Source: Nitrososphaerota archaeon
Lineage (GTDB): Archaea > Thermoproteota > Nitrososphaeria > Nitrososphaerales > Nitrosopumilaceae
Assembly (NCBI GenBank): GCA_016871975.1
Contig: VHBM01000001.1
Location: forward strand, 1 to 54,154
DNA length: 54,154 nt
Direction of reading: 5' to 3'
Position numbers and translations under genes: made by a program. Each line of letters opens with the position of its first letter. Positions within the stretch are counted from its first letter, which is position 1. Shown in pieces: positions 1 to 54,154 of this stretch. The notes beneath the pieces were generated by a model. The model worked only from the letters and a program-made list of their open reading frames with translations, searched no databases and was not told the DNA's origin.

Positions 1-2
1 AC

Positions 3-686
3 ATATCACGAAGAATAGATGTTGTTGCAGAAAAAGCTGTTCTTGATTATTTAAAAAAAATCAACTTTGAATGCATTGTTTTAGGCGAGGAATGTGGCCG
101 TGTTGAGTTATCAAATAATCCAAAAGGATATGTGATAATGGATGCAATTGATGGTTCTGCAAACGCAGTGAGAGGAATACCATTTTTTTGCTGCTCACTT
201 GCATTTGCAACAGATGACAAGCTAAGCTCTGTAACTGATGGAGTTGTAACCGATTTGCATACAGGTGATATGTATTGGGCAACAAAAGGAAAGGGTGCAT
301 TTATGAACGAAAAAAAAATTCATGTGCAAAAAACATTGCCAATCTATCGAATTGTTGGAGTTAATATCTCAGGTTCAGACCCAAAGCTAGTCGAGAGACT
401 GCATCCTGTTTTTAAAAGCAGTAATCATACAAGACATCTTGGAGCAAATGCGTTAGAGCTTGCAATGTTTGCTCGGGGTTTGATTGATGTGTATATAGAT
501 CTTAGAGAAAAGATTAGAGTTACTGATATGGCAGCTGGTTACTTGTTAGTAAATGAGGCAGGAGGATTTGTTTTAGATCCTAACTTGAAACCACTTGATT
601 CTGATCTTGGTTATGAAACAAAGTTGTCCTTTATCGCTGCTGCAAATAAGGAAATTCTTGATGAGATTGTATCTCAAATTAAATAA
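3..686 (+). CDS. suhB: Inositol monophosphatase / fructose-1,6-bisphosphatase family protein (5' end outside window)
   Basis: Frame 3 is open from the window edge (ISRRIDVVAEKAVLDYL...). It contains a metal-binding DAIDGS motif (family consensus DPIDGT) and an IMPase-like C-terminal half. Stop TAA at 684-686. Confidence 0.75.
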   Translation: MSRRIDVVAEKAVLDYLKKINFECIVLGEECGRVELSNNPKGYVIMDAIDGSANAVRGIPFFCCSLAFATDDKLSSVTDGVVTDLHTGDMYWATKGKGAFMNEKKIHVQKTLPIYRIVGVNISGSDPKLVERLHPVFKSSNHTRHLGANALELAMFARGLIDVYIDLREKIRVTDMAAGYLLVNEAGGFVLDPNLKPLDSDLGYETKLSFIAAANKEILDEIVSQIK

Positions 687-688
687 TG

Positions 689-766
689 TGGCGCCCTTGG
701 CGGGATTTGAACTCGCGTCTCAGCCGTGACAGGGCCGAATTCTAGACCGGACTATACTACAAGGGC
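689..766 (-). tRNA. tRNA-Asp (anticodon GTC) with genomically encoded CCA
   Basis: Hand-folded cloverleaf: acceptor GCCCTTG/CAAGGGC, anticodon stem CGGCC/GGCTG, loop CTGTCAC, T-loop TTCAAAT, discriminator G followed by CCA. The D stem has an A:A mismatch and the T stem an A:C mismatch. Confidence 0.7.
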
Positions 767-863
767 GCAGATCAAAAAAACAAAAGTCCCAGTTTAAAAG
801 TTTCGTAAGCTCAAATTTGTTGTAAAAGACTAAATTATACACGTCTGAGAAATTTGCAAGGTG

Positions 864-937
864 GGGTCTGTGGCGCAGCCAGGTAGCGCACCGGACTTTT
901 AATCCGGTTGTCGTGGGTCCAAATCCCACCAGACCCG
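864..937 (+). tRNA. tRNA-Lys (anticodon TTT)
   Basis: Clean 74-nt cloverleaf: acceptor GGGTCTG/CAGACCC, D stem GCGC/GCGC, anticodon stem CCGGA/TCCGG with loop CTTTTAA, T arm GTGGG-TCCAAAT-CCCAC. Confidence 0.9.
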
Positions 938-938
938 C

Positions 939-2399
939 TTATTTTGTAAGGTTTTTGACCTTTAAAGAGAGATTTGAAAACACCATTTTTACTTCATTGC
1001 CTCGTTTTGTTATTCCAGTCTTGTATGCACCAATTTTTCCTACCCTAAATTGAATCATCCTCTTTTGTTCACTAGTTCCAGACGATCCTTGTGATATTCT
1101 GTTGTCAAGTGATGAGCTAATCGAGGTTAAATCTATGATTTTTTTGATTTGTTTTGAGTCAATACCCTTTGTTGATCTTTTAATCTCATCTATAGAGAGT
1201 GCTTCGAGTGGTTTTTTTGAGCTGTGTGCAGTCTTTACGAGATTTCCTACAATCTGGTGAGCTGTCCTAAATGGTATTCCGTTATTGACTAGTTTTTCTG
1301 CTATATCCAGTGCTACAAGATATCCTCCTTCTATTGCTTTTTTGATGTTTTGATTGTCAACGTTTATCTTTTCTAGCATTGATTTTATGACAATAAGTGC
1401 AGTGATTGCGATTCTAGATGAAGACCAAATTGCTGGCTTTATTTGCTGTAAATCTCGATTGTATCCAGATGGAAGCCCCTTTACTATTGAAAGAATGGTT
1501 GTAAGGTTCCCAATTACTTGTGCTGTTTTTCCCCTAGTAAGCTCCAAAATGTCAGGATTTTTCTTTTGAGGCATAACACTTGATGGAGATGTAAATTCGT
1601 CTGGAAGCTCAATAAAGGCAAATTCCGAAGTTGACCATATAACAAAGTCTTCTGCAAGTCGGCTAAGATTTGTCATAAGAATGGCAACTGCTGCGACATA
1701 TTCTATTACATAGTCTCGTGTACTGGTAGCGTCAATCGAGTTTTCTACTATGCCTTTAAAGCCAAGCATCTTTGCTGTACTCTGCCTATCTATTGGAATA
1801 CTTGTTCCTCCAACAGGTCCTGCACCTAGTGGAGATTCATTTACTCGTCCATATGTCACATAGAGTCGCTCAAGATCCCTAAACAAGGCATCTGTATATG
1901 ATAGAAGATAATGTGAAAATAGTCCAACTTGGGCTTGCTGTAGATGTGTATAAAGCGGCATTATGGTTTTCTGATGTTTTTGTGCTAGTGAAACAAGTGT
2001 TTGAATCGTATTCAAAAGACAGTGACATAAAAGATTGATGTCGTCTCGTATTTTCATTCGTATATCAAGTGATACTTGATCATTTCGAGAGCGGCCTGTA
2101 TGCATTTTGCCACCACTTTCTAGCCCAATTTTTTTGATAACATGTTGTTCAATTAGTTCGTGAATGTCTTCAGAATCAGATTTTTTATCAAATTTTTCTT
2201 TTTTTAATTTTTCAAGTGCTAGAAGAATTTTTTTTGCCTCACTTTTTGTTATGATTTTTTTTTCATAAAGCATTATCACATGTGCTTGAGTGCCAACTAT
2301 ATCATAAAATGCAATTTCTGCGTCATCAAAAAGTGATGAAACATATTCTAATGTAATGTCGTTAAGATTATTTTTCAGTCGAGACCGATACATTACCAT
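939..2399 (-). CDS. argH: Argininosuccinate lyase
   Basis: Fumarate-lyase superfamily motifs TGRSRNDQV and SSVMPQKKNPD, with length typical of ArgH. Start is uncertain: ATGs at 2399 and 2393, and the track ORF extends to 2426. Confidence 0.9.
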   Translation of the reverse strand: MVMYRSRLKNNLNDITLEYVSSLFDDAEIAFYDIVGTQAHVIMLYEKKIITKSEAKKILLALEKLKKEKFDKKSDSEDIHELIEQHVIKKIGLESGGKMHTGRSRNDQVSLDIRMKIRDDINLLCHCLLNTIQTLVSLAQKHQKTIMPLYTHLQQAQVGLFSHYLLSYTDALFRDLERLYVTYGRVNESPLGAGPVGGTSIPIDRQSTAKMLGFKGIVENSIDATSTRDYVIEYVAAVAILMTNLSRLAEDFVIWSTSEFAFIELPDEFTSPSSVMPQKKNPDILELTRGKTAQVIGNLTTILSIVKGLPSGYNRDLQQIKPAIWSSSRIAITALIVIKSMLEKINVDNQNIKKAIEGGYLVALDIAEKLVNNGIPFRTAHQIVGNLVKTAHSSKKPLEALSIDEIKRSTKGIDSKQIKKIIDLTSISSSLDNRISQGSSGTSEQKRMIQFRVGKIGAYKTGITKRGNEVKMVFSNLSLKVKNLTK

Positions 2400-2443
2400 A
2401 AAGTTTAGAATGGTTATATATAGCATAGACGCTTTTTTTTATA

Positions 2444-2770
2444 ATGGCACAAGATCTCAAACAATTACGTGTACAAATTTTTGATGAGTTATCAAAGATT
2501 GTGGATCCTGAAATTAACACATCAATTACTGAGCTAGAATTAATTGATGAGGTTGATATCAATAACTCTAATGTCAAAGTAGACTTGCATCTTACCAGTC
2601 CATTTTGTCCTGCAGTTTTTGGATTCAAAATATGTCAAGACATTCATGATAATCTATTGAAAATTGATGGTATTGATGATGTCAAAGTTAATGTGTCAAA
2701 TCATTTTATGTCCGAAGCAATCAACAACCAAGTAAACAATAGTCCCAATCCAAAAAAACCTAAAACCTAG
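2444..2770 (+). CDS. DUF59 / MIP18-family Fe-S cluster assembly protein (SufT/PaaD-like)
   Basis: LSKIVDPEINTSITELELI...VDLHLTSPFCPA matches the DUF59 pattern (V.DPE....I..LG.I, single conserved Cys). 108 aa. Confidence 0.7.
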   Translation: MAQDLKQLRVQIFDELSKIVDPEINTSITELELIDEVDINNSNVKVDLHLTSPFCPAVFGFKICQDIHDNLLKIDGIDDVKVNVSNHFMSEAINNQVNNSPNPKKPKT

Positions 2771-3531
2771 CGTCTAAAACCTAGCAGATATCCTCTTAGC
2801 AACTGTATTCCCATAGCAGGATCTACTCCTTTTGGGCATACCATGCTACAAGAGCCAGCAAAGTGGCATCGCCATATACCATGAGGCTCGTCGATTATTT
2901 TGAGTCGTTCGTTTTTTCCCTTGTCTCTTGAATCTGCGATATAGCGATATGCCTGTGCAAGGGCCTGTGGGCCAATAAATGATGAATCTGTAGCCATTGT
3001 AGGGCAAGCTGAATTGCAAAGACCGCATTTTATGCAACTTGAAAACTGGATGTATTTTTCTACTTCCTCTGGTGTTTGTAAAAATTCCTTTGTTTTTGAA
3101 GTAATCTCAGAATCATCTCTTACGATATATGGTTTTAATTTTTTATGAGTTGAAAACATTCTATCAAAGTTAACTGCCAAGTCTCGAATTACAGGAAAGT
3201 TGTTCATTGGCTCAACTGTAACTACATCAGAATTAAGCTCAACAATTTTAGTAAAACATGCCAATCTTGGTTTGCCATTGATTATCATACCGCAAGAGCC
3301 ACATGTTGCTTGTCTACAAGAATATCTTACGCCAACAGAATGATCAAAGTGTTTTTTCACTTCTAAAATTGCATCTAATACAGTAGTCCATTTCTCGTAT
3401 GGAACTTTGAATTCCATAAATGATTTTGCAGTGCCTGTTTGTGGATTAGATCTTGAAATTCTCAGTATAATTGATTTTGGCGATGAGACAATAGTTTGTG
3501 ATTCTTCTTCTGAGATCTGTGTTGTAGACAT
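2767..3531 (-). CDS. sdhB: Succinate dehydrogenase / fumarate reductase iron-sulfur subunit
   Basis: 2Fe-2S motif CRQATCGSCGM, 4Fe-4S motif CIKCGLCNSACP and 3Fe-4S motif CHFAGSCSMVCP. Sits in the sdhA-C-D-B gene order. Confidence 0.92.
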   Translation of the reverse strand: MSTTQISEEESQTIVSSPKSIILRISRSNPQTGTAKSFMEFKVPYEKWTTVLDAILEVKKHFDHSVGVRYSCRQATCGSCGMIINGKPRLACFTKIVELNSDVVTVEPMNNFPVIRDLAVNFDRMFSTHKKLKPYIVRDDSEITSKTKEFLQTPEEVEKYIQFSSCIKCGLCNSACPTMATDSSFIGPQALAQAYRYIADSRDKGKNERLKIIDEPHGIWRCHFAGSCSMVCPKGVDPAMGIQLLRGYLLGFRR

Positions 3532-3535
3532 TTTT

Positions 3536-3892
3536 TCAGCTCATCCCCATGCTTGCCAGTATTATAGTACGTGAGCCATATGCAATTACAGCAACCATTG
3601 CCGCAATACAGCCATATGTAACGGCCTTTTCATATCCTCTTCCTTGTTTTAACTCTAGCAGTATAACCCTAAGACCATTAAATCCATGAATTGAAATCAA
3701 AACTAGAATTAATTCAAGTACAAGTGCGTATGGTAAAAATTCATAGTTTGCAATAACGCTTTCGTATTGTAATGACTTGGAAAATTCTTGAGTTAGTCTG
3801 AATAAAATATGTACTGCCACAAGAGCCACTGCTCCCAAGGCGGTTCCATAATGCACTTTCATTACTATGCTTTCGCGCATTTTATTCACCAA
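3536..3892 (-). CDS. sdhD: Succinate dehydrogenase membrane anchor subunit
   Basis: 118-aa protein with three predicted TM helices, lying between sdhC and sdhB and overlapping sdhC. Confidence 0.65.
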   Translation of the reverse strand: MVNKMRESIVMKVHYGTALGAVALVAVHILFRLTQEFSKSLQYESVIANYEFLPYALVLELILVLISIHGFNGLRVILLELKQGRGYEKAVTYGCIAAMVAVIAYGSRTIILASMGMS

Positions 3893-4313
3893 ACATTACT
3901 CCAAGGCCGTACATCATTGCAAGCGCTGCAAGTCCAATTGATGCGTAGATGCACAGTTTGTTTTTCATGTTAATTGAGCGTGGCGTGTATGGATAATCAG
4001 GCCTTCCTGGCTTTCCTACGCCTATTCCACCATGACCAAGCATTAGTCTTATTCCATTTGCTGTATGAAATACACACATTCCAATTACAATTGCTAGAAT
4101 GATGTGTCCTTCAGTTGTCTGCGTAAGATCTAGCATTTTTTCCCATGCTGCTTTTCCATTTAGTATGGTACTTGTTTCATAAATGTGAGCTATAAAATAA
4201 ACAAGCAATCCAATACCTGTAAGTCTCATCAACCAGTATGCAAAACGCTCAATGCCATAGCGGCCTGGATTTAACCATCCTTTGATTCCTTCTTTATTTT
4301 CTTGTTTTTCCAT
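3882..4313 (-). CDS. sdhC: Succinate dehydrogenase cytochrome b / membrane subunit
   Basis: 143-aa polytopic membrane protein with conserved His in the TM helices. Starts immediately after the sdhA stop (4314/4313). Confidence 0.7.
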   Translation of the reverse strand: MEKQENKEGIKGWLNPGRYGIERFAYWLMRLTGIGLLVYFIAHIYETSTILNGKAAWEKMLDLTQTTEGHIILAIVIGMCVFHTANGIRLMLGHGGIGVGKPGRPDYPYTPRSINMKNKLCIYASIGLAALAMMYGLGVMFGE

Positions 4314-6026
4314 CTAGTATTTTCTCTCTACTGGTTTGTATTTTGTTATTGTTACTGGGTGCTTTCTCATAATTGGCTCCTTTGGATCATAATATGCTAG
4401 TGTGTGATGTAAGAAGTTTACATCGTCTCTTGTTGGATAGTCTGTTCTTGCATGTGAGCCTCGTGATTCTCTTCTGTTAATAGCTCCTATGAGCACGACT
4501 TCTGCAACCCTAAACATTGAATCAATCTCCATAACATTTGTAAAGTTTGTATTGTATTCTTTTGCCTTATCGTCAACATGTTTCCACATTTTATCACGCA
4601 GTTCACGCAATTTTTTTAACCCAGCAGTAAGATCTGTTTCATTTCTATAGACATAGGCCTTGTCATTCATTGTATCAGTTAGTTCTTGTCGTATCTCATA
4701 TGGGTTAACATCACCACGTCCACGAAATATTCCATCATAGATTCTTTTTTCTTCTGCATCAACTAGATGCAAAGGAAATGGTGTTGATGGTATACCTCGT
4801 TGGATATAGTCCACTGCGAGCTCACCAGTTATTCTACCCCAAACTATACATTCAGAGGTAGAGTTTGCGCCAAGACGATTAGAACCATGTACACTATTAC
4901 ACGCTGCTTCGCCTGCAGCCCATACACCTTGAAGCTCTGTAGCTCCATCTATGTTAGTATGAATACCACCCATCATGTAGTGACAAACCGGCCTTACGTC
5001 AATGGGCTCGGTAGCGGGATCAATCCCAGAAAACTTGAGCGAGATTTCACGGATGCCACCTAGCTTTTCTTTGATAACCTCATCGCCTATATGTCGCAAG
5101 TCTAGTTTTAGGCAATCAACCCCAGTTTCATGGTGAAATCCACGACCTTCATTCATTTCGGTCATCATTGCTCGTGAGACAATATCTCTTGGTGCTAGCT
5201 CCATTTTACCTGCGGCATATCTTTTCATGAATCTCTCTCCATCTTTATTGAGAAGATAACCGCCTTCTCCTCTTGCACCTTCAGTTATCAATATTCCAGA
5301 TGGTAAAATTCCTGTGGGATGAAATTGAACAAACTCCATATCTTTTAGTGCCATTCCTGCCCGGTAGGCCATATCAAGACCATCTGGAGTAGATGAAAGT
5401 GCATATGTTGAATAGCTGTATATTCTGCCAGCACCACCAGTTGAGATTATCATTGCTTTTGCTTTTATTGTATAAAATGTGCCATTTGAAAGCTCAATTG
5501 CCGTTATTCCCAAGAACCGCTGTCCATCATGAATAATTGATGTTGCGTACCATTCGTTTAGAAATTCAATATTATCAAATTTTTGACATGTGTCATACAA
5601 TGTCTGCATTTCAAAAAATCCTACCTTGTCTGCAGCATAAGTTGCTCTTGGGAAACTATATCCACCAAAATTTCTCTGGTCAACTCTTCCATCTTTTCTT
5701 CTAGACCATGGCATTCCCCAATGTTCTAACTGTAGAATCTCTTTTGGTATTTCAGTGCAAAGCCTTTCAGCTACATCTTGATCTGCAAGAAAGTCACTGC
5801 CCTTGATTGTATCATAAATATGCGATTCAATTGTATCTACCTCATCTTCAAATAATACAGCTGCTGTACCACCTTCTGCTGAAACCGAATGTGAACGCAT
5901 TACTTGTACTTTGGAGATAACTGCGATCTTTATTTTCGAACTTTTTTTTGCTGCGGCAATTGCTGCTCTCAGACCAGCAAGACCAGAACCGACTATAATC
6001 AAATCATATTCGATAGAATTGACCAT
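4314..6026 (-). CDS. sdhA: Succinate dehydrogenase flavoprotein subunit
   Basis: N-terminal FAD fold DLIIVGSGLAGLRAA, covalent-FAD His region RSHSVSAEGG, and HPTG, RGEGG and HGSNRLG motifs. 570 aa. Confidence 0.95.
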   Translation of the reverse strand: MVNSIEYDLIIVGSGLAGLRAAIAAAKKSSKIKIAVISKVQVMRSHSVSAEGGTAAVLFEDEVDTIESHIYDTIKGSDFLADQDVAERLCTEIPKEILQLEHWGMPWSRRKDGRVDQRNFGGYSFPRATYAADKVGFFEMQTLYDTCQKFDNIEFLNEWYATSIIHDGQRFLGITAIELSNGTFYTIKAKAMIISTGGAGRIYSYSTYALSSTPDGLDMAYRAGMALKDMEFVQFHPTGILPSGILITEGARGEGGYLLNKDGERFMKRYAAGKMELAPRDIVSRAMMTEMNEGRGFHHETGVDCLKLDLRHIGDEVIKEKLGGIREISLKFSGIDPATEPIDVRPVCHYMMGGIHTNIDGATELQGVWAAGEAACNSVHGSNRLGANSTSECIVWGRITGELAVDYIQRGIPSTPFPLHLVDAEEKRIYDGIFRGRGDVNPYEIRQELTDTMNDKAYVYRNETDLTAGLKKLRELRDKMWKHVDDKAKEYNTNFTNVMEIDSMFRVAEVVLIGAINRRESRGSHARTDYPTRDDVNFLHHTLAYYDPKEPIMRKHPVTITKYKPVERKY

Positions 6027-6109
6027 TTACCGACATCTAACCTCTAGAATCCGGATAAATATGTATTATAAAATATCACAATAAATCCTCAAAACCGAAT
6101 CATTAATAT

Positions 6110-6133
6110 ATATCGCTAGCGATATCGCTAGTG
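6110..6133. promoter_or_regulatory. Perfect 16-bp palindrome ATATCGCTAGCGATAT, part of a 12-bp tandem repeat (ATATCGCTAGCG / ATATCGCTAGTG) that overlaps the PadR start codon
   Basis: Read directly at 6110-6125 (palindrome) and 6110-6133 (tandem repeat). It abuts the GTG/ATG start at 6131/6134. Confidence 0.6.
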
Positions 6134-6640
6134 ATGTGTGCTAATTGGATGCAACGAGTCGGCAGTACAATTCCAAGGGGTTTTTCTAGATATTTTATCT
6201 TGGAACTTCTCAAAAAAAAGCCGCTTAGTGGAAAGGATATAATTGATTCTGCAGTAAAACAAAGCGAAGGCAAGTGGAAGCCATCTCCTGGTTTGATCTA
6301 TCCTCTTCTTGGAAGATTGCTTGATGAAGGATTGATTGAAGAATCAAAGGATGGCAAATATCAGATCACACGAAAAGGCAAATCCACTGCAGATGATCTT
6401 GAGACTTTCACAAATATTGTAAAAAACCAGCTTGATGTTTTGTTTAGAATAGGAAACGTTGGCCGATTTGCTGCAATGGACATACTTGAAAGAATATCAA
6501 CTATGGCTTCAATGCTTAGCTCTAATATGTCTAATATGACAAAAGAAGAAACCGAAAAATATAGAAAATTTCTCCAATCAGAGCTTAAAAAAATCGATGA
6601 GTCTGATAAGAAAAAAGGCAAAGATGTTAAAATCGAGTAA
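6131..6640 (+). CDS. PadR-family transcriptional regulator
   Basis: Winged-helix region FILELLKKKPLSGKDII...SPGLIYPLLGRLLDEGLIE followed by a C-terminal helical domain. Alternative ATG starts at 6134 and 6149. Confidence 0.75.
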   Translation: MMCANWMQRVGSTIPRGFSRYFILELLKKKPLSGKDIIDSAVKQSEGKWKPSPGLIYPLLGRLLDEGLIEESKDGKYQITRKGKSTADDLETFTNIVKNQLDVLFRIGNVGRFAAMDILERISTMASMLSSNMSNMTKEETEKYRKFLQSELKKIDESDKKKGKDVKIE

Positions 6641-6642
6641 AA

Positions 6643-7503
6643 CTAGAAATCTTTTATTTGTTTTAATAGTTCTTTGCTTCTATGAATCAAATTTTCAACA
6701 TAGCAATCAGACATCCATCCATTATCTATTCTATGAAATGTAACAGCTTGACATTTGAGATTATATTCGTATTTACTGTTATCATATATCCAATCAAACC
6801 CATTACTTATATCAACTGTTGGATAACCATGTCCCCGAACTAAAGTAATTGAATTTGTATCATAATCTACTGCAATTTCAGCATACAAAGCATTTGGGTA
6901 AAGATAGATCACTTTTGGGTGTTTTGTAATTGCGTCAAACTCATTACGTGTTACGTATTCGTTATGTAAGAGTATTACCTTATCGTATTTGGAAAGTATG
7001 TTTGGATCTTCATCAACGGCAATATCTGTAATAATTGGATATCCAAGTAGACTAAAGACTTGAACAGCATTACCACTTGCTTGATAAGTAAGATCATATT
7101 CATCTTTTAATTCAACAGTAAGACATTCCATACCACACTCTCCTCTGTAATATGTGTAAAAACCAGGTTCTGAATATGCTGCTGCTGTAAATATAGGATA
7201 AATTACTACTGATCTTTTTGGTCCATATGAAATTCCTATTTCTTTGTAAAGTTCTGCAAATTCTGGATTTAATTCATATTTTGCATTACGCCAAATTTTT
7301 TCTCCATCTACTATCTCATAATCATCTTCATATCCATATAACGCAAATAATGATGGTGCGTCTATTTTGACTAGTTTTTTGTCATCAGAGGATTCTGTAA
7401 TGGGTGTTTTTCCTTCATTATTTTCTACCGTCATAAGATAATAGGAAATTCCAGCAATTATCGCGATTACAACTCCAACTAGTAGAAAAATTTTCTGATT
7501 CAA
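6643..7503 (-). CDS. Signal-anchored extracytoplasmic protein of unknown function, paralogue of 31079..32206
   Basis: N-terminal TM segment (IFLLVGVVIAIIAGISYYLM). The roughly 190-aa C-terminal domain is over 50% identical by eye to the C-terminus of the 31079..32206 product, and its Cys residues are conserved. Confidence 0.7.
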   Translation of the reverse strand: MNQKIFLLVGVVIAIIAGISYYLMTVENNEGKTPITESSDDKKLVKIDAPSLFALYGYEDDYEIVDGEKIWRNAKYELNPEFAELYKEIGISYGPKRSVVIYPIFTAAAYSEPGFYTYYRGECGMECLTVELKDEYDLTYQASGNAVQVFSLLGYPIITDIAVDEDPNILSKYDKVILLHNEYVTRNEFDAITKHPKVIYLYPNALYAEIAVDYDTNSITLVRGHGYPTVDISNGFDWIYDNSKYEYNLKCQAVTFHRIDNGWMSDCYVENLIHRSKELLKQIKDF

Positions 7504-7583
7504 TGTATTCAGTTTTAAAATTGTTAATTAGATTTATTATTTATTGATTAACTCATAAATAATTCACATATCAACGTCTAGCA

Positions 7584-8462
7584 TTGAAAAATCTTCGACG
7601 TATGATAAATGACACATCAAAACCACTTGTCATACCTGGTGTTTTTGATGCAATTGGTGCAAAGATTGCACAAAAAGTTGGATTTGAGGCAATGTTTCAA
7701 ACAGGCTATGGCACTTCAGCTACACTTTTTGGGATGCCAGACTATGGATTTATTGGCTCAACTGAAACTGTAGAAAACGCTAGAAGAATTTGTCGTGCAG
7801 TAACTGTTCCTGTCATAGTTGATGCAGATACGGGTTATGGCAATGCACTAAGTGTTTGGAAGTTAGTAAATGAGTTAGAATCAGCTGGCGCTTCTGGAAT
7901 TTTTCTTGAGGATCAAAAATGGCCAAAGAGATGTGGTCATATGTCAGGAAAAGATGTTATCAGAAAAGAAGAGTATGCAGAAAAGCTAGCTGCTGCAGTA
8001 GATGCAAGAAAAAGCAAAGACTTCATCATAGTAGCAAGAACCGATGCACGTGCTACTCAAGGACTAGGTGATGCAATTGAGCGTGGATTATACTACAAAA
8101 AGATTGGTGCAGATGCAATTTTTGTCGAAGCACCAAAAACTATAGCTGAAATGAAAAAAATTGGTAAATCAATCAAAGCACCTCTTGTTGCAAATATGAT
8201 CGAAGGCGGTGCTACACCGATTAGCTCAGCATCAACACTGCACAAAATGGGATTTAAAATAATTCTTTATCCATTGTCTGTTCTTTATGCAAACGCGTAT
8301 GCATCGCTGCAGATACTAAAAGAGCTAAAAAGAACTGGAACCACTACTAAATTTCACAAAAAACTTGTAAACTTTGAACAATTCAATGATCTTGTTGATT
8401 TGCCAAAGTTTAGAAAGTTAGAATCAAGATATGGTTTTTCAACAAAAAGAAAAAATGTCTAG
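7584..8462 (+). CDS. Isocitrate lyase / PEP mutase superfamily enzyme (methylisocitrate lyase or oxaloacetate decarboxylase-like)
   Basis: PGVFDAIGAKIA...GFEA, DADTGYGN, and the ICL-type catalytic loop EDQKWPKRCGH (K-[KR]-C-G-H). TTG start; alternative ATG at 7602. Confidence 0.8.
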   Translation: MKNLRRMINDTSKPLVIPGVFDAIGAKIAQKVGFEAMFQTGYGTSATLFGMPDYGFIGSTETVENARRICRAVTVPVIVDADTGYGNALSVWKLVNELESAGASGIFLEDQKWPKRCGHMSGKDVIRKEEYAEKLAAAVDARKSKDFIIVARTDARATQGLGDAIERGLYYKKIGADAIFVEAPKTIAEMKKIGKSIKAPLVANMIEGGATPISSASTLHKMGFKIILYPLSVLYANAYASLQILKELKRTGTTTKFHKKLVNFEQFNDLVDLPKFRKLESRYGFSTKRKNV

Positions 8463-8471
8463 TAAAGAGGT

Positions 8472-8753
8472 CTAGTTTCTCTTTACCGCAATTTCTATGG
8501 TGGAAACGTTTCTTGTTTTTCCGTCTTGTGACTCTAGTGATTCAGAGCCTATTTTGATATCGCCGATAGAGTATCCAGCATTTTCTGTTTTGCGTGCAAT
8601 GATTTGTGCAACGTCTACTGCTCGTCCAATACTGAGTCCTCTTGCTTTGATAGTCACTTGTGGCAAGTTAGCCAATTGAATTAGCGTCGATGTTACATAC
8701 GCCATTAGTGGTTTCTTACCGATGTATATGGTGTCTCTGTTTTCGGTAGACAT
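8472..8753 (-). CDS. albA: Alba DNA/RNA-binding chromatin protein
   Basis: IYIGKKPLMAYVTSTLIQL...VTIKARGLSIGRAVDVAQII matches the Alba fold signature. 93 aa. Confidence 0.88.
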   Translation of the reverse strand: MSTENRDTIYIGKKPLMAYVTSTLIQLANLPQVTIKARGLSIGRAVDVAQIIARKTENAGYSIGDIKIGSESLESQDGKTRNVSTIEIAVKRN

Positions 8754-8866
8754 GCGACATTTATGATTTGAGGATAATTTAAATCTAAGATTACAAGTTT
8801 GATAAAAAAAATTATGGTTTTACGAAAATTTTTAGATACGGCTTTTTCTATACATATAAGATTTTA

Positions 8867-9418
8867 ATGAATGCGTCATTTGGAAAAATATTACAAATTT
8901 TAGACCATGGAACAAAAGAAGAAAAAATCGATGTGCTAGAATCCTTGGTTAGCACAAATGAACCTCAGATAATCAATAAAATGATTTCAAAACTAGATGA
9001 TCCTGATATCGAAGTTAGAGGAGAAGTGTTTAGTGCGCTGGTATTAAACAATAACAAAATTGCACGAGTCTTAATTGATAATCTAAATTCTGAGAGTAAG
9101 AATGTTAGAGGATTTACCGCATTAATTCTTGCAAATAGAAAAGAAATGAGTGCGATTCCTTTGCTTATCAATTTGACAAAAGATTCAAGCTCAATGGTAC
9201 GCTCATGTGCAGTAGGTGCGTTAGGATATCTAAATGCAAAAAATGCACAGCAAGCTATTCATGACTGCTTGTTTGATTCTAATATCGAAGTAAAAAAAAG
9301 TGCAATCAAGGCAGCAATTGATATTGATTACAAAATTTCTGAAAAAGAAATTAATGAAATCACAAAAGATAGAGATGATGAGATTACTAGTCTTTTAGCT
9401 CTAATTAAAAGGAAATAG
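8867..9418 (+). CDS. HEAT-repeat (PBS-lyase-like) protein
   Basis: Four to five repeats of the pattern D.....VR..A..AL (DPDIEVRGEVFSAL, SESKNVRGFTALIL, DSSSMVRSCAVGALG, DSNIEVKKSAIKAA). Confidence 0.7.
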   Translation: MNASFGKILQILDHGTKEEKIDVLESLVSTNEPQIINKMISKLDDPDIEVRGEVFSALVLNNNKIARVLIDNLNSESKNVRGFTALILANRKEMSAIPLLINLTKDSSSMVRSCAVGALGYLNAKNAQQAIHDCLFDSNIEVKKSAIKAAIDIDYKISEKEINEITKDRDDEITSLLALIKRK

Positions 9419-9420
9419 AA

Positions 9421-10269
9421 TCATCCGTATGATTCGTATTTGACTTCAAAGCTTCCATCAGGGCGTTTTTCTCTTTCACTTACAAAGCCACGCGGTTTAA
9501 GAAAGTCCATCACGCCATCTATAGTTCCCTGCCAGCCACATATGTAAAATATCGTATTTTCTTTAGTGATTTTATCATTAACTAATTTCTCAAGTGGTGA
9601 GGGTCCACCATCTTTTGATCGCAAAAATGTCTCAACACGTCCTACCTGACCTCCCCATGATCGGTTAAACCATTCTTGAGGTCTGCTAATTGTTGCGCGG
9701 TATTTAAAATTCCATTTATTCTGTCCTTTATCGAGGCTTTCGTATTCTAGATCGGTTAGTAATTCTTTGTAGCCTAGCTCATCAACATAACTTGCTCCAT
9801 GTAGTACAACTACCTCCCTTTTGTCGCCAACTGCATGGAGATGTTGTGCATAGCTAACAAATGGTGCAAGACCAGTGCCTCCACCAATGCAGACTAGTCT
9901 TCTTTCATCCTTTTGTCCATTAGCAAGTGTGTCGTTAATGGTAAATGCGCCGGTAGGCTTGATCCAGTTTATCTCATCACCTTCTTTAGCATTAAACAGC
10001 TGTGTGGTTAAACGACCTGGCAGTGGCTTTCTTACCCATCTAATGTACAGCTCAATGTATTTTCGATTTTCAGGATGTGATGGAATTGAATATGCTCTTC
10101 TGATTATTTTATTTTCACTGGGTACATTCAATCCAATCGTTAAAAACTGACCAGGTTTGTAATCTGGAACAGGACCTTCTTTTGGAACAAGTCTGAATAT
10201 AGCTAAATCCTCTTTTAGTGATTGAATGTATGTTATGGTTGCTTTGTTATCTACTACCACTTCATTCAT
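9421..10269 (-). CDS. fpr: Ferredoxin-NADP+ reductase (plant-type FNR family)
   Basis: FAD-binding RAYSI motif, NADP-binding GGGTGLAP, and a C-terminal aromatic (…ESYG). Confidence 0.85.
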   Translation of the reverse strand: MNEVVVDNKATITYIQSLKEDLAIFRLVPKEGPVPDYKPGQFLTIGLNVPSENKIIRRAYSIPSHPENRKYIELYIRWVRKPLPGRLTTQLFNAKEGDEINWIKPTGAFTINDTLANGQKDERRLVCIGGGTGLAPFVSYAQHLHAVGDKREVVVLHGASYVDELGYKELLTDLEYESLDKGQNKWNFKYRATISRPQEWFNRSWGGQVGRVETFLRSKDGGPSPLEKLVNDKITKENTIFYICGWQGTIDGVMDFLKPRGFVSEREKRPDGSFEVKYESYG

Positions 10270-10389
10270 CTAAGGTACTATGGTTAAATATCTTCTGTTG
10301 AATTTGCAAGAATCATTTAGAATTAGCTAAACGTTAATAGTGTAACCAAAAAATCAAAAGAGATCAGAATTTTTATTCTGATTGAAATT

Positions 10390-10463
10390 GGGCCGGTCGT
10401 CTAGCCTGGTAGGATACGCCCTTGGCATGGGTGAGATCGTGGGTTCAAATCCCGCCCGGTCCA
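10390..10463 (+). tRNA. tRNA-Ala (anticodon GGC)
   Basis: 74-nt cloverleaf. Acceptor GGGCCGG/CCGGTCC carries the G3:U70 alanine identity pair. Anticodon loop TTGGCAT, T arm GTGGG-TTCAAAT-CCCGC. Confidence 0.88.
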
Positions 10464-10509
10464 CTTTATTTTCTAAAAAGATAATACAAACACGTAGACT
10501 GTAGGTTAC

Positions 10510-10583
10510 GGGGACGTAGGTTAGCTTGGTGGACTGCCAGCCTCGGGCGCTGGATGTCATGGGTTCAAGTCCCATCGTCCCCA
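10510..10583 (+). tRNA. tRNA-Pro (anticodon CGG)
   Basis: 74-nt cloverleaf: acceptor GGGGACG/CGTCCCC, anticodon stem CCAGC/GCTGG with loop CTCGGGC (G37), T arm ATGGG-TTCAAGT-CCCAT. Confidence 0.88.
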
Positions 10584-10629
10584 CAGAAAATTCAATCATT
10601 GAAATAGAACCAGTTGATACGTAAAGCAA

Positions 10630-11232
10630 TTGACCATTTGCATCTATCTTGCACATCTAAATCCAGTTACAAATGCTCATGTTGAAATCATAGAGGAGTT
10701 AAAAAAAGATGCACATGTTATAGTCATGCCAGTAATTTTTATGAAAAGTGATCAGGAAATAACAAGTCGCAGCTTTCCATTTAATTTTGAGATTAGAAAA
10801 AAAATGCTAGAGTCTGTATTTGGGACATCGATTACTGTCAAAAAAAATTATACGTTTTATGCACCGTTTGTCTGCTATTTGCCACCACTAATTTCTCCAC
10901 GATCTTGGTCGTTGCGAAATCAAATTCTTGATGGGATAAATGATGACTATTTTACGTACACTGGTGACAAGGCTGAAGGATACATGCTAAAGCTTTATCG
11001 ATTAAATCCCAAGATAGGTGTGCGAAAGGAACTATCTGCCTCATCTGTAAAGGAAAAGCTGTATGATGTTGCAACTGGCAAAAATACAGACTGGAAAGAA
11101 AATGTCCCGCAACAGGTTGTACAGATAATTGAACAAAACTGGAATGTCTTAGAGAGATATAGCAAGACGGAAGATAGAACAACTAAGATTTTAGGAATGA
11201 AATTTCCAAATGATGGTATGTGGTCAAAATAG
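10630..11232 (+). CDS. Cytidylyltransferase-like nucleotidyltransferase (NMN/pantetheine-phosphate adenylyltransferase superfamily)
   Basis: N-terminal Rossmann strand plus an H/T-x-x-H-type motif (IYLAHLNPVTNAHVEII), and a late SASSVKEKL resembling the ISSTxIR motif. TTG start. Substrate is not assignable. Confidence 0.5.
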   Translation: MTICIYLAHLNPVTNAHVEIIEELKKDAHVIVMPVIFMKSDQEITSRSFPFNFEIRKKMLESVFGTSITVKKNYTFYAPFVCYLPPLISPRSWSLRNQILDGINDDYFTYTGDKAEGYMLKLYRLNPKIGVRKELSASSVKEKLYDVATGKNTDWKENVPQQVVQIIEQNWNVLERYSKTEDRTTKILGMKFPNDGMWSK

Positions 11233-11243
11233 ATTAATTATAG

Positions 11244-12173
11244 GTGATTTTGAGAATTTTTGTGAAATTTCCTATTTCAAAATTTATCTGGTTTGATGGC
11301 AAATATGTTACAACTGAAAAAGCGAAAGTTCCTGTAACAACACATGCCATACATTATGGAACTTCAATCTTTGAGGGGATTCGCGGTTATTGGAACTCTG
11401 AAAATCTATACATTTTCAGATTAGCTGATCATCTAAAGCGATTTAGAAACTCAGGAAAATTCTATTCTATTTCCCTTAATTTTTCTGATAACCAAATATC
11501 CAATGCTATTGTTAAGCTGTGTAGAAAAAACAACATTAGACGACCCTGCTATATTAGACCGTTTTATTTTGTTGGCCAATATGGAATAAATTTTCATGTA
11601 AATGAAAAGTCGCCAACTCATGTAGCCATATATACCGCACTTTTCGGGGATTTGTTCAACAAAAATGGGATAACTACCTGTGTTTCTTCTTGGCGAAAAT
11701 TTAGCGATGCGACAACGCCCACACAAGCAAAAATGGGTGGGAACTATCTCAATTCAGTTTTGGCAACTCAGGAATGCAAAAGAAAGGGGTTTGATGAGGC
11801 AATACTTTTAGATCTTGCAGGAAATGTCAGTGAAGCACCAGGTGAAAATATCTTTCTTGTAAGAGACGGACAGTTGTTTACTCCGCCTATCAGCTCATCA
11901 GCACTTGATGGAATTACAAGAGACACAATAATTACATTGGCTCATGACATGGGTTACAAGACAACCATTAAAAAAATTCCAAAAAGGGAATTATACTTGG
12001 CAGATGAGATATTTCTAACCGGTACTGCTGCAGAGATTACTCCAATTATTCAGATTGATCATAAAAAAATTGGCAAGGTGGGAGAAATAACAAAAAGCAT
12101 GATGACTGCGTATAATGATGTAGTGATGAATAAAAATGACAGATATGCTAGCTGGTTGACTGCAGTGTATTAG
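11244..12173 (+). CDS. ilvE: Branched-chain amino acid aminotransferase (PLP fold type IV)
   Basis: IWFDGKYV...THAIHYGTSIFEGIRGY, the catalytic Lys region TQAKMGGNYLNS, and LDGITRDT...GTAAEITP. GTG start at 11244; alternative GTG at 11262. Confidence 0.88.
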   Translation: MILRIFVKFPISKFIWFDGKYVTTEKAKVPVTTHAIHYGTSIFEGIRGYWNSENLYIFRLADHLKRFRNSGKFYSISLNFSDNQISNAIVKLCRKNNIRRPCYIRPFYFVGQYGINFHVNEKSPTHVAIYTALFGDLFNKNGITTCVSSWRKFSDATTPTQAKMGGNYLNSVLATQECKRKGFDEAILLDLAGNVSEAPGENIFLVRDGQLFTPPISSSALDGITRDTIITLAHDMGYKTTIKKIPKRELYLADEIFLTGTAAEITPIIQIDHKKIGKVGEITKSMMTAYNDVVMNKNDRYASWLTAVY

Positions 12174-12174
12174 A

Positions 12175-13110
12175 ATGAAGGTTGTACAAATTGGAACAGG
12201 AGGGTGGGGTAAAAATCACACACGCGTTCTTTCCCAGATTGGTGTGCTTTCTGCAGTGTGCGATACAAACAAGGAACGAAGCAAGGAATTTGGACAAAAA
12301 TATTCTGTAAATCACTACGATTCTGTTGACTCACTTTTAAATTCAGAAAAGTTTGATGCTGCCTTTATTTGTACGCCTACCTCAACGCATACACAAATTG
12401 CAACACAGTTACTCCAGCAAAAAAAACATGTATTTGTAGAAAAGCCAATGACATACAACTCAGAAGAAGGTAATGATCTACTCAAGCTTGCACAAAAAAA
12501 CAATGTCTTGTTAACATGTGGTTACATTGAGAGGTTCAATCCTGCAGTAAACTCTGTAAAAAAATATGTTGATTCAAAAAAGTTTGGCGACCTTATCATG
12601 TTAGAGTTTCATCGCGAAAATAGAATGCCGCTTCACATAAAAGATGTTGGCATAATTTATGATACAGCGGTTCACGATATCGATACTGCAATGTGGTTGT
12701 TTAATGATATGCCAGAAGTTGTGTTTGCACGAGCTGGCAAGATCCGACATGACCATGAAGATTTTGCAACAATTATGCTTGGATTCAAAAACAACAAGAT
12801 TGCAATAATCTCATCCAACTGGATTACGCCAAAAAGGGTACGACACTTTAATGCAATTTGCACCGATGGGATAATCTCGTCTGACTTTATTACACAAGAA
12901 ATTAGAATTGACACTGAGAAAAATTCCGAGATCCCACGAAATGAAAAACAAGAACCATTACTTGTAGAAATCAAAAACTTTGTTGGTGCTGTCAATGGAA
13001 AAAATGAACTTATTGTAAAACCTGAAGATGCCGTAAATGTTACAAAAATAGCAGAAGCTGCACTTTTATCAAGCAAGCAAGGGGCTCCAATCTATCTTGA
13101 TCTAAAATGA
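12175..13110 (+). CDS. Gfo/Idh/MocA-family NAD(P)-dependent oxidoreductase (sugar or sugar-nucleotide dehydrogenase-like)
   Basis: N-terminal Rossmann motif VQIGTGGWGKNH, a conserved EKP motif (VFVEKPM), and the C-terminal alpha/beta domain. Confidence 0.8.
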   Translation: MKVVQIGTGGWGKNHTRVLSQIGVLSAVCDTNKERSKEFGQKYSVNHYDSVDSLLNSEKFDAAFICTPTSTHTQIATQLLQQKKHVFVEKPMTYNSEEGNDLLKLAQKNNVLLTCGYIERFNPAVNSVKKYVDSKKFGDLIMLEFHRENRMPLHIKDVGIIYDTAVHDIDTAMWLFNDMPEVVFARAGKIRHDHEDFATIMLGFKNNKIAIISSNWITPKRVRHFNAICTDGIISSDFITQEIRIDTEKNSEIPRNEKQEPLLVEIKNFVGAVNGKNELIVKPEDAVNVTKIAEAALLSSKQGAPIYLDLK

Positions 13111-13376
13111 ACAAAAAAATGCTTGATATTCTTGCATGTCCTTTAGACAAATATCATCCATTGGAAATTTTTGAAGTGGATTCAAAAGATGAGATAGTGA
13201 TAGAAGGTGCGTTATACTGCATAAAATGTTCCAGATTTTATCCAATAATTGAGGAGATTCCGATTATGCTTCCTGATGAGCTACGTGATAAAAAACAAGA
13301 TGTTGATTTTCTTCAAAAAAATCAGAAAAAACTGCCTGAAAAAATAATTAAACAGGCATCTCCATGGCATCTGTGA
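13107..13376 (+). CDS. Trm112-family small zinc-ribbon-like protein (DUF343)
   Basis: LDILACPLDK...LYCIKCSRFYPIIEEIPIML is the Trm112 pattern. Overlaps the upstream gene by 4 nt. Confidence 0.75.
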   Translation: MNKKMLDILACPLDKYHPLEIFEVDSKDEIVIEGALYCIKCSRFYPIIEEIPIMLPDELRDKKQDVDFLQKNQKKLPEKIIKQASPWHL

Positions 13377-13382
13377 TATCTT

Positions 13383-13859
13383 TTGGTTACTAATTTCGTA
13401 TCAAAAAAAGCAAAGATTGGCAAAAATGTAAAGATCTGGCATTTCACATATGTTGGAGACAACACTGTAATTGGAGATAATGTCAAGGTTGGTTCCCTTG
13501 CTCATATTGACTATGATGTAAGAATTGGTGCAAACTCTATGATTGAAGGTATGGTCTACATTCCTCCAAAATCAAGAATTGGAAAAAATGTCTTTATCGG
13601 ACCTGCTGCTACACTAACAAACGATCCTTACCCTCCAAGTCAAAAACTAATTGGGGTTACAATCAAAGATGGTGCAATCATTGGATCATGTGCAGTCATC
13701 AAGGCCGGAGTAACAATTGGCAAAAATAGTGTTGTCGGAATGGGTGCGGTGGTTACAAAAGATGTGCCAGCTGGAGTTGTTGTTTTAGGTGTTCCTGCAA
13801 AAAAAAGATATTTGCGAGATGAATACAATAGAAAACAAAAAAAATGGAAAAATAGCTAA
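13383..13859 (+). CDS. Left-handed beta-helix (hexapeptide-repeat) acyl/acetyltransferase
   Basis: Repeated [LIV]-G-x4 hexapeptides throughout (IGKNVKI, IGDNVKVG, IGANSMI, IGKNVFIG, IGSCAVI, IGKNSVVG). Confidence 0.85.
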   Translation: MVTNFVSKKAKIGKNVKIWHFTYVGDNTVIGDNVKVGSLAHIDYDVRIGANSMIEGMVYIPPKSRIGKNVFIGPAATLTNDPYPPSQKLIGVTIKDGAIIGSCAVIKAGVTIGKNSVVGMGAVVTKDVPAGVVVLGVPAKKRYLRDEYNRKQKKWKNS

Positions 13860-14089
13860 GATTTAAGTTGTTTTTGGAATATCCAGTTTTTTACTTTTGA
13901 TAAAATAAAGATCCAAGCTGCAATAATCAAAAGTGCAATTGCAATCTTGATGCCAGAGTTTAGTATCGGATCGAATCCATCAGAACCTCCAAAAGAAAGC
14001 GGTCCTACCATCACAACCATAAGACCACCACCAACTAGGATCAATAACCACATTGCAAATACAAATACGTAAACCAGTCCTGCTATCAT
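13856..14089 (-). CDS. Small membrane protein (two predicted TM helices)
   Basis: 77-aa hydrophobic ORF. Its start overlaps the stop of the upstream glycosyltransferase by 4 nt, consistent with translational coupling. No recognisable family. Confidence 0.5.
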   Translation of the reverse strand: MIAGLVYVFVFAMWLLILVGGGLMVVMVGPLSFGGSDGFDPILNSGIKIAIALLIIAAWIFILSKVKNWIFQKQLKS

Positions 14090-15075
14090 ATTCGCACATC
14101 CATTAAAAAGGCAGTAATCACAGCCAAGATACCAGAAAAAATAGCTAGTTTGAATATAACAAAGCCAATTTCCTTTTCAGTCAGTGGTTTTGCTGCAACA
14201 ATTAGCCTAACAATAGTGGTCGGGGCATCCTTGTCATGGGTAGCCCCAAGCTTGTAATCATCGGAAAGAAAAGTAGGATTTTTTATCTGTCTGTGTTCTA
14301 CGATTTTTTTCATGCTGCTTAAAAACAAAAATGAGTTCATTATAGCAGGAAGAAGTGCTACTGCTGCAATCACTTCTACATGGCCGACAATTGCGATTGC
14401 TCCATATGTTGCCCCAAAAACTAGTGCTCCTGAATCCCCAGGAAAAATTCTACTTGGAAATTTGTGATATCTGTAAAATGCGAGTGAAACAAAGCCCAGT
14501 GCTAAACTTGCAATTGCAATTTCATAATTTTGCATTACAAATAATGCTGCACTTAATGCAAAGCTTGCAATTGATGTAAAACCACTTGCAATTCCATTTA
14601 AAACATCAATCGAGTTTATTGTATTTCCTGTAATTGGAATCATGAAAATCACAAGACCAATGTACAAAACTGGAATTTTTACAAAACCAAATAATGGAAA
14701 TGCCAATCCAGGATCATAGGCACCAAGTAAAAGAATTGGTATTGCACAGAACGCAAGTGCTACAGGTTTGAACCATCCACCCATAACTTTTCTGTCGTCA
14801 ACTATTCCAACACAAAATGCAAGTGATGATGTTATTACAATAGCTAAAATGTGGATCGATGGAAAAAATGCATAAAGTATAAGCTCTGATGCTATGACTC
14901 CGATTATGATTGAAATTCCTCCAGGTCTTGCAACCATGGCACCTCCTTTTCGGTTATAGTCTTTTACCACAAGGTTTCTTTTTTCTAAATATTTTATCAG
15001 AAATGGAGTTATTACAAAGACTGAAAAAAACGCCACAATAGAGACAAGTACTGCTGTTATGATTTGATCTTCCAA
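14086..15075 (-). CDS. aglH: Glycosyltransferase family 4 polyprenyl/dolichyl-phosphate HexNAc-1-phosphate transferase (AglH/MraY/WecA superfamily)
   Basis: About ten TM helices with the cytoplasmic-loop motifs IVDDRK, NSIDVLNG and PGDSGAL typical of GPT/MraY-type transferases. Confidence 0.82.
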   Translation of the reverse strand: MEDQIITAVLVSIVAFFSVFVITPFLIKYLEKRNLVVKDYNRKGGAMVARPGGISIIIGVIASELILYAFFPSIHILAIVITSSLAFCVGIVDDRKVMGGWFKPVALAFCAIPILLLGAYDPGLAFPLFGFVKIPVLYIGLVIFMIPITGNTINSIDVLNGIASGFTSIASFALSAALFVMQNYEIAIASLALGFVSLAFYRYHKFPSRIFPGDSGALVFGATYGAIAIVGHVEVIAAVALLPAIMNSFLFLSSMKKIVEHRQIKNPTFLSDDYKLGATHDKDAPTTIVRLIVAAKPLTEKEIGFVIFKLAIFSGILAVITAFLMDVRI

Positions 15076-17202
15076 TTAACTTTCCTTTCGTAGTTGAGAT
15101 TTTATGTTCTCTGCAATTGTAGGGCCTATTTTATCAATTTCTGCCAATTTATTCACCGGTATTTTGGAAAGATCTGAAATAGTTTTGATGTTATTTCTGT
15201 AAAGTCTCCTAGCTCGTACACGACCGATTCCCTTTATCTTTACAAGCTCGATTAATTCCTCCTTTATCCCATAGGCTAGTCTTTTTCGCAAAATTGTAAG
15301 CTCATCAAGTAGATCTGCTCTGCCTACTAGTTTTGCAAGCTCATATAGGCAATAAACGAGCCAATCTCCGTTTTCTACCATTCTGTGAATGTCGCCTGCC
15401 TCTACGTTTAGTGTGTCAGATAATGATATTTCAGAAGATTCGCTAATCCATGCGTGTATGGCCAAAAGGCTTCGATTGCAATCATATTCTGATATTGGCT
15501 TAATTAGCTCAGATGAGTGATTTTCAAGCAAAACACTCAATTTTTCAAAATCTTTGTTTCTGAGGGAAAGTTTTGGAAAAAATTCATCAGAGTATGTAAT
15601 CAAGTGTAAAAAACCAAAGGTGTGTTTTCTTTTTTCTGATACTGAATCTAGCGCGTCTCTAAAGTATGTTGCAGTTAGTGGATCTATGTATAGTTTTGAA
15701 ACCTTCTGCCCAAACTCTGTCGCAACAAATCTATCGCCTTTTTCAATGATCAAACCTTCATTTAAAAGAAATTTCAATGCTAGTGTTATTGCAAATTTTA
15801 TTGATGATTTACTTGACTGTAATCCTCCTAATGTTTGCAAAAAGAAATTTATGATTTCATCATTTTGTATTCCAGGGGTTGTAACAATCAGGCTAAGAAC
15901 ATGAATCCTGATTGCTTTGTCATCAGTTATCTTTGACTCTATTGGCTCTGGTTCTCCTTTGATATAATAGTCCAGTAGCTCGTCGCTGTTTGCGTTTCCA
16001 ACTATTATTGATTCACCATATTCATCATACTGCGGTCTTCCTGCTCTTCCACAAAGTTGTTTGTATTCTAGAACACTAATCGGTTTGTTTGTTCCGTAAC
16101 GTGCATCATATCTGTTTATGTTTGATATAACGACGCGTCTTGCTGGGAGATTCACACCTGCTGCAAGGGTAGGGGTTGAAGTAAGAAGTTTTATCTTGCC
16201 ATTTCGAAATTCCTCTTCTATTGTTTCTCTACAGTTTTGATTTAAACCAGCATGATGAAATGCCACTCCTCTTTTTACTAGTTTTGCTAGAGTCTTGACA
16301 AGTTCGGTGTGTTCGTTATCTGAAAGAATTTTCTCCGAAATTTTTTCAAGCTCCTCAATTTCTGCATCTTTAAGATATTTTGCGATGGCTTCTGCAGCCT
16401 TTGTTGCAAGCGAAGCAGAACGTGTTCTTGTTTCTGCAAAAAGCAATGATTGGCCACCATCTTTTACCGACTCTACACCCAAATCAACAGGAGGGCCTCT
16501 AATGCTTGATTCAACCTCAAAGTATCGTCCATCATGCATAATCACACTGCCATGGTCGTAAACGCCTTCAGCAAGAGGCACGGGCCTCCAGTTAGTAGTA
16601 ACTGCCTCACATCCCAGCCATTTTGATAGTTCTTCTACGTTTGTTATTGTTGCACTAAGGGCAAGTATTTGTGGTTTTGATCCTAATAGCTTTAGTTTTG
16701 TTAGAATCATCTCAAGTGTTGGGCCTCTGTCAGCATCACCAATAAGATGTGCCTCATCAGCTACTACAAGCCCTATGTCATTTATCCAATCTGCACCATG
16801 CCGCATAATAGAATCCATTTTTTCATTTGTTAAAATCAATACATCATTTTTTGCAAGTGTTGAATCATTAGAGTCATAATCTCCAGTTGAGATCTGAGTT
16901 TTGATTTTTTTCCCAATATCCAATGACTCTAGTTTCTTAAACTCGGAAAACTTTTCTGCTGCAAGTGCTCTTAATGGTGTAAGATATACTACTTTGCCAG
17001 AGTTTGAGGAAAGATAATGGATTATTGCAATAGTTGCAATGAGTGTTTTTCCACTAGCAGTTGGTGATGAAACAAGGAGACTTTTTCCATCCAATAGTCC
17101 TGCCTTAATACTGTCTTCCTGCGGAGGAAAAAGATTCGAATATCCTTGTTGAGAAAGAAAATCGTTTGCTTGTTTTGGAAGTTGTAGTTCAGCTATCTTC
17201 AT
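15076..17202 (-). CDS. hel308: Hel308 / Ski2-like superfamily-2 DNA helicase
   Basis: Walker A SPTASGKT, DEAH box (VVADEAHLI), SAT motif (LSATI), motif VI CGRAGRPQYD, and a C-terminal helix-hairpin-helix domain (IKGIGRVRARRL). 708 aa. Confidence 0.9.
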   Translation of the reverse strand: MKIAELQLPKQANDFLSQQGYSNLFPPQEDSIKAGLLDGKSLLVSSPTASGKTLIATIAIIHYLSSNSGKVVYLTPLRALAAEKFSEFKKLESLDIGKKIKTQISTGDYDSNDSTLAKNDVLILTNEKMDSIMRHGADWINDIGLVVADEAHLIGDADRGPTLEMILTKLKLLGSKPQILALSATITNVEELSKWLGCEAVTTNWRPVPLAEGVYDHGSVIMHDGRYFEVESSIRGPPVDLGVESVKDGGQSLLFAETRTRSASLATKAAEAIAKYLKDAEIEELEKISEKILSDNEHTELVKTLAKLVKRGVAFHHAGLNQNCRETIEEEFRNGKIKLLTSTPTLAAGVNLPARRVVISNINRYDARYGTNKPISVLEYKQLCGRAGRPQYDEYGESIIVGNANSDELLDYYIKGEPEPIESKITDDKAIRIHVLSLIVTTPGIQNDEIINFFLQTLGGLQSSKSSIKFAITLALKFLLNEGLIIEKGDRFVATEFGQKVSKLYIDPLTATYFRDALDSVSEKRKHTFGFLHLITYSDEFFPKLSLRNKDFEKLSVLLENHSSELIKPISEYDCNRSLLAIHAWISESSEISLSDTLNVEAGDIHRMVENGDWLVYCLYELAKLVGRADLLDELTILRKRLAYGIKEELIELVKIKGIGRVRARRLYRNNIKTISDLSKIPVNKLAEIDKIGPTIAENIKSQLRKES

Positions 17203-19277
17203 ACCCGGTTATAATGACCGGGTTTTGATTCATAAATAGATGCCTCACGGAGCATGCGTTTAAGATAGCTTCTTGCTTCATCTTCAGTGAATTTACCTGA
17301 TTTCACAAGCTCTTTTATGAATAATTTTTCTTCAACAGCCATCTTGTTTTCTCCTTCAAGTGACTTTAGTACATCCATGAATAGTTGCATCTTTGATACC
17401 TCACTTCGTGGTCTTCCCTGAAGAACACCAAGATCAACTTTGCCTGTGTTTACATCTACTCCTGCATCACGCAACATGCTTTCAATTAGAAATATTGCTC
17501 GTTCTGCATCTTCTGCTTCTACTTGATCTTTCATAAGCAGTCTTGCTCTGGCTGTAGCAAGTCTTATGAGACCTTCAAGCTGCCTAGGGGTTACTGTAAT
17601 CATTTCTTCTGACTCGACATTTCTCATTTTCATGTAATACTCTAGAATTTTTTCTTCTGCATCTTTTGTTAGAACTGGTTCAATCCTTTTTGCATATGCT
17701 AGGTATTTTGTAAGTATGTCAACATCAATCAGTGAGCGTGTTTCAATTCCTGACGGCGAATGTAAGTTAATGATGTGTTTTGCAATTTTTGTGTCTCTTT
17801 CCTTTGATGGGATATCTCTTACAACAAAGATTAAGTCAAATCTTGTTAAAAGTGGAATTGGTAGGTTTACATTTTCTGTGATATTTTTGAATGGATCATA
17901 CTTGCCATACATTGGGTTTGCGGCGGCAAGAATCGATGTTCTTGCGTTTAGTGTTGCAACGATCCCTCCTTTTGCAATGCTTGCAGACTGTTGCTCCATT
18001 ACTTCGTGAAGTGCACTTCGATCTTCTGGTTTCATCTTATCAAATTCATCAATGCATACTAGTCCTTGATCACCTAAAACAACTGCACCTGCTTCAAGCA
18101 TCATGATTCCTGTTTTGTCTCGAACTACTGCTGCCGTAAGACCAGCAGCTGTTGAGCCTCTGCCTGATGTGTATAATCCTCTTGGTGCAATCCTTGCACA
18201 AAACTTTAGCATTTCGCTTTTTGCAGTACCAGGATCTCCTACAAGAAAGATGTTGATGTCGCCTCTGATCTTTGCTCCATCTTGAAGTAGTCTTTGTGTT
18301 GAACCAACAACTAGCAAAAGAATTGATTCTTTGATAATCGAGTGTCCTTGTATGTGAGGTGCAAAAGAGTCAACTAGTCTATCGTAAATGTCTGGATTTG
18401 TCGAAAGTGATTTGATTATCTTTTCTTCTTCTGGTGAGATTTCTTCTCTTTCTGTTTTTCTTGAGCTCTTTATACCTCTGCCACCTAGAAATTCGATGTT
18501 GTTTCCATCTATTCTGAGTCTGTAAAGACCACTTGTTGTTCTTGCACCTGCAATCTGATCCTGTTCTATTCTGACAATGCCTGTTAGTATAATACGGTCA
18601 CCAGGTCTTGCATTGTCAACAAGATCCTGCTTTATGCTTACATCTACATAATGAGGAAGCTGTCCAGGTGGCAGATCTTCTGGAAGTTCCTGTAGTCTAA
18701 GAATTTGAAAATCAATAAACCTGCTTGATTCTGGGTCAATTCTAAATTCCTTTTGTGCACACTTTGGATCTGAACATTTTGTTGGTGTGTTTACACTCAG
18801 ACCTTTAAGTAAAATCATATGAGTTTTGTGACCTATTGGACACTTGTAGATAATTTCTTTAGCTAGAGGTTTTATCTCAGAAGATCGAACTACCATTCCA
18901 GAAACACTTGTCATCTTGTTGATGATCTCTGCGTTTATTTGACGAAGACTACGCTGAATTGGAAAGTTTATGATTCTCGCTCTAATCTCGTCTTTGATCT
19001 TTTCTGCATATTGTGGAAATCTTTCTTGAAGAATCTCTTTTATTGCCCTTGCAAAGGCATCTAGTATCTCGTCTGGATTTTCATTGAATTTTGACTCGAT
19101 TGTAGAGTTTGAAACAAGGTCGTTATAATCAACAACTATGTATCTAGAGTCCTTTGGCAACATGTGGTCGATTTGCTCGACATACTTGTATGAGCCGTCT
19201 TTTTCCTTAAACTGCCTGAGAAATTCCTTTACCTCATCTGATAATGCCGATGGTGTTGGTATTTCTAATGCGGTCAC
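17199..19277 (-). CDS. mcm: MCM replicative helicase
   Basis: Zn-finger region CPIGHK...CSDPKC, Walker A GDPGTAKS, Walker B CIDEFDKM, arginine finger SILAAANP, and a C-terminal winged helix. 692 aa with no intein. Confidence 0.95.
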   Translation of the reverse strand: MTALEIPTPSALSDEVKEFLRQFKEKDGSYKYVEQIDHMLPKDSRYIVVDYNDLVSNSTIESKFNENPDEILDAFARAIKEILQERFPQYAEKIKDEIRARIINFPIQRSLRQINAEIINKMTSVSGMVVRSSEIKPLAKEIIYKCPIGHKTHMILLKGLSVNTPTKCSDPKCAQKEFRIDPESSRFIDFQILRLQELPEDLPPGQLPHYVDVSIKQDLVDNARPGDRIILTGIVRIEQDQIAGARTTSGLYRLRIDGNNIEFLGGRGIKSSRKTEREEISPEEEKIIKSLSTNPDIYDRLVDSFAPHIQGHSIIKESILLLVVGSTQRLLQDGAKIRGDINIFLVGDPGTAKSEMLKFCARIAPRGLYTSGRGSTAAGLTAAVVRDKTGIMMLEAGAVVLGDQGLVCIDEFDKMKPEDRSALHEVMEQQSASIAKGGIVATLNARTSILAAANPMYGKYDPFKNITENVNLPIPLLTRFDLIFVVRDIPSKERDTKIAKHIINLHSPSGIETRSLIDVDILTKYLAYAKRIEPVLTKDAEEKILEYYMKMRNVESEEMITVTPRQLEGLIRLATARARLLMKDQVEAEDAERAIFLIESMLRDAGVDVNTGKVDLGVLQGRPRSEVSKMQLFMDVLKSLEGENKMAVEEKLFIKELVKSGKFTEDEARSYLKRMLREASIYESKPGHYNRV

Positions 19278-19792
19278 TTTGTATCACCTAAAATCTGTTT
19301 TCTAAAGTCCGTTGCGTTCTTGTAAATATTTTCATAGAAGAGTCGCTCCTCAATGGTCAGCTTTTGAGAAAGATTCGCAGTTAATTTTGATGAATCTGCA
19401 AGGTGAACTATTTTTCCTTGTCTTTTTCTAAGCAAAGTGTTTAGCATGCTTTCTACCTTGTCAAAGTCTTGTTGTGGCAGAGTTTTCATGTATGATTTTA
19501 GTCTAATGTAAAAGTGAGGATCCAAAGTAGCTAATTCAAATTCGCCTTGTACATTTTCTTTTACCATAGCCTGTTTTAGTTCTACTACCATATCGGCATC
19601 CTCGATTTTTGCGTGTCTTTCTGATTCGAGCACTCGAGCTATCCATCTTGGGACATTGAGAATTTCTCCCTGTTTTCCTTCAATTTCAATTCCACTAATG
19701 TTTAGCTTGATATCATGATTTAGAATAATCTTGACCTCTTCCAGACTATACCCTGTGGTATGTACCTTTACCATATCTTGTGCTTCGATCAT
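19274..19792 (-). CDS. GINS complex subunit (Gins23-like)
   Basis: Sits directly upstream of mcm and overlaps it by 4 nt, the gene order known from Sulfolobus. LNVPRWIARVLE and the C-terminal LTIEERLFYENIY resemble GINS B- and A-domain motifs. The assignment is partly positional. Confidence 0.6.
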   Translation of the reverse strand: MIEAQDMVKVHTTGYSLEEVKIILNHDIKLNISGIEIEGKQGEILNVPRWIARVLESERHAKIEDADMVVELKQAMVKENVQGEFELATLDPHFYIRLKSYMKTLPQQDFDKVESMLNTLLRKRQGKIVHLADSSKLTANLSQKLTIEERLFYENIYKNATDFRKQILGDTK

Positions 19793-19923
19793 GTTGGGAT
19801 CATGATCCCCAAAGAGGATCCGTATCTATAGGATCGATCAAAACTCTTCACAAAAAGGTCTGATCATTTGATCCTCAAATACACTTCGAAGTTTATTAAT
19901 AAGGAAATGGTGGCGATCAAATG
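19787..19923. promoter_or_regulatory. GATC-rich motif array in the divergent GINS-MCM / RFC intergenic region
   Basis: Nine GATC tetramers lie in about 132 bp. The array includes a 14-bp palindrome GGGATCATGATCCC (19796-19809), repeated RGGATC units, and a 9-bp inverted repeat CATTTGATC (19865-19873) / GATCAAATG (19915-19923) that brackets a TATA-like TTTATTAATAA. Confidence 0.5.
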
Positions 19924-19940
19924 TGTCACTGCAGAATTTA

Positions 19941-20879
19941 ATGTGGGTTGAAAAATATCGTCCCACAAAACTTGCAGATCTAGTAAACCAAAAAGATATT
20001 GTTGGAAGCCTAAGTGTTTTATTAAAAAATCCTCAAGAGATGCCTCACTTTTTGTTTTCCGGTTCTGCGGGTGTTGGAAAAACAACTGCCGCTATATGCA
20101 TATCTCATGAAATACTAGGAGAGCATTGGCATGACTTTACCCTAGAGCTAAATGCATCAGATGAACGTGGAATCAATATGGTAAGAGAACGAGTAAAAAA
20201 ATTCTCGCGCTTTGCTGGCCTTGATACTGAAATTCCATTTAAAATAATTATTCTTGACGAGGCAGATGAAATGACATCTGATGCACAAACTGCCCTGCGA
20301 CGAATAATTGAAGATACATCAAAGTATTGTAGGTTTATTTTAATTGCGAACAACATTTCAAACATTATAGACCCAATTCAGAGTAGATGTGCGGTTTTCA
20401 AGTTTACAAGAATTGCAGAAAAAGATGTTGTGACACATCTAAAAAACATCGCAAAAAAGGAAAAAGTGAAGGTTGATGAGAAAGGACTAAGTGCCATTTA
20501 TGATTATTCTGAAGGCGATTTGCGTCATGCAATAAACGTAATGCAAGCAGCTGCAAGTTTGGGAAGTATAACTGAGGAAAATGTCAAAAAGTCTGCTGGA
20601 CTAACAAAAACAAATGATGTTGATGTTGTACTAAAACTTGCACTTGGTGGAAAACTTGCAGATGCCAGAAACAAAATGATTGAGCTCATCAAGGTTTACG
20701 GAATGTCAGAATCTGATTTTTTAAAATACATCAATCAAAGTGTATTTAAGCAAAAAAATGATCATTTAGAAGAGATTTTGCAGATAATTGCAAAATATGA
20801 TTATAGAATTTTATCAGGTGCAAACCCTGAGATCCAGCTTACATCGCTTTTAGCTGAGCTTGGAAAGTTTGGAAAATAG
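19941..20879 (+). CDS. rfcS: Replication factor C small subunit
   Basis: MWVEKYRP start, Walker A GSAGVGKTT, DEAD-like ILDEADEMT, SRC motif QSRCAVFKF, and sensor-2 region GDLRHAIN. The track ORF begins 18 nt upstream, but ATG 19941 fits the family N-terminus. Confidence 0.93.
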   Translation: MWVEKYRPTKLADLVNQKDIVGSLSVLLKNPQEMPHFLFSGSAGVGKTTAAICISHEILGEHWHDFTLELNASDERGINMVRERVKKFSRFAGLDTEIPFKIIILDEADEMTSDAQTALRRIIEDTSKYCRFILIANNISNIIDPIQSRCAVFKFTRIAEKDVVTHLKNIAKKEKVKVDEKGLSAIYDYSEGDLRHAINVMQAAASLGSITEENVKKSAGLTKTNDVDVVLKLALGGKLADARNKMIELIKVYGMSESDFLKYINQSVFKQKNDHLEEILQIIAKYDYRILSGANPEIQLTSLLAELGKFGK

Positions 20880-20963
20880 CGCAGAGAGAGGGATTTGAAC
20901 CCTCGCGTGCTTGCGCACACAGGCTCTCAAGGCCCGCGCCCTGCCGAGCTAGGCGACCTCTGC
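20880..20963 (-). tRNA. tRNA-Ser (anticodon TGA)
   Basis: 84-nt cloverleaf with a long variable arm (TGTGCGCAAGCACGC). Acceptor GCAGAGG/TCTCTGC, anticodon loop CTTGAGA, T arm GAGGG-TTCAAAT-CCCTC. Confidence 0.88.
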
Positions 20964-21005
20964 GGAATTCGATGCTAACAACTGATTAAAATTTGTTTTA
21001 ATCGT

Positions 21006-21034
21006 GATTTGATAATATCACATATTATCAAATC
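21006..21034. repeat. 29-bp palindrome: perfect 13-bp arms GATTTGATAATAT / ATATTATCAAATC around a CAC spacer
   Basis: Read directly. It lies 32 nt downstream of the ferredoxin stop, following a T-tract on the minus strand, and about 45-70 nt upstream of the tRNA-Ser 5' end. Confidence 0.6.
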
Positions 21035-21065
21035 TATGAAAAATAAAGAAAGAGAGAGAAGATGT

Positions 21066-21602
21066 CTAGTCGTGTGCGTGTGGATTTGCTTGTCCAGAAC
21101 CTAATTTCTGATAAGTTCCTGCTGCCTTTTCATGGTATTCCAAGTTTGATTGATCAACCTTGACAGCCAGAGGAGGACATACTGAAACGCATGCCATACA
21201 CCATATACAATCATGCTCTCGAATTGGATCGGCTTTGTCGGTAAAGTCCTTTCGCTCTTCTTTAACAGATGAGCCAGTTCCTGCAAAGGTTTCATTTATT
21301 GCCTTTATGGCAGGAATGTCTTTTTCGGTTCTATACCATTGAAATACTTGGACTGGACATGCCTCGATGCATGCACCGTCTGCAACACAAGAATCCCAAT
21401 CAACTGCGACCATTGTACCACTACCACCTAGTGGAACCTGTTTTTCGCCACGGGCCTTGTATGCAGCCTTTACTACGTCACTTTCAAAAGCTTCAGCCTT
21501 TGATCTACCAGGGCCCCAAACCCAATGGAAGTGTTCTCCGTCAGAATGCATTATTTTTCCAATAGGTTTCAGACCTTTTGGATAGTCTTCTGCGATTGGC
21601 AT
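21066..21602 (-). CDS. Dicluster (3Fe-4S + 4Fe-4S) ferredoxin of the Sulfolobus zinc-containing type, with N-terminal extension and inter-cluster insert
   Basis: [24 protein letters not shown] and [20 protein letters not shown] closely resemble the Sulfolobus 7Fe ferredoxin core. The N-terminal extension is His-rich (HSDGEHFH). Confidence 0.8.
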
Positions 21603-21743
21603 GTAGGTTTTTCGGATAAATGTTATTTAAATCTAGACCAAATTAGTCAAAACTAAATGGATGATCGGTGAAACAAGTAAATTATAACACTGTTTTCACT
21701 ATCTTACTTCCTTACGTTCATATCTTTTGTAAATAAAATTTTG

Positions 21744-22412
21744 ATGTTGGATATTATCAAGTACGATGTATACCGAGGTCCAAACATCGGTGTTTATACT
21801 AAGGTCAATGACAGCTTTGTCTTTTTACCAAACGGATTTGCAAAGACAAAAGCAAAGAATCTAGCAGATTATCTAAAAACTGATTTTATTTTTACATCAG
21901 TTGCGAACACGAGATTAGTTGGCACTCTTATGGCTGTAAACAACAATGGCATACTATTGCCAAACATCAGCTTTGAACATGAACTAGAACATCTGAAAAA
22001 GGCGACCAACCTAAATGTTGAGGTTTTGGATACAAAGTTTACTGCCCTTGGCAATCTTATTTGTGCAAATGACAAAGGAGGCATAATCTCACCTATGATT
22101 CCAAAGGAGAACCTCAAAAAAATTAAAGATGTTTTAGGTATCGAGGTTATTCAAAAAAAGGTTGCAGGATACCACCAAGTTGGAGCAATGATTGTTGCAA
22201 CATCTCATGGAGGAATAATTCATCCAGAAACCGATGATGAGGACATTAAAGTGATCTCAAGCGTTTTGGGTGTAAATGTAGAGCCTGCCACAATAAATGG
22301 TGGAATTCCATTTGTATCATCTGGAATTTTGGCAAATAACAAGTCAATTGTGGTGGGCACTTTAACAAATGGCCCTGAGATAATGATGCTTACTCGAGCC
22401 TTTACAAATTAA
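21744..22412 (+). CDS. eif6: Translation initiation factor 6 (aIF6)
   Basis: Pentein repeat pattern with NIGVY...N..V.LP, GTLMAVNNNGILLP, LGNLICANDKGGIISP and VGAMIVATSHGGIIHP. About 222 aa. Confidence 0.9.
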   Translation: MLDIIKYDVYRGPNIGVYTKVNDSFVFLPNGFAKTKAKNLADYLKTDFIFTSVANTRLVGTLMAVNNNGILLPNISFEHELEHLKKATNLNVEVLDTKFTALGNLICANDKGGIISPMIPKENLKKIKDVLGIEVIQKKVAGYHQVGAMIVATSHGGIIHPETDDEDIKVISSVLGVNVEPATINGGIPFVSSGILANNKSIVVGTLTNGPEIMMLTRAFTN

Positions 22413-23676
22413 GAATAGATTTTGGATTTTTTAAGAGATCATCAACTGTGATTTGTTTTTCCTTTCCATCTAGCATATTACGTAAGATGAGTGATTTTGA
22501 TGAGAATTCTTTTGGTGCTATAATTACTGCAAATTTTGATTCAGAGGCAGATTCCATTTGTTTTTTTAATGGCTTTCCTGAAAGATCAATTTCAACTGGA
22601 ACTCCTTTTTGTCGTAGTTTTGATGCAATACTTGTTGCATGTTTTTGCATCTCTTCATTTACATATAAAACATAAACCGATTTTGATTGTTCTAGCTTTA
22701 CAATTTTTTGTTCTTCCATTGTTAGTATGATTCGCTCGACTCCACCGGCAACTCCTGTTGCGCCAAGATCTTTTCTGCCAAATGCCTTTGCCAAACTGTC
22801 ATATCTTCCTCCACCAGCCAAAGCTCCAAGATCAGACTTTTCATCAAAAACCTCAAAAACCATTCCAGAATAGTAGTCTAGCCCTCTTACTATTCCAAAG
22901 TTTATTCTAATGTTTTTTACATCACGGTTTTGAAGTGAATTCCATAGATTTTTGAGATCTGACCAAGATTCTAGCCTTGAGGCATCAAGTTTCTTTTCAA
23001 TTTCGATTAGGCTTCCTTTTATCTTTGAAAATTCTAGTATTTTTTCTAAATTTTCCTTAGAATGACCCTTTTTTTGATATTCTAAAAGAATTTCATTTTT
23101 TGATTTCTTTGAAAGCTTGTCAACTGCTCTTAAAATGTCTGAGATCTTTACTTTGTCTTCGGTTCCTAGTACAGATTTGATATAAGACTCTATGAGGCTT
23201 CTATGATTTATGTCAACTATGATGTGTTTTAGTCCCAATCCATCAAAGAGTCTTGATGTAAACTCGATTACTTCAGCTTCGGATTCTATGCTTGGCTTTC
23301 CATAAATTTCGATATTCCATTGATGGAAGAATCTGTATCGTCCTTTTTGTGGTTCATCATATCTCCACACTCCACCAAATGATGACATTTTTGCTGGCAG
23401 CTTGAGTGACTTTTGCGATACTACATACCGTGTTAGACCTACAGTAAAATCAAATCGTAGTGCAATATCTCGTTCGCCTTTGTCTTTGAAATAATAGATT
23501 TCATCTCGGATCGCAGCTCCACTTTTTGCCTCAAGAGTAGATAGCAGCTCAATTGGGGATGGTTCTATTTGTTTGAATCCAAAAAGTTCTGATGTTTCAA
23601 GAAATTTTTTTCTAACAAATTCGATTTTTCCAAGCTCGGCTTGTTCAAAATCCTTCATTCCACGTGGTAGTTCCAA
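22402..23676 (-). CDS. hisS: Histidyl-tRNA synthetase
   Basis: Class II motifs: LPRGMKDF, motif 2 region VWRYDEPQKGRYRFFHQWNIEIYG, motif 3 GGGRYD...GVAGGVERI, and the anticodon-binding domain. TTG start. Confidence 0.92.
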   Translation of the reverse strand: MELPRGMKDFEQAELGKIEFVRKKFLETSELFGFKQIEPSPIELLSTLEAKSGAAIRDEIYYFKDKGERDIALRFDFTVGLTRYVVSQKSLKLPAKMSSFGGVWRYDEPQKGRYRFFHQWNIEIYGKPSIESEAEVIEFTSRLFDGLGLKHIIVDINHRSLIESYIKSVLGTEDKVKISDILRAVDKLSKKSKNEILLEYQKKGHSKENLEKILEFSKIKGSLIEIEKKLDASRLESWSDLKNLWNSLQNRDVKNIRINFGIVRGLDYYSGMVFEVFDEKSDLGALAGGGRYDSLAKAFGRKDLGATGVAGGVERIILTMEEQKIVKLEQSKSVYVLYVNEEMQKHATSIASKLRQKGVPVEIDLSGKPLKKQMESASESKFAVIIAPKEFSSKSLILRNMLDGKEKQITVDDLLKNPKSILNL

Positions 23677-23791
23677 ATTACTGAATCGTTACCAAATAAT
23701 GATTTAAGACTTTACGAATGAAACTATAACGTTGTTACTTTTAGGTTCATGCATTCCCTATTAATATCTCGTAATTGTTTCAAAGAACAAA

Positions 23792-24208
23792 ATGAGCTAC
23801 AAGCTATTAGAACACGCAACAGATGCTGTCATTGAAATAACTGCGTCTAGTCTAAAAGAAGCATTTGTTGTTGCTGGTCAATCTGTTGTAGATATTACAT
23901 TAGATTCAGAAAAAGTGGAAGAAAGAGAACAAAGAATGCTTAAAGTTGCAGGAAAAGACCTGCAATATCTTTTGTTTAACTGGCTTGAAGAGGTAAATTA
24001 TCAGCTAATCACAGAAGGTTTTGCAATTCATAGATTTTCAGTTGATATTTCAAAAAATTCAGAATACAAACTAAATGCAACGGCATATGGCGAGCCACTC
24101 GATTTACAAAAACATCGCTTTAGAGTAGAGATAAAGGCACCAACGTTTCATGAAATGGAAATAAGCGAAGGCAAGGAAGTAGTAATGCGATTTCTTTTAG
24201 ATCTGTAA
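23792..24208 (+). CDS. Archease
   Basis: YKLLEHATDAVIEI at the N-terminus (archease H-T-A-D-type motif) and C-terminal VEIKAPTFHEMEI. 138 aa. Confidence 0.85.
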   Translation: MSYKLLEHATDAVIEITASSLKEAFVVAGQSVVDITLDSEKVEEREQRMLKVAGKDLQYLLFNWLEEVNYQLITEGFAIHRFSVDISKNSEYKLNATAYGEPLDLQKHRFRVEIKAPTFHEMEISEGKEVVMRFLLDL

Positions 24209-24243
24209 TGATTCATAAATAATCAAATCATATCTTTTGTATT

Positions 24244-24645
24244 ATGGAAGACCCAGAGCTTGAAAGAATCAAAGAAAAAAAGCTAGCTGAACTTCTAAAA
24301 AGGCAGACAGAGTTTAAGGCTCAACAAGAACTCGATGTAATTGATCTAAACGAATCAAACTTTGATCAAGTAATTGCAAGTGATACTCCGACGCTTGTTG
24401 ATTTTTGGGCAGAGTGGTGCGGTCCATGCAGAATGATGCATCCAGTTTTTACAAGGCTTGCAAAAAAATACCCAAAAGTACGCTTTGCCAGATTAAACGT
24501 TGATCATTCACAAAGCATTGCAATGAGGTTTGGAGTGCAGGCAATACCAACATTTATCATGTTCAAGTCGGGCGTGCCTGTAGATAGAATGATGGGTGCT
24601 GTTGGCGAGCCAGGAATGCATATGATCTGCCAAAAGTATTCATAA
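24244..24645 (+). CDS. trx: Thioredoxin with N-terminal charged extension
   Basis: Active site FWAEWCGPCR and the cis-Pro region IPTFIMF. Confidence 0.88.
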   Translation: MEDPELERIKEKKLAELLKRQTEFKAQQELDVIDLNESNFDQVIASDTPTLVDFWAEWCGPCRMMHPVFTRLAKKYPKVRFARLNVDHSQSIAMRFGVQAIPTFIMFKSGVPVDRMMGAVGEPGMHMICQKYS

Positions 24646-24693
24646 ATTGATGATTTAAAAAATTAATATCGTCACCGTTTTGTTGTAGAGCAG

Positions 24694-25863
24694 ATGTCGG
24701 ATACAGGATCTAGAGGAAATAATGAACAAGTTTCGATTATAGTTCCAACATATAATGAATCGCAAAACATACTTGCCATCTTAAAATCAATTGAGCAAAA
24801 TTTACCAAAAAATAAACCTGTTGAGACTATCGTAGTAGATGATAATTCGCCAGATGGGACTGGCAGTATTGTTGAAGAATACATTAACACTGTGAAAAAA
24901 GCCGCAGGATACACTATTGGAGTTATTCGCAGAAAAGCAAAGGAAGGACTTAGTTCTGCAATCCTGAAAGGAATTGAGAGTTCAAAAGGTCAAACAATTG
25001 TAGTTATGGATAGCGATCGTTCTCATCCACCAGACATTATTCCAAAAATGGTAGACACATTAGATAATTCCGAGTGCGATATTGTTGTAGCATCAAGATA
25101 TGTAAAAGGAGGCGCGGTTTCAGGATGGTCAGTAAAACGAAAACTAATCAGCAAAGTAGCAACAAAAATTGCACAACATGGTCTTGGGGTTGGACAAAAG
25201 GATCCCTTGTCTGGGTTTTTTGCATTCAAGCGAAACATACTTGATGGTTTAAAGCTTGACGCTATTGGATACAAAATGCTACTTGAGATTCTTGTAAAAA
25301 CAAAAGGGGTTCGCGTAAAGGAGATTCCATATACATTTACAAACAGAATGCAAGGTGAAAGCAAGCTTGGAACACCTGTAGTTTTTGATTACATCAGATC
25401 TGTTTGGAAATTATACAGATATGGTACATTGCAAAGGAGGCAAGAAAAACGTGCCTCAGTACGTTTCCTGTCAAAGGCTGCCAGATTTTATACTGTTGGC
25501 GCGTCTGGTTTAGTTGTAAACTATCTAATGTCGCTTTTGTTTGCAACTGAAATTGCAAGCCTTTGGTATCTTCATGCAAATGTAGTTGGGATCATGTCCT
25601 CTATGACTACAAATTTTGTACTCAACAAAATATGGACGTTTGAAGACAGAAATTTTGTGCCTAGAAGAACGCTGACACAATATGGAAAATTTGTTGGATT
25701 TAGTTCAATTGGGGCACTAATACAGTTAGGATTTGTCTTTTATCTTGTCGAAAATTATAGTTTAATGTATCCACAAGCACTGATATTAGCTGTACTTGTT
25801 GCAGCGTTTGGAAACTTTATTTTAAACAAGAAACTGACCTTCAAGGAAAATCTTTTGGATTAA
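24694..25863 (+). CDS. GT2 dolichyl/polyprenyl-phosphate glycosyltransferase (Dpm1/AglD-like) fused to a GtrA-like membrane domain
   Basis: N-terminal VSIIVPTYNES, VVDDNSPDGT and MDSDRSHPP (DxD-type). The C-terminal ~130 aa have four TM helices with the GtrA-like FYTVGASGLVVNY...NFVLNKIWTF pattern. Confidence 0.82.
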   Translation: MSDTGSRGNNEQVSIIVPTYNESQNILAILKSIEQNLPKNKPVETIVVDDNSPDGTGSIVEEYINTVKKAAGYTIGVIRRKAKEGLSSAILKGIESSKGQTIVVMDSDRSHPPDIIPKMVDTLDNSECDIVVASRYVKGGAVSGWSVKRKLISKVATKIAQHGLGVGQKDPLSGFFAFKRNILDGLKLDAIGYKMLLEILVKTKGVRVKEIPYTFTNRMQGESKLGTPVVFDYIRSVWKLYRYGTLQRRQEKRASVRFLSKAARFYTVGASGLVVNYLMSLLFATEIASLWYLHANVVGIMSSMTTNFVLNKIWTFEDRNFVPRRTLTQYGKFVGFSSIGALIQLGFVFYLVENYSLMYPQALILAVLVAAFGNFILNKKLTFKENLLD

Positions 25864-25930
25864 CCTACACATTATAGAACCTGACAAAACTATCTCAAAA
25901 CTTTAATTCCGATGAAACACGAATGTTGTA

Positions 25931-26407
25931 ATGGGCACAAAACCTATTCCAAAAGGATTTCACACACTCACAGCCAATCTTGTAGTAAAAAATGCCGCTG
26001 ATGCAATTGAGTTTTATAAAAAAGCGTTTGGCGCTCAAGAAATTTACAAAGATTATGCACCACATGGTAAAAACATAATGCATGCAGAGCTCAAAATTGG
26101 TGACTCGATCATAATGCTAAATGATGAATTTCCTTCTTGGAATGTACTTTCACCAAAATCAATAGGTGGTAGTGCAGTTACAATTCACATGTATGTGGGT
26201 GATGTAGACAAAATATTCAATCAGGCAGTAGCTGCAGGAGCTAAAGTAACAATGCCACTCATGGACACATTTTGGGGAGATAGATATGGACATCTAGAAG
26301 ACCCTTTTGGCCACAAGTGGTCCATTGCAACACATAAAAAAGATCTGTCTCGTGAAGAAATTCGCATGGCTGCAGAAGAATTCTTTGCAAATATGGTCAA
26401 ACAATAG
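25931..26407 (+). CDS. VOC / glyoxalase-fold protein (PhnB-like)
   Basis: AIEFYKKAFGA...MHAELKIGDS.IML.D...FWGDRYG...DPFGHKW is the PhnB/VOC pattern. Confidence 0.75.
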   Translation: MGTKPIPKGFHTLTANLVVKNAADAIEFYKKAFGAQEIYKDYAPHGKNIMHAELKIGDSIIMLNDEFPSWNVLSPKSIGGSAVTIHMYVGDVDKIFNQAVAAGAKVTMPLMDTFWGDRYGHLEDPFGHKWSIATHKKDLSREEIRMAAEEFFANMVKQ

Positions 26408-26417
26408 GATTTGTAGT

Positions 26418-26591
26418 TTAAGAAGAGAATAATTTTGTAAAATAGATTTTCTTTAAACAGTTTTGACACATGCAGTCTTTTAGTTCATCGATTTTATCTC
26501 TGCTTAATTTTGGATACGAACTGCACCAGCATGTGTCTTTATCCTCATCACATTCAAATGAATTTCCACATTTTGAGCAAATTTTTTCCAA
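26418..26591 (-). CDS. Small cysteine-rich CWC-type protein (not in supplied ORF track)
   Basis: Minus-strand translation gives (M)EKICSKCGNSFECDEDKDTCWCSSYPKLSRDKIDELKDCMCQNCLKKIYFTKLFSS. The C-x2-C-G ... C-W-C ... C-x-C-x2-C spacing resembles the Cys-rich CWC family. It lies 35 nt downstream of aIF5B on the same strand. A TTG start is inferred. Confidence 0.55.
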   Translation of the reverse strand: MEKICSKCGNSFECDEDKDTCWCSSYPKLSRDKIDELKDCMCQNCLKKIYFTKLFSS

Positions 26592-26626
26592 TAGGACATA
26601 TAAGAAAATGAGTGTCTTTTATGATT

Positions 26627-28408
26627 TTAGTATGCGTATGCAGGATCTATCTTGCGTTGAATTGCCACTATGTTGTTTAGTACAGCAATCTCTTCAGAAG
26701 AAAGTTTGTGCGCAAATTTCTTTAGTAGTTGTTTTGTCTCATGTGACGGGGGAAGAGTATAAAAAATGTCTTCTTCGTGTATTTGTCTTCCAATTGTAAT
26801 GCCTTGTACTGAACATGCAACTTCTGTGCCAGCCTTTACAGAATCTACGGTTTTTTTATCCTCTTGAAGCTGGTGTATAACTCCAATTCTTTTTCCATTT
26901 TTGTTCATAAAAGGTATTTTTTGTCGTAATGTTCCAACATCTACTTTAATTCCAAATACTGCAGGATCGTTGTTGTGAAAAACATATCCTTTTAGAAATG
27001 TGAACTTGGCAACTGGTGTAAGCTCAGAAAATATTGCATCTTCCTCATGTAGTTTGTCTTCATCAACCCATGCAGTATAGTTGTCAATCAGACTGTAGAT
27101 TACTTTATCAGTGAATATTTTGATGTGGTGATCATCGGCTTCCTGTTGTGCCTCTTGCATTACTTTAACATTAAACGCCAAAATAATGCCCAAATGTCTG
27201 TCGTTTTCTTTTATTGCCTTTGCCTCTATAACATCGCGCCGGTTTACAGGTCCAATGTCACCTTTTGCTATTGGCACCTGTACACGTTTTAGCATCTCAG
27301 TTACTGCTTCAAGTGAACCAATTGTATCGCATTTTAAGATGACACCGTTTGATTGTGTGTCGATAAAAACTGATTTCATCTCAGCCTCAATTAGTTTTTT
27401 AAATTCTGATGCTTCGTCTTCTGATTTTGCAACATAAACCGTACTGCCAGGCAGTACACCTTCTAGTTCAGGTGACGCAATTTTGATTCCAGCAGCTGCT
27501 TGCACCTCATTGACTGGTTTGAATTTGTCTCGCGGATCACGCATCTCGTCAAGTGGTTTTGGGAGAAGTATGGCCTTTGGTTTTGTTGTTATGACAGAGT
27601 CTCTTTTTGCAACTACAACAAGATTCTCTTTTGTCATATAACCATCGATTAGTATCATGTTTGCAGTTGCGCCAAGACCCACATCGTCATTTACTTCAAG
27701 AATTATTCCACGACTAGTTTTTTCTTCCTGCTCTAGTTTTTTCTTTAGATATTGTTGCGTCAGGCCAACTAAAACTGCTAAGAGTTCTGGAATTCCAACG
27801 CCAGTTCTTGCACTGACTGGGACAATTGCTACTTCTTGTTTAAAGTCTTTAACACGATAAAATGCCTCAGATTGATATCCTAAAACTGAAAGTGTTCCAA
27901 CTACGTTATAGAGCTGTTCATCAAGCATTGTTTGGATGGATGGACTTTGTTCCTTGATTGCTTGTGATATGAACTGAGTGTTAGTTTTTTTCCATCCAGA
28001 AAGCATGTCGGTTTTATTTAGTGCTATAACAAATGGAACTTTTCTGCTCTCTAGAATCTTTAGGCTTTCGTTTGTTTGTGGCTGGAATCCACGGTTAATG
28101 TCTACAACAAGGATTGCAATGTCTGCTGCAGAGCCACCTCTAACACGTAGGTTTGTAAATACCTCATGTCCAGGTGTATCAATTACCAAGATTCCAGGAA
28201 TTTTTGTTTCTACTTTACTCATCTTTTCGTAAAGCGGACCACAGATTTTCTTTATGGTCTCATCTGGAAGAAAGCTTGCACCAATGTGCTGTGTAATGCC
28301 ACCTGCTTCTCTTTCCTGAACTCCAGTACCTCTGATTTTATCAAGTAAGGACGTCTTACCAGAGTCTACATGGCCTAATACGGCCACTATTGGCTGTCGT
28401 ACTCGCAA
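26627..28408 (-). CDS. infB: Translation initiation factor aIF5B (IF2 homologue)
   Basis: GTPase motifs GHVDSGKTSLLD, DTPGHE and NKTD, followed by the beta-barrel domains. 593 aa. Confidence 0.95.
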   Translation of the reverse strand: MRVRQPIVAVLGHVDSGKTSLLDKIRGTGVQEREAGGITQHIGASFLPDETIKKICGPLYEKMSKVETKIPGILVIDTPGHEVFTNLRVRGGSAADIAILVVDINRGFQPQTNESLKILESRKVPFVIALNKTDMLSGWKKTNTQFISQAIKEQSPSIQTMLDEQLYNVVGTLSVLGYQSEAFYRVKDFKQEVAIVPVSARTGVGIPELLAVLVGLTQQYLKKKLEQEEKTSRGIILEVNDDVGLGATANMILIDGYMTKENLVVVAKRDSVITTKPKAILLPKPLDEMRDPRDKFKPVNEVQAAAGIKIASPELEGVLPGSTVYVAKSEDEASEFKKLIEAEMKSVFIDTQSNGVILKCDTIGSLEAVTEMLKRVQVPIAKGDIGPVNRRDVIEAKAIKENDRHLGIILAFNVKVMQEAQQEADDHHIKIFTDKVIYSLIDNYTAWVDEDKLHEEDAIFSELTPVAKFTFLKGYVFHNNDPAVFGIKVDVGTLRQKIPFMNKNGKRIGVIHQLQEDKKTVDSVKAGTEVACSVQGITIGRQIHEEDIFYTLPPSHETKQLLKKFAHKLSSEEIAVLNNIVAIQRKIDPAYAY

Positions 28409-28414
28409 TTCTAA

Positions 28415-28816
28415 TCACTCGAATACTACCTTCACTTCCTTTTCAAAACTTTGCTTAGAGTCCGAAGCATGAATTATGTTATCTGTGAATCCTAGCCCAA
28501 AGTCACCACGAATTGATCCTGGTGCAGCTTCAAAAGATTTTGTTGATCCAATCATTAGTCTTGTTGTCTCAATTGCATTATTTCCCTCAATTACGGCTGC
28601 AACTATCCTACCTGATATGATAAATGAAACAAGTTCATTAAAAAATGGTTTTGATTTGTGAACAGAGTAAAACTCTTCTGCTTGTTTTTTTGTAAAATTG
28701 AACATTTTTAATTTCATAACTTTAAATCCTTTTTTTTCAAAACGAGAGATTATTTCGCCAATCAGATTACGCTGTACAGCATCAGGCTTTACAATAAAGA
28801 GGGTTTGTTCTGCCAA
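28415..28816 (-). CDS. ndk: Nucleoside diphosphate kinase
   Basis: LFIVKPDAVQRNLIGEIISRFEKKGF, GSIRGDFG, and the active-site His in NIIHASDS. Confidence 0.93.
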   Translation of the reverse strand: MAEQTLFIVKPDAVQRNLIGEIISRFEKKGFKVMKLKMFNFTKKQAEEFYSVHKSKPFFNELVSFIISGRIVAAVIEGNNAIETTRLMIGSTKSFEAAPGSIRGDFGLGFTDNIIHASDSKQSFEKEVKVVFE

Positions 28817-28817
28817 C

Positions 28818-29021
28818 TTACTTCTTTACTTTGATTCCGCCCTTGACATATTTTTTAGTCCACTTTAGTTTTCGCGGATCGCGTTTCAAAACAAGCATGT
28901 TTTTTTTGCATTTTGATGAACAGGACCAAAGGACGGTTCCATCGTTTTTGACAAGCATGGTGCCAGATCCCTTTGCCACTGGTCTGTCACAAAAGCTGCA
29001 TGGTTTTATTAAAAGGCTCAA
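28818..29021 (-). CDS. rpl24e: Ribosomal protein L24e (eL24)
   Basis: CSFCDRPVAKGSGTMLVKNDGTVLWSCSSKC zinc-ribbon pattern. 67 aa. Confidence 0.9.
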   Translation of the reverse strand: MSLLIKPCSFCDRPVAKGSGTMLVKNDGTVLWSCSSKCKKNMLVLKRDPRKLKWTKKYVKGGIKVKK

Positions 29022-29031
29022 AATTAATCAC

Positions 29032-29244
29032 CTATCTGATCTTCTTTGCTTCTCGCTCAGTTTCTCTTAGCATCAAAACGTCAGACATTCTTACTGAACC
29101 TTTTACGTTTCTTGTAAGAATTCTTCCTTTATCTCTTCCTTCCAAAACTTTCACTCTAACTTGAATTACTTCACCAGCAATTCCTGTTCTTCCTACAATT
29201 TGGATTATTTCTGCAGGGGTGACTTCAGTTTCTGTAGTACTCAT
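29032..29244 (-). CDS. rps28e: Ribosomal protein S28e (eS28)
   Basis: [39 protein letters not shown]...[13 protein letters not shown]-type sequence. 70 aa. Confidence 0.92.
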
Positions 29245-29627
29245 TTGGCTGACTTGCCACCTTTAATTTTTTTAATTGACTCAATTACTTGGTCAACTAT
29301 ATGTTGTGCATCTCCTGCATCCAATATTGCAGCTGCTGCTGATGTTACATCAATGCCAAGTGCCTTTCCAAGATCCTGTTTGCTTGGAACAAAAGCATAC
29401 TGAGCACCTTGCTCATCACAGATGATTGGGAGGTGTGCAACAACCTCTGGTGGTTCTACGTCTTCAGCTATTACAATTAATTTGCTTAGCCCACGTTCCA
29501 CTGCCTTTGTTGCTTCGTTTGTGCCTTTTCTTACCTTGCCACTTTGAGCTGCAACTCTCACTGCCTCATAAATTGGATTTACAAGGTCTTGTGGAGTTTC
29601 AAATTTTACATAATATGCTTTAGCCAT
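29241..29627 (-). CDS. rpl7ae: Ribosomal protein L7Ae (kink-turn binding)
   Basis: [39 protein letters not shown]...[11 protein letters not shown]. Confidence 0.93.
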
Positions 29628-29688
29628 ACATGTTCACCCATAGGGATCATTTCCATCCCAACATTGCTTACGATTGGTTTTAAAAGTG

Positions 29689-31038
29689 TTATCGGAAAAG
29701 AATCGAGTTTATCTTCGCTAAATACTCAGACATTAGTATCTTGAGTTTTTCCTGAGAGTCAGCCTCAGCATATATTCTGATTATAGGTTCTGTGCCACTT
29801 GGTCTTACCATTACCCAGTTAGTTTTATCAAAGGCGATTTTGATACCATCGGTTGTATTAGAATGTGGGTTTTGGTCAGCTAGTGTCTTGATTAGTTTAC
29901 TTGCATCCTCTTTTGAGCATGCTACCTTATCTTTTGTTGTAAATGATTGAGGCAATAGTTTTGTCTCTTCTGACATTGTTTTTCCTGAAAAAGAAAGTAA
30001 ATCTAGTACCAAAGCCAAAGTCATTGCTCCATCTCTTACCTGATTGTGTTTTCCATACATGAATCCCCCATTTTCTTCAAATCCGATCAAAGCACCAGTT
30101 TGGACCATCTTTCTTGATACCTCAACGCTACCCACTTTGGTGCGAATAACATTAGACTTTGCTTTTTGTGCCAATGTCTCAATACCTGAGCCAGAATTAA
30201 GACATGTCACAATTGTAGAGTTTGGATTTTTTGATAAAATGAAATTTGAAAGTAAAAGTGCAGATTTGTCACCAGTCAAGATTTCTCCTTTTTCATCACA
30301 AAAAATGCTTCTATCACCATCGCCATCAAAGGCCACTCCTAAATCTGATCCTGTTTTGACTACAGTGTCTGAAAGTTTTTTGAGATTACTTGGTGTTGGT
30401 TCTGATCCACGACCCGAAAATGTACCATCTATATTTTCATTAATAGTAATTACTTTACAACCTAATTCATTACACAGTAGTGGAGCAGTTACAGCTTGAG
30501 CTCCATTCCCAAGATCAAGCACTACCTTGAATTTTCTGGACATAATTTTGTTGCTGTTTACATGTGAGGTTACTGCATCAAGGTATGTCTTAATTGTGTT
30601 TTTTTCTGGTTCTGTTTTTCCTAATTTTGTATAGTCTTTTTTCCATTTTTTATTAAAGTAAATATCTTCAATTATCAATTCATCTTCTCTTGAAATTTCT
30701 ACACCGTCAGATGCAACAGGTTTGATCCCGTTGTATTGCGGAGGATTGTGTGATGCTGTGATCATAATACCTCCTGAATATCCAAGATTTTTAGTTGCAA
30801 TCTCAAGACACGGTGTTGGTATCAATCCAGCGTTTTTACAATCAAAGCCAACAGAGTTTAGCGTGGAACAAACAATTTTTGTTATTGTAGGGCTTGATGT
30901 TCTTCCATCGTATCCAACAAGTATTGATCCTTTCTTAAAATATGTTGCAATTGCAAGTGTTATGTCATGGATAAATTCCAGAGATAGATCTTCTGCGAAA
31001 ACTCCTCTGATTCCATTTGTTCCAAATAATTTTGCCAT
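29689..31038 (-). CDS. glmM: Phosphohexomutase (phosphoglucosamine / phosphomannomutase family)
   Basis: MAKLFGTNGIRG, active-site Ser loop TASHNPPQYNGIK, metal loop FDGDGDR, sugar loop GFEENGG, and phosphate loop VRPSGTEP. Confidence 0.9.
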   Translation of the reverse strand: MAKLFGTNGIRGVFAEDLSLEFIHDITLAIATYFKKGSILVGYDGRTSSPTITKIVCSTLNSVGFDCKNAGLIPTPCLEIATKNLGYSGGIMITASHNPPQYNGIKPVASDGVEISREDELIIEDIYFNKKWKKDYTKLGKTEPEKNTIKTYLDAVTSHVNSNKIMSRKFKVVLDLGNGAQAVTAPLLCNELGCKVITINENIDGTFSGRGSEPTPSNLKKLSDTVVKTGSDLGVAFDGDGDRSIFCDEKGEILTGDKSALLLSNFILSKNPNSTIVTCLNSGSGIETLAQKAKSNVIRTKVGSVEVSRKMVQTGALIGFEENGGFMYGKHNQVRDGAMTLALVLDLLSFSGKTMSEETKLLPQSFTTKDKVACSKEDASKLIKTLADQNPHSNTTDGIKIAFDKTNWVMVRPSGTEPIIRIYAEADSQEKLKILMSEYLAKINSILFR

Positions 31039-31078
31039 TTTATTTCTATCAACAATGGATAGATTTGTGCTTTAGGAT

Positions 31079-32206
31079 CTAGTAATTTTTGATGAATTTG
31101 AGTAGTTTTTCATCTATTGGAATTATGTTTTCTGGATAGCAATTTAGCATTACACCATTTTCTATTTCATGAAATTCCCAATTTTCACAGTTGGTGTTGT
31201 ATTCAAAATTAGAATTATCATATTTCCAATCAAAACCGTTTCTTATTTCTGCTGTTGGATAGTTATGTCCTCTGATAAGTGTGATTATATCATTTTTATA
31301 ATCTGTCTGGATTTCAGCATAGAGAGAGTTAGGATAAAGGTAGATCACTTTTGGGTGTTTTGTAATTGCATCAAATTCAGTTTTTGTTACATATTCATTG
31401 TGTAATACAATGATTTTATCATAGTTTTGTAATATTGAAGGATTTCTATCAACATCAATATCTGTTAGAGTTTGATAGCCAAGAAGATCAAGGATTTTTA
31501 CAGTATTAGTGTTTGCTTGAAACTTTAATGGTTTATCAAATTGAATTTTTATTGTAAGGCAAGATGTGTCACATTCTTCTCTGTAGTAGGTGTAGAATCC
31601 AGGTTCAAAGTATGCGCTTGCAGTAAAAATTGGAATAATAAAAGCTGCGTTTTGTTCTTGATTCAAAAGCCCAATTTCTTTGTAAGTTTCAGTTAACTCA
31701 TGTTTCAGTTCGAACTGTATATCTATTGGATTTCGTTCGCCGTTAACAATTATGAAATCTTTTTTGTAAGCAAAGGCTCTAAACAGTGATGATTCTCCAG
31801 CATATTCCATTTCCTTAAAAGAATCCTGTACAGTTAATGCTGTTTCTAGACTAATTTGCACAACTTTGGATTTAAGAAGAAAACTTATTGCATTAAAAAA
31901 TTCTGTGTCAGATATTTCTTTGTTTATCCAAAAACTTGCTATTTTTTTGATCCAATTTGGAACTTTTTCTTGGTTTGCTTCATAATCAATATCTAAAGAC
32001 GTGGACAGTATTTTATTCACGGCTAGCCATTGAACAGCTTGTGTGAAAAAGGAATTTGATATTTTCCCTTCAGACCACCATTTTGTATTTTGTTTAATCC
32101 ACAGGGGAATATTTTTTTCATTTTCACCATAAGCTGTTGAAAGATTAGTTATAATTAAGGAAATGAAAAAGATTGATGTTGCGAGTTTTATCACAGTAGA
32201 GAACAA
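31079..32206 (-). CDS. Signal-anchored extracytoplasmic protein of unknown function, paralogue of 6643..7503, with two extra N-terminal WIK/WW repeats
   Basis: N-terminal TM/signal segment, two ~35-aa repeats (IPLWIKQNTKWWSEGKISNSFF..., VPNWIKKIASFWINKEISDTEFF...), then the shared C-terminal domain (EPGFYTYYR.EC...VLHNEYVT..EFDAITKHPKVIYLYPN.LYAEI). Confidence 0.7.
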   Translation of the reverse strand: MFSTVIKLATSIFFISLIITNLSTAYGENEKNIPLWIKQNTKWWSEGKISNSFFTQAVQWLAVNKILSTSLDIDYEANQEKVPNWIKKIASFWINKEISDTEFFNAISFLLKSKVVQISLETALTVQDSFKEMEYAGESSLFRAFAYKKDFIIVNGERNPIDIQFELKHELTETYKEIGLLNQEQNAAFIIPIFTASAYFEPGFYTYYREECDTSCLTIKIQFDKPLKFQANTNTVKILDLLGYQTLTDIDVDRNPSILQNYDKIIVLHNEYVTKTEFDAITKHPKVIYLYPNSLYAEIQTDYKNDIITLIRGHNYPTAEIRNGFDWKYDNSNFEYNTNCENWEFHEIENGVMLNCYPENIIPIDEKLLKFIKNY

Positions 32207-32309
32207 TTTTGCTTCTTATTTTTTGTATCTGTAATTTAATGTGTTTAGCTTTGATTCATTTCATGTATAACACGTAACCGTTAAGTTTGTGTTTAAATGG
32301 ATTTGGAGT

Positions 32310-32394
32310 GCGGGAGTTGCCAAGCCTGGCCAAAGGCGCAGGGCTTAGGACCCTGTCTCTTAGGGGTTCGTGGGTTCAAATCCCACCTCCCGCA
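32310..32394 (+). tRNA. tRNA-Leu (anticodon TAG)
   Basis: 85-nt cloverleaf with a long variable arm. Acceptor GCGGGAG/CTCCCGC, anticodon stem CAGGG/CCCTG with loop CTTAGGA, T arm GTGGG-TTCAAAT-CCCAC. Confidence 0.88.
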
Positions 32395-32468
32395 TCAAAA
32401 TTTTATTAAAAATAATGTTAGTGTTGATGCTTTAAGCATTAATAAGGTATGATCTACTTTACGGTCTG

Positions 32469-33317
32469 TTGAAGAAAATAATCGTTGGCATAACTGTAGT
32501 TGGAAAAGACAAAGAGGGAGTGGTCGCAGCTTTTACTAATTATGTATTTCAAAAGAAAGGAAATATTGAAAAAGTAAACCAAAATGTAATCAAAAATCTC
32601 TTTGGAATGTATCTTGAAGCGTCATTTTCTACAAAAATTGACATAAAAAAATTTGATAAAGGACTACAAGAGACCGGAAAAAAACTAAACATGGAGGTAA
32701 GTGTACATCATGAAACAAACACTGAAAAAAATATTGCGATCTTTGTAACAAAAGAGTCACACTGTCTTGAGGTTTTACTTGATTCCTATTCAAAAAAAGA
32801 TGTTAAAGGAAAGATTTGTGCAATTGTTGGCACAGAAAAAACACTTGCATCGCTTGCAAAAAAGGCAAAGATTCCCTTTATTTTGGTAACTAATAGAGAT
32901 CAGGAAAAAGCAGAGGAAAAACTTCTTGATATTTGTAAAAAATATTGCATTGATCTTATAGTCCTTGCACGTTACATGAAGATCTTAACACCAAATTTTG
33001 TTTGGCGATATCCAAATAGAATAATCAATATTCATCCATCACTTCTACCTGCATTTCCTGGTGCTATGGCATATGCTCAAGCTTATGAAAGAGGAACGAA
33101 AATTGTCGGGGTAACTGCCCATTATGTTACCGAAAACTTGGATCAGGGACCAATAATTTTCCAAGACTCTTTTACTGTCAATCCAGATGAAACCCTCGAA
33201 TCTATAAAGAAAAATGGTCAGAGGCTTGAGGCACAGACTTTACTAAGGGCTGTTAAAATGCATCTTGCTGGTAAATTAGATGTGCGTTGGAGAAAGGTTC
33301 ACGTAAAGTCTAAGTGA
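32469..33317 (+). CDS. purU: Formyltetrahydrofolate deformylase
   Basis: N-terminal ACT domain (IIVGITVVGKDKEGVVAAFTNYV) plus a formyltransferase core (LIVLARYMKIL, INIHPSLLPAFPG, VTAHYVTENLDQGPII). Confidence 0.88.
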   Translation: MKKIIVGITVVGKDKEGVVAAFTNYVFQKKGNIEKVNQNVIKNLFGMYLEASFSTKIDIKKFDKGLQETGKKLNMEVSVHHETNTEKNIAIFVTKESHCLEVLLDSYSKKDVKGKICAIVGTEKTLASLAKKAKIPFILVTNRDQEKAEEKLLDICKKYCIDLIVLARYMKILTPNFVWRYPNRIINIHPSLLPAFPGAMAYAQAYERGTKIVGVTAHYVTENLDQGPIIFQDSFTVNPDETLESIKKNGQRLEAQTLLRAVKMHLAGKLDVRWRKVHVKSK

Positions 33318-34054
33318 ATTTAATGGAATTAAAAGATCAGTTTGATCCAGACCTACGAAAAATTATAAAAAAGCAAAAAAAAGCAGCCGTAATTCCGGTA
33401 GGTTCAATTGAACAGCATGGAGCACATCTACCGCTATCTACGGATTCTGATATTGTGACAGATATTGCAAAAAGAACTGCAGACAGATGTGGTTTTCTAT
33501 TGCTTCCTACAATATCGTACGGCGTCTCCTTTGAACATGCGCCACTTTTCAATCTAAGTGTAAGGGGCTCAACACTTCAGAAAATGATAACCGAAATCTG
33601 TATTTCTCTTTTAAAGAATGATATTAGAACAGTTTTTATCATAAATGGACACTATAGCAATCAAAAATTCCTTCAACATATTCCAGTAATAGTAAAGCGA
33701 CAGACAAGAGGAAAAACAAGAGTGTTTGTTTTCTCATACTGGCATTTTATGAGTCAGCGATTTGATCATGCAGGACTTGTTGAGACATCGCTTATGCGTG
33801 CAATTTCAAACAAAGTTAACATGAAGAAGGCGAAAAGAGGTCTAGTTACAGATGCGTTGCCAAAACACAAAGTTGCGCTTCTTAATAAACTTGCATCAGA
33901 GTCATTTACGAGAGCTACAAAAAGCGGTGTGTGGGGGGACCCAAGACGTGCAACCAGACGTGAGGGCAATAGAATTCGTACTGAAATTGTGAGAAATTTA
34001 GTAAAAGTGTGTCAAACTTGCCTTACAGAGAAAAATCGAAAGTTACACCACTGA
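33314..34054 (+). CDS. Creatininase-family amidohydrolase (creatinine amidohydrolase / ArfB-type deformylase family)
   Basis: VGSIEQHGAHLPLSTD..., GVSFEH, NGHYSN and HAG..ETS are the family metal-binding motifs. Substrate is not assignable. Confidence 0.75.
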   Translation: MNLMELKDQFDPDLRKIIKKQKKAAVIPVGSIEQHGAHLPLSTDSDIVTDIAKRTADRCGFLLLPTISYGVSFEHAPLFNLSVRGSTLQKMITEICISLLKNDIRTVFIINGHYSNQKFLQHIPVIVKRQTRGKTRVFVFSYWHFMSQRFDHAGLVETSLMRAISNKVNMKKAKRGLVTDALPKHKVALLNKLASESFTRATKSGVWGDPRRATRREGNRIRTEIVRNLVKVCQTCLTEKNRKLHH

Positions 34055-34098
34055 AATTTTAATATAATCCCTCGTTAGCTGGTCTAATAAGTGGTTTA

Positions 34099-34329
34099 AT
34101 GTCAGTAGACATGGCAGTAAAAGTACTGGATGAGAGCATCAACAAAGTTGTCTTGATCAAGCTAAAAGGCGGCAAGACAATTAGAGGAAATCTGTTGGGC
34201 TTTGATCAACACATGAATCTGCTACTCGACCAGTCAGAAGAGATCCCTTCTGAGGGCGAATCAAAGAGTCTTGGGACCATAGTTGTGCGTGGAGATAACG
34301 TAGTTATGATATCCCCACCTCCAGCATAA
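34099..34329 (+). CDS. Sm-like (LSm/SmAP) RNA-binding protein
   Basis: Sm1 motif [26 protein letters not shown] and Sm2 motif [11 protein letters not shown]. 76 aa. Confidence 0.92.
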
Positions 34330-34341
34330 GGTGAATAACCC

Positions 34342-34509
34342 ATGGTAAAAGGCACAGCATCAATGGGTCTTTTTAATAGGAAAAAAACACACATCAGATG
34401 TAGAAGATGTGGCAAAAATTCCTTCCATAGAAGGGCTCGTCGTTGTGCAAGCTGCGGTTTCCCTGACCCAAAAATCAGAAAGTATTCCTGGATCAAATGG
34501 TATACATAA
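34342..34509 (+). CDS. rpl37e: Ribosomal protein L37e (eL37), not in supplied ORF track
   Basis: ATG at 34342 is preceded by GGTGA. Translation is [55 protein letters not shown], with the L37e GT.S.G....KTH..CRRCG...H.....C..CG.P zinc ribbon. It also fits the conserved archaeal Sm-L37e gene pair. Confidence 0.9.
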
Positions 34510-35388
34510 ATGCAAGAAATTGCGATTTTACTAAGCTCCCTTGCTGGTGCATGTACTGCAGCTGCAGTTAAAAAATTTCCAAAGGGAAAACACACTATCT
34601 CAACTCTTGGTGCTAATACGCATATTAAAAATCAGATTAATTCACTCAAGCTAGAAAAGGAAATCCTTACAAAAACAATAGCAAGGCTTTATCAACACGA
34701 ATCAGAATTATCAAAAACGCAGCAAGATAGGCTACTTCTAAAATATCAGCATCAACTTGGAATAGTTTTAGCAAAAATAGAAAAACTGGATGAGGCAAGC
34801 AAACATCCAGATTTAGGTCCATTAGGTGAAGGATTAGTTACATTAATGGACCAAAAACTATCAACTCTAGATAAGCGGTTGTATGAACTTTCATCAAAAA
34901 TCAATTTAGTTAATGCACAAACGTCTCCAGTCAAGCATGAACAACAAGTATCTGAAAAGAGAATGAGAGAAATCGAACCAAAGCCTCAAACTAAAACAGA
35001 AATTGTTCAAACAAAATTACCCGATCCAGCTTCACTCAAACCTCACAGACCATTTGAAATAACTACACTTACGGAATTACCAGAGAGGATTCCTGAATCA
35101 TTTTTCAAAGCTCAAGTGGTAGTTCCACAAATAAAGGATGAGTTTGTGAGACCACAAAAAGAACAAGTAGAGTTTGTTCAACACACTAATGTTACTCCAC
35201 AAGTTGAACAACCAAAAGTTGAACAATCACAAGAGCAATCTAACTCGCCTACTGTAGTGAAAAAACCAGCGCCAAAGGTAACACTTCCTGAAGATGATAA
35301 GGAAGATGATGACGAAGATGATCTTGACAAGATTAAGGGCGAGATAATGAAAACACTCTCAAAGCTTGAGCAAGCAGAGGTAGAATAG
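34510..35388 (+). CDS. Membrane-anchored coiled-coil protein with P/Q/E-rich linker and acidic tail, unknown function
   Basis: N-terminal hydrophobic segment (IAILLSSLAGACTAAAV), heptad-like helical region, PQ-rich spacer and DDKEDDDEDD tail. The ATG abuts the L37e stop, and the next gene starts right after its own stop. Confidence 0.55.
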   Translation: MQEIAILLSSLAGACTAAAVKKFPKGKHTISTLGANTHIKNQINSLKLEKEILTKTIARLYQHESELSKTQQDRLLLKYQHQLGIVLAKIEKLDEASKHPDLGPLGEGLVTLMDQKLSTLDKRLYELSSKINLVNAQTSPVKHEQQVSEKRMREIEPKPQTKTEIVQTKLPDPASLKPHRPFEITTLTELPERIPESFFKAQVVVPQIKDEFVRPQKEQVEFVQHTNVTPQVEQPKVEQSQEQSNSPTVVKKPAPKVTLPEDDKEDDDEDDLDKIKGEIMKTLSKLEQAEVE

Positions 35389-36066
35389 TTGTCATTTGAT
35401 GATGCCATTGAGGCATTGTCAATAGATGCATTAAAGTTCGTAAAAGATGGTCAAATCATTGGTTTAGGTAGCGGTAGAGCTGCAACTGCATTTGTAAAAT
35501 CACTATCAACATTCTTGAAGAAGAAAAAAATCAACGTTAGATGTATTCCAACATCATTACAAATTAAGCTTACAGCAGAACAAGGAGGAATAAGGCTAAT
35601 TGAGGCTGATCAAGTTAACACAATTGATATTGTATTTGATGGTGCTGATCAAATCGATTCAGAAAAAAATATGATCAAAGGTGGAGGAGGTGCGTTACTT
35701 CGTGAGAATATTCTGATAAGTGCTGCAAAAAAAGTTGTAATCATGGCAGACAAATCAAAATTTGTAAAAAAACTTGATAGAATGGTGCCCGTTGAAGTAC
35801 ATCCTATGGCAAGAAATACAATCATAAATTCAATTAAAAAGATAGGCGGAAAACCAACTATTCGAACAATTGAGCGCGGGTATCCATTTGTAACGGAGAA
35901 TGGAAATATAATTTTAGACTGTGATTTTGGAATTATTTCAAAACCACAACAACTTGCACAGAAAATAAAACAATTGCCGGGAGTTCTTGAAGTTGGCATA
36001 TTTTCACGTAAGCCAGACGTGATTTACAAAGCAAATACTAGTGGAAAATTCGAAATTATAATATGA
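35389..36066 (+). CDS. rpiA: Ribose-5-phosphate isomerase A
   Basis: IGLGSGRAA, FDGADQID and KGGGGALLRE motifs. TTG start. Confidence 0.92.
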   Translation: MSFDDAIEALSIDALKFVKDGQIIGLGSGRAATAFVKSLSTFLKKKKINVRCIPTSLQIKLTAEQGGIRLIEADQVNTIDIVFDGADQIDSEKNMIKGGGGALLRENILISAAKKVVIMADKSKFVKKLDRMVPVEVHPMARNTIINSIKKIGGKPTIRTIERGYPFVTENGNIILDCDFGIISKPQQLAQKIKQLPGVLEVGIFSRKPDVIYKANTSGKFEIII

Positions 36067-36098
36067 TTTTTAACTTCTAGAATACTAATAATCTAAAA

Positions 36099-37499
36099 TC
36101 AGCTAAAAGATGTTACAGGTCTTTTTATTAATTTGCCAAAACCAGTTTTACCAACAATCTGCGAGTTTTCAGCAATAATTTTACCACGAAGGATTGTTTT
36201 CACTGGCCAGCCAGTGAGTTTCCATCCGTCATATACAACATAGTCAGAAAATCCTCCAAACAAATCATTGCTTACCTTCATTTCCTTTTTCAAATCTAGC
36301 ATGGTAATGTCTGCATCTGAATCTTTTTTTATGGCGCCTTTTTTTGGATACATTCCGAAAATTTTTGCTGCATTTGTACTAGTAAGCTGAACTAGTTTTT
36401 GAAGTGTTGTTCTTTTCTTGTTTATCCCTTCACTGAGCAATATAGGTAAAAGTGTTCCAATTCCAGGAAATCCAGCAAGTGCATCCCATACACTGCCTCC
36501 TTTTAGTTTTAGATTTAGTTGATTTGCGACATGATCTGTTCCGATTGTATCAATTTGGTTTGCATCAACTGCATTCCAAACAAATGAAACGTCTTCTCTT
36601 GTTCTTATAGGTGGCATTACTTTTGCAAGATATCCTTTTTGATTTTCATATGAAAGTGTAAGATAATGAGGACATGTCTCAACAAAGATCTTTGTTCCGA
36701 CATTTCTCTCTTTTTGGATTTGTTTTAGTGCACTACTTGAACCAATATGTGCAAAATACAATGTACAATCATATTTTCTTGCAAAGTTTGATACAGTTTG
36801 TATTGCCTTTATCTCAGAATCTTGAGGGCGGCTCTCAGACCACGCTGCAAGTCCATCCTTTTTTTGTTCTTTTGCTGTTTTTATCCCACATGAACATGTT
36901 TCATAGTCTTCAGCGTGAACTAAAACAGGGCAGCCAAGTGATGCTGCTGTCCTTACAACATTTTCAACGATTTCTAAATTTACCTCAACTTTCGCTTCAT
37001 GTAAGGATGTTGTATTTGGTGCCATATCCATATACACATGCCCTACATCTGCACCAAGATTCATGTAGAGCTTGAATGATGAAATCCCGTTTTCTACACA
37101 AAACTTCATTTCCTCAATTTGTTGTTTGTTAAAGATTGATGCGTGGATAGTATAATCTACAAAATGAGTTTTTGTGCTTGCCTCAAGTTGAGATCCTAAT
37201 GATCTTTTATACGAGTCACCTAGTCTAAGCATTCTCATTATAGTTGTCACGCCACCCAGTGCAGCAACACGTGATTCAGTAATAGCTGCCTTGTCTATTG
37301 GAGAATAAACCCCATAGTGTACATGTGTGTCTATTACTCCAGGAATCGAAACGAGTCCATGCCCATTGATTTTTTCATCACATGAGGGTTCATCTGTTGT
37401 AAGGCCTACAATTTTACCATCATCAATTATGATGTTTTTATCAATCAAGCCTTGGTCTGTCACAACGTGAGAATTTGTTATTATCGCATCATAGGTCAT
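36099..37499 (-). CDS. Cyclic amidohydrolase (dihydroorotase / dihydropyrimidinase / allantoinase family)
   Basis: Metal-binding DTHVHY, carboxylated-Lys region SSFKLYM, and VLVHAED, AHIGS and GTDH motifs. 466 aa. Confidence 0.8.
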   Translation of the reverse strand: MTYDAIITNSHVVTDQGLIDKNIIIDDGKIVGLTTDEPSCDEKINGHGLVSIPGVIDTHVHYGVYSPIDKAAITESRVAALGGVTTIMRMLRLGDSYKRSLGSQLEASTKTHFVDYTIHASIFNKQQIEEMKFCVENGISSFKLYMNLGADVGHVYMDMAPNTTSLHEAKVEVNLEIVENVVRTAASLGCPVLVHAEDYETCSCGIKTAKEQKKDGLAAWSESRPQDSEIKAIQTVSNFARKYDCTLYFAHIGSSSALKQIQKERNVGTKIFVETCPHYLTLSYENQKGYLAKVMPPIRTREDVSFVWNAVDANQIDTIGTDHVANQLNLKLKGGSVWDALAGFPGIGTLLPILLSEGINKKRTTLQKLVQLTSTNAAKIFGMYPKKGAIKKDSDADITMLDLKKEMKVSNDLFGGFSDYVVYDGWKLTGWPVKTILRGKIIAENSQIVGKTGFGKLIKRPVTSFS

Positions 37500-37575
37500 C
37501 TAGTTTTGTGCAATGATTTCTATCTATTATGCGTTTGAGTAAATGAATAAAAACAGATTCTTAGTGGTAAGTCAG

Positions 37576-37647
37576 GGGCCGGTGGTTTAGTGGTATAATG
37601 CCGCGTTCGCAACGCGGAAGTCGTGGGTTCAATTCCCACCCGGTCCA
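37576..37647 (+). tRNA. tRNA-Ala (anticodon CGC)
   Basis: 72-nt cloverleaf. Acceptor GGGCCGG/CCGGTCC with G3:U70, anticodon stem CCGCG/CGCGG with loop TTCGCAA, T arm GTGGG-TTCAATT-CCCAC. Confidence 0.88.
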
Positions 37648-37691
37648 TTTTAACCAGAAACTATTATAGATAATTCAAAACATTGTGAAAC

Positions 37692-38054
37692 ATGAAGATT
37701 TTCAACGGCAAAAAAGCTGCAGAAGACTATATGTCAACTCATACACTTGCTTTTTCAACTCCAGAATTAACGTTGATGAGATATTCTTTTTGGCTTGGAG
37801 ATATTGTTCCTGATCCAAACAACAGAGAGCAAAAAGTTCCAAGGATAATGACTTTTGTTGAAGAAAAAGATTTTGAGCCTGTTCAAGTAATAGATGATGA
37901 AAAATATGTTCCAACTGGCGCAGTTCGATCTACTGGAATGTATGGGAATCCAGTTACCGAAACAGGTAGTAATGTAAAATATTGCTCAGAGTGTGGAGTT
38001 AAAAATTCAAAAACCGCCAGATTCTGCACAGAATGTGGTACGACTCTAGATTAA
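37692..38054 (+). CDS. Hypothetical protein with C-terminal zinc ribbon
   Basis: Ends in YCSECGVKNSKTARFCTECGTTLD (C-x2-CG-x7-9-[KR]FC-x2-CGT). The N-terminal domain is unassigned. Confidence 0.6.
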   Translation: MKIFNGKKAAEDYMSTHTLAFSTPELTLMRYSFWLGDIVPDPNNREQKVPRIMTFVEEKDFEPVQVIDDEKYVPTGAVRSTGMYGNPVTETGSNVKYCSECGVKNSKTARFCTECGTTLD

Positions 38055-38061
38055 GGCATAG

Positions 38062-38598
38062 TTAATTTTGAGTCTTTGTTCCGCACGTTGTGCAAAACTT
38101 TGCGTTTGGTCTAAGCTCATTTCCACAAGATGTGCATTTTGATCTAGTAGATGATTGAGTTACCAAGTTAGGATCTGGTGATGGCAGTGTACCAATATCG
38201 CCAAAAGTCTGTTTTGCCGATACAACAGATGGCGGTACACCCACTGGATTTTCTTTTGTTCCAGAACGAGGAACTTGCATTCCTCCCATCATTCCAGGTG
38301 TACCTCCTACTCCCGGCATCAAAGTAGGAGAATGAGTTAGTCCAAGTGCCGAGCCGCCTGCTATTTTAGCAAGCGCCTTTTTTATTTCAAAGATTACTTT
38401 TATTGAAAGAAACTCTAATGCAGAGTAAGCAACTACATAATCACCTAGTTTTTCAAAAAATTCCTTTTCACTCAGTTTGCCATCCTTGTAGAGCTTAGTA
38501 GTATCAAGAAATGATTCATAATAGCCTTGAGATTCATTAAAAAGTGCTTCAAGTTTATCGGCTAGAAGATTTAGTGTATCTACTTCACCAAGCGACAT
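38062..38598 (-). CDS. Hypothetical helical protein with G/P/M-rich linker and C-terminal zinc ribbon
   Basis: Ends in CTSCGNELRPNAKFCTTCGTKTQN. The N-terminus is a helical domain and the linker reads GGTPGMMGGMQVP. Confidence 0.6.
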   Translation of the reverse strand: MSLGEVDTLNLLADKLEALFNESQGYYESFLDTTKLYKDGKLSEKEFFEKLGDYVVAYSALEFLSIKVIFEIKKALAKIAGGSALGLTHSPTLMPGVGGTPGMMGGMQVPRSGTKENPVGVPPSVVSAKQTFGDIGTLPSPDPNLVTQSSTRSKCTSCGNELRPNAKFCTTCGTKTQN

Positions 38599-38652
38599 AG
38601 TATGAACCTTGGTTTTCAGTTATTAATTACTTTAGATCGAAAATGAAAAAAT

Positions 38653-38985
38653 CTAGATTTTTTCTAGTGCTCTTTCAATCATCTTTTTGTATGAATCTTT
38701 GGATGCGGCGCCGACTTGTTGTGCAATTATTTGTCCTTTGCTGAATATTGCTAAGGTTGGAATGCTAAACACGTTGTATTTTGATGCTAGCTCATTGGCC
38801 TCGTCAACATTAACTTTAACAAAGTTTACCTTACCTTCGAATTCTTTTGCAAGTTCCTCTACGACGGGGCTAACCATTCTACAAGGTCCACACCATTCAG
38901 CCCAAAAGTCAACAAAGACTGGACGTGGCGAGCTCATAACAGTAGTTTCCCAGCTTTTTGCATCAGATATTTTTGCAATTTCCAT
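38653..38985 (-). CDS. trxA: Thioredoxin
   Basis: FWAEWCGPCR active site and IPTLAIF cis-Pro region. ATG at 38985 is preferred over the longer track ORF (to 39030). Confidence 0.9.
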   Translation of the reverse strand: MEIAKISDAKSWETTVMSSPRPVFVDFWAEWCGPCRMVSPVVEELAKEFEGKVNFVKVNVDEANELASKYNVFSIPTLAIFSKGQIIAQQVGAASKDSYKKMIERALEKI

Positions 38986-39135
38986 TATAACCAATGGGAC
39001 TTGCTGTAACGTACCTAAATATGTTAGCAAGGAAAATTCACAAACTAAAGCCCAGTAGATTTCTAATGCTTGAAATTATTGTCAGCAAAAAATTTGTGAA
39101 TATATATTTAAATTCGAATTTTAATAGATGCAGAT

Positions 39136-39951
39136 ATGAGCACAGAATCTCGACTTAAGAAGCTAAGAGGTTCTGGTGGCTACATAATGGCAAATATTAC
39201 TGATGAACAACAGCGAAAAGGAAATCTGGGTGGGCCAGATCTGTTTTTGGCACCAATTGGGCGAATTGATTCATCAAAAATTACAAAACACTACTGCAAT
39301 TCATGTGAAAAAGATTACGAGGGAGGGCCTCAGATAAAATATGAAACTCCAAATGAAGAAGTAGCTGAAAATTTAATTCTAGTTGAGAAAGGAAAGTATC
39401 TGTGCAATACTTGCGGTTCCACGATAGCTGAATATCGAGAATTTAGAAAACCTGATCAAGCTGGTGAGATAGGTAAAGCAAAGCCTATTTCAGAAGAAAG
39501 TTTTTCAAAACCATCACCTCCTCAAACAAATACATCTGTTAAAACCGAAACTGTTTCATCTAGTGTAAAAGCGGAAACTATTCAACCAACTAAATCTCAA
39601 AGTAGAATCATACAACCACGACCAGATATCCAAGTAGATTCTTCAAAAAGTTCCAATTTTAGCACAATTATTGGCATGGATGTATATGATGAGAACTTGA
39701 AAAAAATTGGAACTGTAAGGGAAATGGGTGTTGATTCAACACAATCTGTAATTGTTGTTGTAGCAAGGTATGATGGAACCGAAGAAAGTATAAGCTGGAG
39801 TCGGATTAAAAAAATTGGCGAAATCATTCTGCTAGGTTCAAAAAATGAAAGTTTCATAGAACAACAATCAAGGGGTTTAAAGTGCCCCAGTTGTGGCCTT
39901 GCAAATAGAGAAGGCTCGAAATTTTGTGAAAATTGTGGAACTAGAATTTAG
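39136..39951 (+). CDS. PRC-barrel domain protein with N-terminal Cys4 knuckles and C-terminal zinc ribbon
   Basis: CNSC...CNTC near the N-terminus, a PRC-barrel-like IIGMDVYDENLKKIGTVREMGVD...IILLG, and a terminal CPSCGLANREGSKFCENCGTRI. Confidence 0.65.
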   Translation: MSTESRLKKLRGSGGYIMANITDEQQRKGNLGGPDLFLAPIGRIDSSKITKHYCNSCEKDYEGGPQIKYETPNEEVAENLILVEKGKYLCNTCGSTIAEYREFRKPDQAGEIGKAKPISEESFSKPSPPQTNTSVKTETVSSSVKAETIQPTKSQSRIIQPRPDIQVDSSKSSNFSTIIGMDVYDENLKKIGTVREMGVDSTQSVIVVVARYDGTEESISWSRIKKIGEIILLGSKNESFIEQQSRGLKCPSCGLANREGSKFCENCGTRI

Positions 39952-39996
39952 AAAATATCAAGATTTATCTTAGCAAATAAATGGACATGACATAAT

Positions 39997-40683
39997 TTGG
40001 TTGGTAAAAAAATAACAAAAGGAATAGCAAAAGATATTGTAATAGTTGTAATAGGTGTTTTGATAATATGGCTTGGATTAAGAGTGGTTTTTGGGACAGA
40101 AAATCCATTTTATGTTGTCTCAAGTGGTAGTATGGTTCCTGAGCTACAGGTTTTTGATGTGTTAGTGGTGCAAGGAAATGAACCATTTGAAAGTGTACAA
40201 AAAGGAGACATCATAGTTTTTCATAGGCCAGCAGGACATGATAGGGTAATAGTTCACAGAGTGGCAGAAATTATTGATGATGATCCAAAAACAATACGAA
40301 CAAAAGGCGATGCAAATCCTTCTTCAATTCCAGGTACTGATTTTCCAATAACAGATGACGAATACATTGGTAAAGTAGCATATGTCATACCACAAATTGG
40401 CTATATTACAAGAATTTTGATGCCGCCAGTCAATTATATCATAATTGCAGTAATTGTTGGAATTATGATTTTCAAACAAATTTCAAAAAATAAAAAAGCA
40501 AAGGAAATATCACTTGCATCCAAAGACGATATTCCAAATGAGGTATTTCAAAATAGTACCTCTGATGCAAGTTTAACAAATCTTCCCAAAGATAATGAAT
40601 ATACGGAGTTTGAAAAAGTTCAGAGTTCAGATACGGTTAATCAAGCGGGAAAATCTGATTCAAAAGAAAAAACGGATAATTAA
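39997..40683 (+). CDS. Signal peptidase I, archaeal/eukaryal type (S26B, Sec11-like)
   Basis: N-terminal TM, catalytic Ser box VVSSGSMVPEL, His box IIVFHRP....VIVHRV, KGDAN box, and a C-terminal TM. Confidence 0.85.
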   Translation: MVGKKITKGIAKDIVIVVIGVLIIWLGLRVVFGTENPFYVVSSGSMVPELQVFDVLVVQGNEPFESVQKGDIIVFHRPAGHDRVIVHRVAEIIDDDPKTIRTKGDANPSSIPGTDFPITDDEYIGKVAYVIPQIGYITRILMPPVNYIIIAVIVGIMIFKQISKNKKAKEISLASKDDIPNEVFQNSTSDASLTNLPKDNEYTEFEKVQSSDTVNQAGKSDSKEKTDN

Positions 40684-42197
40684 CTTTCTTTGTTATTGAT
40701 TTTAAATACTCGTTTAAAGTATTCAGAATTTTCTTGTGGTTCTTCAAAGTCATCTTTTACATTAGCTAGATGTTTTGCCAAGTTTTTCTTGTAACCAAGC
40801 TGCATTTGGCGCGCAATTTGAATTCGCTGTGCCTGAGGCGATCCTGCACCATGCATTGACTCTGTAAGATATCCAACTGCATTTCTACCTAATGTCATGT
40901 TTTCGATTAATCTTAGTATGCGCATCCTGTTTTCAACGTCAACACCTTTTCTTCCTGCCAAATATTTTCTAAGTAATGGTCCTGTCTCAGGATTTCTAAA
41001 GTCCTTTTCTGAAGGCATTGTCACAACCAGCCCTCCTGCAATGTCTTGAGCTAGTCTACCAATTTCATATGGAAATCTTGTAACGTTGTGTTTGCATACC
41101 TGTGCTAGCATATCGTCATTTAGCCACACACCAGATTTGAGCTTGTGAGCCTGATATGACGATGCAACCCCTGCAGCATAAATTGATTCATTGAGATGTG
41201 TCATCTCGACAAGTTTATCCTTGATGTGTGAAACATTTGGGATACCATTATAGTCTGCAATTGTAGCTGCTGCACCAATTAATACATCACCAAGTCCTGT
41301 CTTGCAAACATAACTTCTTCTGTGATAACAAGTAAATCTTTCAACAAGCATTGAAGCAAACTCATATTCACCATACATGAATACTTTTTCCCAAGGGATG
41401 AAAACGCGATCAAGTATTATCATTGCCTCTTGTCCTGCAAATTGTGAGTTTCCGGCATCAAGATCTCCTCCTTCCATACTTCGTGTGTCGCAAGACTGTC
41501 GTCCATAGATGTAAGTTATGCCCTCTGCATCTGCAGGTACCGCTCCAACAATTGCATAGTCTTTGTCGTTTTCTGTTAGTCTCATAGTTGGCATGATGAT
41601 AATCCAATGTGAATTGATACATCCTGTTTGGTGGGCTTTTGCACCTGTTACGTAAACTCCTTTGTCATTTTTTTCCACTACACGAACAAACATGTCAGGA
41701 TCTGCTTGTTCTGCAGGGCCTTTGCTTCTATCTCCTTTTGGATCTGTCATGGCGCCACCTATTACAAGATTCTCGGTTTGAACCATTTTGATAAAATCTA
41801 TTAGTCGTTTATGGTATTTTGTGCCAAATTTTTCATCAATTTCATATGTTGTGGAATGGAGTGAGTTTATTGCGTCCATCCCTACACATCGTTGAAAGCA
41901 GGTTCCTGTATTTTGTCCCATTTTTCTCTGCATTTTATTTTGTAGTACTAGATCTTGTGCGCTTTCTACAATGTGTAAAAATCGGTTTACTCTCATTCCG
42001 GTTATTGATGAATGTGCGGTTGCTAGTTCTTCTTCTCTTCCTGCCAAATCATATGTTTCAGCTACGGCGTTAATTGATGGACGAATCATTGGATGATCAA
42101 CAGGCTCTTTGACTAATTCACCAAAAAGATACACTTTGAGTTTTCTGCCTCGCAAACTCTGGATATACTCTTGGCCAGTTCTAATTGGCATATGCAT
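40680..42197 (-). CDS. abfD: 4-Hydroxybutyryl-CoA dehydratase (4-hydroxyphenylacetate 3-hydroxylase superfamily)
   Basis: About 505 aa. N-terminal PIRTGQEYIQSLRGR and Cys/His cluster-ligand regions (CFQRC..., HQTGC). It neighbours the ADP-forming synthetase as in Nitrosopumilus (recalled as Nmar_0207/0206). Confidence 0.88.
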   Translation of the reverse strand: MHMPIRTGQEYIQSLRGRKLKVYLFGELVKEPVDHPMIRPSINAVAETYDLAGREEELATAHSSITGMRVNRFLHIVESAQDLVLQNKMQRKMGQNTGTCFQRCVGMDAINSLHSTTYEIDEKFGTKYHKRLIDFIKMVQTENLVIGGAMTDPKGDRSKGPAEQADPDMFVRVVEKNDKGVYVTGAKAHQTGCINSHWIIIMPTMRLTENDKDYAIVGAVPADAEGITYIYGRQSCDTRSMEGGDLDAGNSQFAGQEAMIILDRVFIPWEKVFMYGEYEFASMLVERFTCYHRRSYVCKTGLGDVLIGAAATIADYNGIPNVSHIKDKLVEMTHLNESIYAAGVASSYQAHKLKSGVWLNDDMLAQVCKHNVTRFPYEIGRLAQDIAGGLVVTMPSEKDFRNPETGPLLRKYLAGRKGVDVENRMRILRLIENMTLGRNAVGYLTESMHGAGSPQAQRIQIARQMQLGYKKNLAKHLANVKDDFEEPQENSEYFKRVFKINNKES

Positions 42198-42253
42198 AAA
42201 GTGCCCTGAAGTGTTATAAATATTCTAAACTGTTTCTGGTCATGCGTGTTTTG

Positions 42254-44350
42254 TTAAAGACCTATTCTAACGTCAAGAATCTTGCAACCTTTTCCTTTTT
42301 CCATGACCAATACCGGATTCATATCCAGTTCTTTGATTTCTCTAAAATCTGTTACAAGTTGTGACAACCGTTGGATGCATTCAGATAATTTTGCAAGATC
42401 TGATGGTTTTTCTCCTCTTACTCCTTCAAGAAGTTTTTTTGTTTTAATTGATGCGATCATGTCATCTGCTTCTTTGTCAGTTACTGGTGCAAGTCTGAAT
42501 GTAACATCTTTTAAGACCTCTACATAGATGCCACCCATCCCAAGCATCAAGACAGATCCAAATCCCGGTTCTTGTTTTGAACCAATGATCATTTCCTTTC
42601 CGCCTTTTACCATTTCAACAACTAGGACGCCTTTGATTACTGCGTTTTTGTTGTATTTCTTTGCATTTTTTATGATCTCTTTAAATGCTGAACGCACGTC
42701 TTTGTCATTTTGTATGTTTACCTTTACGCCACCAGCATCCGATTTGTGAATGATTTGTGGCGATGCAATCTTTAAAACAACCGGATAACCAATCTTTTTT
42801 GCAATTTTTACTGCATCCTGTTCTGTTTTTGCAAGCATACTTTTTGGAAGTGGTAATCCATACGCACGTAGTATTTCTTGTCCTTCCTCTTCAAGCAAGT
42901 TTTGCCTACCCTCTTGTTTTGCATTATCAAAGATTTTTTTTGCCTTGTTTGTGTCTACTTTGAATGTAACAGTATTGCCTTCTGGACTTTTAATCCACTC
43001 AACAAACCTAAGCATTGCCTTGAGGGTTTGAATCGATGCTTCTGCATAGGTATAATACGGTATTCCTCCTTCTGCCATGATTTGTCTGTTTTTTATGCCT
43101 TCATCTAGTCCCATTAGACTTGCAAGAATGGTTTTTTTGTATTTTTTTGACATGTTAACAACTACTTCTGCAAGTTTGTTGTAGTCAAGAGTTGCAGATG
43201 GTGTACACATTGCAATAACAGAACCAACATTTTTGTGTGATAAAACATTCTCAAGTACATTGTTGAATCGATTATAATCTGCATCGCCAACGATGTCCAC
43301 GGGATTTCGTGAGCTGCCCCATGGTGGAATTACCGCATCAATTTTTGGTCTAATGTCATCAATTTTTGCCATTTTTATTCCGAGTTTTGAACATGCATCA
43401 GTTGAAATAATAGCTGGTCCACCAGCATTAGATACAATAACAAGATCACCCTCTAGTGGAAGTGGTTGCTTTGAGAATGCGGTAGCATAGTCAAATAATT
43501 CTCCCATTGTATCTACTCTGATTGCTCCAGATTGTTTTAGTAATGCGTCATAGATTTCGTCAGAACCCATCAATGCTCCTGTATGAGACATTGCGGCTTT
43601 TGCTCCCTCAGGACTTCTTCCAGATTTTAAAACCAATACAGGTTTTCTTAGATTTTTAGTAATGTTTTTACAAATCTTTAAAAATTTTTGACCGTCACCC
43701 ATGTCTTCTAGATACATCACAATCACCTTTGTCTGTTCATGGTTTGCAAGCATCTCTAGTACATCAATTTCATTCATGTCAGCTTTGTTTCCCATACTTA
43801 CAACTGCTGAAAATCCAATCCCCTGTGCACTTGCATCCTCAACAAGTGCAGCGCAGATCGCTCCACTTTGTGAGACCAGTGCTATTTCTCCTGATTTTGG
43901 TGTAACTTTTAGGAATGTAGAATTCATCATTGTTTGTGGAGCAAGGTTCATCACGCCAAGGCAGTTTGGACCAATTACCTTGATGTTGTACTTTTTTGCA
44001 ATCTCCTTTAGTTGTTGTTCTAGTTTTGCTCCTTCTTCGTCAACCTCCTTGAATCCAGCGGTAATTACAATTGCTCCTTTGATTCCCTTTTTACCACATT
44101 CCTCTAAAACTGTTGAAACGATAGTATTTTTTGTAATAATTACCGCCAAATCAATTTGTTCAGAAACATCTAGGACAGTCTTGTATGCTTTTTTATCAAA
44201 AACTGTGTCCCTTGTTGGACTGATTGGATAAATGGTTCCCTTGTATCCCTTCATGATGTTTGAGGTAATTGCTCGTCCTACACTTCCTTCCTTATCTGAT
44301 GCACCAATTATTGCAATTGAGGTAGGTGAAAGAAAAACTGATTCTGCCAA
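42254..44350 (-). CDS. ADP-forming acyl-CoA synthetase, fused alpha/beta (NDP-forming ACD family); likely 4-hydroxybutyrate-CoA ligase (ADP-forming)
   Basis: CoA-binding SIAIIGASDKEGSVG, the phospho-His loop region MSHTGALMGSD, and a C-terminal ATP-grasp domain (YPVVLKI.SPQIIHKSDAGGV). TTG start. Substrate is inferred from synteny with the dehydratase. Confidence 0.85.
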   Translation of the reverse strand: MAESVFLSPTSIAIIGASDKEGSVGRAITSNIMKGYKGTIYPISPTRDTVFDKKAYKTVLDVSEQIDLAVIITKNTIVSTVLEECGKKGIKGAIVITAGFKEVDEEGAKLEQQLKEIAKKYNIKVIGPNCLGVMNLAPQTMMNSTFLKVTPKSGEIALVSQSGAICAALVEDASAQGIGFSAVVSMGNKADMNEIDVLEMLANHEQTKVIVMYLEDMGDGQKFLKICKNITKNLRKPVLVLKSGRSPEGAKAAMSHTGALMGSDEIYDALLKQSGAIRVDTMGELFDYATAFSKQPLPLEGDLVIVSNAGGPAIISTDACSKLGIKMAKIDDIRPKIDAVIPPWGSSRNPVDIVGDADYNRFNNVLENVLSHKNVGSVIAMCTPSATLDYNKLAEVVVNMSKKYKKTILASLMGLDEGIKNRQIMAEGGIPYYTYAEASIQTLKAMLRFVEWIKSPEGNTVTFKVDTNKAKKIFDNAKQEGRQNLLEEEGQEILRAYGLPLPKSMLAKTEQDAVKIAKKIGYPVVLKIASPQIIHKSDAGGVKVNIQNDKDVRSAFKEIIKNAKKYNKNAVIKGVLVVEMVKGGKEMIIGSKQEPGFGSVLMLGMGGIYVEVLKDVTFRLAPVTDKEADDMIASIKTKKLLEGVRGEKPSDLAKLSECIQRLSQLVTDFREIKELDMNPVLVMEKGKGCKILDVRIGL

Positions 44351-44362
44351 TTTGTTAACCTT

Positions 44363-44414
44363 GGATCAAATTAGTTTCCATAATAAAGCTATTCATATTT
44401 TCTAGGATCAAATT
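44363..44414. promoter_or_regulatory. Two direct copies of GGATCAAATT, 42 bp apart, in the promoter region of the acyl-CoA synthetase
   Basis: Copies at 44363-44372 and 44405-44414. A TATA-like CTTTATTATGG (minus-strand sense) lies between them. The first copy sits 13-22 nt upstream of the TTG start. Confidence 0.4.
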
Positions 44415-44430
44415 TATCATAGCCTAATAC

Positions 44431-44787
44431 TTAGCTTCCAAGCATTTTTCCAGCCAGATTTTCTTTTCGAGGTATCCATGTTAATTTTATTTTAGGAAGT
44501 TTTGCAATTAACTCCCATGCTTCCCTTGCTAGACTTCGCAGCTGATCATTGTTTATTGCATTTTCGTGATTTAGTTGTGCAATCGTATTTTTGGAGTCAC
44601 TATAGACAACAATCTCATCATCTTTGGATTTTACAAATTTTAGTGAGGCTATTATTGCAAGATATTCTGCTTGATTATTTGTGATGTTTGGCTTCTTTTC
44701 ATAAAATGATTCACCTGTCTCTTTAACATAAAAGCCATATCCAGAATTATTCCCCCCTGAACCATCTACATAAATGCTAATTGACAT
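44431..44787 (-). CDS. rnhA: Ribonuclease HI (type 1), minimal form
   Basis: IYVDGSG (Asp1), NNQAEYLAII (Glu) and VVYSDSK (Asp2). Only 118 aa, with no basic protrusion. Confidence 0.8.
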   Translation of the reverse strand: MSISIYVDGSGGNNSGYGFYVKETGESFYEKKPNITNNQAEYLAIIASLKFVKSKDDEIVVYSDSKNTIAQLNHENAINNDQLRSLAREAWELIAKLPKIKLTWIPRKENLAGKMLGS

Positions 44788-44799
44788 GAAAAGATGTCT

Positions 44800-45552
44800 T
44801 TAGATACCAAACAAATTGTTTACTATTGCTATTTCATATAGAATGTTTGTGCCAATAAGTAAACTTGCAAATCCAGCAATGTACCTAAGAGCTTTGTTTG
44901 CAGATTCGATCTTGTTTATAAACGCAAAAGGAAGTCCGATTAGTCCACTTACCATCACCATTCCAATTACAGACCCAATACCAAATATCAAAATGAAGCT
45001 TAAAGTTGTCTCAATGTTACCAAGTGTACTAGCAGTCAATACAACTAGACTTCCACTTCCAGCTAATCCGTGAATGCAACCTATAAGGTAGGATTTGTGT
45101 GAATGTTTGTGGTCACTATCGTGTTCATGTGGATGAGTATGAATCGTACCGTCGTCATGGGTGTGAGTGTGTAAGTGTTTTAGCGTAAACAGTTTTTTGT
45201 TGCTAAATGTTGTAAATGCAAGAAAAACCAGCATTATTCCAACAATAAATTCAAAACTCATGAAAACATTTTGTGGAATGTTTATTGCCAAAAGATAGAC
45301 AGCAAGCCCCATTAGTACAAGTGTTGTTGTATGACCTGCACCCCACATAGCACCAAGAAATGACGACTTGAATGTACCTTCTGTAATTATTTTCCTGACT
45401 GATTGCAGTTTGTATCGTCGTTTTGAGATCTGAGTACTTACTGCTGCTACATGATCTGGCTCAAATGCGTGTTGTAAACCTATAGCAAGACCCAATGTCA
45501 AAACTAGTGCTGGAGTCATTGCCTGTAATTGTTCAATAATTTGTTCTACCAA
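44800..45552 (-). CDS. NicO/NiCoT-like nickel/cobalt transporter (UreH/RcnA-like) with His-rich loop
   Basis: Six predicted TM helices. TM motif LQHAFEPDHVAAV (H-x4-DH signature), WGAGHTTTLV, and a central loop HLHTHTHDDGTIHTHPHEHDSDHKHSH. The TTG start lies 1 nt after the upstream stop. Confidence 0.7.
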   Translation of the reverse strand: MVEQIIEQLQAMTPALVLTLGLAIGLQHAFEPDHVAAVSTQISKRRYKLQSVRKIITEGTFKSSFLGAMWGAGHTTTLVLMGLAVYLLAINIPQNVFMSFEFIVGIMLVFLAFTTFSNKKLFTLKHLHTHTHDDGTIHTHPHEHDSDHKHSHKSYLIGCIHGLAGSGSLVVLTASTLGNIETTLSFILIFGIGSVIGMVMVSGLIGLPFAFINKIESANKALRYIAGFASLLIGTNILYEIAIVNNLFGI

Positions 45553-45553
45553 T

Positions 45554-45955
45554 TTACGCCTGTTTTCTAGTATTTGGTATCAAGATATAATCACTAGTTG
45601 GTATTGGTTCATCAAGTGTTATGGTCACTGTTGGATTATTGTCAAGTGTTACATCAAAGTTTAACTTTCTTATTGATTCTGGAACTCCAATCATTACTTT
45701 ATCCTGAGATAGAATTTTTCTTGTGTTTTCCTTTATTGATTCAACTGATTTTTCATCACGTAATTCACTAATAACATAGGCACAATACACAAGAATCGCC
45801 TCATTTAGATTAATTCTTAGATTTTTTGAAAGTCGTTGCTTGACTAGCTCAATTGAAGAAAAAAAGACATTTTCTGAATCAGAATCATACTGGAATATTT
45901 TAGTTATGGGCTGTACATCTGGCTCGCCATGTATGATTACTTTAACATGAATCAT
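45554..45955 (-). CDS. Urease gamma-subunit-like protein (orphan, no other urease genes nearby)
   Basis: Residues ~38-118 (KQRLSKNLRINLNEAILVYCAYVISELRDEKSVESIKENTRKILSQDKVMIGVPESIRKLNFDVTL...TITLDEPI) align almost without gaps to Klebsiella UreA as I recall it ([66 protein letters not shown]...VTVHNPI). Identity is roughly one third. The start overlaps the ureohydrolase stop as ATGA. Confidence 0.55.
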   Translation of the reverse strand: MIHVKVIIHGEPDVQPITKIFQYDSDSENVFFSSIELVKQRLSKNLRINLNEAILVYCAYVISELRDEKSVESIKENTRKILSQDKVMIGVPESIRKLNFDVTLDNNPTVTITLDEPIPTSDYILIPNTRKQA

Positions 45956-47070
45956 TTTCTTTTTGGAATTTCTGATCGAGATTCTTTTCCAAAGTGATAT
46001 GTATTTCCTGTACCACGATACTTATGAGGTCGCACAGGACTACCATCCTTTTTGCCTTGTTTTGTAAGGGATAGTCCTGCTAAGAGCTCAACTATCAATC
46101 TCTGTCCAAGTCCTGATGTAATGCCACCATTGTATGAGCTTTGATCACTGACATCATATGTAGGAGATACTTCTACAAGATCCATTGCAAACTTATCAGG
46201 ATCAAATCCTACAGAAAATTGTCGCACCAATCTCATTCCCTCCCTTGAAGTAAGGCCGTTTGGCTCAGGTTCACCTGTACCTGGAGCATATGCAGGATCA
46301 AAAGAGTCAATATCCCATGTAAGATAGACAGCATCTGTTCCATCGTTTGCACGGTCAACTGCTTCTTTTGCTATAGTATCAATTCCCATCTCTTCAACAT
46401 CAAGCATTGTAAACCATTGAAAATCCTGGTCTGACATCCATTTGTAGAGGTCAGGCCCAGGCCAGTATCCTCTTGGACCAATTAGAGTATAGTTTTTGCC
46501 TTTTAGACATCCAAGTTCCATGACTCTTCGAATGTGTGCACCGTGGTCATATTTGAAGCCGCAAAGACCCTGTGGTGCGCAATCAGCGTGTGTGTCTAAG
46601 TGTATTATTCCAATATTTTTGTATTTTTTTGCAAATGCTCTAACATTTGCAAATGTGATTGAATGATCTCCTCCAAGCATTACAGGTATTCCATTTATGT
46701 CGAGTACTTCTTTGACCTTTTCTGTCATTCTTTTGTGTGATTCAATAACATCGCCTGGTGAAACATTCACATCACCATAATCAACTGCTCTGAAGACACC
46801 AAAAGGATCGGCACCAGTCTCTATGTTAAATCGCTCATATGGAGGAGCAGGTATTGTAGATGCCGCACGTATAGCTCTTGGTCCGTAACGGGCACCTGGA
46901 CGAATTGTTGTTCCAAAATCAAATGGTTCACCGATTATAGCTACATTTGGTTTTACCTTTTGAAGTTCTGCATGGCTTTGTACCCATGGCAGATGCAAAA
47001 ATGTGTTGATTCCAACAAATGGGGGTTGATCATTCCCTCTGTATGATTCACCGTAAAATTCCATTCCCAT
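45952..47070 (-). CDS. Arginase-fold ureohydrolase (agmatinase / guanidino-acid hydrolase / guanidine hydrolase family)
   Basis: All binuclear-metal ligands are present: GGDHS (H136), HLDTHAD (D159/H161/D163) and TWDIDSFDP (D253/D255). Also APGTGEPEPNGLTSRE and DLVEVSP. At 372 aa, with a ~40-aa basic C-terminal tail, it is longer than classical SpeB. Confidence 0.85.
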   Translation of the reverse strand: MGMEFYGESYRGNDQPPFVGINTFLHLPWVQSHAELQKVKPNVAIIGEPFDFGTTIRPGARYGPRAIRAASTIPAPPYERFNIETGADPFGVFRAVDYGDVNVSPGDVIESHKRMTEKVKEVLDINGIPVMLGGDHSITFANVRAFAKKYKNIGIIHLDTHADCAPQGLCGFKYDHGAHIRRVMELGCLKGKNYTLIGPRGYWPGPDLYKWMSDQDFQWFTMLDVEEMGIDTIAKEAVDRANDGTDAVYLTWDIDSFDPAYAPGTGEPEPNGLTSREGMRLVRQFSVGFDPDKFAMDLVEVSPTYDVSDQSSYNGGITSGLGQRLIVELLAGLSLTKQGKKDGSPVRPHKYRGTGNTYHFGKESRSEIPKRK

Positions 47071-47238
47071 TTTAATTCAAAATTATGATCTATGGTATGT
47101 TATTAAATATGTCTAGGTAAAGTACGATTTGTTTTTTCAAACGAAAATCAAATTTTTATTTAATTATTGTGTATGATCGCAAAAAATTGTCTGCAATGCA
47201 CGATCAATTATAAACAAAGTACATTATAATTAATTGAA

Positions 47239-48471
47239 ATGATCCTAGAGAATTCAAAAAATTCTTGGCATTATATCAATGAGGGAATCACATCTGTAAA
47301 CTATAACAATTTTAAGAAAGCACTTTCACGATTTGACAAAGCATTACAAATAGAACCTCATAATCTTGTTGCACAATTCCACAAAGGAGCAACACTTTGT
47401 AAACTAGAAAAATTCAGTGACGCCATGTCCTGTTTTGAGAAAGTAATAGAAAATGATCCAAAAGATATTGATGCGTTGTATAACAAAGGTCTAACGTTAT
47501 CAAAGATAGGAAAACATCAAGAAGCAGTTACGTACTTTGATAGGGTTTTAGAAATCGATCAAAATTATGCTGATGCGTTAACGCAAAAAGGTGCTACTCT
47601 AAGCAAGCTTGGAAACCACGAGGAGGCAATTGTCTGCCTCGATAAGGTACTAGAATCAAATTCAAAGAATTCAGGCGCCCTATACAACAAAAGTATAGTT
47701 TTAGGCAGGCTAGGGATGAACTCTGACTCTATTTTTTATTTAAACAAAGCAATTGAAGAAGATTCTAGAAAATCACAGGAGCTTTATGAAAAGGGTATTC
47801 AACTTGCAAAACAAGGCAAACATGAAGAAGCCATGTCATTTTATACAAAAGCTCTTGATGTAGACCCAAAGAATGTAAAGGCACTTGTATCAAAGGGGTG
47901 GACCCTTGATTTTGCTGGATTTTCAAATAAAGAAATTTTTGTATTTTTTGATAAGGCTTTAGAAATTGATCCAAAAAATATTGATGCATTACTCAACAAG
48001 GGTCTTGTTTATGATCGAACTGGTCTTTATGAAAAAGCAGTAGAATGTTTTGACAAGGTTTTAGAAATTGAGCCAAAAAATATACGTGCAATGTACAGCA
48101 AAGGCATTTCGCTTTATTCACTCAAAAAGTATGGTGCTGCAAAATTTTTTTGTGAAAAAGCAATAGAGATCGATCCAACAAACGTGGTGGCCTTATGTAG
48201 TATGGTTTGGCTTCTTGAACATCAGCAAAAATATGAGGAGGCACTTTCGTTCTGTGATAAAGCACTTGAGATTAATCCTACCTATGTTTACGCTCTAAGC
48301 TACAAAGGAAAATTGCTATTTTCGTTAGAAAAATTGGAAGAATCCCTGCAATGCTATAACAAGGCACTTGAACTTGAACCAAACAATGCAACCGCAATGT
48401 ATTATAGGAATAAGATAATCATCAAACTTGAAAAAATGAAGAAAAGATCCTTTTTTGGTAAATTTAAATAG
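47239..48471 (+). CDS. Tetratricopeptide-repeat protein (about 11 TPR units)
   Basis: Regular 34-aa repeats of the A..CFDK(A/V)LEI(D/E)P.N..AL.NKG type throughout. Confidence 0.85.
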   Translation: MILENSKNSWHYINEGITSVNYNNFKKALSRFDKALQIEPHNLVAQFHKGATLCKLEKFSDAMSCFEKVIENDPKDIDALYNKGLTLSKIGKHQEAVTYFDRVLEIDQNYADALTQKGATLSKLGNHEEAIVCLDKVLESNSKNSGALYNKSIVLGRLGMNSDSIFYLNKAIEEDSRKSQELYEKGIQLAKQGKHEEAMSFYTKALDVDPKNVKALVSKGWTLDFAGFSNKEIFVFFDKALEIDPKNIDALLNKGLVYDRTGLYEKAVECFDKVLEIEPKNIRAMYSKGISLYSLKKYGAAKFFCEKAIEIDPTNVVALCSMVWLLEHQQKYEEALSFCDKALEINPTYVYALSYKGKLLFSLEKLEESLQCYNKALELEPNNATAMYYRNKIIIKLEKMKKRSFFGKFK

Positions 48472-48476
48472 ATTTG

Positions 48477-50027
48477 TTAATGTGCTGCGCTTTTACTTGA
48501 TGCATCTTCACCAGAACTTGGTACAAAGTGTTTTAGATCTTCACCTGATATGAGATCTTCTTCTGGTGGAACATAGTCCCTTACATCATGTCGTGCTTTG
48601 CCAGGCCATTTCTTTTGTGTAGCTAATGCTACGCCAATAAATACTGCAAAGGATATTGGTGGTGGTATCATTGTGTCTAGTCCTGCCCATTCTATAGGCA
48701 TTGTAAAGAAGAATGCTAATCGTAGAGCGGAACCCACTAAAAGTGAAGCAATTGCAGCAGGCATGTTTGCCTTTCTCCAAAACAGCCCTAGTGTAAGCGG
48801 TGCAAATGCACCTGCAAATACGATATCAAATGCCAATATTAGATAGATGCCAGGTGCTGGTACGAAGTAGCCAAGAAGGAATCCTGCAACCATCATTGGT
48901 ATTATGACTGCTCTTGTAACCCATAACAGTTTTTTGTCTGTCCAAGGTTCTTTATGCAACCATCTTCGTCGAATGATTCTTTGGATCAGATTTCTTGAAA
49001 CAACACTAGAGATCGCCAACAATCCACCATTTGCTGTGGACATTGCAGCCCCAAGAACTCCCATCAAAAGAGCTGCGCCTATTACAAATGGCATATGATT
49101 GATAGCTAATTCAGGCATTGCAGTAAACGGATCTTCTAATCCTGGCAAAAAGTGTAATGCGATTATTCCCATCATACTTGTTGGAACTACAGTAAATATT
49201 GTAAGTGCACCTCCCCAGAAGGCTCCACGCTGTGCAGTTTTTGGATCTCTTGCTGCAAATACTCTTTCCATAAAGTCAAGTGCAACTATATCACCGAGAC
49301 CAAGTGCAAGTATGCCGGCCCAATTGATGAGGGCGCCCGATGCAATATCAGTTAGTCCTGACAGATCCATATATCCAGGTGGTGCACTGCCAAGTATGGT
49401 ATCAAATGGAACTCCTGCAAATCCGCCTGCAAAGAAGATAAACGCTGCCCAGAAAGCACCTATTGCAAGATAAATCTGGAATATGTCCGTGTAAGCAGAG
49501 GAGAAAAGTCCACCTGCAAAAGTATATGAAAGTACAACTAGAGCTGCAATAAGTACCCCCCAAAAGAAGTCAATGCCAAAAACTGTTTGTAGTATAAATC
49601 CACTTGCTGCAAAGTTTCCTGCCACAAGTACCGTAAAACTAATTATCATCAAAACGCCGGAAATTCCTTCTGCAGCATTACCAAACCTTCTAAAATAAAA
49701 GTCGGGCAAAGTAAACATGGTCATCTTGTTTAATGGTTTGCCGTAAAAGAAGCCAGTCAAAAGAAGGCATATTCCAAGGCCTATAGGAATTACAGCTCCT
49801 GCCCAAAACCCAAATTGATATACAAGAGCAGCATTACCTAACGATGAATTACCATCTATTGATTGTGCTGCAAGCATTGTGCCTACAAAAAACAAAGGTA
49901 GAGTCTTTCCAGCAACCATTAATCTTCGGCCACTTTTTTGAACCAGTTTGTAAGTCAGAGTTCCTACTACCAAAGAGGCTATCAGAAATCCAATTATTGC
50001 GATGCCAAAACCAGTAATCTCTGCCAT
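48477..50027 (-). CDS. Sodium:solute symporter family (SSF) transporter
   Basis: About 13 TM helices with SSF-like N-terminal architecture (VAGKTLP...GTMLAAQSIDGNSSLG) and a hydrophilic C-terminal tail. Substrate unknown. Confidence 0.75.
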   Translation of the reverse strand: MAEITGFGIAIIGFLIASLVVGTLTYKLVQKSGRRLMVAGKTLPLFFVGTMLAAQSIDGNSSLGNAALVYQFGFWAGAVIPIGLGICLLLTGFFYGKPLNKMTMFTLPDFYFRRFGNAAEGISGVLMIISFTVLVAGNFAASGFILQTVFGIDFFWGVLIAALVVLSYTFAGGLFSSAYTDIFQIYLAIGAFWAAFIFFAGGFAGVPFDTILGSAPPGYMDLSGLTDIASGALINWAGILALGLGDIVALDFMERVFAARDPKTAQRGAFWGGALTIFTVVPTSMMGIIALHFLPGLEDPFTAMPELAINHMPFVIGAALLMGVLGAAMSTANGGLLAISSVVSRNLIQRIIRRRWLHKEPWTDKKLLWVTRAVIIPMMVAGFLLGYFVPAPGIYLILAFDIVFAGAFAPLTLGLFWRKANMPAAIASLLVGSALRLAFFFTMPIEWAGLDTMIPPPISFAVFIGVALATQKKWPGKARHDVRDYVPPEEDLISGEDLKHFVPSSGEDASSKSAAH

Positions 50028-50321
50028 GTCCTAATTGGAAAGCGAGTGTGATTATTTAAGGATTAAATAATTAAAGTAAAGTACGTCTTCAAGAATAAAG
50101 GATAATGTGTAAAATACGTAGTTAATTAGTTGAATTAGTCGGTTGTGGCTTTTAATTCATGTTTTATAATAATGTTATTTTCATTTTAGAAATTAATCTA
50201 AATCATGTAATGTTCATTGAAAAAGTAATGCCATATACGAAAGAATTTGTCTGAAGTTCTAAAAGATTTCTTAGTTTACGAATTTTAAATTTTTATTAGT
50301 TTGTGAAATACCTTCTCTGCG

Positions 50322-50504
50322 ATGGCAAAGCAAGAAGCAGCAGCTGTTATTATAATCTTGTTAGGATTGGGTTTAACGCAGTTAGAAGGTGGCACAAATG
50401 CGTTCTATGTTGGAGCTGGATGGGGCACAATTGGAATAGCATGCTTATGGTTATGTGTCTTAATTTTCAAAGATTTAAAGAAAAAAGGTAAAAAGAAAAA
50501 ATAA
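50322..50504 (+). CDS. Small membrane protein with poly-Lys tail
   Basis: 60 aa with two hydrophobic helices (AAAVIIILLGLGL, WGTIGIACLWLCVLIF) and a KKKGKKKK terminus. Preferred over the overlapping alternative-frame ORF 50303..50491. Confidence 0.45.
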   Translation: MAKQEAAAVIIILLGLGLTQLEGGTNAFYVGAGWGTIGIACLWLCVLIFKDLKKKGKKKK

Positions 50505-50543
50505 TTTGCAAAAATTTTAAAGCGAGTCTTAAACTAGGAGATT

Positions 50544-51059
50544 ATGCCAAGCCAAGGTTATTCAACGATAGGACTCAAACCTTCAATTATAAGCGAACTT
50601 CAACGCATAACTGATCAGTACTACCCAGGTATGTTTTTGCCAAGTACACTAATAATTACAATGAATGAAATCAAGCGTGGATATTATACGCCAGAAATGC
50701 ACAACATAAAAGTCGATCTTTCAGGGCGCTATAATTCACTGACTATCAGATCCGATGTGAAAGAGTGGCTTGAGGAAAATTATAAAAATCTTTTTGATTT
50801 GTATGCAGAAAGATATGGAATTGAAAATTTCGCTCAATTTGTTAGCTATTTTATTATGAATCTATTTCAGTCAAAGATAAAGGCACAAGAACAGGTCATT
50901 AAACTAAAAGCCTCTGAATTCAAATGGCTAATTCAAGAATATAAAAAACGAAAAAAACAAAATGGATTAGATACCGCTACATTTGATCGATTTGCAGATG
51001 AGTTTTTAAGAGAACTACTTGAAAAAATAAATGAAGCAAAGAAAATTTTATCTACATAA
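50544..51059 (+). CDS. Hypothetical protein (possible N-terminal ribbon-helix-helix)
   Basis: 171-aa ORF with typical coding composition. STIGLKPSIISELQRI could be a beta-strand plus helix of an RHH fold. That is inference only. Confidence 0.4.
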   Translation: MPSQGYSTIGLKPSIISELQRITDQYYPGMFLPSTLIITMNEIKRGYYTPEMHNIKVDLSGRYNSLTIRSDVKEWLEENYKNLFDLYAERYGIENFAQFVSYFIMNLFQSKIKAQEQVIKLKASEFKWLIQEYKKRKKQNGLDTATFDRFADEFLRELLEKINEAKKILST

Positions 51060-51086
51060 AATAAAGTTTTTTATCAGTTAGTAAAT

Positions 51087-51347
51087 CTAAATTGGACTCA
51101 TTGTATCAAGTAATCTTGCGTTAGTTACTTGCCCTGTTTTTTCCTGAAATTCTAGGTCTACTGTGTATTTGAGATTGTTTTGTAAAAATCTAACCTGAAC
51201 ATCCCAACCTGTTCGTGGGCCTTTTTCAGGTAAAGGAAACGTTTCACTGACTTTAAAGTCTGACACATCACCATATAGAGCTTGAATGATTCTTTTCGAT
51301 TCTCTTTCGATGTCTTGTGATGTACTAACTTTAGTCATGATCATCAT
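51087..51347 (-). CDS. Hypothetical small protein
   Basis: 86-aa ORF predicted to be mostly beta (WDVQVRF, YTVDLEF, TGQVTNARL). No family recognised. Confidence 0.4.
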   Translation of the reverse strand: MMIMTKVSTSQDIERESKRIIQALYGDVSDFKVSETFPLPEKGPRTGWDVQVRFLQNNLKYTVDLEFQEKTGQVTNARLLDTMSPI

Positions 51348-51519
51348 TTAACTGATAATTATAAAAATATATTGAAAATGTTGTGGTAATTTACCAATTG
51401 AAAATTTTTGTTTCAATCAGTATGTAAAATTAAAAAAATTGTAGCTTCACTTTGAATTGATTTTGCTGATCGGATCACTTATGATAGATTTTAATAATTA
51501 TTGAAGATATAGACAGAGA

Positions 51520-53211
51520 TTGAAATATCCTGATCTTCTTGGCAAAGATGTAGCGCGAGTTGGAGTTCAGACTACGCGCAAGTATAATCTTCTTGCAAGC
51601 AGAATGATCACTGATGTGATTAAAACTTCACTTGGCCCACGGGGTATGGATAAGATGTTTATTGATATACAAGGAGATGTTTATGTAACAAAGCATGGGG
51701 GTGCATTCCTACGAAAAGTAGATCATGAGCACCCTGCAGCAAAAGCAGTTGTAGATGCGGCAAATTCCGTTGATAACCATGTAGGGGATGGAACTATTTC
51801 TGTTGTTGTTTTAATTGGGGCATTATGTGCAAAGGCAGAAGAACTGCTAAAAAGCGAGATTCCACCTGCAACAATTGCCTCTGGCTATCAGATAGCCTCA
51901 GATATTGCCCTTGAGACACTTGCCTCAGTTGCTCAAAAAGCAAGTGTTTCTAGCAGAGATATGATGATGTGGCTTGCTTTAACATGTCTCAAAGGTAAGT
52001 CAATATCAGATATGATTGATGAAGAGATTGTAGCAAAACTAATTGTTGATGCAGTTTGTACTATTGCCGATTTTAAAAATAACAAGATAGATGTTGATGA
52101 TATAAAAATTGAGGAAAAACTTGGTAATGCAACAGATGTTCAGCTAATAAATGGGATTGTGGTTGATAAAACAATTGATAATTATGCAATGCCAAAAATT
52201 ATCAAAGACGCAAAAATTCTTTTAACAAACGAATTTCTTGAACCCACTCGTACTAAGATAGACGATGAGATAATAATAACATCGCCAGAACAGATGAACG
52301 TATTCATAAAACGAGAATCTGATACGGTCATCGAAAAAGTTCAGAAGATAATTGATGCGGGAGTTAATGTTGTTATATCTAGAAGGGGGATTAACCAGTT
52401 TGCTCAAGAATGTCTTGCAAGATCTGGAATAATTTCTATCAAGCGAGCTACAGAAAATGATTTGTGGTGGCTTGAAAAAGCTACGGGTGCAAAGATCTGC
52501 GAAGATCTTAACAACATTTCCAAAGATGAATTAGGATGTGCAAAAAAAGTTTATGAAAAAACGGTAGGAGATGATAAAATGGTATTTGTTGATGGATGTA
52601 ATAATCCAAAGGCAATTACAATTTTGTTAAGGGCAAATTCTAAAAAATATCTTGAAGAATTTCATCGGACAGTAAAAAATGTATATTTTGTTTTACGAAA
52701 TTTCATCGAGAATCCACAAATAGTTGGCGGAGGTGGATCTGTAGAAGCAATAATTGCACAAAAAGTAAGACAAAAGGCTCACATGATTGAAGGTAAAGAA
52801 CAAATTGTTGTAGAAAAGTTTGCTGATGCATTAGAAGAAATTCCAATAACCCTTGCTAGAAATGTAGGTATGGATGTAATTGATACTATTGTTGAACTTA
52901 GGGCAAAATATGCTCAGTTTGTCAATGGTAACTATGAATGGATTGGCATAGATTCATCTCAAAGAAAAGTAGCTGAAGTTTTTTCAAAAAATGTAGTTGA
53001 GACTCTTGCTGTAAAAGAACAGGTTATCAAAACAGCTGCCGAAACTACCATTGCATTGCTAAATGTAGATGATATTTTTATGAAAGATGAAATTGATAAT
53101 ACTCACTGTCATATTGATGGCACGGTTCATGCTCACCACGATGGTGGTAAGGCGCACAATCATTTTGAGCAAGAAGGAATAGAGCAGCGTCAAATGCACC
53201 ATTATTACTAG
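51520..53211 (+). CDS. ths: Divergent group II chaperonin (thermosome/CCT family) paralogue with His/Cys-rich C-terminal tail
   Basis: LGPRGMDKM, EHPAAK, GDGT, the GGGGSVE motif and overall colinearity with thermosomes. However TNDG reads TKHG, the catalytic-Asp region reads VKNV, and the tail is THCHIDGTVHAHHDGGKAHNH...MHHYY rather than GGM repeats. TTG start. Confidence 0.85.
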   Translation: MKYPDLLGKDVARVGVQTTRKYNLLASRMITDVIKTSLGPRGMDKMFIDIQGDVYVTKHGGAFLRKVDHEHPAAKAVVDAANSVDNHVGDGTISVVVLIGALCAKAEELLKSEIPPATIASGYQIASDIALETLASVAQKASVSSRDMMMWLALTCLKGKSISDMIDEEIVAKLIVDAVCTIADFKNNKIDVDDIKIEEKLGNATDVQLINGIVVDKTIDNYAMPKIIKDAKILLTNEFLEPTRTKIDDEIIITSPEQMNVFIKRESDTVIEKVQKIIDAGVNVVISRRGINQFAQECLARSGIISIKRATENDLWWLEKATGAKICEDLNNISKDELGCAKKVYEKTVGDDKMVFVDGCNNPKAITILLRANSKKYLEEFHRTVKNVYFVLRNFIENPQIVGGGGSVEAIIAQKVRQKAHMIEGKEQIVVEKFADALEEIPITLARNVGMDVIDTIVELRAKYAQFVNGNYEWIGIDSSQRKVAEVFSKNVVETLAVKEQVIKTAAETTIALLNVDDIFMKDEIDNTHCHIDGTVHAHHDGGKAHNHFEQEGIEQRQMHHYY

Positions 53212-53222
53212 ATTTATGTCAA

Positions 53223-54154
53223 TTATTTAGACAGTCTAGAAAACAAGGCAGCGTATAGAAACGGAAGAATTGTTGTCGCCTCTGCATGTATCGTAGTTTG
53301 TTTTGCATTTTGTGTTACCTTTCCCCAAGATATTGCTTCATCCACTAATGCGCCACTTGAGCTCCCATCGAATTCTTGTGCAGTTGTTATGTATGCTGCA
53401 TAATCCAAACCATCCCTATATTGATTCCACCAAAGCGTATGATGTTTTGGTACTCCACCACCAATCATTAGGGCACCCGATTTTTTTGCTTTAAAGATAA
53501 GACCAGACAAAAGATCCGCATCTGCAATAAGATTTAGCTTAAAATCATGATGTTTTTGTGTAAAAAGCCAGATCTGACTTCCAACCGCACCATCCATTAT
53601 ACCAGGAACAACAACTGGAATTTCATTTTTGTATGCCCAATACAAAAATGAGTTTTCACCCATGTGGCGACCTATCATTTTTGTGATATCCGCAGTTGAC
53701 ATCTCTTTATTTCCTGCCTTGTATTCTTCTTCCAAAAAGGCTTGCGTCTTTTCTTCAATTATTGGGCCATAGCTCTGCATTGGTACAAGCACATTGCCTA
53801 GTCTATGGATATGTTGATCAGCAAGCTGTTTATCATCCAGTGCAAAGTCACCTTCTTTGTAATTTGAGAAATATCTTGCAATATCATGATCTAGAGATCC
53901 ACAAGTTGTGATAACAACATCAAACCACTTGTTTTTTATCATGTCTTTTATTACACCACGAAGACCTGTTGAGATAATAGCAGCAATAAATGACAAAAAC
54001 TTTAGACATTTTTTATCAGGAATCATTGTTGATAGAATATCTAGTCCTTCAGCGAGATTTCTTGCCTCAAATCCCCCCGACTTTGACATTTGCTCAAATA
54101 TTTCTTCAATATTAGATTCCTTTTTTATTGAAATGTCTTTTACGTCTCGTCCTG
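53223..54154 (-). CDS. dys: Deoxyhypusine synthase (5' end outside window)
   Basis: SGGFEARNLAEG, TTCGSLDHD, VPGIMDGAVG, MIGGGVPKHH and the EAISWGK active-site Lys region. The frame stays open upstream of the track ATG to the window edge (…GRDVKDISIKKESNIEEIFEQ). Confidence 0.88.
   Translation of the reverse strand, partial: GRDVKDISIKKESNIEEIFEQMSKSGGFEARNLAEGLDILSTMIPDKKCLKFLSFIAAIISTGLRGVIKDMIKNKWFDVVITTCGSLDHDIARYFSNYKEGDFALDDKQLADQHIHRLGNVLVPMQSYGPIIEEKTQAFLEEEYKAGNKEMSTADITKMIGRHMGENSFLYWAYKNEIPVVVPGIMDGAVGSQIWLFTQKHHDFKLNLIADADLLSGLIFKAKKSGALMIGGGVPKHHTLWWNQYRDGLDYAAYITTAQEFDGSSSGALVDEAISWGKVTQNAKQTTIHAEATTILPFLYAALFSRLSK

What the first reader, a model, noticed from the sequence alone, without database searches (positions are those of the whole stretch)
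44800..47070. Tightly coupled operon: arginase-fold ureohydrolase, orphan urease-gamma-like protein and His-rich Ni/Co transporter, a candidate nickel-dependent guanidino-compound hydrolase system
Seen in sequence: three minus-strand genes are packed with no room for independent promoters.
- The ureohydrolase stop and the next start overlap as ATGA (45952-45955).
- The transporter's TTG start lies 1 nt after the preceding stop (45553 gap).
- The middle 133-aa product aligns almost without gaps, at about one third identity, to the urease gamma subunit UreA as I recall the Klebsiella sequence.
- No ureB, ureC or ureDEFG is anywhere in the 54 kb.
- The ureohydrolase keeps all six binuclear-metal ligands. 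It is about 60 aa longer than classical SpeB and has a basic tail.
- The transporter carries the H-x4-DH NiCoT-type motif and a 27-aa loop with 11 His.

Established knowledge (as I recall it): an 'agmatinase' homologue in Synechocystis (Sll1077/GdmH) is a Ni2+-dependent guanidine hydrolase that needs Ni-delivery partners. Complete ammonia oxidisers can grow on guanidine.

Inference: a urease-gamma-like subunit attached to an arginase-fold enzyme and co-expressed with a Ni importer is not a described architecture. In an ammonia oxidiser it could release urea or ammonia from guanidine, agmatine or guanidino acids.

Conservative alternative: an ordinary Mn agmatinase or aminopropylagmatinase feeding polyamine and hypusine synthesis (deoxyhypusine synthase lies at 53223..54154). 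In that case the transporter would import Co for cobalamin.
Basis: partly seen in the sequence, partly recalled or inferred. Interest (0 to 1): 0.85.

Follow-up and report, generated by a model that had tools for sequence, protein, structure and literature searches.

The report
Urease-gamma look-alike coupled to archaeal ureohydrolase
In ammonia-oxidising archaea, a urea-releasing arginase-fold enzyme is always followed by a fast-evolving copy of the small urease subunit and often by a histidine-rich nickel-type transporter; this undescribed module belongs to the archaeal urea/urease gene island and may mark a new metal-dependent route from guanidino compounds to urea and ammonia.

Summary
Three tightly packed minus-strand genes encode an arginase-fold ureohydrolase (UH), a 133-aa urease-gamma-like protein (GAM) and a His-rich NicO-like membrane protein (NIC). 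No other urease gene lies in the 54 kb.

The GAM gene directly follows the UH gene in 53 of 53 related loci across ammonia-oxidising archaea (AOA). In 38 of them the two genes overlap by 4 nt. GAM has the UreA fold plus an N-terminal hairpin found across the AOA family (reduced in one lineage) and is under purifying selection.

The "orphan" reading is lineage-specific. In other AOA the same module abuts or is co-directional with ureABC-EFGD. The closest non-AOA enzymes sit directly next to urease operons, one of them immediately upstream of ureA, which explains where GAM came from.

UH belongs to an uncharacterised clade. Its nearest solved relatives are guanidinobutyrase and the Ni-dependent guanidinases. 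It has Glu where guanidinase has its specificity Trp, so it is not a GdmH-type guanidinase, and it scores below the agmatinase cutoffs.

Links to nickel recur: NIC, a NikR plus HoxN-type permease in one lineage, and His-rich tails. All are genomic, and urease may explain them.

Best reading: a urea-supplying ureohydrolase module with a UreA-derived accessory protein. Ni dependence and a physical complex remain untested.

The parts
45952..47070 (-). Ureohydrolase (UH), 372 aa, arginase fold. Member of an uncharacterised 'Glu-clade' of the guanidinobutyrase/guanidinase branch. Metal ligands are H136, D159, H161, D163, D253, D255. Glu267 sits at the GdmH Trp305 position. Cys164 is AOA-specific. 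The C-terminal tail is basic and predicted unstructured.
   Evidence: Pfam Arginase 265.8 bits. Below the NCBIfam agmatinase cutoffs. PDB sequence hits: 3nio 190 bits, 7esr 175, 9fek 166, against SpeB about 115. AF2 model pLDDT 85.4, with Foldseek top hits 7esr and 9fek. Clade signatures. dN/dS 0.01-0.06.
45554..45955 (-). GAM, 133 aa: a UreA (urease gamma) paralogue with an N-terminal beta-hairpin and a C-terminal extension. Its start overlaps the UH stop (ATGA).
   Evidence: Pfam Urease_gamma 46.7 bits against a cutoff of 23.9. Below the NCBIfam UreA equivalog cutoffs. AF2 model pLDDT 80.6; Foldseek matches only urease gamma chains, target-normalised TM 0.70-0.73. Directly downstream of the UH gene in 53 of 53 loci. 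dN/dS 0.09-0.40.
44800..45552 (-). NIC, 250 aa: a roughly 6-TM NicO-superfamily (UreH/RcnA-like) membrane protein. It has the HAFEPDH signature and a 27-aa loop with 11 invariant His. Probable Ni(Co) permease.
   Evidence: Pfam NicO 21.2 bits, below the 27.7 cutoff. 12 of 16 family members hit NicO, best E = 2.7e-6. hhalign to a bona fide NicO aligns only the signature region, probability 35%. Motifs are invariant across AOA. TM count and His count.
47100..47126 (-). Promoter region of the operon: operator-like palindrome CGTACTTTACCTAG (47126..47113) directly upstream of a TATA-like ATATTTAATAA (47110..47100), about 56 nt before the ATG.
   Evidence: Conserved alignment across AOA orders. Exact core CGTA-N3-TAC at 45-70 nt upstream of the UH gene in 28 of 47 loci; background about 0.02 per 160 nt. 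The exact 14-mer occurs once in the window.
48477..50027 (-). SSF-family sodium:solute symporter (the AOA 'dur3'-type transporter). A conserved neighbour whose promoter carries the same motif.
   Evidence: Pfam SSF 103 bits. Present in 36 loci. Also linked to the ureohydrolase in haloarchaea and in L068. AOA SSSF 'dur3' is treated as the urea transporter in PMC12686405.
50076..50117 (-). Two copies of CGTA-N3-TAC (50117..50108 and 50085..50076), at 91 and 58 nt upstream of the SSS start codon, followed by a TATA-like TTATTTAAT.
   Evidence: Sequence read directly; per-family motif count.
51520..53211 (+). Thermosome paralogue with a conserved His-rich C-terminal tail (9 His in the last 45 residues). 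Part of the conserved neighbourhood.
   Evidence: Thermosome models at about 500 bits. Tail conserved with 8-10 His in 31 full-length loci across several AOA genera of both orders. Adjacent to the module in 36 loci.
44431..44787 (-). RNase H-like gene starting 12 nt after the NIC stop. A fourth gene of the packed unit, seen only in this lineage and probably unrelated in function.
   Evidence: Pfam RVT_3 and RNase_H. Present downstream of NIC only in L001-L004, L010, L035, L038 and the window.
53223..54154 (-). Deoxyhypusine synthase (runs off the window end). Directly upstream of the UH gene in several Nitrososphaera loci.
   Evidence: Clusters with the DHS genes of L032-L034, L041 and L043-L045. 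Pfam DS family in L060.

Best explanation
The three genes are the core of a conserved AOA module that belongs to the urea/urease gene island.

1. **UH** is a metal-dependent ureohydrolase of an uncharacterised clade, marked by Glu267. It hydrolyses a guanidino compound and releases urea. The substrate is unknown: agmatine or another cationic guanidine derivative is my guess, and the enzyme is not a GdmH-type guanidinase. This step is inferred.
2. **The urea** is destined for urease where one is present. Urease is adjacent in many relatives but is not in this window.
3. **NIC** is a His-rich NicO-superfamily permease that most likely imports Ni for the island's metalloenzymes. That means urease where present, and possibly UH itself. 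This step is inferred.
4. **GAM** is a paralogue of UreA. It most likely arose because the UH gene ancestrally sat directly upstream of ureA. It keeps the UreA fold, gained an N-terminal hairpin, evolves fast but under purifying selection, and is translationally coupled to UH. It most likely acts as a protein-binding accessory of UH: a small subunit, or an adaptor towards urease or its Ni-insertion proteins. It is not a urease subunit proper. This step is inferred.
5. **Transcription** starts from one promoter carrying a palindromic operator-like motif that the SSS transporter promoter shares. The motif is shown; what it regulates is inferred.
For: **The UH-GAM pair.**
- The GAM gene directly follows the UH gene in 53 of 53 loci, with a 4-nt overlap in 38.
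- GAM has the UreA fold.
- Purifying selection acts on all three genes.

**Physical link to urease.**
- Nitrososphaera: DHS-UH-GAM-NIC-thermosome-ureDGFE-ureABC.
- L060-62: UH-GAM-NIC-ureABC-EFGD, all on one strand.
- Marine L063: UH-NIC next to ureCBA and ureEFG.
- Cenarchaeum L052: UreD follows NIC.
- Non-AOA relatives: ureABCEFGD-UH-ABC transporter, and UH-ureA-ureB-ureC-FGD with a 24-nt gap.
- GAM_L060 is intermediate between UreA and the other GAMs.

**Enzyme placement.** UH is closest to guanidinobutyrase and the Ni-guanidinases, not SpeB, and is below the agmatinase model cutoffs. Most AOA carry 2-3 speB copies (PMC10753782).

**Metal links.**
- NIC motifs and His loop.
- A HoxN-type NicO plus NikR takes NIC's place in L058.
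- A ZIP transporter follows the enzyme in a haloarchaeon with no urease nearby.
- A His-rich insert sits in the enzyme's own tail in one subgroup.
- The neighbouring thermosome has a His-rich tail.

**Regulation.** The UH and SSS promoters share a motif, and GAM and NIC have none.

**Precedent.** Ni dependence of GdmH and metformin hydrolase was first inferred from the same kind of gene neighbourhood (PMC11399263).
Against: - No biochemical data exist. Substrate, metal and any UH-GAM contact are all inferred.
- The window and its close relatives have no urease gene nearby, and I could not determine whether these genomes have one elsewhere.
- One marine clade keeps UH, NIC and urease but lacks GAM, so GAM is dispensable there.
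- GAM evolves about ten times faster than UH in dN, which is unusual for an obligate partner of a very conserved enzyme.
- NIC has an RcnA-like 3 + His-loop + 3 topology, so efflux cannot be excluded.
- No natural UH-GAM fusion exists among the best 150 hits in 1.84 billion representatives.
- DHS adjacency in Nitrososphaera also fits a polyamine or hypusine role.
Confidence: 0.5

Rival explanations
1. UH and GAM form an obligate heteromeric Ni2+-dependent guanidino-compound (or guanidine) hydrolase, and NIC is its dedicated Ni importer. The system works independently of urease in this organism.
For: - The operon stands without urease in 54 kb.
- Translational coupling is conserved.
- The top structural neighbours are the Ni-guanidinases 7esr and 9fek.
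- Thr97, His and Glu equivalents of guanidinase are present.
- A metal transporter sits next to the enzyme in a haloarchaeon without urease nearby.
- A His-rich insert sits in the enzyme's tail in one subgroup.
- NikR plus NicO lie next to UH-GAM in L058, with no urease gene called in the 11-kb locus.
- Heteromeric Ni-ureohydrolases are known (PMC11399263).
Against: - The specificity Trp305 of guanidinase is replaced by Glu.
- No HypA/HypB-type chaperone lies in the neighbourhood and there is no guanidine riboswitch.
- GAM is lost in a marine clade that keeps UH and NIC.
- In most lineages urease is adjacent and suffices to explain the Ni transporter.
- Palatinszky et al. found no guanidine-degradation genes in AOA (PMC11410670).
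Confidence: 0.22
2. UH is an ordinary Mn agmatinase (or aminopropylagmatinase) feeding polyamine and hypusine synthesis. GAM is a drifting leftover of a ureA duplication with little function. NIC serves unrelated Ni or Co needs, such as urease elsewhere or cobalamin.
For: - Pipelines annotate the enzyme as agmatinase.
- DHS lies directly upstream of the UH gene in several Nitrososphaera loci and 6 kb away in the window.
- The AOA literature assumes SpeB turns agmatine into urea (PMC6790972).
- GAM has relaxed constraint and was lost once.
- An unrelated RNase H-like gene is equally tightly packed.
Against: - UH scores below both NCBIfam agmatinase cutoffs and is closer to guanidinobutyrase and GdmH than to SpeB.
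- Most AOA have further speB copies.
- GAM dN/dS is 0.09-0.40, with invariant residues and the gene order kept in both AOA orders sampled (Nitrososphaerales and Nitrosopumilales), which does not fit a pseudogene-like relic.
- The clade is linked to urease, transporters and metal permeases in three unrelated groups.
Confidence: 0.15
3. GAM is an alternative or regulatory gamma subunit of urease itself, assembling with UreB and UreC. Its position after the UH gene is only a historical accident.
For: GAM keeps the UreA fold and the VMxGVPE core. It lies within the urease island in many lineages. It descends from UreA.
Against: - It is always coupled to the UH gene and never to ureB or ureC.
- A canonical, highly conserved ureA co-resides in the same loci.
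- It is present in this window with no urease gene in 54 kb.
- It is lost in a marine clade that keeps urease.
- It is below the UreA equivalog cutoffs, and the N- and C-terminal extensions change the termini.
Confidence: 0.1

Closest known systems
Ni2+-dependent guanidine hydrolase GdmH (Synechocystis Sll1077, PDB 7ESR/7OI1) and Nitrospira inopinata guanidinase (PDB 9FEK)
   Same: Arginase fold, all six metal ligands, and the Thr97, His and Glu equivalents. They are the top structural neighbours (TM about 0.76, 34% identity). Both release urea that urease then uses. Both sit in a Ni-related gene neighbourhood.
   Different: Glu267 replaces the specificity-determining Trp305/313. There is no HypA/HypB-type chaperone and no guanidine riboswitch. 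UH forms a separate clade with its own insertions (PSPPYEHFNIETG, SSYNGGITS) and a basic tail. It has a UreA-like partner gene, which no guanidinase has.
Guanidinobutyrase GbuA and guanidinopropionase GpuA (Pseudomonas aeruginosa, PDB 3NIO, 3NIP)
   Same: GbuA is the best sequence match among solved structures (190 bits, 36% identity). They belong to the same branch of the ureohydrolase superfamily and release urea.
   Different: They carry Thr at the position where UH has Glu. An acidic residue there argues against a carboxylate-bearing substrate (inference). Their gene context is different, and they are Mn enzymes.
Urease gamma subunit UreA (PF00547; e.g. Klebsiella aerogenes 1A5K chain A)
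   Same: Homologous in sequence (E = 7e-11, about 29% identity) and in predicted fold (target-normalised TM 0.70-0.73). GAM shares the VMxGVPE core and descends from UreA.
   Different: GAM is 133 aa against 100 aa, with an added N-terminal beta-hairpin and a C-terminal extension. It is below the NCBIfam UreA cutoffs. Its gene is coupled to an arginase-fold enzyme gene, not to ureB or ureC. It evolves far faster (22-45% identity where UreA keeps 65-73%). It co-exists with a canonical ureA.
Heteromeric Ni-dependent metformin/dimethylguanidine hydrolase (MefH/DmgH, MfmAB; PDB 8SNF, 8RYI)
   Same: A ureohydrolase that needs a second, non-catalytic protein encoded next to it, with Ni chaperone and Ni transporter genes in the same operon. 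It is a close structural neighbour.
   Different: The partner there is a second arginase-fold subunit; here it is a UreA-fold protein. The chaperones are HypA/HypB and the transporter is HupE. A complex is demonstrated there and only hypothesised here.
NicO-superfamily 6-TM Ni/Co transporters (UreH of Bacillus sp. TB-90, RcnA of E. coli; comparison from own knowledge)
   Same: About six TM helices, an H-x4-(D/G)-H signature in the first TM, and a central His-rich loop. They are associated with urease clusters (UreH).
   Different: The window protein falls below the Pfam NicO cutoff. It is only remotely alignable to HoxN-type NiCoT, over the signature region. Transport direction and metal are untested.

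Membership tests
Urease gamma subunit (UreA) | Profile match above the curated threshold | tested here: inconclusive
   The Pfam PF00547 gathering score is met (46.7 against 23.9 bits). All NCBIfam UreA models score far below their cutoffs (48.6 against 123; 43.7 against 82.3).
Urease gamma subunit (UreA) | UreA alpha/beta fold | tested here: met
   AF2 model pLDDT 80.6. Only urease gamma chains match in the PDB, target-normalised TM 0.70-0.73, probability 1.00.
Urease gamma subunit (UreA) | Encoded with ureB and ureC, and part of the (alpha-beta-gamma)3 urease | tested here: not met
   No ureB, ureC or ureDEFG in the window. The GAM gene always follows the ureohydrolase gene. Where urease is nearby, a separate canonical ureA is present. 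Assembly itself cannot be tested here.
GdmH-type guanidine hydrolase | Arginase fold with six binuclear-metal ligands | tested here: met
   H136, D159, H161, D163, D253, D255. Foldseek top hits are 7esr and 9fek.
GdmH-type guanidine hydrolase | Thr97 and Trp305 (Synechocystis numbering), which confer guanidine specificity (PMC11410670) | tested here: not met
   The Thr is present (T55), but the Trp is replaced by Glu267. This holds throughout the clade.
GdmH-type guanidine hydrolase | Ni2+ dependence, with dedicated Ni-loading proteins | not testable with these tools
   No HypA/HypB homologue among the annotated neighbours. Ni-related neighbours (NIC, NicO plus NikR, urease accessory genes in relatives) are circumstantial.
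Agmatinase SpeB | Equivalog-level profile match | tested here: not met
   TIGR01230 scores 160.7 against a cutoff of 174.3. NF002564 scores 204.2 against 302. SpeB structures rank below the guanidinobutyrase, guanidinase and metformin hydrolase structures.
Agmatinase SpeB | Agmatine-specific pocket residues | not testable with these tools
   The determinants (Trp68, Tyr155 in E. coli) are not conserved even among agmatinases (PMC8125230).
NicO/NiCoT nickel-cobalt transporters (PF03824) | Profile match above the curated threshold | tested here: not met
   The window protein scores 21.2 against 27.7 bits. 12 of 16 family members match at E <= 0.01. hhalign to a bona fide NicO gives probability 35% over the signature region only.
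NicO/NiCoT nickel-cobalt transporters (PF03824) | H-x4-D-H signature in a transmembrane helix | tested here: met
   GLQHAFEPDHVAAV, conserved in the aligned AOA homologues.
NicO/NiCoT nickel-cobalt transporters (PF03824) | Ni or Co transport, and its direction | not testable with these tools
   A crude hydropathy scan indicates about 6 TM with a central His-rich loop. Replacement at the same position by a HoxN-type NicO plus NikR in L058 argues for import.

The most novel reading that the evidence does not exclude
GAM is a urease-gamma mimic that adapts an arginase-fold enzyme to the urease world. In one version it is a small subunit of a new heteromeric Ni-dependent ureohydrolase. In another it is a docking adaptor that lets the urease Ni-insertion machinery (UreDEFG) load the ureohydrolase, or that tethers the ureohydrolase to urease for urea channelling. 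Either way, ammonia-oxidising archaea would gain a previously unrecognised route to use guanidino compounds, taken up by the co-regulated SSF transporter, as a source of ammonia and energy.
Probability: 0.2. Interest if true: 0.85.

Novelty: new variant of a known kind. Interest (0 to 1): 0.62.

Why it matters
[quoted passage not shown] Guanidine use has been shown for comammox bacteria and was reported absent from AOA.
- **What is new here.** A conserved, co-regulated module of a distinct ureohydrolase clade, a UreA-derived protein, a nickel-type permease and an SSF transporter sits in the urea island of both AOA orders sampled (several genera). That points to an unrecognised substrate feeding urea into AOA metabolism. 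It may also be a third kind of Ni-linked ureohydrolase, with an accessory protein of a type not seen before.
- **Annotation.** It exposes systematic mis-annotation: 'urease subunit gamma' in contigs where it is not linked to ureB/ureC, 'HflD' and 'TauE/SafE' for the permease, and 'agmatinase' for the enzyme. This can distort metagenomic inference of urea use.
- **Testability.** The predictions are concrete and can be tested with recombinant proteins.

Tried and rejected
1. **Natural UH-GAM fusion.** An exhaustive profile search of 1.84 billion representatives gave no hit longer than 221 aa among the best 150. The longer ones only carry low-complexity tails.
2. **Cultured, urease-negative AOA carrying the module.** Two cluster look-ups returned only MAG or metagenome entries. 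Genome-level co-occurrence with urease therefore stays unresolved.
3. **Sequence determinants of Ni versus Mn use, or of agmatine specificity.** The literature offers none that transfer.
4. **A UreD remnant at 50159-50431.** This was a weak tblastn hit (E = 0.023). The region holds only tiny ORFs and an AOA UreD query does not hit it, so I rejected it as noise.
5. **Guanidine or other riboswitches.** Rfam finds only tRNAs in the window.
6. **Horizontal transfer as the reason for about 83% UH identity between AOA orders.** Rejected, because the flanking GAM, NIC and thermosome genes are only 40-55% identical in the same locus pairs.


Full report
**1. The observation**

- a 372-aa ureohydrolase (UH, 45952..47070);
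- a 133-aa protein (GAM, 45554..45955);
- a 250-aa membrane protein with a TTG start (NIC, 44800..45552).

The UH stop and the GAM start overlap as ATGA. One base separates the GAM stop from the NIC start.

The profile results are as follows.
- UH hits Pfam Arginase at 265.8 bits.
- GAM hits Urease_gamma at 46.7 bits against a gathering score of 23.9.
- NIC reaches only 21.2 bits on NicO, below the 27.7 cutoff.
- GAM aligns to Klebsiella UreA at E = 7e-11 over residues 30-116 with one single-residue gap. My count from that alignment is about 29% identity.

- tblastn with real UreA-G proteins taken from related loci finds no urease gene in the 54 kb.
- The six metal ligands, the basic tail, the HAFEPDH motif and the 11 His in a 27-aa loop are all present.

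One thing was missed. An RNase H-like gene (44431..44787) starts 12 nt after the NIC stop, so tight packing by itself says little in this compact genome.

The window looks like a Nitrosopumilales-type ammonia oxidiser (AOA). It has 36.6% GC, and 4-hydroxybutyryl-CoA dehydratase-like and ADP-forming acyl-CoA synthetase-like ORFs (assigned by eye) lie next door. The closest loci are groundwater and soil Nitrosopumilaceae MAGs.

**2. Conservation**

GAM homologues form a family of roughly 125-135-aa proteins, usually auto-annotated 'urease subunit gamma'. A scan of species-representative genomes gave 53 loci. All are Nitrososphaerota: Nitrosopumilaceae, Nitrosotalea, Nitrososphaera(ceae), Nitrosopolaris and Cenarchaeum.

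- In every one of the 53 loci with upstream DNA (51 scan loci plus the window and L058), the UH gene lies directly upstream of the GAM gene. The two overlap by 4 nt in 38 loci.
- The NIC gene follows the GAM gene in 28 of 51 informative loci.
- UH is extraordinarily conserved, at 81-99% identity even between AOA orders. GAM is only 29-86% identical.
- dN/dS is 0.01-0.06 for UH, 0.07-0.21 for NIC and 0.09-0.40 for GAM. GAM is therefore a real gene under relaxed purifying selection.
- Horizontal transfer does not explain UH's conservation. The flanking genes are far more diverged in the same locus pairs.

**3. What GAM is**

The AlphaFold model is confident (pLDDT 80.6, pTM 0.76). It shows a beta-hairpin at residues 2-23, followed by three helices and a second hairpin. 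Foldseek against the PDB returns only urease gamma chains, at TM 0.70-0.73 normalised to the target.

GAM is thus UreA plus an N-terminal hairpin seen across the AOA family (reduced in L060) and a conserved C-terminal 'PIPTSDYIL' extension. It falls far below the NCBIfam UreA equivalog cutoffs.

In a neighbour-joining tree the GAMs group away from canonical UreAs on long branches. One GAM (L060, 110 aa, lacking most of the hairpin) is intermediate: 38% identical to its co-resident UreA and 25-27% to the other GAMs. Canonical AOA UreA keeps 65-73% identity across lineages in which GAMs share 22-45%.

An exhaustive profile search found 343 relatives at E <= 1e-3 and no fusion to an arginase domain.

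**4. The wider context changes the interpretation**

In other AOA lineages the module is not isolated.

| Locus or lineage | Gene order |
|---|---|
| Nitrososphaera (L033, L043) | SSS ... DHS-UH-GAM-NIC-thermosome-ureD,G,F,E-ureA,B (locus ends within ureB) |
| Nitrososphaerales/Nitrosomirales-like (L060-62) | UH-GAM-NIC-ureA-ureB-ureC-ureE-ureF-ureG-ureD, one co-directional array |
| Marine clade incl. Tara Oceans (L063) | UH-NIC beside ureCBA and ureEFG, no GAM |
| L059 | UH-NIC, no GAM |
| Cenarchaeum (L052) | UreD follows NIC |

Outside AOA, the nearest UH relatives (55-57% identity) also sit next to urease.
- One lies between ureABCEFGD and a NitT/TauT-type ABC transporter.
- One lies directly upstream of ureA (24-nt gap), ureB, ureC and ureFGD, with an SSF transporter at the end.

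That second order, UH followed by ureA, gives a simple origin for the AOA UH-GAM pair.

Haloarchaeal relatives (about 50% identity) pair the enzyme with an SSF symporter and a MazE/PhoU-type regulator. In one case a ZIP metal transporter lies directly downstream with no urease nearby.

The module therefore belongs to a urea-related island. The window's lineage (L001-L004, L010, L035, L038) is the variant in which urease is not adjacent. I could not find out whether these genomes carry urease elsewhere.

**5. What UH is**

Among solved structures the ranking runs as follows.
- By sequence: guanidinobutyrase (190 bits), GdmH (175), N. inopinata guanidinase (166), with SpeB at about 115.
- By predicted fold (model pLDDT 85.4): 7esr and 9fek first.

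UH scores below both NCBIfam agmatinase cutoffs.

Guanidine specificity depends on Thr97 and Trp305 (PMC11410670). UH keeps the Thr, the catalytic His and the Glu, but has Glu267 at the Trp position. That Glu is a clade signature.
- AOA, the urease-linked 55-57% group and the haloarchaeal group all share it.
- The next group out (42-45% identity) and guanidinobutyrase, guanidinopropionase and proclavaminate amidinohydrolase have Thr.

The clade also shares two insertions and an EGxPVRP motif. AOA add Cys164 next to ligand D163 and a basic, predicted-unstructured tail. In one subgroup that tail contains a His-rich stretch.

UH is therefore neither a GdmH-type guanidinase nor a canonical SpeB. 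The substrate cannot be read from sequence. An acidic residue lining the pocket argues against guanidino acids and for a cationic substrate; this is an inference.

The AOA literature assumes SpeB converts agmatine to urea for urease (PMC6790972). It also reports 2-3 speB copies in most AOA (PMC10753782).

**6. The nickel question**

NIC has invariant GLxHAxExDHxAAV, WGxGHT and GxxHGxAGSG motifs and an invariant His ladder.
- 12 of 16 family members hit Pfam NicO.
- A profile comparison aligns only the signature helix to a bona fide NicO.
- The topology is about 3 TM, a His loop, then 3 TM. From my own knowledge this resembles UreH and RcnA, so the direction of transport is open.

In the largest UH cluster (L058), NIC's place is taken by a HoxN-type NicO (72.5 bits) and a NikR (122.9 bits, above its cutoff). 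This argues for import.

Two further features add to the metal theme: the His-rich insert in some UH tails and a conserved His-rich tail on the neighbouring thermosome in 31 full-length loci from both orders.

Known Ni-ureohydrolases were first recognised from just such neighbourhoods (PMC11399263). Here, however, urease is the obvious Ni client in most lineages. Only the ZIP case and the window lineage hint that UH itself needs a supplied metal.

**7. Regulation**

A palindromic core CGTA-N3-TAC(G) lies directly upstream of the TATA-like box.
- It sits 45-70 nt before the UH start codon in 28 of 47 loci from both AOA orders. The background is about 0.02 per 160 nt.
- In the window it is at 47126..47113.
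- Two more copies precede the SSS (dur3-type) gene, at 50117..50108 and 50085..50076.
- The motif never precedes GAM, NIC, ureA, ureD or DHS.

So the operon has one promoter of this kind, and in this lineage it shares an operator with the transporter gene.

**8. Verdict**

The best-supported account (confidence about 0.5) is a urea-supplying ureohydrolase module of the AOA urea island. Its second gene is a UreA-derived accessory protein and its third a Ni-type permease.

Ni dependence of UH, a UH-GAM complex and the substrate all remain untested. I found no description of this architecture in the searchable literature.

I rate it a new variant of a known kind, of moderate to high interest.

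Noticed in passing
window 51520..53211 (+); also L033 7158-8927 and 30 other loci: The thermosome paralogue next to the module ends in a conserved His-rich tail (e.g. HCHIDGTVHAHHDGGKAHNHF...MHHYY, with 8-10 His in the last 45 residues). The tail is present in 31 full-length loci from both AOA orders. It is reminiscent of the Ni-binding tail of H. pylori GroES (own knowledge). It may be a metal-buffering chaperonin tied to the urea/Ni island.
   Followed up: partly
window 47113..47126, 50076..50085 and 50108..50117 (minus strand); UH promoters in 28 of 47 loci: A palindromic operator-like motif, CGTA-N3-TAC(G), lies directly upstream of the TATA box of the ureohydrolase operon. It is conserved across AOA orders. 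It is also present in two copies upstream of the SSS (dur3-type) transporter gene in this lineage. The binding factor is unknown.
   Followed up: yes
L060 6001-7317 (P0127); also P0132 and P0142: A Nitrososphaerales/Nitrosomirales-like subgroup of the ureohydrolase carries a His-rich insertion in its C-terminal tail (HLHQDEHGRTRIHSHSHGNHGHSH). In L060-62 (P0127) the enzyme sits in one co-directional array with GAM, NIC and ureABCEFGD; the context of P0132 and P0142 was not examined.
   Followed up: partly
window 44431..44787 (-): An RNase H-like gene (RVT_3/RNase_H, 118 aa) starts 12 nt after the NIC stop. This gene order is conserved only in the window's lineage. It is probably an unrelated passenger in the transcription unit.
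   Followed up: no
window 51087..51347 (-) and 50544..51059 (+): Two proteins with no family hit (86 aa and 171 aa) are conserved beside the thermosome and the SSS gene, in 31 and 11 loci respectively. No Pfam or NCBIfam model matches them. They could be regulators of the island.
   Followed up: no
L067 6001-8096; L054 and L066 2895-7107: Haloarchaeal members of the same ureohydrolase clade are flanked by an SSF symporter and a MazE/PhoU-domain regulator. In L067 a ZIP metal transporter lies directly downstream, with no urease nearby.
   Followed up: partly
window 45554..45955 and 44800..45552; database entries P0012, P0019, P0070, P0338, P0347, P0285: Public annotation is misleading. GAM is called 'urease subunit gamma' even where ureB and ureC are not linked. 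NIC is variously called 'HflD', 'sulfite exporter TauE/SafE', 'RcnA' or 'high-affinity nickel permease'. This can inflate inferred urease potential in metagenomes.
   Followed up: partly
window 50159..50431 (+): A weak tblastn hit of a non-AOA UreD (32% over 99 aa, E = 0.023) falls in the ORF-poor gap between the SSS gene and the next gene. An AOA UreD query does not hit it. It is probably compositional noise rather than a urease remnant.
   Followed up: partly
window 46579..46581 (Cys164 of the ureohydrolase): All AOA members have Cys directly after the metal ligand Asp163 (HADC), where the non-AOA clade members have Thr (one Ala in the outermost group). The significance for metal choice is unknown.
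   Followed up: no

What the first reader, a model, noticed from the sequence alone, without database searches (positions are those of the whole stretch)
51520..53211. Thermosome paralogue lacking both catalytic aspartates and carrying a His/Cys-rich metal-binding-like tail
Seen in sequence: the protein is colinear with group II chaperonins, including LGPRGMDKM, EHPAAK, GDGT and GGGGSVE.
- The TNDG / GroEL-TKDG motif reads TKHG (His59, codon 51694-51696).
- The segment aligning without gaps to the M. maripaludis Cpn segment (recalled) ...IRGTTEHVIEEVARAVDDAVGVV... reads ...LRANSKKYLEEFHRTVKNVYFVL... (Asn387, codon 52678-52680).
- The usual Gly/Met-rich C-terminus is replaced by THCHIDGTVHAHHDGGKAHNHFEQEGIEQRQMHHYY (53085..53211).

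Established knowledge: these two positions correspond to GroEL D52 and D398 (Mm-Cpn D386). Mutating them abolishes ATP hydrolysis but not ATP binding. His-rich tails on chaperonin-system proteins, such as H. pylori HspA, bind Ni.

Inference: this is an ATPase-impaired, possibly metal-binding chaperonin subunit. It could act as a regulatory or holdase subunit in hetero-oligomeric thermosomes, or as a metallochaperone. It lies about 4.5 kb from the Ni/Co transporter-ureohydrolase operon, but that proximity may be coincidental.
Basis: partly seen in the sequence, partly recalled or inferred. Interest (0 to 1): 0.65.

Follow-up and report, generated by a model that had tools for sequence, protein, structure and literature searches.

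The report
Urease-linked His-tailed archaeal chaperonin paralogue
This gene encodes a special copy of the archaeal protein-folding cage, found only in ammonia-oxidizing archaea, that carries an almost invariant histidine-rich tail, sits in the urease/nickel gene neighbourhood across the group, and in this lineage has lost both residues needed to burn ATP, so it probably handles nickel for urease-type enzymes rather than folding proteins in general.

Summary
ORF 51520-53211 (+) is a full-length group II chaperonin. His59 and Asn387 replace the two catalytic aspartates; Asn387 aligns without gaps to Mm-cpn D386. A 38-residue tail with 9 His and 1 Cys replaces the Gly/Met tail.

It is not a strain oddity.
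- H59 and N387 are invariant in 120 orthologues of 61-100% identity.
- The tail is the most conserved part of the protein: dN is about 0 while dS is saturated.
- The tail motif HxHxDGxxHxHxxGxxxHxHFxxxGxxQRxxHHYY occurs only on a monophyletic chaperonin clade of ammonia-oxidizing archaea (AOA), from Nitrososphaera to Nitrosopumilus.
- Nitrososphaerales and some Nitrosotalea members keep both aspartates. Both were lost once, at the base of Nitrosopumilaceae.

New context: 67 of 69 loci with enough flank carry urease genes, the SSS-type urea transporter, or an arginase-family/UreA-like/NicO-like operon next to the gene. Typical orders are ureEFGD>chaperonin and <ureCBA|chaperonin>. The window has the transporter and that operon but no urease genes.

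Best reading (inferred): a nickel-handling chaperonin dedicated to this island, ATP-binding but hydrolysis-impaired here. Abby 2018 noted an Hsp60 homologue in urease loci. I found no report of the tail or the aspartate loss.

The parts
51520..53211 (+). CDS of the His-tailed group II chaperonin paralogue (563 aa, TTG start)
   Evidence: 120 orthologues of the same length; dN/dS 0.10-0.14 against L001-L003
51694..51696 (+). His59 codon (cat) at the TNDG catalytic Asp column (Mm-cpn D60 / GroEL D52)
   Evidence: H in 120/120 orthologues; D in Nitrososphaerales members, N or S in Nitrosotalea-like members
51784..51801 (+). P-loop GDGTIS (canonical GDGTTT); the Mg-binding Asp90 is retained
52678..52680 (+). 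Asn387 codon at the Mm-cpn D386 / GroEL D398 column
   Evidence: ungapped alignment to 3kfb; N in 120/120 orthologues; D in Nitrososphaerales and Nitrosotalea members
53095..53208 (+). Conserved His-rich C-terminal tail DNTHCHIDGTVHAHHDGGKAHNHFEQEGIEQRQMHHYY (9 His, 1 Cys)
   Evidence: tail dN about 0 with dS saturated; AF2 pLDDT 30-40 with a weak hairpin at 528-530/536-538
51087..51347 (-). Conserved 86-aa protein with no Pfam hit, divergent from the chaperonin; in Nitrososphaera it lies directly after ureC
   Evidence: (29 loci)
50544..51059 (+). Conserved 171-aa protein with no Pfam hit, syntenic with the chaperonin in Nitrosopumilaceae
   Evidence: (36 loci)
48477..50027 (-). Sodium:solute symporter, orthologue of the SSS-type putative urea transporter of AOA urease loci
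   Evidence: found in 65 loci next to the chaperonin; labelled SSS-type urea transporter by Abby 2018
45952..47070 (-). Arginase-family ureohydrolase (GGDHS, DxHxD and DxD motifs present)
   Evidence: 82-98% identical in 42 loci. The closest solved relatives include guanidinobutyrase, the chain deposited as 'Probable agmatinase 2' (7esr/7oi1) and metformin hydrolase.
45554..45955 (-). Urease-gamma-like 132-aa protein in an operon with the ureohydrolase
   Evidence: PF00547 E 4e-12, below the curated NCBIfam cut-offs; 41 loci
44800..45552 (-). NicO-like putative Ni/Co transporter (weak match)
   Evidence: PF03824 E 2e-4, below the gathering score. In Nitrososphaera and two Nitrosopumilus chromosomes it lies 3-56 nt downstream of the chaperonin stop, convergent.
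53223..54089 (-). Deoxyhypusine synthase, convergent neighbour (context only)
   Evidence: syntenic in 34 loci

Best explanation
The gene encodes a member of an AOA-specific, monophyletic paralogue family of group II chaperonins.

Shown:
- The family's hallmark is a near-invariant His-rich C-terminal tail.
- Its genes belong to the urease / urea-transporter / Ni-transporter / ureohydrolase gene neighbourhood.

Inferred function: the subunits form a thermosome-like ring whose tails project into the central cavity. By analogy with thermosome structures, that would be 8-9 tails per ring with 9 His each. The tails bind Ni2+. The complex would then act as a dedicated assembly and nickel-supply chamber for urease, and possibly also for the neighbouring arginase-family enzyme. 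This parallels the Ni-binding His-rich tail of H. pylori GroES (HspA) and of UreE.

Shown for Nitrosopumilaceae, including this window: both catalytic aspartates were replaced once (D59H, D387N), while the nucleotide-binding motifs stay invariant.

Inferred from that: the subunit still binds ATP but hydrolyses it very slowly or not at all. It would act as a long-lived closed or holdase/Ni-reservoir state, alone or mixed with canonical subunits.
For: Distinct family:
- Representatives of the clade score 567 bits or more at 49-52% identity. Single-length canonical thermosomes score 392 bits or less at 41% identity or less.
- In an NJ tree built without the tail columns, the clade is monophyletic in 100/100 bootstraps and the H/N subclade in 100/100.

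Tail:
- Invariant H7, H9, D11, H15, H17, G20, H24, H26, F27, G31, Q34, R35, Y40, Y41 across orders.
- Found only on chaperonins of Nitrososphaeria in the genome scan: 95 relatives, of which the 80 kept were inspected.
- dN about 0 against saturated dS.

Context:
- 67 of 69 loci with at least 4 kb of flank have ure genes, SSF or the Arg/UreA-like/NicO cluster adjacent.
- 23 of 25 Asp387-retaining loci have ure genes adjacent.
- Gene orders are ureE>F>G>D>chaperonin, and <ureCBA | chaperonin> <NicO.
- Genomes whose chaperonin is not adjacent to urease still encode ureC, several within 5-11 kb.
- AOA UreE lacks a long His tail.
- Abby 2018 independently noted an Hsp60 homologue in the urease loci of Nitrosocaldus and Nitrososphaerales.

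ATP site:
- G39, P40, G42, G89, D90, G91, T92, K160, G404, G406 and E409 are invariant in the H/N clade.
- N387 = Mm-cpn D386.

Selection: whole-gene dN/dS is 0.10-0.14.

Co-occurrence: canonical subunits occur in the same MAGs.
Against: - No metal binding, ATPase activity or oligomer state was measured.
- The window (54 kb) has no urease genes. Its closest relatives show none within 10 kb, and those lineages did not appear in the capped ureC list. The client in this lineage may therefore not be urease.
- H/N-type loci are less tightly linked to ure genes (12 of 43) than Asp387-retaining ones.
- AF2 gives the tail no confident structure.
- The NicO match is weak (E 2e-4).
- AOA are copper-rich organisms, and His-rich tails are not metal-specific.
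- His59 could in principle still act as a base, so 'ATPase-dead' is not proven.
Confidence: 0.55

Rival explanations
1. The dedicated client is the neighbouring arginase-family ureohydrolase, with its UreA-like partner, rather than urease. The tail supplies whichever metal (Ni, Mn or Co) that binuclear enzyme needs.
For: - In the window, in Nitrosotenuis DW1 and in Nitrosarchaeum, the chaperonin stays near SSF and the Arg/UreA-like/NicO operon while urease is absent from the flanks.
- The Arg-family protein is 82-98% identical across orders.
- Its solved relatives include metformin hydrolase, reported as a dinickel enzyme, and the chain 7esr/7oi1, which from my own knowledge is the Ni-dependent guanidine hydrolase Sll1077.
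Against: - In Nitrosotalea-like loci and several Nitrosopumilales loci the gene follows ureEFGD with no Arg cluster in the flank.
- L274, a 91% orthologue, has neither SSF nor the Arg cluster within 10 kb.
- Palatinszky 2024 found no guanidine-degradation genes in AOA.
Confidence: 0.2
2. It is a general third thermosome subunit for stress adaptation (pressure, cold, acid) that co-assembles with canonical subunits. The tail tunes ring assembly or stability, or senses pH. The link to urease is a historical accident of gene order.
For: - Archaea often have extra thermosome paralogues.
- Zhong 2020 interpreted an extra thermosome near SSF and urease genes in a hadal MAG as a pressure adaptation.
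- C-terminal tails affect thermosome stability (cited).
- NCBIfam names it thermosome alpha.
Against: - Synteny with urease, SSF and Ni-transporter genes persists across orders through several rearrangements. That is not expected for an accident.
- A tail that only tunes stability would not need 8-9 invariant His.
- The clade was found only in AOA, and every chaperonin-bearing genome that appeared in the capped ureC list encodes urease.
Confidence: 0.15
3. It is a cytoplasmic metal buffer or store (Cu, Zn or Ni) that uses the ring as a scaffold, with no folding role. This would resemble Hpn or the His-rich tail of mycobacterial GroEL1.
For: - High His density.
- Loss of the ATPase residues in Nitrosopumilaceae.
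- Actinobacterial GroEL paralogues with His-rich tails are linked to metals.
Against: - The apical domain with its lid helix is modelled with confidence, and the nucleotide-binding motifs remain under purifying selection.
- The tail sequence, not just its composition, is invariant.
- Nitrososphaerales members keep the catalytic residues.
Confidence: 0.08
4. It is a decaying, functionless paralogue.
For: Loss of both catalytic Asp; score below the TIGR02339 cut-off.
Against: dN/dS is 0.10-0.14, the length is intact in 120 orthologues, and H59, N387 and the tail are invariant.
Confidence: 0.01

Closest known systems
Canonical archaeal thermosome / Mm-cpn (group II chaperonin)
   Same: Colinear over residues 7-522. 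Same three-domain fold with a lid helix. The LGPxG, GDGT, K160 and GGGxxE nucleotide motifs are present.
   Different: Identity is 41% or less. The catalytic Asp60 and Asp386 equivalents are His and Asn. GDGTIS replaces GDGTTT. The Gly/Met tail is replaced by an invariant His-rich tail. The score is below the TIGR02339 cut-off.
Hsp60 homologue of AOA urease loci (Abby et al. 2018, PMC5797428)
   Same: For Nitrososphaerales this is very probably the same family. The His-tailed gene sits between ureCBA and the transporter, as described there.
   Different: That paper reports it absent from Nitrosopumilales, and its passages on the Hsp60 homologue do not describe the tail or the catalytic residues. 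Here it is found in Nitrosopumilus, Nitrosarchaeum, Nitrosotenuis, Cenarchaeum and Nitrosopelagicus, with both Asp lost.
Helicobacter pylori HspA (GroES with a His/Cys-rich Ni-binding C-terminal extension) and UreE His-rich tails
   Same: A chaperonin-system or urease accessory protein carrying a His-rich C-terminal extension in an organism dependent on urease. The Ni-binding role is established knowledge for HspA and UreE, recalled from my own knowledge.
   Different: Those are a group I co-chaperonin and a small metallochaperone. Here the tail is on the group II cage subunit itself and is fixed in sequence rather than merely in composition. Ni binding is untested.
Actinobacterial GroEL1-type chaperonins with His-rich C-termini
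   Same: A non-essential chaperonin paralogue in which the Gly/Met tail is replaced by a His-rich one and which is proposed to act on metals or metalloproteins.
   Different: Group I, bacterial, with short and variable tails, and no loss of catalytic residues that I know of.
Hydrolysis-deficient chaperonin mutants (GroEL D52A/D398A, Mm-cpn D386A) and BBS6/10/12 chaperonin-like proteins
   Same: The same columns are altered. The mutants bind ATP but hardly hydrolyse it (established knowledge; the D386A variant is in the PDB as 3j02).
   Different: Those are laboratory mutants or eukaryotic divergent paralogues. Here the change is natural, fixed in a whole archaeal family, and uses specific residues (His, Asn) that are themselves invariant.

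Membership tests
Group II chaperonin (Cpn60/TCP-1, PF00118) | Full-length equatorial-intermediate-apical architecture | tested here: met
   Pfam match covers residues 30-522 against profile positions 1-488 of 490, E 1.5e-135. The AF2 body is confident, pTM 0.75.
Group II chaperonin (Cpn60/TCP-1, PF00118) | Built-in lid (apical helical protrusion), no GroES partner | tested here: met
   Colinear with solved thermosomes through the apical domain, with only small gaps elsewhere. The model has a long helix at 256-279.
Group II chaperonin (Cpn60/TCP-1, PF00118) | Nucleotide-binding motifs LGPxG, GDGT, the sensor Lys and GGGxxE | tested here: met
   All present and invariant in the H/N clade. The second and third Thr of GDGTTT are replaced by I and S.
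Group II chaperonin (Cpn60/TCP-1, PF00118) | Catalytic aspartates (Mm-cpn D60, D386) and ATP hydrolysis | tested here: not met
   The residues are H59 and N387. ATPase activity itself is not testable here.
Group II chaperonin (Cpn60/TCP-1, PF00118) | Double-ring 16/18-mer assembly | not testable with these tools
   Only a monomer was modelled.
Thermosome subfamily as curated (TIGR02339 / NF041082) | Score above the curated cut-off | tested here: inconclusive
   NF041082 thermosome_alpha scores 502 against a cut-off of 450. TIGR02339 scores 499 against a cut-off of 671.
His-rich Ni metallochaperones of urease/hydrogenase systems (UreE, HypB, SlyD, HspA type) | His-rich metal-binding segment | tested here: met
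   9 His in 38 residues, 8-9 of them invariant across orders.
His-rich Ni metallochaperones of urease/hydrogenase systems (UreE, HypB, SlyD, HspA type) | Genetic linkage to a Ni enzyme and Ni transport | tested here: met
   Met for the family as a whole. In this window only the NicO-like gene and the ureohydrolase operon are present; there are no ure genes.
His-rich Ni metallochaperones of urease/hydrogenase systems (UreE, HypB, SlyD, HspA type) | Demonstrated Ni2+ binding and delivery | not testable with these tools
   Requires biochemistry.

The most novel reading that the evidence does not exclude
A chaperonin cage has been repurposed as a nickel-loaded maturation chamber. The tails would line the cavity with about 70-80 His per ring. 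The complex would encapsulate urease or ureohydrolase apo-enzymes and metallate them inside. In Nitrosopumilaceae the ATPase was switched off (D59H, D387N), so ATP binding alone locks a long-lived closed state. This would be the first natural hydrolysis-deficient group II chaperonin and a new type of urease accessory factor in the most abundant marine archaea.
Probability: 0.25. Interest if true: 0.85.

Novelty: new variant of a known kind. Interest (0 to 1): 0.68.

Why it matters
Ammonia-oxidizing archaea are major drivers of global nitrification, and urea is one of their key substrates. How they mature urease is largely unstudied. Their UreE lacks a His-rich tail.

A cage subunit with a sequence-invariant His tail encoded next to ureEFGD or ureABC offers a concrete, testable candidate for nickel supply.

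For chaperonin biology, the family provides a natural series within one orthologous group: both catalytic Asp present, one lost, both lost. That series allows a direct test of what a group II subunit does when it can bind but not hydrolyse ATP.

Annotation pipelines currently call the protein 'thermosome subunit alpha', which hides all of this.

Tried and rejected
1. Guanidinase idea for the neighbouring arginase-family gene. Its solved relatives include the chain deposited as 'Probable agmatinase 2' (7esr/7oi1) and metformin hydrolase. However, Palatinszky 2024 and a 2025 floodplain study report no guanidine-degradation genes in AOA, so the substrate stays open.

2. Tail-only profile search of 5.8 billion proteins, to find the tail on other protein families. 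It returned only 40-73 aa pieces, several named 'archaeal chaperonin', apparently contig-end or split gene calls. No non-chaperonin carrier was found, but full-length proteins were not listed by that tool, so the genome scan carries the argument.

3. AF2 model of the tail. pLDDT is 30-40, with only a weak hairpin hint. It gives no structural argument for a metal site, and no fold search was run.

4. Attempt to show the tail in Nitrosocaldales. Cluster names for P0156 and P0183 turned out to be Nitrososphaeraceae, so Nitrosocaldus is unresolved apart from Abby 2018.

5. ureC genome scan, to decide whether the window's lineage has urease. It is capped at 80 of 355 hits. The closest relatives (LejiaB_36_11, NC_groundwater_128, SAW80) are not listed, which is inconclusive.

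6. Canonical-thermosome scan. The cap filled with Nitrososphaerales, so co-occurrence is shown directly only for five Nitrososphaeraceae MAGs. For marine lineages I rely on Zhong 2020.

7. Pseudogene reading. Rejected by dN/dS.
Full report
**1. The observation**

The ORF at 51520..53211 (+) starts with TTG and encodes 563 aa. Orthologues begin at the same MKYP position with ATG or GTG, so the start is credible.

It is a full-length Cpn60/TCP-1 protein: PF00118, E 1.5e-135, residues 30-522. NCBIfam scores it above the 'thermosome alpha' cut-off (502 against 450) but well below the TIGR02339 thermosome subfamily cut-off (499 against 671). That already marks it as divergent.

phmmer alignments to solved thermosomes put TKHG opposite TNDG, and HRTVKNVY opposite ERALEDAV. 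A 102-residue fragment aligns without gaps to M. maripaludis Cpn (3kfb) from chain residue 363. This places window Asn387 exactly on D386, the residue mutated in the PDB entry 'Lidless D386A Mm-cpn variant'.

The tail DNTHCHIDGTVHAHHDGGKAHNHFEQEGIEQRQMHHYY occupies 53095-53208. The tail has nine His but only one Cys.

**2. Not a strain oddity: a conserved family**

The 120 best database relatives are 61-100% identical and nearly all 560-566 aa long, apart from a few fragments. The named ones are labelled Nitrosopumilaceae, Nitrosotenuis or more broadly Thaumarchaeota/Nitrososphaerota.
- H59, N387, the Mg-binding D90 and G404/G406 are invariant in 120/120.
- The tail is nearly invariant while the rest of the protein drops to 61% identity.
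- Against three orthologues of about 89% identity, dN/dS is 0.10-0.14 for the whole gene. In the tail, dN is 0-0.01 while dS is saturated. The conservation therefore acts on the protein, not the DNA.

A search of 1.84 billion cluster representatives shows a sharp gap. Clade representatives score 567-636 bits at 49-52% identity. Setting aside two double-length proteins (see section 9), the next hits are canonical thermosomes at 392 bits or less and 41% identity or less, with Gly/Met or acidic tails and TNDG/GDGTT intact. Among the 150 best representatives, only clade members have 8 or more His in the last 45 residues; the rest have 3 or fewer.

**3. The tail is older than the loss of the aspartates**

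Genome scans with the protein, and with a tail-only profile, found the tail in Nitrosopumilus, Nitrosarchaeum, Nitrosotenuis, Cenarchaeum, Nitrosopelagicus, Nitrosotalea and Nitrososphaera. There were 95 relatives in species genomes. The 80 kept and inspected are all Nitrososphaeria or carry generic Thermoproteota/Crenarchaeota labels. The tail is always at the end of a chaperonin-sized ORF.

Across orders the motif is HxHxDGxxHxHxxGxxxHxHFxxxGxxQRxxHHYY.

Catalytic status by lineage:

| Lineage | Position 59 motif | Position 387 |
|---|---|---|
| Nitrososphaerales and some Nitrosotalea | TKDG | D |
| Other Nitrosotalea-like lineages | N or S at 59 | D |
| One Nitrososphaeraceae MAG | H at 59 | D |
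| One Nitrososphaeraceae MAG | D at 59 | S |
| All Nitrosopumilaceae proper | TxHGG | N (rarely S) |

In an NJ tree built without the tail columns, the tailed clade is monophyletic in 100/100 bootstraps, and so is the H/N subclade. The tail is therefore ancestral to at least Nitrososphaerales plus Nitrosopumilales, and both aspartates were lost once at the base of Nitrosopumilaceae.

Other changes accompany that transition:
- Thr to Cys in the tail (THTH to THCH).
- The second half of the tail turns from basic (FDRLGKQQRP) to acidic (FEQEGLEQRQ).

Within the H/N clade the nucleotide-binding motifs stay invariant: G39, P40, G42, G89-T92, K160, G404, G406 and E409. This argues that the site is still used.

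**4. Genomic context: the main new result**

I ran tblastn with the window's neighbours and with Nitrososphaera ure genes against all fetched loci. Of 69 distinct loci with at least 4 kb of flank, 67 carry urease genes, the SSF symporter or the arginase-family/UreA-like/NicO-like cluster beside the chaperonin.

Recurrent gene orders:
- Nitrososphaerales: <ureC <ureB <ureA | chaperonin> <NicO-like <UreA-like <arginase-like, SSF>.
- Nitrosotalea-like and several Nitrosopumilales: ureE>F>G>D>chaperonin> on one strand, with roughly 100-200 nt between ureD and the chaperonin.
- Marine Nitrosopumilus: SSF>chaperonin>, with ureDGF or the NicO/UreA-like/Arg operon just downstream.
- The window, Nitrosotenuis DW1 and Nitrosarchaeum: <NicO-like <UreA-like <Arg ... 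<SSF ... chaperonin> <DHS.

Asp387-retaining loci have ure genes adjacent in 23 of 25 cases. H/N(S) loci do so in 12 of 43, but 33 of those 43 keep the SSF gene.

Genomes whose chaperonin is not next to urease still encode ureC:
- Four Nitrosarchaeum-type genomes have it 6.5-11 kb away on the same contig.
- Four complete chromosomes have it at a distance.

AOA UreE proteins end in at most 'HEH' or 'HHH'.

The SSF gene is the one Abby et al. 2018 label as an SSS-type urea transporter. They also reported an 'Hsp60 homolog' conserved in the urease loci of Nitrosocaldus and Nitrososphaerales, proposed that it stabilises urease, and stated that it is absent from Nitrosopumilales. Zhong et al. [quoted passage not shown]

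In the passages I read, neither paper mentions the tail or the catalytic residues. Further searches found no such report.

**5. The window itself**

The window has no ure genes in 54 kb. A 91% orthologue on a 183-kb contig has neither ure genes nor the SSF/Arg cluster within 10 kb. The gene is nevertheless under clear purifying selection here.

**6. Structure**

AF2 models the body with confidence (pTM 0.75), including a long apical helix at 256-279. The tail (518-563) has pLDDT 30-40, with only a weak hairpin at 528-530/536-538, the two HxH strands around the DG turn. Residues 38-62 are also of low confidence. This fits a flexible tail that may order on metal binding, but it proves nothing.

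**7. Interpretation**

Shown:
- A distinct AOA-specific group II chaperonin paralogue.
- An ancestral, sequence-invariant His-rich tail.
- A single loss of both catalytic Asp in Nitrosopumilaceae.
- Retained nucleotide-binding motifs and purifying selection.
- Conserved linkage to urease, urea-transporter, Ni-transporter-like and ureohydrolase genes.
- Co-occurrence with canonical thermosomes in the same MAGs: SMAG_U3953, SMAG_U2105, TY_HYHR_2_bin.13, S5_bin.25 and SMAG_U8619.

Inferred:
- The tails bind Ni2+ inside the ring, and the complex assists assembly or metallation of urease and perhaps the neighbouring binuclear ureohydrolase.
- From established mutant work on GroEL D52/D398 and Mm-cpn D386, the H/N form binds ATP but hardly hydrolyses it.

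Rivals are listed with their evidence. The most serious is that the client in this lineage is the arginase-family enzyme rather than urease.

**8. Comparison and novelty**

The protein is a member of the group II chaperonin superfamily by architecture, but it fails the catalytic-residue feature.

It works like, but is not a member of, the His-rich Ni accessory proteins (HspA, UreE). It also parallels actinobacterial GroEL1 paralogues with His-rich tails.

The family's existence in soil AOA urease loci was known. I did not find the following in the searched literature: its presence throughout Nitrosopumilales, the invariant tail motif, and the stepwise loss of the catalytic aspartates. I rate it a new variant of a known kind, with interest 0.68.

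**9. Seen in passing**

Details are in the 'noticed in passing' entries. In brief:
- The Arg/UreA-like/NicO-like operon is conserved across AOA orders.
- Two small proteins without Pfam matches (86 and 171 aa) travel with the chaperonin.
- Two representatives of about 1050 aa look like tandem double chaperonins.
- Nitrosotenuis DW1 has two adjacent deoxyhypusine synthase genes.

Noticed in passing
window 44800-47070 (-): Three-gene operon: an arginase-family ureohydrolase, a 132-aa urease-gamma-like protein, and a NicO-like transporter. The ureohydrolase has its metal-ligand motifs present and is 82-98% identical from Nitrososphaera to Nitrosopumilus. The operon is conserved across AOA orders. 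Solved relatives of the enzyme include guanidinobutyrase, the chain deposited as 'Probable agmatinase 2' (7esr/7oi1) and metformin hydrolase. The substrate and the role of the UreA-like partner are unknown.
   Followed up: partly
window 51087-51347 (-) and 50544-51059 (+): Two conserved proteins with no Pfam or NCBIfam match (86 aa and 171 aa) travel with the chaperonin in Nitrosopumilaceae. The 86-aa one lies directly after ureC in Nitrososphaera loci (for example L022 2915-3166), so it may be another urease-island component.
   Followed up: partly
window 1-54154: No urease structural or accessory genes occur anywhere in the window, although the SSS-type putative urea transporter (48477-50027) and the chaperonin are present. 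The urease status of this lineage is unresolved.
   Followed up: partly
L035, L108, L112, L113 (N at position 59); L106, L107, L109 (S at 59); L091 (H at 59, D387 kept); L029, L070, L085 (S at 387): The two catalytic positions have been substituted independently in other branches of the clade. This gives natural intermediates between the D/D and H/N states.
   Followed up: yes
P0157 (1057 aa) and P0158 (1047 aa): Two representatives are double-length proteins with two chaperonin-like matched stretches each. They look like tandem fusions of group II chaperonin units. Their origin was not examined.
   Followed up: no
L276 12686-14827 (Nitrosotenuis sp. DW1): Two adjacent deoxyhypusine synthase paralogues lie downstream of the chaperonin. 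The window shows one DHS gene (53223-54089) before it ends.
   Followed up: no
window 40680-44350 (-): A 4-hydroxybutyryl-CoA dehydratase-like gene (HpaB domains) and an ADP-forming acyl-CoA synthetase-like gene. Both are typical of the thaumarchaeal 3HP/4HB carbon-fixation cycle and fit an AOA origin for the window.
   Followed up: no
one search hits P0121-P0148: Many 40-73 aa gene calls consist only of the tail. One is a 52-aa 'hypothetical protein' on an 8.5-kb Marine Group I contig. They are probably contig-end or frameshift fragments, but stand-alone tail peptides were not excluded.
   Followed up: no
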